NCBI RefSeq assembly: GCF_001591565.1
Contig: NZ_BCVD01000046.1
Coordinates: forward strand, 1,375 to 25,374
Origin: Priestia flexa NBRC 15715
GTDB lineage: Bacteria > Bacillota > Bacilli > Bacillales > Bacillaceae_H
Direction: 5' to 3'
Length of the DNA stretch: 24,000 bases
The notes under the pieces are model-generated. The model made no database searches. It worked only from the letters and a program-made list of their open reading frames with translations, and was not told the origin of the DNA. The position numbers and the translations under genes were made by a program. Shown one piece after another: positions 1 to 24,000 of the stretch. Positions within the stretch are counted from its first letter, which is position 1, and every line of letters starts with the position of its first letter.

Positions 1-1187
1 GCAATTGTGTTACCCATTAAGTTTACAACTGTACGAGCCATATCCATAATTCGGTCCACACCGGCAATGAATGCAAGACCTTCGGCTGGAATTCCAATCG
101 TACCCAACGTTGCTAATAATACAACAAATGATGTTCCTGGAACGGCTGCCATCCCTTTTGAAGTAATCATAAGCACTAGGATTAGCGTTAGCTGTTCGAC
201 AATGGTTAAGTCAATTCCATAAACCTGTGCCAAGAAAATAGCGGCAATTGCTTGATACAGCACAGATCCATCTAAGTTAAACGTATAACCAATTGGGATA
301 ACAAACGATACAATAGCTTTTGGACATCCCATTTTTTCTAATTTGCCCATAATACGCGGTAATACCGTTTCTGAACTTGATGTGCTATATGCTAACAGCA
401 ATTCATCTTTTAAATAACGCATTAATGTAAAGATATTTACACCAGCCCATTTCGCAACCGCTCCTAAAACCACAATTAAGAAGAACAGTAAACCAGCGTG
501 AACTAGAATAACAAGTTTCGCTAGAGACATTAATGATTCTAAACCAAACTTAGAAACAGTTACACCAATGAGAGCAAAGACCCCGATAGGAGCAACTTTC
601 ATCACCATGTTAACAACATGGAACATCGCATGAGAAACGCCGTCAAAAAATTGTAAAACAGGCTTTCCACGATCCCCAATAGCTGCTACACCTAATCCAA
701 ATAACACGGAGAAAAAGATGATGGCTAACATGTCACCTTCCACTAATGATTGGAAGAAGTTCGTTGGAACAATATGAAGGAACGTTTCTGCAACGGATTT
801 CTCACTTTGTTCTTCACTTGTCTCTACGTACTGGTTAATATCAGTCTTTTGTGCAGATTCAATGTCCACTCCTACACCTGGTTGGAAAGCATTAGCCAAT
901 AAAACACCTATAATGATTGCAAACGTTGTGATGACTTCAAAGTAAATGATAGTCTTAGCACCTAATCGGCCTACTTGCTTGCCGTTACCAGCGCCCGCAA
1001 TACCAACAATTAAGCTTGAGATAACAATTGGAATAACAATCATTTTAATCAGGCGTAAGAATAAGTCGCCCAGCGGCTGTAAATACGTTGCTACTCTTGG
1101 ATCATTAAACCAAATAACACCAACTAGAATACCTAAAATTAAACCAACAAAAATTTGTGTTGCCATGCCAAACCGCAATTTTTTCAT
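1..1187 (-). CDS. gltT: Proton/sodium:glutamate(aspartate) symporter, DAACS family (GltT/GltP-like). N-terminal ~395 aa; the C-terminus runs off the window
   Basis: Hand translation of the minus strand from ATG at 1187-1185 gives MKKLRFGMATQIFVGLILGILVG...LIKMIVIPIVISSLIVGIAG...YSTSSSETVLPRIM...VIPIGYTFNLDGS...MITSKGMAAVPG...IAGVDRIMDMARTVVN. These are the hallmark DAACS motifs. RBS GAGGAGAG lies 5 nt upstream. Not in the ORF track because there is no stop codon inside the window. Confidence 0.85.
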   Translation of the reverse strand, partial: MKKLRFGMATQIFVGLILGILVGVIWFNDPRVATYLQPLGDLFLRLIKMIVIPIVISSLIVGIAGAGNGKQVGRLGAKTIIYFEVITTFAIIIGVLLANAFQPGVGVDIESAQKTDINQYVETSEEQSEKSVAETFLHIVPTNFFQSLVEGDMLAIIFFSVLFGLGVAAIGDRGKPVLQFFDGVSHAMFHVVNMVMKVAPIGVFALIGVTVSKFGLESLMSLAKLVILVHAGLLFFLIVVLGAVAKWAGVNIFTLMRYLKDELLLAYSTSSSETVLPRIMGKLEKMGCPKAIVSFVIPIGYTFNLDGSVLYQAIAAIFLAQVYGIDLTIVEQLTLILVLMITSKGMAAVPGTSFVVLLATLGTIGIPAEGLAFIAGVDRIMDMARTVVNLMGNTI

Positions 1188-1236
1188 ATGTGCTCTCCTC
1201 TCTGTTGTAAAGCGATTTTATTTTTTCTGAAAATTT

Positions 1237-1267
1237 AAAAAAGACCATTCTAAAAGAAAGAATGGTC
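1237..1267 (-). terminator. Intrinsic terminator forming the expression platform of the c-di-AMP riboswitch
   Basis: Minus strand reads GACCATTCT-TTCTTTT-AGAATGGTC followed by TTTTTT, about 50 nt upstream of the gltT start. The upstream segment AGAAAGAA (plus 1283-1290) is complementary to TTCTTTCT in the terminator 5' arm, giving a possible antiterminator. Confidence 0.7.
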
Positions 1268-1422
1268 GACAAAAAGACAATGTTCTTTCTCTCAATAAGC
1301 AGACGAGGTTAACTGTCGGATTCGGGTTTGAGAGTACCCTACTTTCACTCAGGAAAGATTCACCCCAAGGCATATGATATACCAAATTTGTGGTTCCCCC
1401 GCTCTAATGTAGACTAAGCTTC
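1268..1422 (-). promoter_or_regulatory. ydaO/kimA-class c-di-AMP riboswitch aptamer
   Basis: Minus strand contains AGAGCGGGGGAACC...TGGGGTGAATC...AACCCGAATCCGACAGTTAACCTCGTCTGC. This matches my memory of the conserved ydaO-motif blocks (GCGGGGGACCC / GGGGUGAAUC / ACCCGAAxCCGxCAGCUAACCUCGUAAGC). It lies in the 5' leader of a transporter and is followed by a terminator. Confidence 0.8.
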
Positions 1423-1552
1423 TTATTAAATTATTTTTCTGAAATATTATACAGAATTAATATTTTATTCAATAAGAATAATTTATCTGTTTTTCGAAAG
1501 CTTGTCAATTTATTTTTATGACTCAAAACTTTTTAACTATATAAATGCCAAA

Positions 1553-1594
1553 ATATAAAACAGCCTTGGCTCTAAATGTAACCAAGGCTGTTTT
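1553..1594. terminator. Rho-independent terminator after uppP (A-run/T-run on both sides)
   Basis: CAGCCTTGG (1561-1569) and CCAAGGCTG (1582-1590) form a 9-bp stem. It is flanked by AAAA and TTTT and lies 8 nt past the uppP stop. Confidence 0.75.
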
Positions 1595-1601
1595 AGCATT
1601 C

Positions 1602-2426
1602 TTAAAAGAATACAAGATAAATAGCAACTGCTAATACAATACGATAAATAGCAAAAGGTACCAATTTTATTCGATTAATTAATTTTAAGAAAAAGCGAAT
1701 GGAAACAAGCGCTACAATGAAAGCACTAATAAAACCAGCAATGAAAAAAGGTAATGCATCAATTGTGAAATACTGCCAATTTTTGATTAATGATAACCCA
1801 CTAGCTCCTGCCATAATAGGAACAGCCATAATAAAAGTAAAGTCAGAAGCTGCTCGGTGGCTCATACCCAAAAGTACCCCACCTGAAATCGTAGCACCAG
1901 AACGCGAAAATCCTGGCCATAGAGCGATACATTGAAACAATCCAACACCAATGGCTTGACGATAGGTCATTTGATCTACCGTTTCTGTTTTTGGAATTCT
2001 TGAAGCAAAGCGGTCTGCAATAATCATTAAAATTGCTCCTGCAATTAAGCTGACTAACACCGTGTTCAACGAGAACAAATGCTTGTCAATAAAATCTTCA
2101 AATAAGAATCCTAATACAGCTGCCGGAAGCAAACCAACGATAACTTGAGAAAGTTTTAATCGATTTGTTACCTGTTCATATTTCTCATTTTTACGATTTA
2201 ACCCTAATAGATTAATAAAACGATTTCTAAACAAAACAACAACGGCTAGGATCGAGCCTAATTGAATGACAATCTTAAATGTATTAGCAACCTCTGGTGA
2301 AAATAGTTCTTTTGAATTCAGCCATAAATCATCTACAATAATCATGTGTCCGGTCGATGATACAGGCGCAAATTCAGTTAGACCTTCTACAATTCCTAAA
2401 ATAATCGCAACAATAATTTCCCACAT
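1602..2426 (-). CDS. uppP: Undecaprenyl-diphosphate phosphatase (BacA/UppP)
   Basis: MWEIIVAIILGIVEGLTEFAPVSSTGH...PGFSRSGATISGG... are the classic BacA family motifs. The start was moved from the track's 2444 to ATG 2426, which follows GAAAGGTAGAG. Confidence 0.9.
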   Translation of the reverse strand: MWEIIVAIILGIVEGLTEFAPVSSTGHMIIVDDLWLNSKELFSPEVANTFKIVIQLGSILAVVVLFRNRFINLLGLNRKNEKYEQVTNRLKLSQVIVGLLPAAVLGFLFEDFIDKHLFSLNTVLVSLIAGAILMIIADRFASRIPKTETVDQMTYRQAIGVGLFQCIALWPGFSRSGATISGGVLLGMSHRAASDFTFIMAVPIMAGASGLSLIKNWQYFTIDALPFFIAGFISAFIVALVSIRFFLKLINRIKLVPFAIYRIVLAVAIYLVFF

Positions 2427-2537
2427 TTTTACTCTACCTTTCAAGATTACATAATTTTTTCATCTTCATAGCAAACGTGAATATTCGCTTTTTATCATAA
2501 TTGTTTGCTGATAAAAACACAATCTTTATTTGAAGAA

Positions 2538-2567
2538 CAAAAAAAGCCCAAACTGGGCTTTTTTTAT
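2538..2567. terminator. Rho-independent terminator after brnQ
   Basis: AAAAAAAGCCCA-AAC-TGGGCTTTTTTT sits directly downstream of the brnQ stop at 2576. Confidence 0.7.
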
Positions 2568-2575
2568 GGACAATC

Positions 2576-3916
2576 TTATTTACTATATGATTTAACTTGT
2601 TTTGAGTGAACTACTTTACCTTTTAGATTATATAAGCTAAGAAGATAACCGCCCATAGCCCCAGCGATTGCTGGTACTAACCAACCAAATCCTGTGTTAT
2701 ACAATGGCAAAGTCTTTACAAGTTCCCCCCAAGCACCTAAGTTTAACCCTGACTGAAGACAAGCGTCCGTTACGCTTACAATTCCAACGAATAAAATAGA
2801 TAAAGCATATACACCTTGCTTTCCTTTGATTAAAGAATTCGTTAATGATAGAACAATTAGCATAATAGCAACAGGGTAAATAGCTGTTAAAACTGGAACT
2901 GAAATTTTTAGAATCATGGTTAATCCTAAGTTTGCAACAAGTAAACTAAATACGGCAATTGTACTAACCCAAACCTTATATGATACTTTCGGTACTAATT
3001 GCTCAAAATACTGACTGCATGAGGTTAATAATCCAACAGAAGTTGTTAAACACGCTAGCGTAAATACAACTCCTAATAGAACAGCTCCGAACGGTCCAAA
3101 AAGCGTAAATACAATGTTCGTTAACGTTATTGCTCCATTTGCTGCATTGGCATGACTAACAGATCCTAAATATGCCAGCATAAGATAAATAATAGCTAGC
3201 AACGTTCCTGCAATTACTCCTGCACGAATGGATGATGACATAATACTTTTCGCACTAGTCATTCCTTTTTGCTTCAAAGCCATTGCAATGACAATTCCAA
3301 AGTTTAGCGCAGCGATTGTATCCATGGTCGCATAACCATCGGTAAATCCAGTAGCGAATGCTTTTGTGACATAATTACCTGCAGGTTGACCAGCCGGCTC
3401 AAAAGGATAAGAAAGGGCACGAATAAAAATAAGTGAAATAAGAACTAATAAAACTGGCGTTAATACTTTTCCAAAGCGGTCAACAAGCTTTGAAGGCTTT
3501 AAAGCTAACCAGTAAGCAAGTGCAAAATAACAAAACGTATATCCAAACAGCGCGGCTTTTACATTTACTCCTTCAGGTAAAAAAGGCTGTACGCCCATTT
3601 CAAATGCTAAGCTTCCTGCTCGTGGGATTCCTAAAAAAGGTCCAATTGCTAAGTAAATCATGACCGTAAATACAACGGCGAAAACTGGGTGGACTCGGTT
3701 TGCTAATGAATGAAGACCATTTGATTTTGCTACAGCAATGACACCCAGGATTGGTAGCCCCACAGCCGATAAAATGAAGCCTGTAACAGCTGGCCACAAT
3801 TCACTTCCAGCAGACTGTCCTAAAAATGGAGGGAAAATTAAGTTTCCTGCTCCAAAAAATAATGAGAATAGCATTAAACTAATAAACAGTGTATCTTTTC
3901 TTGATAAAGCATTCAT
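2576..3916 (-). CDS. brnQ: Branched-chain amino acid transport system II carrier (LIVCS family)
   Basis: MNALSRKDTLFISLMLFSLFFGAGNLIFPPFLGQ... is a polytopic protein of about 446 aa with the typical BrnQ N-terminus. The start was moved to ATG 3916, which is preceded by TAGGAGGAAC. The track ORF extends upstream to 3973. Confidence 0.9.
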   Translation of the reverse strand: MNALSRKDTLFISLMLFSLFFGAGNLIFPPFLGQSAGSELWPAVTGFILSAVGLPILGVIAVAKSNGLHSLANRVHPVFAVVFTVMIYLAIGPFLGIPRAGSLAFEMGVQPFLPEGVNVKAALFGYTFCYFALAYWLALKPSKLVDRFGKVLTPVLLVLISLIFIRALSYPFEPAGQPAGNYVTKAFATGFTDGYATMDTIAALNFGIVIAMALKQKGMTSAKSIMSSSIRAGVIAGTLLAIIYLMLAYLGSVSHANAANGAITLTNIVFTLFGPFGAVLLGVVFTLACLTTSVGLLTSCSQYFEQLVPKVSYKVWVSTIAVFSLLVANLGLTMILKISVPVLTAIYPVAIMLIVLSLTNSLIKGKQGVYALSILFVGIVSVTDACLQSGLNLGAWGELVKTLPLYNTGFGWLVPAIAGAMGGYLLSLYNLKGKVVHSKQVKSYSK

Positions 3917-4003
3917 GTGAGTTCCTCCTAGATTGTTTGTATTTCTGATTTTTCTGTCTAATGTCAATATCACTTTCCACTCGAATCACTCCTTTTTATA
4001 CAC

Positions 4004-4258
4004 AAAAAAATCCCGTCCCTAAAAAGGGACGAGATATAATTCTCGCGTTACCACCCTCGTTCTGCTAAAAACAGCAGCACTCGCCAACGTACGTGTTCAT
4101 ACGTGTTCCTTCTAACGGTGGACGTCCGAATATACTTACTATAAGGCTTCAGCATATTTTCTCAGAGATGATTTTCAGCTAGGAACTGTACGCTAACTTT
4201 CAGCAAACGTTAGCTCTCTGGGGAACAGTTTTCATAACCTACTCGTTCTCTTCAACGA
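4004..4258 (-). promoter_or_regulatory. T-box leader (tRNA-sensing riboswitch) with terminator, controlling brnQ. Probable specifier is AUC (Ile)
   Basis: The minus strand shows the GA/K-turn and AGTA box (TTGAAGAGAACGAGTAGG) and the distal CCAGAGAG...GCTGAAAG. It also shows a specifier-loop-like GAAA-AUC-A-UCUC (AUC = plus 4170-4172) and the T-box sequence GAGGGTGGTAACGCG (plus 4044-4056). The terminator is GTCCCTTTTTAGGGACGGGATTTTTTT (plus 4004-4034). Confidence 0.85.
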
Positions 4259-4437
4259 ATTTATAAGGTGTTTTAATTGAATAAAAATATTCTAACAAAA
4301 CTTTTAAGATTTGTATACAAAAATTAAAATATTTTATCAATTATATTTTTTCCCATTAATAGTCAGTCTATAAAATGAAACTTCTAGCTAATTCGTTCGT
4401 ATATACTACTATATTACTTAATAGGAGGCTCTTATAC

Positions 4438-4725
4438 ATGAGCGGAAATGTACGTGTTATGAAATGGCTAACGGCTGGGTATGAAGCATTTTTAGGTATT
4501 CCTCTAATTGGTGGTGCATTCATCATAAGCTTTTCATGGGGACCTTTAGTATTTGCTTTTTTCCTGCATGCAATTGCTCTATTTTTATCTCATAAAGAAG
4601 GTCGTTCAGCTTACGGAAATATTTTGGGGATGGTGACATCATTTGTCGGCGTAATCCCAGTTGTGGGAATGGTTATGCATATTATTACCGCTATTGTTAT
4701 TGCATTTGAAGCAGCAAAAAGATAA
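4438..4725 (+). CDS. Small hypothetical membrane protein (95 aa, about 3 TM segments)
   Basis: ATG 4438 is preceded by TAGGAGG (4421-4428 region). Product MSGNVRVMKWLTAGYEAFLGIPLIGGAFIISFSWGPLVFAFFLHAIALF... is strongly hydrophobic. The upstream extension in the ORF track has no RBS. Confidence 0.6.
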   Translation: MSGNVRVMKWLTAGYEAFLGIPLIGGAFIISFSWGPLVFAFFLHAIALFLSHKEGRSAYGNILGMVTSFVGVIPVVGMVMHIITAIVIAFEAAKR

Positions 4726-4733
4726 ATAACCGC

Positions 4734-4761
4734 TTGCATTTTTCCCTAATGATGGTAGAAT
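4734..4761 (+). promoter_or_regulatory. Sigma-A-type promoter for the thiC leader
   Basis: TTGCAT (4734-4739), a 16-nt spacer ending in TGG (extended -10), then TAGAAT (4756-4761), about 20 nt before the THI-box. Confidence 0.55.
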
Positions 4762-4782
4762 GAAGTCGTCAATTAAATGATT

Positions 4783-4882
4783 TTCTACTAGGGGTGTCTG
4801 ATTACACAGACTGAGAGAAGAGTTATTGTGCTCTTTAACCCTCTGAACCTGATTTGGGTTATACCAACGTAGGGAAGTAGTC
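4783..4882 (+). promoter_or_regulatory. TPP (THI-box) riboswitch aptamer
   Basis: CTAGGGGTGTC...GACTGAGAG...AACCCTCTGAACCTGATTTGGGTTATACCAACGTAGGGAAG matches the THI-box consensus. It lies upstream of thiC. Confidence 0.9.
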
Positions 4883-4926
4883 TTGAAAGAACGGTGTTTT
4901 ATGCTGTTTTCTTTTTTGTCTATTCC

Positions 4927-4958
4927 ATCGGGCTCTTACATAGAGCCCGATTTTTTTG
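4927..4958 (+). terminator. Riboswitch-controlled intrinsic terminator in the thiC leader
   Basis: ATCGGGCTC-TTACATA-GAGCCCGAT followed by TTTTTTT, about 50 nt before the thiC start. Confidence 0.8.
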
Positions 4959-4991
4959 TTCGGTATAGCTTATTTTCTCAAAATCTACTAG

Positions 4992-6776
<1,785 letters not shown>

Positions 6777-6783
6777 TAAAAAG

Positions 6784-6813
6784 CACCGAGGTAAGCAACT
6801 ACTTATCTCGGTG
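6784..6813. terminator. Bidirectional terminator between convergent thiC and the vanZ-like gene
   Basis: CACCGAG (6784-6790) and CTCGGTG (6807-6813) form a stem with a 16-nt loop, preceded by AAAAAG. The U-tracts are weak. Confidence 0.5.
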
Positions 6814-6814
6814 T

Positions 6815-7258
6815 CTATCGTTTTAAAATAAGTCTTTTAAAGAAAAAGAGCAGCTTAACTAAAATCCATCCGACCAGTGTTCCAATTGAATTTAGCAGAA
6901 TATCATCAATATCAAAAACTCGCTCTGTTAACTCATATTGTAAAATCTCAACAGTGAAACTGATTAAGAACCCTGTGACAACCACTTGAATAAATCCGTC
7001 AAATGATTTCATAAAAAGCGGTATAAACATTCCAATTGGAGCAAACATTACAATATTCCCTATTACGTTCACGAATGCTAGCTCAAGATTTCCACTGGCC
7101 CACATGAGCTTAATTGTACTAAATAAGCTTAAGTTCATGGCTTGCCCATATACTTGCTCGTTTTCTTTAATGAGCGTGACGTAAATAAGTGTCACACCAT
7201 ATATAATAAACAAGAAAAGCAATCCTTGTTTTACTTTTTTCTTTGTATTATCCGTCAT
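6815..7258 (-). CDS. VanZ-like family membrane protein
   Basis: MTDNTKKK...NLSLFSTIKL...NVIGNIVMFAPIGMFIPL...SFTVEILQYELTERVFDIDDILLNSIGTLVGW matches the VanZ pattern (N..PF.., N..F.P.G, E..Q...R..D..D...N..G). The start was moved to ATG 7258 behind GAAGGTG. The track's GTG 7270 lies inside the RBS. Confidence 0.75.
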   Translation of the reverse strand: MTDNTKKKVKQGLLFLFIIYGVTLIYVTLIKENEQVYGQAMNLSLFSTIKLMWASGNLELAFVNVIGNIVMFAPIGMFIPLFMKSFDGFIQVVVTGFLISFTVEILQYELTERVFDIDDILLNSIGTLVGWILVKLLFFFKRLILKR

Positions 7259-7520
7259 GTTTTTCCACACCTTCTCTGTCCTTACCGTCTGCTTTTACTT
7301 CTATCATATTGTACATGCTATGTATTTATGAAACATTCAGCTTACCTTATCCTATCACGTTACCTCTTTTTCTGGATACCAAACTTTAAAAATAAAAGAG
7401 ACTGGGACACAATGAAATGATTCCTTCTCAAAGGCGAATCATTACTTTGTTATAATAGCTAGGTTGTAAGCACAAGTTCGTTCCCTTACGCTAGTTTTTT
7501 GAATTTGTTTTTGAACCAAC

Positions 7521-7571
7521 AAAAAAATACCCAAGCTATCAAAAGCAGTTAACTTGTGATAGTTGGGGTAT
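7521..7571 (-). terminator. Rho-independent terminator downstream of the decayed ger operon
   Basis: Minus strand reads ACCCCAACTATCA-(loop)-TGATAGCTTGGGT followed by ATTTTTTT. The stem is 13 bp with 2 mismatches or wobbles. Confidence 0.55.
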
Positions 7572-7609
7572 ATCATTGTTTGAAGCACTTATGTCTCAAC
7601 CTCTTGTAA

Positions 7610-7921
7610 TTAATTAATGATTCCTCGATGAATCACTTCAACAGTTACATCTGGTTTAATATCGATTTGAGCATAGTCTTTTTTCCATTCATCTTTACCT
7701 TATCTGTCATCGTCATATATTTGTTCTTTTTATTTGATAATAATAATGCTTTTGCTTCCTCATCTTTTAACGTTATTCCCGAAAATTCCCCCCATTAAAT
7801 AACGCAATTCCCTTTATTTCTACAGACATGTTTTCCATATTAAATTTTGCATAAGGTAGAGCTAACCCTTTTCCTTCATCAAATAACAATGTACAAATCG
7901 TTTGAAGAGTCTCTACTGGTA
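7610..7921 (-). pseudogene. Frameshifted internal fragments of a GerA-family C-subunit (germination lipoprotein) gene
   Basis: Three minus-strand frames read in succession. They are ETLQTICTLLFDEGKGLALPYAKFNMENMSVEIKGIALFNGGNFRE*, then GEFSGITLKDEEAKALLLLSNKKNKYMTMTDKVKMNGKK, then DYAQIDIKPDVTVEVIHRGIIN*. This resembles the mid-region pattern of GerxC proteins (..LP.i......v.i.G.a.F..dk..G.L...E..g..). Only about 100 of about 370 expected residues are present. Confidence 0.55.
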
Positions 7922-8951
7922 CGAGTGATTGCTTTTCACCGTTAAAATTAGATCAACAGGGATAAGCTCATAGTGAAATGAAATCGTAGCAATATATAAT
8001 GCTGGTAGACTGATTGCCACAAAAAAAACTAAAGATCCTCAACAATCGAAAGAAAGAGCCGTACAAAGAGCGCGTATTATAATCTTCTGGTGATTGATAG
8101 AATGTAAAAAAGCAAGAAGGCGCAACAATTGTGGATGAGTTTCCAGCTGTCATAATCACAATTCTTCCTTCTAATAAATTCCCCATCACGCGGTCCGGTC
8201 TTTCTGTATTAAGCGGCTGTGGAAAAGGTGAAAACGGTGAATTTTCAAGAGCTTCTTCAATAATACTCCCGCTTTCCACCGCGTCCACGTCAATTGATTC
8301 TAATCGTCGAAATACTTCTTCATAGTATTCTGGATTTGAAATTCCTTTAAGGTATAAAACAGCTACTCTCGTGCGCGAAATTGTACCGACTTCAAGGTAT
8401 TTAACGATTAAGCTTCCATCTAAAAAACGCTGACGCATTAAGTTTATGTTTTTATCTAGATTTTCAACAAACCCTTCATGAGAACCGCGCACAACTTTTT
8501 CATCGATTGCTTGGCTAACTTCCCTAGATGCAGGAAGCGTAGCATCAATTACATATAAAATGGGTGTATCTTCAAGAAATAAAATAGCTCCTCCGCGACA
8601 GAGCAACGTAATGATTTCATGCAAATCTTGAGATTCGTTAACGGAACCGATTTGAATAACCTCTTTTGGGTCTCCTTCCTTTTCAAGAAGCATTAGTTTA
8701 ATTACATGTTCGTTTAATTTCACCGAATCCATGAATGGTACAAAATACATTAAAAGCGCTTTTTTACCATTAAAAGTTAACCAGCGCTCACCTAAATCAC
8801 TTGTATAGTCTAAGTACTCTTGAATATACTTTTTATTTTCTTCAATTGTTAGTTTGAGCGGAATGTTGATAGATGCTGGATCTTGCTTTGGTACGCTTGC
8901 TTGCTTTTGTTTTTTCTTTTTGGGATAACGTTTAATCAGCATCAAATCCAC
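7913..8951 (-). pseudogene. GerA-family spore germination protein, A subunit, frameshifted and C-terminally truncated
   Basis: The N-terminal soluble domain is intact (..ILFLEDTPILYVIDATLPASREVSQAIDEKVVRGSHEGFVENLDKNINLMRQR..PQPLNTERPDRVMGNLLEGRIVIM..FYQSPEDYNTR..FFRLLR). After LRIFSFF the frame breaks at a T8 run (plus A8 at 8021-8028). The +1 frame continues VAISLPALYIATISFHYELIPVDLILT, which is the expected first TM region. It then diverges and stops at 7913. The remaining ~150-200 aa membrane domain is absent. Confidence 0.8.
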
Positions 8952-9033
8952 CTCAATTCTAAATAGTTAGACTTTCAGTGTTTCTAAATTTGGAAATATT
9001 ATGTAATTTAAACATAAAAAGAAGATTTGGTGT

Positions 9034-9882
9034 TTATCCCAAATCTCCTGACTTATACGTTCCAATCGGTTCCCCATATTTTAATTTTGTTCCACGTTCC
9101 AATGTATTCGTTAGCTTTACCTTATCTCTTTCGAACAAAAGGACTACCGTTGAGCCAAACTCAAATAACCCCACTTCTTCTCCTTTTTCATAAAAGGTAT
9201 CGTTAACAGATGTCGTATAATATTTTCCATTCTTTACATTAGTCGTATGATTTCCGTATGGTACCTGGACACTTCCAACAATAAATGCGCCTACTTTAAC
9301 AAGCGCTATTGTTCCAGCTTGCGTATCCACATATGTGATCAATCGCTCGTTTTTTGTGAATAGCCCAGGAACATGCTCGACTCCGATACGATTAACCGGG
9401 AACAAACGTCCTGGTAAATATGTTGCTTTTTTGACCGCTCCTGAAAGCGGCATATGAATGCGGTGATAATCGCTAGGGCTTAAATAAATGGTTAAAAAAG
9501 TTCCACCGTCAAACCTTTCAGCTTCTTCTTTCGTACACCCAATCAGCTGCTCTACTCGATAATCAATCCCTTTTGCTTGAATAAGAGTTCCTTCCTTAAT
9601 ATCGCCATATTCTGCTACTTTTCCATCTACTGGACTGGAAAGAGTATATGGATCGGCTACGACTTCTCGGGCTTCTGCTTTTAGCTTTCTCGTGAAAAAT
9701 GCAGTGAAATTAGGATAAGAGTCTAAAGATTGTTCCATTTCATCTAGATTAATTTTATAAATTTTGCTATATGGCTTGATGATATATCTGCTAATGCTTG
9801 AGCGTCCTAACACCCCTACTCCACGTGAAATCGCATTTTGTGGTAATATTTCAATGATTTGCTTTGCTATTTGATTAATCAT
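9034..9882 (-). CDS. psd: Phosphatidylserine decarboxylase proenzyme
   Basis: 282 aa with SPVDG, YLSPSDYHRIHMP and the FGST self-cleavage motif (FEFGSTVVL). Confidence 0.93.
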   Translation of the reverse strand: MINQIAKQIIEILPQNAISRGVGVLGRSSISRYIIKPYSKIYKINLDEMEQSLDSYPNFTAFFTRKLKAEAREVVADPYTLSSPVDGKVAEYGDIKEGTLIQAKGIDYRVEQLIGCTKEEAERFDGGTFLTIYLSPSDYHRIHMPLSGAVKKATYLPGRLFPVNRIGVEHVPGLFTKNERLITYVDTQAGTIALVKVGAFIVGSVQVPYGNHTTNVKNGKYYTTSVNDTFYEKGEEVGLFEFGSTVVLLFERDKVKLTNTLERGTKLKYGEPIGTYKSGDLG

Positions 9883-9899
9883 TTCCTATAACATTCCTT

Positions 9900-10469
9900 T
9901 CATATGGCAGACCGTGTATAAAGTTTTCGAACTACAAGTATGATAAGTACGCAGCCTATGAAAGAAACCAATACCTTCCCAGTGCTTGTCCAATTCATGA
10001 CTTGGTAAACAGAATAGCCTTCAATAAGAATTGAAGGAAGCTTTCCAATTGAGCTTGCTAAAATAAAAATCCCTAAAGAAGTCTTTCCAATAGCCGCAAT
10101 AAATGTAACAAGTCCTGAAGGGACAAAAGGTAATAGTCTCAAAGAAAGAATAAGTAGAAATGCTTCTTTTCCCCGTGCATGTAAAAGCTGTTGAATTTTA
10201 GGAGAAGACAACCGCTTATGAGCAGTTAGCTTTCGAAAACCTTTTCGGTAGAGCCAAAACGAAACAACTGCTCCAACTGATTCTCCAATAAACGAAATAA
10301 CCATTCCTTCCCAAAAACCAAAAACAACCAAATTAGCTGCTGTTAAAAATACGCTTGGTAAAACACCAGCAATGCTAATGAGCACATTCAACAAAATACT
10401 TAGTATAAATGCAATACTATCATAGCTTTCGAATAGCTGAACCGTAATTTCTTGGATATCCGCATTCAT
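9900..10469 (-). CDS. TVP38/TMEM64 (DedA-superfamily) membrane protein
   Basis: 189 aa and polytopic. GESVGAVVSFWLYRKGFRK and LRLLPFVPSGLVTFIAAIGKTS are typical of the TVP38/SNARE-associated family. It sits immediately upstream of psd, like ybfM in the B. subtilis pssA-ybfM-psd operon. Confidence 0.75.
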   Translation of the reverse strand: MNADIQEITVQLFESYDSIAFILSILLNVLISIAGVLPSVFLTAANLVVFGFWEGMVISFIGESVGAVVSFWLYRKGFRKLTAHKRLSSPKIQQLLHARGKEAFLLILSLRLLPFVPSGLVTFIAAIGKTSLGIFILASSIGKLPSILIEGYSVYQVMNWTSTGKVLVSFIGCVLIILVVRKLYTRSAI

Positions 10470-10909
10470 TTGTCGCTGTTCTCTCCTGTTACAACTCGAT
10501 AAAGCTTGTTAGCAATTTCTTTTAGCTGCTGTGTTTCTTCCATAGATAAATGGGAATAGTAGCGCTCTATAATAAATTGATCAATTCGTTCATATTCATC
10601 AAAGTATTCCTGCCCTTTAGGACCAAGCGTTAAAAGGATTTCCCGACGATTTTCAGGATTAAGTTCTCGATGCAAATAACTTTCTTTTTCTAATTTAGTA
10701 ATAAGCTGACTAACAGAGCTCATTGACAAATTATATTTTTTCGCAATCGTCTGCACGTTTACAGGTTGCATATCATAAACTGACCTCAGCACATTAAATT
10801 GCTTTGGCGTAATATCATTAATTAGCGAAGAAAAGTACGTCTTCATTAAATAATCGTTTACTTTATTAAATATAGAAATAGCTTTTTTTATATTATCAGC
10901 TTGTTCCAT
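10466..10909 (-). CDS. MarR-family transcriptional regulator
   Basis: 147 aa. ITPKQFNVLRSVYDMQPVNVQTIAKKYNLSMSSVSQLITKLEKESYLHRELNPENRREILLTLGPKG reads as a winged HTH. The stop overlaps the next gene's start as ATGA. RBS AGGAG lies 8 nt before the ATG. Confidence 0.85.
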   Translation of the reverse strand: MEQADNIKKAISIFNKVNDYLMKTYFSSLINDITPKQFNVLRSVYDMQPVNVQTIAKKYNLSMSSVSQLITKLEKESYLHRELNPENRREILLTLGPKGQEYFDEYERIDQFIIERYYSHLSMEETQQLKEIANKLYRVVTGENSDK

Positions 10910-10920
10910 TTAGACACTCC

Positions 10921-10982
10921 TAGTTTATATACTTAAATAGTTTAACTACATAAACTATATAACGGAGACGAATAGCTGTCAA
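10921..10982 (-). promoter_or_regulatory. Sigma-A promoter with palindromic candidate MarR operator
   Basis: On the minus strand: TTGACA (plus 10977-10982), 17 nt, TATAGT (plus 10954-10959). The inverted repeat ATAGTTTA / TAAACTAT (10937-10944 and 10951-10958) overlaps the -10 element. A third half-site, TAGTTTATA, lies at 10921-10929. Confidence 0.55.
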
Positions 10983-10986
10983 CTAC

Positions 10987-11019
10987 AAGAAGCCCCTTCT
11001 TGTATAGAAGTGGCTTCTT
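10987..11019 (-). terminator. Hairpin downstream of yhbH (possible terminator; no clear U-tract)
   Basis: Minus strand reads AAGAAGCCACTTC-TATACAA-GAAGGGGCTTCTT, a 13-bp stem with 1 mismatch, 10 nt after the yhbH stop. Confidence 0.4.
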
Positions 11020-11029
11020 AAGTGATACC

Positions 11030-12208
11030 TTATGCATATTTTGTTCCTTCTGGCTCTTTTCTAAAAAAGCTTTTCATCGCATGAAATACATCTGCTTTTT
11101 GCTTAAGAATAAAATGGCGGAACTGTTCATCCTGAATATTCTTATATGCAGACATTAAAGTCGAATGACGATTGTATTGATTTACTTCTCCATATCCAAA
11201 CATATTAGAAACCTTCATTAGTTCGTTTACAAGCTTAACACACCTTGCGTTGTCGGATGTCAAATTGTCGCCATCTGAAAAGTGAAATGGATAAATATTA
11301 TAACGGCTAGGATCGTACTTTTTATTAATCAATTCAAGTGCTTTACGGTAAGCTGATGAACAAATAGTTCCACCGCTTTCTCCCTTAGAGAAAAAGTCTT
11401 CTTCTGAAACAACTTTGGCTTCTGTATGATGGGCAATAAATTCAATTTCGACAGTTTCATACTTTGTTCGTAAAAAGCGAGTCATCCAAAAGAAAAAACT
11501 TCTCGCCATATACTTTTCCCAAATCCCCATAGACCCACTTGTATCCATCATCGCAAGCACAACTGCTTTTGATTCAGGTTTTGTTACTTCATTCCACGTC
11601 TTAAACTTTAAATCTTCAGGGAAAATTGGGTGAAATGCAGGCTTACCAGTCATTGCATTTCTCTTGTACGCAGACATCATCGTGCGCTTTTTATCAATGT
11701 TCCCCATCAAGCCAGTACGTCGAATATCATTAAATTCAATGTGTTCAACAACAATGTTATCAGATTCTTTTCGCTGTAAATTCGGAAGTTCAAGCTGTGC
11801 AAACAGTGCTTCTTGTAGCTCCATGAGCGATACTTCTGCTTCAAAGTAATCTTCTCCAGCTTGATCACCTGCACCTTGACCTTTGCCAGCACCTTTTTTT
11901 CCATCACCGCCAGATCCATCTCTGGCTACCACATCTCCTACCTTACTTTCCCCATCACCTTGACCAACATGTTTATTCTTATCATAATTGTAGCGAATTC
12001 TGTACTCATCTAATGAACGAATTGGAATCTTAACAACGTCTCTCCCATTTGACATGACAATGTTTTCTTCTGTAATTAAATCCGGTAAGTTATTCTTTAT
12101 CGCTTCTTGGATTTTTTCTTGGTGTCGCTTCTGATCGTCATGACCCTTACGGTGGAGGGACCAGTCTTCCTTGGAAATCGCAAAACTCTTATCAATCTCT
12201 TTACCCAC
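11030..12208 (-). CDS. yhbH: YhbH/UPF0229 family protein (PrkA-partner, stress/sporulation-associated)
   Basis: ...[31 protein letters not shown]...DEYRIRYN...MMDTSGSMG...FHFSDGDN... shows the DUF444/vWA-like motifs. It lies directly downstream of prkA, as in B. subtilis. The start was moved to GTG 12208, which is preceded by AAGGAGGGG. Confidence 0.88.
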
Positions 12209-12391
12209 GTATTTCCCCTCCTTGTTCAAGCTGCTTTTGAAAGGTTGGTTATTCTATCCTATGTCTCAAAATGGTATACTTGCTAATTAATTTAGCTTCG
12301 ACTTTTAAAAAGTCCGGCTGTACACTATCATATGAAAAAGCATCTACTGTGAATGAGATAAATGCCTATTTTGCTAATATAAAAGATAAAG

Positions 12392-12427
12392 AAAACATGG
12401 CACATATCAGCGGTGCCATGTTTTTTA
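12392..12427. terminator. Hairpin/terminator between prkA and yhbH
   Basis: AAAACATGGCAC (12392-12403) and GTGCCATGTTTT (12412-12423) form a 12-bp perfect stem with T-rich sequence on both sides. Confidence 0.65.
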
Positions 12428-12434
12428 TCATTCT

Positions 12435-14330
12435 TTATCGATTCAATAAGCTTCCTACATAGCGTAAAAGTTCGTTCGCTGAAACGGAATTATAGCCATG
12501 CTCATCAATTAAGCGAGCAACTACCTCATTTACTTTTTTCAGCTGCTGTTCGTCTGGTGTCTTCGTTGATGTGGTAATTTTCACTACATCTTTTAAGTCC
12601 GCAAATAATTTTTTCTGAATAGCTTCACGTAAACGCTCGTGCGAATTATAGTCAAAGCGTTTCCCTTTACGAGCATACGCAGAAATACGGATTAAGATTT
12701 CTTCACGGAACGCTTTCTTCGCATTTTCTGAAATGCCAATTTGCTCTTCAATTGAGCGCATTAGCTTTTCATCTGGATTCATTTCTTCCCCTGTTAACGG
12801 ATCGCGCAGCTTGTTTTTATTGCAATATGCCTCAACGTTATCGAGGTAGTTCTCCATCAGCGTCTTCGCTGATTCTTCATATGAATATACGAATGCTTTT
12901 TGAACTTCTTTTTTCGCGATTTCATCATATTCTTTACGTGCTAATGAAATGTAGTTTAGATAGCGCTCACGGTCTTCTGCTGAAATAGATGCATGCTGAT
13001 CTAACCCCTCTTTTAGTGAACGCAATACATCTAACGCATTAATTGATTTAATATCTTTTCGAATGATGGTTGATGAAATACGGTTAATTACATAACGTGG
13101 ATCGATTCCACTCATACCTTCATCCGAATGTTCTTTCTTCAACTCTTCCACATCTGCATCGTTGTAACCTTCAACAGATTGGCCATCATATAGCCTCATT
13201 TTCTTTAATAGATCAATATCGCCTTTTTTAGGCTCTTTTAATCTTGTTAGCGTTGTAAAGATGGAAGCAATGCGCAGCGTATGTGGTGCGATATGCACAT
13301 CCGATACGTCGCTTTCTCGAATCATTTTTTCATAGATTTTCTCTTCTTCACTAACCTTTAAGTTATATGGAACCGGCATGACGATAATACGTGAATGCAA
13401 GGCTTCATTTTTCTTATTCGAAATAAAGGAGCGATACTCCGTTTCATTTGTATGTGCGACGATTAATTCATCTGCACTAATTAAAGCAAATCGTCCTGCT
13501 TTAAAATTCCCTTCTTGGGTAAGAGATAATAAATGCCATAAGAACTTCTCATCACACTTTAACATCTCCTGGAACTCCATCATTCCTCGGTTCGCTTTAT
13601 TTAGCTCTCCGTCAAATCGATATGCTCGTGGATCTGATTCTGATCCGTATTCAGCAATGGTTGAAAAGTCAATGCTTCCTGTTAAGTCAGCAATGTCCTG
13701 AGATTTTGGATCAGATGGACTGAATGTACCAATCCCCGTACGTTTATCTTCAGAGAAGAAGATTCTTTCGACAATAACGTCTTCAATTCTGCCGCCATAC
13801 TCTTCCTCTAATCTCATTGTATTTAAAGGCGATAAGTTTCCTTCAACTCGAATGCCATACTCTTCATAGAAGTCTCGACGCAGATGGTGTGGAATTAAAT
13901 GAAGTGGATCTTCATGCATTGGGCATCCTTTGATTGCATAGACAGCACCACGATCTGTTAAAGAATACGCTTCTAATCCTCTTTTTAGCATGGTAACTAG
14001 CGTTGATTTCCCTCCACTAACTGGTCCCATAAGTAATAAAATACGCTTCCGGACATCTAATCGTTTCGCTGCAGGATGGAAGTATTCTTCAACCAGCCTT
14101 TCAAGCGATTCTTCTAGACCAAACATTTGTTCACTGAAGAATTTATATTGCTTTTTCCCATTGACATCTTCAATTCCTGCATCTTTAATCATATTGTAGA
14201 CCCTTGAATGCGCTGGCTGAGCAATTAAAGGCTCATCTTTAATTAGTTTTAAATATTCTTCAAATGTACCTTCCCATTTAAGTCGATTCTCTGCTTCACG
14301 GTATTTTTCAATTTTCTTTAATATATCCAT
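12435..14330 (-). CDS. prkA: PrkA serine protein kinase / AAA+ protease-like protein
   Basis: MDILKKIEKYREAENRLKWEGTFEEYL..., Walker A LLLMGPVSGGKST, about 631 aa. The start was moved to ATG 14330 behind GGGGAGG. The track extends to 14369. Confidence 0.95.
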   Translation of the reverse strand: MDILKKIEKYREAENRLKWEGTFEEYLKLIKDEPLIAQPAHSRVYNMIKDAGIEDVNGKKQYKFFSEQMFGLEESLERLVEEYFHPAAKRLDVRKRILLLMGPVSGGKSTLVTMLKRGLEAYSLTDRGAVYAIKGCPMHEDPLHLIPHHLRRDFYEEYGIRVEGNLSPLNTMRLEEEYGGRIEDVIVERIFFSEDKRTGIGTFSPSDPKSQDIADLTGSIDFSTIAEYGSESDPRAYRFDGELNKANRGMMEFQEMLKCDEKFLWHLLSLTQEGNFKAGRFALISADELIVAHTNETEYRSFISNKKNEALHSRIIVMPVPYNLKVSEEEKIYEKMIRESDVSDVHIAPHTLRIASIFTTLTRLKEPKKGDIDLLKKMRLYDGQSVEGYNDADVEELKKEHSDEGMSGIDPRYVINRISSTIIRKDIKSINALDVLRSLKEGLDQHASISAEDRERYLNYISLARKEYDEIAKKEVQKAFVYSYEESAKTLMENYLDNVEAYCNKNKLRDPLTGEEMNPDEKLMRSIEEQIGISENAKKAFREEILIRISAYARKGKRFDYNSHERLREAIQKKLFADLKDVVKITTSTKTPDEQQLKKVNEVVARLIDEHGYNSVSANELLRYVGSLLNR

Positions 14331-14448
14331 TAAAGGACCTCCCCTACTAGTTCTGGTGCTAGTGAACAAGATTAATACAATCTATGCAGTAAAATGTTTG
14401 AACATGCTTTTTAAATTAAGAAATTCAGAATTTTGTCTACATTAAAGA

Positions 14449-14477
14449 TTCACAGCGTGCCATGAATTAGCTATAAT
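14449..14477 (+). promoter_or_regulatory. Sigma-A-type promoter for the small ORF
   Basis: TTCACA (14449-14454), 17 nt, TATAAT (14472-14477). Confidence 0.5.
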
Positions 14478-14519
14478 AATTAGGAGGAGCATGACAGAAA
14501 AATAAAGGAGGCTCTATCC

Positions 14520-14615
14520 ATGAGGTTACTATTGGTTTTAGGCGTATCACTTGCTTTTTTATCAGCAATTTTTACGGCTGGGTATAATGACAAGCCTGGG
14601 GTAAAGCGCAAATAG
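14520..14615 (+). CDS. Unlisted 31-aa hydrophobic micro-protein
   Basis: AAAGGAGG lies 8 nt before ATG 14520. Product is MRLLLVLGVSLAFLSAIFTAGYNDKPGVKRK*, with a signal-anchor-like N-terminus and a basic tail. It has its own promoter upstream and a terminator 40 nt downstream. It is below the ORF-track size cut-off. Confidence 0.5.
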   Translation: MRLLLVLGVSLAFLSAIFTAGYNDKPGVKRK

Positions 14616-14653
14616 AATGAACCTACATAGAACAGTCATCCTTGTAAAAAAAA

Positions 14654-14681
14654 GAAAATCCCCTTAATCAAGGGGATTTTC
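14654..14681. terminator. Bidirectional terminator shared by the micro-ORF and trmL
   Basis: GAAAATCCCCTT-AATC-AAGGGGATTTTC is a 12-bp perfect stem. It is preceded by A8 and followed by T-rich sequence, and it overlaps the trmL stop codon. Confidence 0.8.
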
Positions 14682-15155
14682 TCTTAATAAGTCGCCGTAC
14701 TCTTGCTGTCGCAGCGCTTCATAAATTAAAATAGCTGCCGTGTTTGATAAGTTTAAAGAACGAACGTTTTTCGTCATTGGTAAACGCAAGCATCTATCCA
14801 TATTCGCTTCAATGATTTCATCAGGTAAGCCACTTGTTTCGCGACCAAACACAAAGAAGTGATCATCTTCTACATTGCTATAGTCAAAGGATGAATGCGG
14901 CTTCTTTCCGAATTTAGTGATGAAGTAAAATGCGGCTTCTGGATACTTTTCAAAAATTTCTTCTAACGAATCATGATAGATAACCTCAACATAATCCCAA
15001 TAATCTAAGCCGGCGCGCTTTAACATTTTATCATCCGTCGAGAAGCCTAATGGACGAACTAAGTGTAAAGTTGTGTTCGTTGCTGCACAAGTTCTCGCAA
15101 TATTACCAGTGTTAGCTGGAATTTCTGGTTGATATAAAACAACATGTAGTCCCAA
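14664..15155 (-). CDS. trmL: tRNA (cytidine/uridine-34 2'-O)-methyltransferase TrmL (SpoU/TrmH family; CspR)
   Basis: GLHVVLYQPEIPANTGNIARTCAATNTTLHLVRPLGF...FVFGRETSGLP...LNLSNTAAILIYEA. The start was moved to TTG 15155 behind AGAGGTG. Confidence 0.9.
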   Translation of the reverse strand: MGLHVVLYQPEIPANTGNIARTCAATNTTLHLVRPLGFSTDDKMLKRAGLDYWDYVEVIYHDSLEEIFEKYPEAAFYFITKFGKKPHSSFDYSNVEDDHFFVFGRETSGLPDEIIEANMDRCLRLPMTKNVRSLNLSNTAAILIYEALRQQEYGDLLRENPLD

Positions 15156-15222
15156 AATAGTCACCTCTAAATACAAATCTATTCATCATTATACCATTAA
15201 CTTTTCAAAACAAAAGGGATAT

Positions 15223-16113
15223 TTATTGATCGGTAATATGGAAAAACGTATACTTCATATTTGGCGTATAAGCTGTCGAATCTTCATAAGCCCAATAGCG
15301 CATGCGGCTATTATACGTATTAGCATTAACTAAAGGCATCCCGTCTGCATCTTTTGCCACAACGATTGTCGTGTGGTTCCATCTGCCGTCTCCTTCAAAA
15401 TCATAGCAAATAACATCACCCATTGTTAACTCTTTAACTGAGCTTTTTTTAATGGCTCGCAGCCCTTGTTTTGAGTTTTGGAGATAACTGTGCATCGAGT
15501 GTGCCACCGCCCAGCTATAGCTCCAATTATCTTTACTTAGCCACCAGCCTTTACTTCGATTAGGTTGACCTCTCATAGGGGCTTTTCCTGCTCGTAAACA
15601 CTGAGAGATGTAATTCGTACAGTTCACCTCAAAGTATTTATAAGCTGGATTAGGCGTATTCCAATATGTTTCTGCATACTGTACCGCTGCTAGACGGTCA
15701 TAGTACCCATTTCGATCAGCTACTTCTTCCTTATCATCCATACTAAATTCTAAGTCATCTATTTCATCTATATGAATAGGAAGCAATTTATCATGAATTA
15801 GCGTATCTTTATAAAACAATGCGCACCGCTCTTCTACCTCTTCTTCTACGTAAAATAAATCATCTTGTTTACATAAAAATCGTTTGTGTATTTGATAAGT
15901 AACCTTTGTCTCTTCATTTTCATTTTGAACGTCATGAATAGCTCCTTTAACCGTACACTTCACAACCTCTACTTTTCTCTTTCTCAGTAAAGACTGCTTA
16001 AGCTCGTATTCCTGTTCGATAAACGGCTTAAAGTCCTCGCTGATTACTTGATTCACGTAGCTATTTGCTTTGGCTTTCATCAATGTATATAGGACATTTT
16101 TCTTTGCTAGCAT
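15223..16113 (-). CDS. yhbB: Putative amidase-domain protein (YhbB-like)
   Basis: 296 aa. The C-terminal half (YDRLAAVQYAETYWN..NCTNYISQCLRAG..WSYSWAVAHSMHSYL..GDVICYDFEGDGRWNHTTIV) fits the NlpC/P60-like putative amidase domain. Its position between queG and trmL matches B. subtilis yhbA-yhbB-cspR. Confidence 0.7.
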   Translation of the reverse strand: MLAKKNVLYTLMKAKANSYVNQVISEDFKPFIEQEYELKQSLLRKRKVEVVKCTVKGAIHDVQNENEETKVTYQIHKRFLCKQDDLFYVEEEVEERCALFYKDTLIHDKLLPIHIDEIDDLEFSMDDKEEVADRNGYYDRLAAVQYAETYWNTPNPAYKYFEVNCTNYISQCLRAGKAPMRGQPNRSKGWWLSKDNWSYSWAVAHSMHSYLQNSKQGLRAIKKSSVKELTMGDVICYDFEGDGRWNHTTIVVAKDADGMPLVNANTYNSRMRYWAYEDSTAYTPNMKYTFFHITDQ

Positions 16114-16188
16114 CTGTTCACCACATTTCTCTGCTTTTACTATACGCTATGATGAACAGCTTACCTTTTAACACAACAATTTCATCTT

Positions 16189-17325
16189 CTATGACTTTAC
16201 TAACAGCGCAATTCCCTTTTCAAACTCTTGCTTGGCTTCCTCATCCTGCTCTTTTTCTTTTAATTGTTCCAGTATAGGTAGCACCTCATCGTTTCCAATT
16301 TTCCCTAAGGCCCAAGCTGCTGTTCCTCGTATTACAGGACGTACATCTTCTTTCATTACTTTAATTAAATCAGGTATAGCTGTTTCATCCTTAAAATGAG
16401 CAAGTGCAATAATTGCATTACGTTGAATTGGTTTTTTTCCACGCCAAGAACCAGATACATGGCCATATTTTTCTTTAAACTCACGATTGCTCATTGTTAA
16501 TAACGGCTTTAACTTCGGCTTTGCAATCTCAGGATCTGGTTCCATTTCAGGATGAAAGTGAAAGTCTTTACCTTTATTCTCAGGACATACCGTTTGGCAC
16601 GTATCGCAGCCGTATAAGCGGTTGCCAATTTTATCTCGAAACTCATCTACCAAAAAACCTTTTGTTTGTGTTAAAAATGCAATACAACGCTGAGAATTAA
16701 GCTGTCCGCCTGTAACTAATGCACCTGTTGGGCATACTTCAACACATTTATTACAAGTACCGCACTGGTCTTCAATTGGTTGATCCGGTTCAAATGGAAT
16801 ATTCGTGACGATTTCACCTAAATATACGTATGAACCAAACTCCGGCGTAATAATCGCGCAATTCTTTCCACTCCAGCCAATCCCAGCTCGCTCGGCAACG
16901 GCTCGATCAGAGAGCTCGCCCGTGTCTACCATAGATTTCACTTCAACACCTTGAACTTTTTCTTTTAAGAACGATTCAAGTTTTTGGAGCCTATCTCGTA
17001 AAATGGTATGATAATCTTGTCCCCAAGAAGCACGACAAAAAATGCCTCTTCGGTCTTCCTTTGTACTTCTTGGTGCATTAGGCATTTTAGAAGGGTATGC
17101 AAGAGCAATGGCAATGATTGACTTCGCTTTTGGAACCAAAAGCGTTGGATTCGTACGCTTCTCAATATCTGGTTCTTCAAACCCTGAAGCGTAGCCTAAT
17201 TCTTGTTGTCTTAATAAACGATCTTTTAACGTCTCAAACGTTGACGCACTAGCAAAACCAATTTTATCAATACCTATTTCTTTACTATAGGCAATCACTT
17301 CTTTTTTTAACTGTTGAAAATCCAT
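16189..17325 (-). CDS. queG: Epoxyqueuosine reductase QueG
   Basis: 378 aa. WGQDYH, GIGWSGKN, two ferredoxin motifs CGTCNKCVEVCP and CDTCQTVCP, and a C-terminal HEAT-like repeat. Confidence 0.93.
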   Translation of the reverse strand: MDFQQLKKEVIAYSKEIGIDKIGFASASTFETLKDRLLRQQELGYASGFEEPDIEKRTNPTLLVPKAKSIIAIALAYPSKMPNAPRSTKEDRRGIFCRASWGQDYHTILRDRLQKLESFLKEKVQGVEVKSMVDTGELSDRAVAERAGIGWSGKNCAIITPEFGSYVYLGEIVTNIPFEPDQPIEDQCGTCNKCVEVCPTGALVTGGQLNSQRCIAFLTQTKGFLVDEFRDKIGNRLYGCDTCQTVCPENKGKDFHFHPEMEPDPEIAKPKLKPLLTMSNREFKEKYGHVSGSWRGKKPIQRNAIIALAHFKDETAIPDLIKVMKEDVRPVIRGTAAWALGKIGNDEVLPILEQLKEKEQDEEAKQEFEKGIALLVKS

Positions 17326-17434
17326 TTATGCTATTCTCCTTTAAAATTCAATGCGTAGAATTGCTTTTACTATCATTTTCACTGGAACAATTCTACTCTA
17401 TACATAACTCACTAATGAAAAGGTGGTATTTTAT

Positions 17435-18100
17435 ATGAACGTTATCATTTCACCAGAAATTAAAGAAAAAAATAATGATATTAAACTAGGTATTATTCAT
17501 TATCGAAATATCGAAGTAAGCGAGGCTCCACAAATGTTAAAAGGAAGGTTACGACTCTTTCAAGAATCCATTTATTTTGATTTACAAGATAGAACCATCA
17601 CTTCTTTTGAAGGAATCAAGGAGTGGAGATGCATATTTAAGGAGTTTGGAACCGATCCAAGCAAATATCGTCCATCCATTGAAGCATTATTTCGTCGAAT
17701 TCAAAAACAAACGTACTTACCCACAATTAATTCAGCTGTAGACTTAAATAACTTCTTTTCCCTTCAGTACGAAGTTCCTTTAGGCATTTACGATAAAAGC
17801 TGTTTAAATGGAGACATTTCGTTACGACTTGGGAATGAAGATGAAAGTTACCTTGCAATTAATGGTCGAGAAGTATCTCTATACAATAAGCTTGTATTAG
17901 CAGATGAACAAGGTCCTTTTGGAAGTCCTTATGTTGACTCCAACCGAGCTCCAGTTTCTGAACAGACATCTGAAGCACTTCAGATAATCTTCTTAAAACC
18001 TTCTCTATCTACTGAAAGCTCCTTAAAACTAACTGAATCTCTCAGCACCATGTTTACACAAATTCATGGTGGAGAAGCTTTGTATTCGCTTATCAACTAA
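17435..18100 (+). CDS. B3/B4 tRNA-binding-domain protein (PheT B3_4-like, standalone)
   Basis: 221 aa. ...KYRPSIEALFRRI...LPTINSAVDLNNFFSLQYEVPLGIYD...LADEQGPFGSPYVDSNRAPVS follows the pattern typical of B3/4 domain proteins. The start was moved to ATG 17435 behind AAAGGTGG. Confidence 0.65.
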   Translation: MNVIISPEIKEKNNDIKLGIIHYRNIEVSEAPQMLKGRLRLFQESIYFDLQDRTITSFEGIKEWRCIFKEFGTDPSKYRPSIEALFRRIQKQTYLPTINSAVDLNNFFSLQYEVPLGIYDKSCLNGDISLRLGNEDESYLAINGREVSLYNKLVLADEQGPFGSPYVDSNRAPVSEQTSEALQIIFLKPSLSTESSLKLTESLSTMFTQIHGGEALYSLIN

Positions 18101-18104
18101 CCAC

Positions 18105-18140
18105 AAAGACGTTTATCTAATTTAGATAAACGTCTTTTTT
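18105..18140 (+). terminator. Rho-independent terminator of the B3/4-domain gene
   Basis: AAAGACGTTTATCTA-AT-TAGATAAACGTCTTT followed by TTTT. Confidence 0.85.
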
Positions 18141-18163
18141 ATTCACTATAACCCTAAAAATAT

Positions 18164-18206
18164 AAAAAACGCAACACCTTGTTTTTGGTAAACAAGATAC
18201 TGCGTT
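18164..18206 (-). terminator. Rho-independent terminator of tRNA-Gly
   Basis: Minus strand reads AACGCAGTATCTTGTTT-ACCAA-AAACAAGGTGTTGCGTT followed by TTTTT. Confidence 0.7.
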
Positions 18207-18222
18207 GTGATCACAATATGTA

Positions 18223-18296
18223 TGGAGCGGGTGATGGGAATCGAACCCACGACATCAGCTTGGAAGGCTGAGGTTTTACCATTAAACTACACCCGC
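18223..18296 (-). tRNA. tRNA-Gly (anticodon UCC), CCA encoded
   Basis: Minus strand reads GCGGGTGTAGTTTAATGGTAAAACCTCAGCCTTCCAAGCTGATGTCGTGGGTTCGATTCCCATCACCCGCTCCA. The acceptor stem is GCGGGTG/CACCCGC, the anticodon stem TCAGC/GCTGA with loop CTTCCAA, and the T-loop TTCGATT. Confidence 0.95.
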
Positions 18297-18328
18297 AAAT
18301 GAAGTTGTGCTATCTCTTAACAACATTC

Positions 18329-18357
18329 ATTATAGTATCTTTCGACATAAATTGCAA
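18329..18357 (-). promoter_or_regulatory. Near-consensus sigma-A promoter of tRNA-Gly
   Basis: On the minus strand: TTGCAA (18352-18357), 17 nt, TATAAT (18329-18334), about 30 nt upstream of the tRNA 5' end. Confidence 0.7.
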
Positions 18358-18411
18358 CCCTTCTGTTAAATTTATGTGAAAATATTAACGAACTATTAAG
18401 TTTTCATAAAC

Positions 18412-18447
18412 AAATAGGCTTTACAAGTTACCTTGCAAAGCCTATTT
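18412..18447 (-). terminator. Terminator hairpin after fbp
   Basis: Minus strand reads AAATAGGCTTTGCAAG-GTAA-CTTGTAAAGCCTATTT followed by GTTTAT. It starts 2 nt after the fbp stop. Confidence 0.7.
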
Positions 18448-18448
18448 C

Positions 18449-20377
18449 TTAGCTATATCGATAATCTCTTAAAGCTTTTAAAACTGAAATTTCTTCTAAT
18501 ATCTGTTCACCTACATTTGTTTCTTTTACCATTTTTCGTTCCAATTCTTTATCAACTAGTCGCTTAACGGATAGTACATCAGCTTCGTCCAATAAGATAT
18601 CTTTTTTGGAGTTAAAGTGCTTATGAGCAACTAACTGCATGCCATAAGAATTAGACAATAACGTATATCCTGCAATTCCGGTTTGTGATTGATATGCTTT
18701 TGAAAATCCGCCATCAATGACAATCATTCTACCGTTTGCTTTAACAGGGTTTTCACCTTCTATCTCTTTAACAGGCGTGTGACCATTAATGATATGACCA
18801 TGATCTGGATTTAATCCAAAATCAGCTAATATTCGACGGCACATATCCTCTTTTTCACGAAGGTAATAATATGGATTTTTCTTTTCTTTATGCGTTGCTT
18901 TATCTTTAATGAAATAGCGCTCAAACGTCGTCATCGCTCGTTTTCCAAATAGAGATGAATATTCGCCCGTCCATAAATACCAGACCATGTCAGTTGCTAA
19001 ATCATCCGTTTTATCCGGGCCTGCAAAAGCCGAACGCAAATACTGCTCAAACACATCTAACAGTTGACGACCTGAATAAAACTTGCCTTCAATCACCATC
19101 TTTTCCATATTTCCTTCTTCATCTAAAGGAATGCATCCATGGATGAGTAAGTTCCCATTGTATTTCAAATAGAGATTTCCTTTATTCATAAGAAAGTTCA
19201 TATGTCTTGCTAGCTTTTCAGAATGTTGAACTGAAAACAATAATTTCTCAATAACCTGCTCCTCTTCTTCTAAGAGCTCTTGTGGATTTTCAGGGTTTAC
19301 CGTTGCAAAGCATCCATTTTCAATAGGATACGTTTTATCTCCAAGTGTAATTTCATTTGTTTCATAATTAACTTTCTCAAGCAAAAGTCGTTCTGACATA
19401 TTGAAATACGGACGTCTTTTAATAATTGGCATTTCAAGCTTAAACTGAATCATCGCAATAGCTTGATGAATTTTTGTAATCTGTAAACGTTCATGCTCAG
19501 ATAGGTGCGAACCTACATTTTCTTTTGGACGGAATGCAGGATTATCATCATAATATTTTTCTGCTAGGTTTAGAAGTGGTCGTAAGTTAATACCATACGC
19601 ATCTTCAATAATATTTAAGTTATTATAACGTGCACAAATACGAACAATATTAGCTAAGCATACTTTCGAACCTGCAAAAGCTCCAATCCAAAGAACGTCA
19701 TGGTTTCCCCACTGAATATCGACGGAATGATAGTTAATAAGAGTTTCCATGATCTTATCAGGTTCTGGACCACGATCATAAATATCTCCAACGACATGCA
19801 AATGATCGACAACCAACCGCTGAATGGTATAAGCCAGTCCTGATATAAGTTTATCAGCTTGTCCTAATGAAATGATTTGCTGCACAATTTTATGATAGTA
19901 ATGCTCTTTATTTGTAAATTCATCTGTCTTATATAAAAGCTCTTCAATAATATAAGCAAACTGCTCAGGGAGTGCTTTACGCACCTTTGAACGTGTATAC
20001 TTCGATGATGCATACAAAACTAAATCAAGCATGCGATTAATCATTGTCGTATACCAATCACGTAGTTCTTGTTTGCGAGTAAAGTTTGCTTTAATAATCT
20101 TCAGCTTCTCTTCTGGATAATAAACAAGCGTCGCAAATTCATTAATTTCTTGTTGAGATAATGTATCCTTAAACAGATCTTTAATCTTTTCTTTTACGTT
20201 TCCCGACCCATTTCGTAATACGTGTTGAAAGGCCTGATACTCGCCGTGTAAATCACTTACAAAGTGTTCTGTTCCTTTTGGCAAATTTAGAATTGCTTCT
20301 AAGTTAATAATTTCCGTTACCACTTTCTCTTCTGTGTCATACTTCTTAGCCAGTAGATCTAAATAATTTACGTTCAA
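18449..20377 (-). CDS. fbp: Fructose-1,6-bisphosphatase class 3
   Basis: 642 aa. [43 protein letters not shown]...GDIYDRGP...GNHD...GHTP is the class III FBPase metallophosphoesterase signature. The start is TTG 20377, 9 nt after AAAGGGGA. Confidence 0.95.
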
Positions 20378-20574
20378 AACTATGTATCCCCTTTCAAACT
20401 AACTTATCACCTCAGCAGTGAACTAAGAAGCTTACTGCGTGAGTCTTTCATCTTTAGTACTTATTGTACACCTCTTCACACTCGACTTCTAGAGAGATCA
20501 ATTACATTTTGTTAACTAATTTACAATTTTTATTTAATTCAAACTTAATCAGTTGCTTTGAAAAGACTAAACAC

Positions 20575-20604
20575 AAAAAAGACCTCAACATCTCTGTTGA
20601 AGTC
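20575..20604 (-). terminator. Rho-independent terminator directly downstream of the tRNA-Leu 3' fragment
   Basis: Minus strand reads GACTTCAACA-GAGA-TGTTGAGGTC followed by TTTTTT. The stem is 10 bp with one G-U pair. Confidence 0.8.
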
Positions 20605-20634
20605 TTAACATTACGCTCTTTTATGTAAAACTAA

Positions 20635-20687
20635 TACCAGTGGTCGGGGTCGAACCGACACTCCCGAAGGAACACGATTTTGAGTCC
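20635..20687 (-). pseudogene. 3' half of a tRNA-Leu(CAA) gene (anticodon loop to acceptor end); candidate att site of the adjacent island
   Basis: Minus strand reads GACTCAAAATCGTGTTCCTTCGGGAGTGTCGGTTCGACCCCGACCACTGGTA. It has anticodon loop CUCAAAA, a long class-II variable arm with a UUCG loop, T arm GTCGG-TTCGACC-CCGAC, and the acceptor 3' strand. No D arm or 5' acceptor strand is present further upstream, and anticodon-stem pairing breaks down at about 20688. Confidence 0.75.
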
Positions 20688-20774
20688 CCAAAACAACTCG
20701 AATCTTATTTAGATCTTTACCTTCAACGTTTGTCGAACTTTGTTGTTTTTTCGGTTAACACGATTATCTTTATT

Positions 20775-20803
20775 ATTATGCCTTGTTCCTTCAGAAAAGT
20801 CAA
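20775..20803 (-). promoter_or_regulatory. Outward-facing sigma-A-like promoter at the island edge
   Basis: On the minus strand: TTGACT (20798-20803), 17 nt, CATAAT (20775-20780). It points toward the tRNA fragment and the terminator at 20575-20604. Confidence 0.4.
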
Positions 20804-20835
20804 CCCTATTTATGATTTATTTTGAGTGCTTTTGA

Positions 20836-21228
20836 TTAAATCTTATTGAATTTGGCTTGCCCCAATTTTTTATACTCTCTTATGAGCTCCTTTTCAAATC
20901 TTCTTGCATCTTCTTCTCGATTAAACTCTCCTACAAACTTATATTCAATTTTACCATCCTTCATTAGTTGCTTATGTTCCGTGTTTCTTCTATTAGTATA
21001 TCTTCTGCACCGATACCAAACTCCACTTCCTATATAAACAACTTCACCATTTAATAAATGAAGATAAACAGTATATTTGTTTACTTTTCTAAGCTCACTT
21101 GAATTAAGCTTATATTTTTTAATAAGTTGGATTACTTTTTGAAATGTAATACCATAAATACTTGCAATGTCTTGATTGGTCATCTTATTTGATAAATGTT
21201 CAATAATTTCTTCTTTTGTTGGTAACAT
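20836..21228 (-). CDS. Small HTH + GIY-YIG-like nuclease-domain protein (130 aa)
   Basis: The N-terminus NQDIASIYGITFQKVIQLIKKY is HTH-like. The C-terminus reads YTVYLHLLNGEVVYIGSGVWYRCRRYTNRRNTEHKQL...ARRFEKELIREYKKLGQAKFN. It fits the GIY-(x9-11)-YIG pattern followed by Arg, His, Glu and Asn. RBS AGGAGG lies 10 nt before ATG 21228. Confidence 0.55.
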   Translation of the reverse strand: MLPTKEEIIEHLSNKMTNQDIASIYGITFQKVIQLIKKYKLNSSELRKVNKYTVYLHLLNGEVVYIGSGVWYRCRRYTNRRNTEHKQLMKDGKIEYKFVGEFNREEDARRFEKELIREYKKLGQAKFNKI

Positions 21229-21315
21229 AAAAAATCAACCTCCTAGAATTGTTATATCTAGAAGATTGACTTTGTAAATCGAATTTTATTATAAAATAAC
21301 CATTCCACAACAAAT

Positions 21316-23400
21316 TTAAGTTGGAGAATCAGCGGTTTTCTCTTGTTTCTCCTCTTCATCTGTTGGAATCTTTATATACTCTTTCATCTTTTCTAAAGAA
21401 AGTAATCCAAACTTATCTTTGGCTTTTGATATTTTCTCTTCAAGGTATTTTAAATATTCTGGTTTGATATATGGAGTTAATACGAATTTTATATCAATAT
21501 TATCCCCCATCTTCATCCAGCCAGGAAGGGAATTCTCATAAGCAAAGACCCTCTGAGTATAAATGATTAAGGCCATTTTTTGCATACAATATATAATAGT
21601 ATCTTCATTAAACACAAAATCTACATCCAAATCCGAAAAGCAATACCCCTCTAGCTTTGCCCTTGATAAATAAATATCTTCACCATTATTTTCCTTTAAT
21701 TCTGCAAAAGTATCCTTTAAGATATTACCATGAGAATGATTAGTTATTAAATATTTAACTAAGAATCCTGTTACAGGATACTTGGATAACTCTATACCTT
21801 TTAATATAGACTGCAAAATGAGGTATATGATTGCTTGCTCTATATTAGAGCTTTCACTGCTTTCTATCTTAATATGAACTCCGGTTGTCCATGAAACCTC
21901 AACTTCTGTTTTACCTGCTTCAACTTCCGATTTACCCTTTTCTCCTTTGTTCATAAGCCTCTTCATAGAGTATGCAAGATGACTAAGTAAGTTTATATCT
22001 CCTTGTTCTACTGCATTTAATAGTAAATGCTTATAAATTCTTAACCCACCAATACTTGAAACATCTTGAGCAATCTCTCGGCTACAGAACTGCTCTAAAA
22101 AGTCTAAGACTGTTCGAAATAGTACGGGTTCATCTGAATCCAAGTACATAATTAATTCATGTAAAATAGTATGAAATTCTTTTTTCAGATCTTCAAACTG
22201 GTCTGATGGCTCGAAAGTAAAGAGTATTTCTATACATCGTGATATTTCGGAATGACGATTATGATCGTGTAGTGATTTTATTAATGCTACATGCTGAATT
22301 AGCAACGATTTATGTAAACTTTTATAAGCTTCTTCAGAGTTTTGTGCCTTAGAAGCTTGATATAGTAACTGAGAAGGTATGGTAATTTGTGAATTCTCCC
22401 CAAGATAATCCATCATCTCCTGTGGAATACCTTCAATAAAAAGAGAAGATAACTGCTCCAACGACTTAGAAGACTCATTATAAACTTCCATCATATTTTT
22501 CTCCACACAAACAATTAATGTTTGATAATAGGTTTCAATAGAAGCATTTAAATATTCATATAAACCTTTTCTGAATTTAAAATCTTTGTTCAAAATCATT
22601 ACTTGAATAATAACAGTATTAATACTAGACATTGAGTGTCTAAGTAGTGTCCTAATGTCGATACTGTTAAGCATTTTACGAAGAGTATTAACCCCATAAA
22701 ATAAACTCATACAAGTAATGATAATCCATATAGGAAGTCTTACTAAGTTTTGAGGATCTTCATAGAAATTTAACATATTGTCTTTATTAAATGGGATAGC
22801 GAAAATCTTCCCATAAATTGTATTGAAAAGGATAAGAGCTAAACCTACTATAAATCCCATATTACCAGATGCTAAGTTACTACTAATAGCAACAGATTTT
22901 CTCTCTCTATAAGCAAAAAAATAAATAGTAAGAGAAATTGACCAAAAGATTGCTAGAACGTTAGATGCTACATCAATTACTCCAATTGTATATGAAGGAT
23001 ACTTCTTTATTGCTTTTACAACATTTAAATTGATTTGCATAAACCATTCGTTAATATGTTGTAAAACATACACAATAGTTTTTGTATTAGGAATAGTTAA
23101 ATATAAAAAATAAAATAGCCCTATAAAAATTATAGGACTAATCATTGTAGCGTAAAAATTATATTTACCTGCAACATAGATTAGTTCTTTTCTCCATATT
23201 GATATTGTGGATATAAATTTCAAAAGGGAGATGTTAAAATTCTTAAGCTTTTGATTATTTTTTCGAAATACATGCTTGGTGTAAAAAATAAAACTTTGAT
23301 ATGGATATATAAAATTAATTATTTTTTTCGTTAGAGCTATTATTTTCTTTCTTATTAAAAACAAAATAATCAATATAAGTATCTTACTAAAAAATGACAA
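21316..23400 (-). CDS. 694-aa membrane protein of unknown family: N-terminal ~5 TM segments plus a ~450-aa C-terminal helical soluble domain
   Basis: Long uninterrupted ORF with a TTG start at 23400, 6 nt after GGGGGAA. Hydrophobic segments are KILILIILFLI, ATMISPIIFIGLFYFLYLTIP, VASNVLAIFWSISLTIYFFAY, GNMGFIVGLALILFNTIYGKIFAI and LPIWIIITCMSLFYGV. I recognise no catalytic or nucleotide-binding motif in the remainder. Confidence 0.75.
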   Translation of the reverse strand: MSFFSKILILIILFLIRKKIIALTKKIINFIYPYQSFIFYTKHVFRKNNQKLKNFNISLLKFISTISIWRKELIYVAGKYNFYATMISPIIFIGLFYFLYLTIPNTKTIVYVLQHINEWFMQINLNVVKAIKKYPSYTIGVIDVASNVLAIFWSISLTIYFFAYRERKSVAISSNLASGNMGFIVGLALILFNTIYGKIFAIPFNKDNMLNFYEDPQNLVRLPIWIIITCMSLFYGVNTLRKMLNSIDIRTLLRHSMSSINTVIIQVMILNKDFKFRKGLYEYLNASIETYYQTLIVCVEKNMMEVYNESSKSLEQLSSLFIEGIPQEMMDYLGENSQITIPSQLLYQASKAQNSEEAYKSLHKSLLIQHVALIKSLHDHNRHSEISRCIEILFTFEPSDQFEDLKKEFHTILHELIMYLDSDEPVLFRTVLDFLEQFCSREIAQDVSSIGGLRIYKHLLLNAVEQGDINLLSHLAYSMKRLMNKGEKGKSEVEAGKTEVEVSWTTGVHIKIESSESSNIEQAIIYLILQSILKGIELSKYPVTGFLVKYLITNHSHGNILKDTFAELKENNGEDIYLSRAKLEGYCFSDLDVDFVFNEDTIIYCMQKMALIIYTQRVFAYENSLPGWMKMGDNIDIKFVLTPYIKPEYLKYLEEKISKAKDKFGLLSLEKMKEYIKIPTDEEEKQEKTADSPT

Positions 23401-23412
23401 TTAAATTCCCCC

Positions 23413-23444
23413 AAAAAAATAAGGCGCAATTTAATTAGCGCCTT
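23413..23444 (-). terminator. Intrinsic terminator/attenuator hairpin between the Panacea gene and the 694-aa gene
   Basis: Minus strand reads AAGGCGC-TAATTAAATT-GCGCCTT followed by ATTTTTTT. The stop codon of the upstream gene lies in the loop. The hairpin ends about 12 nt before the next gene's start codon, and its U-tract abuts that gene's GGGGGAA RBS. Confidence 0.6.
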
Positions 23445-23877
23445 GCAATAGTCCACCATAATATTCTTGCATATCTTCTATTTGGATAATTTCATTCATT
23501 CCTTTACTCCAAGCATTTAACCATGGTGATTCTTTATGTGTAAGTGTTTCTAAATACTTGCCATCATACTCTCCATATAGTTTCCATACACCTTCTAATA
23601 CTTCTAAATCTTCCGGATTAATTTGAAAATTAATTTTGTCCACGGGAGGAATTTCTCGAGAACCGTAATCACGATATTCACGATACAACTCACGAGACAC
23701 TGGTCCATGTAACCATGCTTCTAATTCACTATTAAATACCGGACGACCATGTATAGCCATACTCCACGCCTGAGCATAATATACAAGCTTTTGTAATTTC
23801 AAATGTGTAATAGAGAAATTCCGACCTGCCAAACTCTTGTTTCTAAAGTATAGAGCCACTTGACGAACATCCATCAT
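23431..23877 (-). CDS. Panacea/DUF4065 (SocA/GepA-like) antitoxin-domain protein, 148 aa
   Basis: ITHLKLQKLVYYAQAWSMAIHGRPVFNSELEAWLHGPVSRELYREYRDYG...LTHKESPWLNAW matches the DUF4065 signature as I remember it (T.lKLqKLlYyaqgw.l...g.plF...feAW.yGPV...vY..y...g ... tH.e.PW). RBS AAAGGAGGG lies 8 nt before ATG 23877. Confidence 0.85.
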   Translation of the reverse strand: MMDVRQVALYFRNKSLAGRNFSITHLKLQKLVYYAQAWSMAIHGRPVFNSELEAWLHGPVSRELYREYRDYGSREIPPVDKINFQINPEDLEVLEGVWKLYGEYDGKYLETLTHKESPWLNAWSKGMNEIIQIEDMQEYYGGLLQGAN

Positions 23878-24000
23878 ACATACATCCCTCCTTTAGTTTT
23901 GAAGGAAACAATGTTTTAATATTGTACTTTTTCGACAAAAAACAAGAAAAATCCTGCATAATAATCAAAAATTAAAAAATTAAAACAGTCAACATTTCTT

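Follow-up and report, generated by a model that had tools for sequence, protein, structure and literature searches.

Panacea antitoxins pair with dozens of unrelated toxins, and the adaptor mechanism of SocA is established in Caulobacter; to our knowledge, every validated Panacea partner is small. Nine of the 25 PanAT candidates tried by Kurata et al. behaved as toxin-antitoxin pairs. Taken together with the earlier PhRel2 pair from B. subtilis, these include three membrane-depolarising toxins; five complexes have been shown, all pairs examined biochemically form stable type II-like complexes, and the GPV motif of PanA is required for neutralisation (Kurata et al., 2022; PMC8832971). Stand-alone Panacea domains neutralise directly, a toxin of 281 aa is termed "relatively large" in this context, and a sensory role for Panacea is favoured by Ernits et al. 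(2023; PMC10440598). Dataset S1 of the PNAS study lists, as predicted PanT cluster T18 (pT21), a further pairing with the gene order A|T, a reciprocity of mostly 5|5, the HHpred result "NoHit" and the mark "notest"; the T18 entry there is a table row that says nothing about size, topology or context (Kurata et al., 2022; PMC8832971). The gene pair analysed here belongs to this cluster, and the pairing that an earlier note on this DNA had called undescribed has been on record in supplementary data since 2022.

The window, i.e., the whole 24,000-nucleotide stretch of Priestia flexa NBRC 15715 DNA that was analysed, holds the following features at the locus under study:

23431 to 23877, minus strand: panA, encoding a 148-aa stand-alone Panacea (DUF4065) protein, putative antitoxin/sensor (Pfam, PHROGs, NCBI annotation)
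5' of the panA ATG, minus strand: panA ribosome-binding site AAGGAGG (read from the sequence)
23408 to 23413, minus strand: ribosome-binding site GGGGGA of the 694-aa gene, within the 30-nt panA-panT spacer and 7 nt from the TTG at 23400
21316 to 23400, minus strand: panT-like gene, 694 aa, T18 family, putative toxin/effector (open reading frame; same product at NCBI)
20836 to 21228, minus strand: gene of a 130-aa HTH and GIY-YIG-like protein, island backbone gene (weak Pfam matches; invariant motif residues)
20688 to 20835, minus strand: conserved arm of the island, flanked by the 130-aa gene and the tRNA fragment (near-identical across most of the islands compared)
20635 to 20687, minus strand: 3' half of a tRNA-Leu(CAA) gene, attR-type core at the island end (read from the sequence)
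20579 to 20606, minus strand: intrinsic terminator of the displaced tRNA-Leu gene on the host side of the junction (12-bp stem, then a T run)

The open reading frame list of the window reproduced exactly the coordinates of the three tightly packed genes given in the earlier note, with the start codons ATG, TTG and ATG for the 148-, 694- and 130-aa products, respectively, and with gaps of 30 nt between the first two genes and 87 nt between the last two. The AT-rich setting described there was recovered as well, with a GC content of 0.26-0.33 over positions 20501-24000 versus 0.35-0.40 in most other DNA of the window. No terminator-like site was found between panA and the 694-aa gene in a scan of the window sequence, and a search with all three proteins (148, 694 and 130 aa) against PADLOC-DB v2.0.0 returned 0 families at E <= 1.

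The assignment of the first gene to the Panacea (DUF4065) domain holds: its product matches Pfam SocA_Panacea (PF13274) with an E-value of 1.3e-21 and 78 bits (cutoff 25.7) and phrog_1281 with an E-value of 3.3e-46, it is named Panacea domain-containing protein at NCBI (WP_082802723.1), and it possesses the GPV motif. The NCBIfam model SocA_antitoxin aligns with residues 3-77 (E 1.3e-17), but its score of 64 bits lies below the cutoff (190), and this PanA is therefore not a SocA equivalog. Since Panacea is the SocA domain, this partial match and the adaptor mechanism known from Caulobacter lend some credit to a type VI, SocAB-like system in which PanA would serve as a proteolytic adaptor and deliver its membrane partner to a general protease of the cell, of the ClpXP or FtsH kind, toxicity thus being held in check through degradation and not through binding alone. 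We regard such a system as quite unlikely, given the score below the cutoff, the lack of SocB similarity in the 694-aa partner, and the stable type II complexes found for the biochemically examined PanAT pairs (PMC8832971).

For the second gene, NCBI predicts the identical 694-aa product (WP_061785575.1). Kyte-Doolittle analysis places about five transmembrane (TM) segments at residues 6-24, 85-103, 139-162, 177-202 and 219-240, so that a TM region of residues ~6-240 would be followed by a cytoplasmic all-alpha domain of about 450 aa; in the AlphaFold model (pLDDT 86.2, pTM 0.85), the non-TM remainder is all-helical. This is the architecture that had been proposed from the sequence at the outset. 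There was no match in Pfam, PADLOC, PHROGs or NCBIfam, and the AlphaFold model had no structural relative in the PDB or BFVD. Likewise, tblastn gave no match in 50,697 GenBank phage records, no catalytic or pore motif was recognisable, and recurrent matches to NaK-channel profiles had E-values >= 1 and were gone when a single-sequence query was used. TM3, which ends in F-x-Y-R-E-[QR]-K, shows the top conservation in the close family (0.87) and ranks within the top three in the wide family, and F162 is invariant across 102 sequences; judged by this conservation, the membrane part of the protein probably matters for its function. The reading of the protein as a putative sensor plus membrane effector is plausible.

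The wider family of the 694-aa protein comprises ~158 clusters at 50% identity, and its hosts are Firmicutes in every case with a named member. Two T18 entries of Dataset S1, WP_120193130.1 (P0099, Sinobaca) and WP_110937920.1 (P0167, Salipaludibacillus), are homologous to the window protein, and the former matches the window family with a profile E-value of 2e-21 and a BLASTP E-value of 7e-25 over 551 residues. The spacers that we observed in Sinobaca (52 nt) and Domibacillus (60 nt) agree with those in Dataset S1 (PMC8832971). Of the features by which Kurata et al. (2022) define PanAT pairs, the window pair has the Panacea/DUF4065 partner, a spacing of 30 nt (<= 100 nt) and a listed cluster (T18), and it is not embedded in any conserved operon of more than three genes.

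The proposal that a DUF4065 gene directly precedes homologues of the 694-aa protein is borne out by 24 of the 25 assessable family loci, where a panA gene lies immediately upstream and in the same direction, the linked homologues being only 17-26% identical to the window protein. These 24 comprise six close-family loci, ten distant genome loci (PanA confirmed by Pfam in nine, E 3e-19 to 5e-26, and by BLASTP in L025, 4e-23), two with a partial PanA at the edge of the locus (one Pfam-confirmed), two B. cereus-group megaplasmids with an annotated SocA-domain antitoxin upstream, and four IMG/VR contigs. The linkage thereby extends over Priestia, Metabacillus, Peribacillus, Lysinibacillus, Jeotgalibacillus, Sinobaca, Domibacillus, Virgibacillus, Halobacillus, Brevibacillus, the B. 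cereus group and viral contigs. On the prophage contig L043/L045, where the big gene directly follows the endolysin gene and the contig ends inside the big gene, no PanA was found upstream. The spacers between the two genes range from -4 to 117 nt; they measure -4 to 60 nt in 16 of 18 loci and 117 nt in L029, and an apparent spacer of 427 nt in L008 exists because of a late start call. Identity matrices of PanA and PanT from 18 loci are correlated (r = 0.90; 0 of 2000 Mantel permutations were as high), a sequence-level correlation that shows co-inheritance, not physical contact. All 18 PanAs keep the GPV motif, and the big gene is split or frameshifted in some copies (P0009/P0010; P0169/P0170).

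The pair resides in phage-satellite-like islands, in prophage accessory slots, on megaplasmids and in the bare chromosome, and the genes that flank it vary in nearly every locus. In four satellite-like loci (L004, L005, L006 and L008) it is located after capsid-type genes and before the att end; Pfam detects capsid and small terminase in all four and a portal only in L004 and L006, with L004 carrying portal, a protease-major-head fusion and small terminase upstream of the pair. No integrase was seen in the 4-10 kb of upstream DNA examined at these loci, and the window itself holds none of these satellite-type genes. The P. flexa island (L001) is without capsid genes and is full of IS elements. 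On the IMG/VR contigs, the pair lies between lysis genes and an integrase or repressor gene, and its slots in prophages are beside an endolysin, integrase or CI repressor gene; elsewhere it adjoins putAbiC, PLD, TIR or SMEK genes, or is found among ordinary housekeeping genes. The PanA-PanT pair hence moves as a unit between unrelated mobile contexts. The defence-like or mobile surroundings anticipated in the earlier note are often seen, be they Abi_C, putAbiC, TIR, SMEK and restriction-modification-like genes, lysis and integrase slots of prophages, or satellite cargo slots.

Positions between lysis genes and integrase or at the side of the CI repressor are typical of prophage accessory genes, and together with the satellite cargo slots they invite the view that the 694-aa protein is a membrane-anchored exclusion or sensor protein rather than a toxin. 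It might, for instance, obstruct the entry of DNA or attach to a phage protein; PanA would be its obligate cofactor or regulator and not its antidote, and expression would be that of cargo on the lysogeny side. The protein would be very large for a toxin, and its modelled, well-folded and helical-repeat-like domain would suit partner binding; the sensory role favoured for Panacea by Ernits et al. (PMC10440598) and the yield of nine toxin-antitoxin pairs from 25 predicted PanAT pairs (PMC8832971) point the same way. We nevertheless consider this view unlikely: near-obligate linkage to, and co-diversification with, an antitoxin-type domain is the pattern of an addiction pair, the conservation of TM3-TM5 exceeds what a mere anchor would need, and split or frameshifted copies are common among toxin genes.

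The third gene of the window takes us to the end of the island, of which the window covers only the last 3.2 kb. Positions 20635-20687 run from the anticodon loop (CAA) of a type-II tRNA through its long variable arm and its T arm, which has a perfect stem of 5 bp and the loop TTCGACC, to the 3' strand of the acceptor. Of the tRNA-Leu att-like boundary claimed earlier, the island and att context stands and an intact tRNA-Leu gene does not, as merely the 3' half is present; ARAGORN called tRNA-Gly(UCC) at 18223-18296 as the only tRNA and not the tRNA-Leu fragment, and Rfam gave no match in 20400-20900. An identical tRNA-Leu 3' half ends the island in L001 and L002, homology between islands of different hosts stops exactly at the 3' end of this fragment, and a hairpin similar to the window terminator follows the tRNA fragment in Metabacillus (L005). 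The adjoining arm (20688-20835) is nearly identical in P. flexa, P. megaterium, Bacillus sp. S35 and L007, with partial agreement in Metabacillus; it contains a sigma-70-like promoter match (TTGACT-17-CATAAT, 20803 to 20775, 10/12).

Contiguous with this arm is the 130-aa gene, whose product has sub-threshold Pfam matches to HTH_28 (E 0.0018) and GIY-YIG (E 0.034, 14.9 bits versus a cutoff of 22.6). The canonical GIY-YIG positions Y55, Y65-x-G67, R73, H85, E112 and N128 are invariant among six homologues, T4 endonuclease II was the sole PDB match of its profile (E 0.86), and the L008 homologue resembles a homing-endonuclease GIY-YIG protein with a C-terminal DNA-binding tail. These conserved residues, and the co-directional, closely spaced genes of the window, L002, L004 and L006, would fit the three-gene cassette that had been postulated, the HTH/GIY-YIG protein then acting alongside PanA and the membrane protein as a nuclease effector or as a regulator. 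Such a system is highly improbable, and the cassette could not be upheld: the 130-aa gene is confined to close-family islands and is absent from all distant family loci that have downstream DNA, in L007 its distance to the pair is 7.8 kb, with LXG-toxin and methylase/helicase cargo in between, it is separated from the pair by a reverse PIN gene in L005, and in L001 an IS21 element splits it while the pair is intact. Moreover, its product is better conserved between islands than the 694-aa protein. The 130-aa gene is a backbone gene of the att-proximal end of the island and stands outside the PanA-PanT module.

The most likely reading of the pair is that of a PanAT-type toxin-antitoxin or abortive-infection candidate with an unusually large putative membrane effector. 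On balance, we lean towards the fuller statement that the first two genes are a self-contained, mobile PanA-PanT module of cluster T18 and a putative toxin-antitoxin or abortive-infection pair; an island integrated at a tRNA-Leu(CAA) site would bear them as cargo at its att-proximal end. Against the PanAT reading stand the "notest" mark of T18 in Dataset S1 and the nine successes among 25 candidates (PMC8832971), a size far above that of the validated PanTs, the lack of a pore or catalytic motif, of a structural relative and of PADLOC or GenBank phage matches, and the big gene of L043/L045 with its missing upstream PanA on a contig that ends inside the gene. As for mechanism, PanA may bind the big cytoplasmic helical domain and thereby hold the membrane protein inactive, direct neutralisation being known for other stand-alone Panacea antitoxins. 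Upon a trigger such as phage infection or loss of the element, PanA would be lost, titrated or re-shaped, and the freed, conserved TM3-TM5 bundle could then disturb the membrane and stop growth, with abortive infection and exclusion of competitors, or else maintenance of the element, as the expected result. The HTH/GIY-YIG-like protein would have no role in these events. It is conceivable, albeit doubtful, that T18 constitutes a new class of membrane effectors, in which a PanA sensor restrains the helical domain, phage infection switches TM3-TM5 to a depolarising or lytic state, and the module serves as anti-phage cargo of the temperate phages and phage satellites of Bacillales.

If the T18 reading is true, the 694-aa protein would far exceed all other PanA-controlled toxins in size, with a fold that has no solved or viral relative, and its family would widen the range of Panacea partners to polytopic membrane proteins of 600-700 residues. 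New here are the topology, an estimate of how large the family is, a linkage to PanA that stays near-obligate down to ~20% identity, the occurrence in cargo slots of satellite-like islands and prophages, and the finding that the third gene is no part of the module; as a result, a two-gene construct can be tested directly. These findings bear on whether the role of Panacea is that of an antidote or that of a sensor, and the pair is a good experimental candidate.

Among described systems, the locus shares with the T18 PanAT pairs a stand-alone Panacea gene in first position, a partner within 100 nt and conservation across Bacillales, whereas the Priestia subfamily is only ~20% identical to the T18 members listed and has no entry in the part of Dataset S1 that was examined. 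The arrangement in which the pair follows portal, protease-capsid and small-terminase genes resembles the accessory regions of PICIs and of capsid-forming PICIs, a described family of phage satellites (10.1101/2025.02.11.637232), so that these loci are putative satellites. With SocAB, the type VI system of Caulobacter, it has the antitoxin domain in common; it differs in that PanA remains under the NCBIfam cutoff with only its N-terminal 75 residues matched, and in that its partner is not SocB-like and has no NCBIfam match. Like the toxFtsL(D9):PanA pair of Gelidibacter mesophilus, it combines a stand-alone Panacea protein with a putative TM toxin that has a soluble domain (Ernits et al., 2023; PMC10440598), but that toxin is a slow-acting, FtsL-like protein of 281 aa with a GAF domain, whereas the 694-aa protein is 2.5 times larger and has no FtsL or GAF similarity. 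Predicted TM helices also link it to the validated membrane PanTs of E. coli (T3), Bartonella (T12) and Helicobacter sp., which depolarise the membrane and are neutralised by PanA (PMC8832971); no sequence similarity to these PanTs was found, and unlike the small TM peptides of the T3/T12 type, the putative effector described here would present about five TM helices and a folded domain of ~450 aa within its 694 residues.

In the P. flexa window, a stand-alone Panacea protein is encoded together with a polytopic membrane protein in a mobile two-gene unit. The three open reading frames that an earlier note had read from the sequence alone were recovered by us with exactly the same coordinates and the same gaps of 30 nt between genes 1 and 2, and 87 nt between genes 2 and 3:

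23431-23877, minus strand: gene 1, panA, open reading frame of 148 aa
21316-23400, minus strand: gene 2, panT-like, open reading frame of 694 aa with a TTG start
20836-21228, minus strand: gene 3, open reading frame of 130 aa

This stretch is AT-rich, with a GC content of 0.26-0.33 compared with 0.35-0.40 across most other DNA of the window, and the gene flanking the locus encodes the class III fructose-bisphosphatase of its host, Priestia flexa. Both large genes possess good ribosome-binding sites (AAGGAGG before panA; GGGGGA 7 nt 5' of the TTG of gene 2), and no terminator-like site was found between genes 1 and 2. NCBI annotates the products of genes 1, 2 and 3 as a Panacea domain-containing protein (WP_082802723.1) and two hypothetical proteins (WP_061785575.1 and WP_061785574.1, respectively). 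Matches of gene 1 to Pfam PF13274 (E 1.3e-21) and to phrog_1281 (E 3e-46) identify it as a stand-alone Panacea domain, as the earlier note had proposed; its product carries the GPV motif and, at 64 bits, stays below the 190-bit cutoff of the NCBIfam SocA equivalog.

Word-indexed searches with the single 694-aa protein, with an alignment of its close relatives and with a deep family alignment returned only 10 close relatives, from Priestia, Bacillus, Metabacillus and Peribacillus, as the word pre-filter missed the distant family. With an exhaustive HMMER search, the family grew to 158 clusters (50% identity threshold), most of them full-length and 560-750 aa long; the members with a name are all "hypothetical proteins" of Firmicutes (B. 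cereus group, Brevibacillus, Paenibacillus, Halobacillus, Heliobacterium and Pelosinus). To find distant loci, the best family motif, K534..E537..Y541..G545..K549, was turned by hand into a degenerate pattern that matches once per known locus and was run against a single genome of each species; 19 of the 28 genome matches and all six viral matches (6/6) were true family members.

The linkage of this family to PanA is strict. A Panacea gene lies directly upstream of the gene 2 homologue in every context of the close family, and each distant member with upstream DNA is directly preceded by a co-directional open reading frame of about 150 aa. All ten of those tested (10/10) are Pfam SocA_Panacea proteins: nine are full-length (E 3e-19 to 5e-26), and the tenth, truncated at the edge of its locus, matches with E 1.3e-5. 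BLASTP placed PanA at 3857-4303 of the Virgibacillus locus L025 (E 4e-23) and a partial PanA upstream in locus L022, and on two B. cereus-group megaplasmids the gene 2 homologue is preceded by a gene annotated as a SocA-domain antitoxin. Together with four of the five assessable IMG/VR contigs, PanA precedes its partner in 24 of 25 assessable loci, so that the prediction of a DUF4065 gene directly upstream of homologues of the 694-aa protein was borne out. The sole exception is a prophage (L043/L045; IMGVR_UViG_3300014526_000002) in which a VanY-type endolysin gene and a 116-aa gene precede a gene 2 homologue that is cut by the contig end; PanA may lie downstream of this truncated gene. Across 18 loci, the identity matrices of PanA and its partner correlate with r = 0.90, a value that none of 2000 Mantel permutations reached (0/2000). 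This correlation, which does not prove contact, indicates that the two proteins are inherited as a unit. PanA is the better conserved partner (32-53% versus 17-26% identity to the window copy). The Peribacillus homologue in locus L008 is annotated with 535 aa and a start 427 nt after PanA (9573-10001); this start is probably mis-called, since the frame is open from 9593 and spans 671 codons from stop to stop. Split family genes were seen on a JGI contig of 4378 bp (P0009/P0010; 408+263 aa) and in Bacillus sanguinis (P0169/P0170; 339+240 aa), and are likely to represent frameshifts or inactivated copies.

The third gene behaves differently, and the three-gene cassette envisaged in the earlier note cannot be upheld. 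The 130-aa gene is confined to close-family islands, where it lies 7.8 kb from the pair in an uncultured relative (L007), is found behind a reverse PIN gene in Metabacillus (L005), and, in a second P. flexa genome (L001, 12167-14753; GCA_038050335.1), is interrupted around codons 17-19 by an insertion element of the IS21 family (IstA/IstB). Despite this disruption, PanA and the 694-aa gene of L001 are identical to the window copies. We consequently assign the 130-aa gene, judged by its sequence context, to the island backbone and place it outside the two-gene module. Its Pfam matches to HTH and GIY-YIG domains are sub-threshold only; the canonical GIY-YIG residues are invariant across its homologues, and that of Peribacillus resembles homing-endonuclease GIY-YIG proteins with a DNA-binding tail. 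Just upstream of PanA, L001 also carries a second IstB-like gene and an IS3-type transposase gene.

Beyond gene 3, the island ends at a tRNA remnant:

20688-20835, minus strand: island arm with a promoter match, TTGACT-17-CATAAT, from 20803 to 20775
20635-20687, minus strand: 3' half of a tRNA-Leu(CAA), by sequence reading
20579-20606, minus strand: terminator after the tRNA half

The islands of P. flexa, P. megaterium, Bacillus sp. S35 and the uncultured relative all end with the conserved 130-aa gene, 150-nt arm and tRNA half; the Metabacillus island retains the 130-aa gene (67% identity), the tRNA half and, from the arm, just the promoter hexamers. As similarity between the islands ends exactly at the 3' end of the tRNA, the island end looks like an attR junction. 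The att-like character of this boundary in the earlier note is thereby retained, but its tRNA-Leu is a fragment: only the 3' half is present, ARAGORN detected no tRNA-Leu anywhere in the window, and Rfam gave no match at the boundary. Four of the five islands share the promoter match and the ~85 nt that follow it almost unchanged; the fifth, that of Metabacillus, keeps the hexamers alone. The arm continues directly into the tRNA half and the terminator behind it. This conserved stretch might serve as an attP arm bearing recombinase sites or, alternatively, encode a small tRNA-like RNA; folding of the promoter-to-terminator stretch reaches z = -2.0 only. In L001, an intact tRNA-Leu(CAA) and a tyrosine integrase gene are located 9.5 kb upstream of PanA. 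We considered this tRNA (76-161) as the attL partner of the fragment (14904-14957) and rejected it because the acceptor strands cannot pair (CACTGGT in the fragment, GCCGAAG in the 5' strand of the L001 tRNA); the variable and T arms differ as well. The true left end (attL) was not found, and the element in P. flexa is likely to be composite or tandem. Overall, we interpret the pair as putative cargo of a satellite-like island integrated at tRNA-Leu.

In P. megaterium (L004), Bacillus sp. S35 (L006), Metabacillus idriensis (L005) and Peribacillus (L008), the pair follows protease-major-head and small-terminase genes and precedes the att end; a portal gene was also detected in L004 and L006. 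The island segments that encode the prohead protease-major capsid fusion and the small terminase are as follows:

L004, 4480-9194
L006, 4564-9056
L005, 1041-3653
L008, 5301-8928

Large terminase, tail and lysis genes were not found in the 4-10 kb seen of these four islands, which by their gene content look like capsid-forming phage satellites of Bacillaceae with the pair in a cargo slot. The same slot of L007 (12518-19729) holds, between the pair and the 130-aa gene, a WXG100/LXG-type toxin (Colicin-DNase/WHH) with SUKH immunity as well as an N6_N4 methyltransferase and a ResIII helicase. On viral contigs, the pair is positioned between endolysin and integrase genes or beside a CI-type repressor gene; at other loci it adjoins putAbiC, PLD, TIR or SMEK genes, or resides among housekeeping genes. 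The B. cereus-group megaplasmids have it next to genes for a TIR-domain protein and a DUF1643 protein (L037, 3205-5086) and near a SMEK-domain protein gene (L038, 1-326), neighbors that suggest a defence-island setting.

Searches of Pfam, PADLOC, PHROGs and NCBIfam gave no match for the gene 2 product, and no Pfam family matched any of 66 diverse relatives. Hydropathy delineates about five transmembrane (TM) segments (6-24, 85-103, 139-162, 177-202 and 219-240), a pattern shared by distant relatives, and the positive-inside rule predicts an outside N-terminus and a cytoplasmic location of residues ~245-694. The AlphaFold model built from a 102-sequence alignment is all-helical and confident (pLDDT 86.2; pTM 0.85); a poor run with only 9 sequences (pLDDT 62.8) was excluded from the fold search. 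Foldseek returned nothing convincing from the PDB (best E 3.9e-3, TM 0.27, designed repeat proteins) or BFVD (best E 0.07), and a profile search against PDB sequences gave no significant match. Pore domains of the NaK potassium channel recur in that family profile search at E 1-5 and would correspond to residues ~147-224 (window ~22729-22962; TM3-TM5). We rejected this channel reading since the matches are non-significant, are not reproduced with the single sequence, and the model is devoid of a re-entrant pore helix. Conservation within the close family peaks in TM3 and its cytoplasmic F-x-Y-R-E-[QR]-K end. F162 is invariant in 102 sequences; unlike TM3, the first two TM segments and the outer loops are variable. 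Among the internal evidence, this conservation speaks most strongly for a membrane activity. Further conserved patches in the cytoplasmic domain (E289/Q293; K534/E537/Y541/G545/K549; N598/Y604/C605/K608/Q616) form no recognizable catalytic motif and suggest a binding or regulatory surface.

Ten PanAT pairs have been validated in all, nine of them by Kurata et al. (2022); complex formation was shown for five pairs and membrane depolarization for three PanTs (PMC8832971), and stand-alone Panacea domains neutralize directly (PMC10440598). Based on these precedents, PanA would bind the gene 2 product and hold it inactive, and a membrane-directed activity would be released when PanA is lost or re-shaped. 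We lean, by a small margin, toward the gene 2 product being a PanA-controlled toxic effector and are somewhat more reserved about membrane depolarization as its specific activity; a demonstrable anti-phage role of the pair appears rather unlikely. The size and unassigned fold of the gene 2 product and its strict linkage to PanA make the locus a good candidate for experiments.

Contrary to what had been surmised from the sequence alone, the pair is not undescribed. Ten members of a putative toxin cluster, T18 (pT21), are listed in Dataset S1 of Kurata et al. (2022; PMC8832971); they include Sinobaca qinghaiensis WP_120193130.1, Domibacillus robiginosus WP_050181289.1 and Salipaludibacillus neizhouensis WP_110937920.1, the latter with the HHpred entry "NoHit"; the T18 entries are all in antitoxin-toxin order, mostly with a reciprocity of 5|5, and all "notest". 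Our homologues P0099 and P0167 are WP_120193130.1 and WP_110937920.1, respectively; P0099 matches the close-family profile with E 2e-21 and the window protein with E 7e-25 over 551 residues (BLASTP). The PanA-partner spacers that we measured, 52 nt in Sinobaca and 60 nt in Domibacillus, agree exactly with the Dataset S1 values. With two T18 entries being homologous and the spacers being equal, the pair corresponds to an already catalogued, predicted PanAT cluster. The Priestia protein itself was not found among the accessible Dataset S1 rows (PMC8832971), nor were T18 accessions in the accessible part of the NetFlax supplements. The membrane PanTs discussed in the text of Kurata et al. (2022; PMC8832971) are small TM peptides only, and in a follow-up paper a PanT of 281 aa counts as "relatively large" and Panacea is put forward as a possible sensor (PMC10440598). 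The observation in the earlier note stands, and its interpretation is supported in part, with a two-gene rather than a three-gene unit from an already published predicted cluster. Judged from these homologies, we classify the locus as a divergent new member of this predicted PanAT cluster and not as a categorically new system.

Follow-up and report, generated by a model that had tools for sequence, protein, structure and literature searches.

Gene organization of the locus

The window, by which we mean the whole 24,000-nucleotide stretch of Priestia flexa NBRC 15715 analysed here, carries two adjacent genes on its reverse strand, separated by 30 nt (Table 1). The downstream gene encodes a 694-aa protein. 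The upstream gene, panA, which is absent from the preliminary description of the locus, encodes a protein that matches the Pfam family PF13274 (SocA_Panacea) with an E-value of 1.3e-21 and a score of 78 bits, for a cut-off (gathering score) of 25.7, and the PHROGs family phrog_1281 with an E-value of 3.3e-46. It is identical to WP_082802723.1, annotated as 'Panacea domain-containing protein [Priestia]'. The NCBIfam SocA_antitoxin model NF047745 is also matched (E=1.3e-17, 64 bits, equivalog cut-off 190), the alignment covering only the N-terminal 75 residues of PanA. Only 123 nt of the window lie 5' of panA, and no specific promoter could be assigned in them.

The GC content is 0.26-0.33 over the 694-aa gene, compared with 0.35-0.40 in the remaining window. 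Identical 694-aa open reading frames are present in independent assemblies, and dN/dS values of 0.08-0.22, obtained by comparison with three relatives, reveal purifying selection on the gene.

Table 1. Features of the panA locus, with positions in the window and the basis of each assignment.
Feature	Position	Strand	Basis or remark
panA, gene of a 148-aa standalone Panacea/SocA-domain antitoxin	23431..23877	-	directly upstream of the 694-aa open reading frame
Terminator-like intercistronic hairpin, AAGGCGC-N10-GCGCCTT followed by AUUUUUUU	23413..23444	-	read from sequence
Shine-Dalgarno sequence GGGGGAA	23406..23412	-	5-nt spacer before the TTG start (23400-23398); read from sequence
694-aa putative toxin gene, unnamed family of PanA-partnered membrane proteins	21316..23400	-	TTG start
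Five-helix transmembrane module, residues 1-245	22666..23400	-	hydropathy, positive-inside counts, pLDDT
TM3-TM4 cytoplasmic loop, residues 164-180, signature YRE[QR]K..S.S	22861..22911	-	alignments
Cytoplasmic all-alpha domain resembling a helical repeat, residues 246-694	21316..22665	-	AlphaFold2 model
Variable disordered low-complexity linker KGEKGKSEVEAGKTEVEV, residues 485-502	21895..21948	-	alignment, pLDDT
Most conserved C-terminal sub-domain, residues 516-660	21421-21855	-	conservation profile
Remnant like the 3' half of tRNA-Leu(CAA)	20635..20687	-	island end (attR-like), downstream of the module

Family and genomic context of the 694-aa protein

The 694-aa protein has 9 close relatives, and a profile search at E≤1e-3 retrieved at least 157 clusters of relatives, mostly full length. 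The clusters are all unnamed, those carrying a source name come from Bacillales, and at least 130 full-length relatives share the same architecture. The protein had been presented as an orphan, which is thus wrong. Profile searching, which the same description had advised in iterative form, yielded this full-length family and no confident match to a known one. A second homologue search with a 63-sequence alignment returned the same 9 proteins only, while a locus search with alignment A1 added a single genome locus. No relative was detected by tblastn in 50,697 phage genomes with the queries tried, or in IMG/VR contigs with alignment A1 or single distant members as queries; the only sign of a phage-borne lifestyle is therefore the prophage-like context of some loci.

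The lack of recognisable motifs, noted from the start, was borne out by profile scans: the 694-aa protein has no match in Pfam or PADLOC even at E≤1, and none in PHROGs or NCBIfam. Distant members scanned with these libraries likewise gave no hit, and a scan of 63 family members gave no consistent profile match and no enzyme profile. Known Abi and defence families (PADLOC-DB v2; Pfam Abi_2, Abi_C, AbiH, SLATT and others) do not match the protein, and neither panA nor the 694-aa gene matches any PADLOC defence model. We also considered a transporter or a tape-measure protein: Pfam gave no such match, and the Foldseek matches to tape-measure proteins have an E-value of 0.48 and a TM-score of 0.09.

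The pairing with panA is strict. At all 16 distinct loci, which span 17-81% toxin identity and belong to Priestia, Metabacillus, Peribacillus, the B. cereus group, Brevibacillus and metagenomes, a PanA gene lies immediately upstream of the putative toxin gene, in the same order and on the same strand. Only one of these partners (L010) is divergent, and it is still recognised by a PanA profile from which it had been left out. The intergenic gap was measured at 13 loci: it is 0-57 nt long in 12 of them and reaches 111 nt in L006. The distance matrices of PanA and of its partner are correlated (r=0.77, Mantel p about 2e-4), a result that demonstrates joint inheritance rather than contact.

Two of the loci (L001 and L002) are satellite-like islands with RepA_N, portal, Peptidase_S78 plus capsid, and Terminase_4 (TerS) genes. 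Other relatives occupy moron-like positions in prophage-like regions that end in holin-amidase genes or lie near an integrase, and B. cereus-group megaplasmids also carry the module. In some loci its neighbours are restriction-modification enzymes, a TIR protein, Abi_C and HNH, as in defence islands. The tRNA-Leu remnant is identical in L001, L002 and L015 to L017. At L015, which belongs to the same species, an intact tRNA-Leu(CAA) and an integrase are found at the far end of the island; this island has Abi_C, HNH_2, DUF5655 and IS21 copies in place of capsid genes. A foreign origin, proposed earlier from the AT-rich composition, agrees both with the dip in GC content and with an island ending at the tRNA-Leu-like remnant. 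A downstream 130-aa gene was considered as a third component of the module and rejected: it is missing in L003, and IS21 stands in its place in L015.

Membrane module and C-terminal domain

A Kyte-Doolittle scan located hydrophobic segments at about residues 5-22, 84-103, 141-162, 180-200 and 222-239 of the 694-aa protein, and the family-mean hydropathy profile repeats the same five stretches. The loops are basic, loop 17-70 holding 12 K/R and zero D/E. The topology is predicted to have the N-terminus outside and the C-terminus inside; it assigns the C-terminal domain to the cytoplasm, the compartment in which PanA would also be found. AlphaFold2 modelled residues 51 to 250 with pLDDT values of about 78-96. 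Helices TM3-5 form the conserved core of the family, TM1-2 vary, and the extracytoplasmic loops together with TM1-2 are the most variable parts of the protein. The loop between TM3 and TM4 ties for the top regional conservation, with a score of 0.45: R165, E166 and S173 are retained in about 84-92% of the sequences, and F162, located in TM3 just before the loop, is invariant in the 63-sequence alignment.

The model of the whole protein, computed from a 130-sequence alignment, has a pLDDT of 87.9 and a pTM of 0.87; it supersedes a run with 10 sequences, in which the pLDDT was 61. Sub-domain 516-660 likewise shares the highest conservation within the protein (0.43-0.45). Residues K534, E537, G545, Y604 and K608 are invariant in this sub-domain, and K549, Q616, Y652 and K656 nearly so. 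There is no His or Asp among the invariant residues of the family alignments, and the family lacks conserved triads of His, Asp or Cys as well as conserved metal-binding motifs. The linker is gapped and variable across homologues, with pLDDT values below 50 at residues 500-509.

Foldseek searches of the PDB and BFVD returned no significant match, the best E-values being 0.025 and 0.032, respectively. The matches are to generic solenoid or designed-repeat proteins only, with TM-scores of at most 0.2-0.29, and a sequence-profile search of the PDB gave designed helical repeats only, which are compositional matches. Several elements of the preliminary description are thus confirmed: the five hydrophobic helices with basic loops, seen in both hydropathy analyses; the split between this module and a helical domain, seen in the hydropathy and in the all-alpha model of residues 246-694; and the low-complexity linker, placed near residue 500 and found at residues 485-502. 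The structure prediction and fold search also suggested there have been carried out, and no confident fold match emerged.

A terminator-like hairpin between the two genes

The sequence between panA and the 694-aa gene can form a hairpin that resembles an intrinsic terminator and holds the panA stop codon (23433-23431) in its loop. Its folding energy is -11.3 kcal/mol (z = -2.5). An equivalent hairpin followed by a U-tract was found at 14 of the 16 distinct loci, and the hairpins of distant loci are unrelated in sequence. When strict criteria were applied, a hairpin was retained at 9 of 13 junctions, compared with about 1.7% of random windows.

Translation of the 694-aa gene had previously been suggested to be deliberately low on account of the TTG start. 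This argument carries little weight, given a strong Shine-Dalgarno sequence and relatives that use ATG or GTG. Among the 13 loci read, 8 start with ATG, 4 with GTG and only the one in the window with TTG, and GGGGGA or GGAGGA occupies the equivalent Shine-Dalgarno position in relatives. We therefore rejected TTG as a low-translation device of the family. The recurrent control feature is the terminator-like hairpin that separates panA from the putative toxin gene, rather than the TTG start.

A putative PanAT-type toxin-antitoxin module

PanA antitoxins neutralise dozens of unrelated toxins, several of them membrane-disrupting, and the typical PanAT operon described by Kurata et al. (2022, PMC8832971) has the antitoxin gene first and a gap of at most 100 nt (FlaGs criteria). 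According to the account of Ernits et al. (2023, PMC10440598), standalone Panacea proteins neutralise directly and may act as sensors. The locus has a PF13274 partner above threshold and two genes with a gap of no more than 100 nt, in several species. With moderate confidence, we interpret the 694-aa protein as the toxin (or effector) component of a PanAT-type toxin-antitoxin module that consists of two genes and travels as cargo on mobile elements. The toxicity, membrane action and phage defence attributed to this module are inferred, the toxicity of the 694-aa protein solely because of its partnership with PanA. The preliminary description had guessed at a toxin, and the PanA antitoxin gene directly upstream gives this guess strong contextual support.

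By analogy with other standalone Panacea antitoxins, PanA, which would be cytoplasmic and is devoid of a DNA-binding domain, may bind the cytoplasmic face of the membrane protein and hold it inactive. Should PanA be displaced, triggered or lost, phage infection being one possible cause, the transmembrane module would compromise the membrane through depolarisation or pore formation. The ensuing growth stop or cell death would stabilise the element or abort the infection. The helical-repeat C-terminal domain would be a docking and regulatory, possibly sensing, part and not an enzyme. A leaky terminator between the two genes would keep the toxin mRNA below the antitoxin mRNA, and would thereby keep their ratio safe in an operon where autoregulation via an HTH domain is not available to the antitoxin. 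A terminator at this place could instead point to separate regulation of the two genes.

A more specific version of this scheme is possible but doubtful: the family may represent an undescribed class of single-chain sensor-effectors. Its three-helix membrane core would form a regulated channel or pore and its helical-repeat domain, of a new fold, would recognise a phage or stress cue. PanA would serve as a releasable brake, and the conserved leaky terminator, not autorepression, would set the ratio of the two proteins. If true, this would constitute a new abortive-infection mechanism spread by satellites, prophages and megaplasmids of Bacillales.

We weighed these proposals against several others. 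The transmembrane module could be a mere anchor for an enzymatic toxin with an unrecognised catalytic site in the C-terminal sub-domain (K534, E537, K549, Y604, K608, Q616, Y652, K656), blocked by PanA; its targets would be membrane-proximal or cytoplasmic, such as lipids, cell-wall precursors or nucleotides. Many of the PanTs described in PMC8832971 are enzymes, and sub-domain 516-660, besides tying for the highest conservation, bears most of the invariant polar residues (K, E, Y, Q). We consider an enzyme unlikely, however, as the 63 members contain no enzyme profile, there is no PDB sequence match, the folds match helical-repeat scaffolds only and conserved triads (His, Asp or Cys) and metal-binding motifs are absent. 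Moreover, conservation in the TM3-5 core and its cytoplasmic loop equals that of the C-terminal part and goes beyond what a passive anchor needs. The variability of the extracytoplasmic loops and TM1-2 is expected of surfaces facing external agents. Together with the moron-like positions in prophage-like regions and satellite-like islands, and with the sensor role proposed for Panacea in PMC10440598, it would fit a membrane protein that is no toxin: it would block phage DNA entry or monitor the envelope with PanA as regulatory or sensor partner, and would not kill the host. Such a function seems improbable to us given the strict pairing with a domain so far known as an antitoxin, a terminator that lowers the expression of the downstream gene, as a harmful product would require, and a large conserved domain predicted to be cytoplasmic and not external.

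The mode of neutralisation may also differ from a stable complex. In a type VI-like scheme, PanA would be a proteolytic adaptor, as SocA is for SocB, and would hand the membrane protein over to ClpXP, FtsH or another protease. The founding Panacea protein is SocA according to PMC8832971, and it is the N-terminal half of PanA that matches the SocA_antitoxin model, but the 64 bits of this match are far under the equivalog cut-off of 190. In the work described in PMC8832971 every tested PanA formed a complex with its toxin, and PMC10440598 describes neutralisation by contact for standalone Panacea; we thus give the adaptor scheme only a small chance. Finally, the odd composition and the lack of annotation are the sole support for an artefact, either an open reading frame that arose by chance in AT-rich DNA or a fusion of two genes created by faulty sequencing or annotation. 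This is almost certainly not the case: identical open reading frames occur in independent assemblies, and dN/dS is about 0.1-0.2. A fusion of two genes, foreseen initially as a possible refutation, is excluded by the common architecture of at least 130 full-length relatives and by the pTM of 0.87 obtained for the model.

Under the preferred PanAT-type reading, the PanT repertoire would extend to large multi-domain integral membrane proteins, here with a confidently predicted fold lacking any relative among solved or viral structures, and more than 150 clusters of 'hypothetical proteins' could receive a provisional role. The locus offers a testable case for two questions: by what means a standalone Panacea domain governs a membrane protein, and whether the toxin-to-antitoxin ratio can be set by an intercistronic terminator in place of antitoxin autoregulation. 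Its recurrence in satellite-like islands, prophage-like regions and defence islands of Bacillus-group bacteria makes the module a reasonable candidate new antiphage system of Gram-positive hosts.

Comparison with known systems

The module shares with the membrane-targeting PanATs, including B. choladocola PanT-D11 as presented in PMC10440598, a Panacea gene placed first, a short gap and a transmembrane partner. The pair is likewise conserved across species on mobile DNA, and the antitoxin is of the standalone Panacea type that neutralises by direct contact. The validated membrane PanTs are described as small transmembrane peptides (clusters T3/T12/D11; PMC8832971). The partner found here also has predicted transmembrane segments, but its 694 aa are far from a small, peptide-like size: it is set apart from the PanTs, in their described size, by a length of about 600-750 aa in the family, by its five-helix module and by a conserved cytoplasmic helical domain of about 450 aa whose fold is unmatched. 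Owing to its length of 694 aa and this large soluble part, the protein could differ in its action from the small membrane PanTs. The conserved intercistronic terminator-like hairpin is not among the features described in the parts of PMC8832971 and PMC10440598 on which we draw. No accession of a family member was found among the entries searched of the published PanAT/NetFlax datasets, which does not prove absence from these datasets, and a literature search for newer descriptions of the family returned nothing relevant.

RosmerTA (RmrT/RmrA) and similar defence toxin-antitoxin pairs, as outlined in PMC10440598, are also two-gene systems borne by mobile elements, with a membrane-depolarising toxin, predicted or shown, and antiphage activity. 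The RosmerTA antitoxin is however an ImmA-type protease/HTH protein, not a Panacea protein, and the toxins have no sequence relationship to the 694-aa protein detectable with PADLOC or Pfam. The type VI system SocAB of Caulobacter uses the same antitoxin domain (SocA/Panacea, PF13274). It differs from the present pair in that PanA scores far under the SocA equivalog cut-off and its partner is a 5-TM protein, whereas SocB is a soluble replication inhibitor. In lambda RexAB, the transmembrane effectors of CBASS and Pycsar and the SLATT proteins, a membrane killing module is checked by, or answers, a cytoplasmic component, and these systems occur in defence islands, prophages and satellites. The 694-aa protein has no sequence or profile similarity to them; in contrast to their arrangement, its cytoplasmic domain is fused to the transmembrane module and the separate partner is of the antitoxin type.

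Family, topology and conservation of the 694-residue membrane protein

The preliminary description had presented the 694-residue protein as an orphan. Searching 5.8 billion proteins by a word index returned only nine close relatives, 50-100% identical to it and all annotated as 'hypothetical'; those with a named source come from Priestia, Metabacillus, Peribacillus and Bacillus. A profile built on these close relatives and scored against 1.84 billion cluster representatives matched 157 clusters at E<=1e-3, 71 of them at E<=1e-30. Most matched clusters are 600-750 residues long and align with the profile over its full length, so the protein is not an orphan. Their named members, all 'hypothetical protein', belong to the B. 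cereus group, Brevibacillus, Terrihalobacillus and Bacillus spp.

A hydropathy scan located five hydrophobic segments (residues ~5-22, 84-103, 141-162, 180-200 and 222-239), separated by basic loops; the loop 17-70 contains 12 K/R and no D/E. According to the positive-inside rule, the N-terminus is predicted to lie outside and the C-terminus inside, so the C-terminal 450 residues would be cytoplasmic. The low-complexity stretch KGEKGKSEVEAGKTEVEV occupies residues 485-502, and the GC content, 0.35-0.40 in the rest of the window, is only 0.26-0.33 within the gene. These segments, basic loops, low-complexity stretch and AT-rich composition had all been read correctly beforehand. The family-mean hydropathy shows the same five stretches, and five is the commonest segment count. 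Together with the family-wide full-length alignment, this common profile excludes the possibility, raised earlier, that the ORF is a fusion of two genes. The dN/dS values against three relatives (0.08-0.22) identify it as a constrained protein-coding gene.

Variability in the family is greatest in TM1-2, the outside loops and the linker. The signature [LP]xSLTxYxFxYRE[QR]KxxSxS covers the end of TM3 and the following cytoplasmic loop; in window numbering and in an alignment of 63 sequences, F162 is invariant and R165, E166 and S173 are retained in ~84-92% of the sequences. Four further signatures are conserved: ESxYQ (E289, Q293), LKSIELSxYxxTGFLIK (K534, E537, G545, K549), FNxxTxxYCxxK...QQ (N598, Y604, C605, K608, Q616) and YLxxKI...KYGL (Y652, K656).

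The 694-residue protein had no match in Pfam or PADLOC at E<=1, including their Abi and defence family models, and none in PHROGs or NCBIfam, in agreement with the earlier remark that it carries no recognisable motifs. When 63 family members were compared with Pfam one by one, only four unrelated, marginal single matches appeared (E=6e-4 to 9e-3), and a sequence profile search of the PDB with the family returned designed helical-repeat proteins only. An AlphaFold2 model based on 10 sequences was poor (pLDDT 61). The model based on a 130-sequence alignment is confident (pLDDT 87.9, pTM 0.87), with pLDDT below 50 only in the linker (500-509), and its all-helical fold bears out the helical character first read from the sequence.

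Pairing with a Panacea antitoxin-type protein

PanA, the product of the upstream gene, has the same sequence as WP_082802723.1, a 'Panacea domain-containing protein [Priestia]' that is also listed under Priestia flexa. It consists of the Panacea domain and a short C-terminal tail, and lacks an HTH or other accessory domain. We compared genomic contexts spanning the full identity range of the membrane protein relatives (17-81%): panA lies directly upstream of the membrane protein gene, on the same strand, in all 16 distinct loci. At one of these (L010) the partner has no Pfam match, yet it matches co-linearly a PanA profile built excluding it (17.9 bits), over the VWxxYGxY...L.E.TH motif; it also weakly matches the PHROG hit by the window's PanA. 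PanA is better conserved than the membrane protein (42-51% versus 20-28% identity), and their distance matrices are correlated (r=0.77, Mantel p ~2e-4), which indicates that the pair is inherited as a unit. The identity and pairing of the genes, their architecture, conservation, mobile context and hairpins are what the analysis shows.

Features of the PanA-membrane protein module and the adjoining island end in the window
Feature	Position	Strand	Details
panA	23431-23877	-	148 aa; SocA_Panacea PF13274, E=1.3e-21; 30 nt upstream of the membrane protein gene
Intercistronic hairpin	23444-23406	-	AAGGCGC-N10-GCGCCTT, AUUUUUUU and Shine-Dalgarno of the membrane protein gene; panA stop codon in loop
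Membrane protein ORF (putative toxin)	21316-23400	-	694 codons; TTG start
Hairpin between toxin stop codon and next gene	21231-21308	-	pairs with AGGAGG Shine-Dalgarno of the 130-aa gene
130-aa gene	20836-21228	-	weak N-terminal HTH_28 (E=0.0018); weak GIY-YIG-like (E=0.034)
Conserved sigma-A-like promoter	20803-20775	-	TTGACT-17-CATAAT; ahead of tRNA-like remnant
Remnant like 3' half of tRNA-Leu(CAA)	20635-20687	-	53 nt
Intrinsic terminator	20606-20579	-	after tRNA-like remnant

A hairpin between the two genes

In the window, the hairpin between panA and the membrane protein gene (-11.3 kcal/mol) is followed by AUUUUUUU and immediately by the Shine-Dalgarno sequence. The order of a hairpin at or just past the panA stop codon, a U-tract and a Shine-Dalgarno sequence recurs in 14 of the 16 distinct loci; in the remaining two, one gene abuts or overlaps the other. 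Distant loci have hairpins of unrelated sequence, and the ten that were folded range from -7.8 to -20 kcal/mol. Strict terminator-like criteria select 9 of 13 junctions (four of these junctions are mutually homologous), versus ~1.7% of random windows of the same length from the same loci, which are mostly coding sequence (P ~8e-15). In 15 loci the space between hairpin and Shine-Dalgarno sequence is too short for a separate promoter, so transcription of the downstream gene must come from read-through; the exception is L006, where the intergenic gap is 111 nt. From this arrangement we infer that a leaky terminator holds the toxin mRNA level below that of the antitoxin mRNA, which would be useful because PanA lacks a DNA-binding domain through which to repress its own synthesis. 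The TTG start had been taken as a device for low translation. This argument is weakened by the strong Shine-Dalgarno sequence, GGGGGAA with a 5-nt spacer, and by the start codons read in 13 loci: TTG occurs in the window only, and the relatives use ATG (8) or GTG (4).

Carriers of the module

Satellite-like islands of P. megaterium (L001) and M. idriensis (L002) have the pair as their final cargo, and carry genes for RepA_N, a portal, a protease-capsid fusion and a small terminase. Defence systems are known cargo of satellites (PMC10085698). In another Priestia flexa genome (L015; GCA_038050335.1, 1-15500), the chromosomal site of the module is that of the window. The last gene of a tRNA cluster, an intact tRNA-Leu(CAA), is followed there by an integrase, a 446-residue unknown protein and a cargo of Abi_C, HNH_2, DUF5655 and two IS21 copies, with PanA and the putative toxin last. 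This island resembles a defence island that has its right end in common with the two satellite-like islands. More distant members lie in prophage-like regions, either past holin-amidase and ahead of an integrase or in a dUTPase-HNH interval. Others adjoin a type IIG restriction-modification enzyme, neighbour a gene for a ParA-type ATPase (on a short contig) or are found on B. cereus-group megaplasmids near TIR, DUF1643, TerB-N, HNH and DUF4365 genes. With the queries used, no family member was found in deposited phage genomes or IMG/VR contigs.

In the closest relative (L003, 81% identity), the module lies between two other features (2890-7069 and 10518-13390). One flank encodes a DUF7380/EMARD_N protein and an unknown protein of 763 residues; the opposite flank carries a WXG100-linked Colicin-DNase/WHH toxin together with a SUKH immunity gene. 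Close by are also a resolvase and a methyltransferase-ResIII pair (N6_N4). Toxin and defence genes are mixed in this island.

Proposed mechanism and alternatives

According to published work, Panacea antitoxins neutralise dozens of unrelated toxins, including membrane-depolarising or pore-forming ones, and the pairs typically have antitoxin-first order and short gaps (PMC8832971); standalone Panacea proteins neutralise by direct contact and may sense the activating cue (PMC10440598). The present pair shares with PanAT systems the Panacea domain, the conserved two-gene architecture and the short gap. The module is ordinary in kind, most likely a toxin-antitoxin or defence pair carried by mobile DNA. 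In contrast to validated membrane PanTs, the 694-residue protein is large, and its multi-helix membrane module is fused to a sizeable, conserved soluble domain whose fold has no match; the pair also has an intercistronic terminator-like element. The family is undescribed, large and structurally unmatched, and may already figure among the untested clusters of the PanAT or NetFlax datasets.

On these precedents, we propose that cytoplasmic PanA would bind the membrane protein on its cytoplasmic side and hold it inactive, the conserved TM3-TM4 loop and the sub-domain 516-660 being candidate binding surfaces. Loss or triggering of PanA would allow the TM3-5 core to compromise the membrane, leading to growth stop or aborted phage infection, and the helical-repeat domain may have a regulatory or sensing role. 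We hold this mechanism as a whole to be moderately probable; toxicity, site of action, neutralisation by binding, antiphage role and the terminator function are what we infer within it. The invariant K/E/Y/Q cluster could instead be the active site of a membrane-anchored enzyme, which seems unlikely to us, and we give as little credence to an exclusion or sensing protein that does not kill the host and is regulated by PanA. Proteolytic neutralisation of the SocA type in place of sequestration, which is compatible with the main model, is slightly less probable still; the window's PanA falls below the SocA equivalog score, so the pair is not a SocAB system. The idea that the ORF is an artefact is refuted by the 157-cluster family, the confident model, the presence of identical 694-codon ORFs in independent assemblies and the low dN/dS, and has a negligible probability: it is a real gene.

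The island end and the rest of the window

The 130-aa gene follows the putative toxin gene in the window, L001, L002 and two further loci (L016, L017); L003 lacks it and L015 has an IS21 copy in its place, so it is part of the island end, not of the PanA-toxin module. The hairpin that precedes it could be a terminator or a translational control element. Its sub-threshold match to Rfam ohsC_RNA (36.9 bits versus a gathering score of 50) is probably due to chance in AT-rich sequence. Beyond this gene, the tRNA-like remnant shows 100% identity across P. flexa, P. megaterium L001 and M. idriensis L002, between divergent flanks. Compared with the intact tRNA-Leu(CAA) at the far island end (L015, 553-638), it is only ~75% identical, with the common core GGACTCAAAATC; the 9-nt direct repeat AATCGTGTT also precedes it. 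Two readings are possible: an attR remnant, or a small tRNA-like RNA borne by the island.

Positions 1-20400 are an ordinary Priestia-type chromosome, with genes for UppP/BacA, BrnQ, ThiC, Psd, a DedA/VTT protein, DUF444 (YhbH-like), PrkA, a SpoU methylase, Amidase_6, QueG, a B3_4 protein, tRNA-Gly(TCC) and a class 3 FBPase. A GerA-family ORF (7968-8951, minus strand) has only 327 residues and aligns with positions 2-284 of a Pfam model that has 466; a truncation or frameshift may have affected this germination gene in the strain. Gene order over positions 1-20400 is conserved in P. megaterium L001, apart from the FBPase gene, which L001 does not have between the island and tRNA-Gly.
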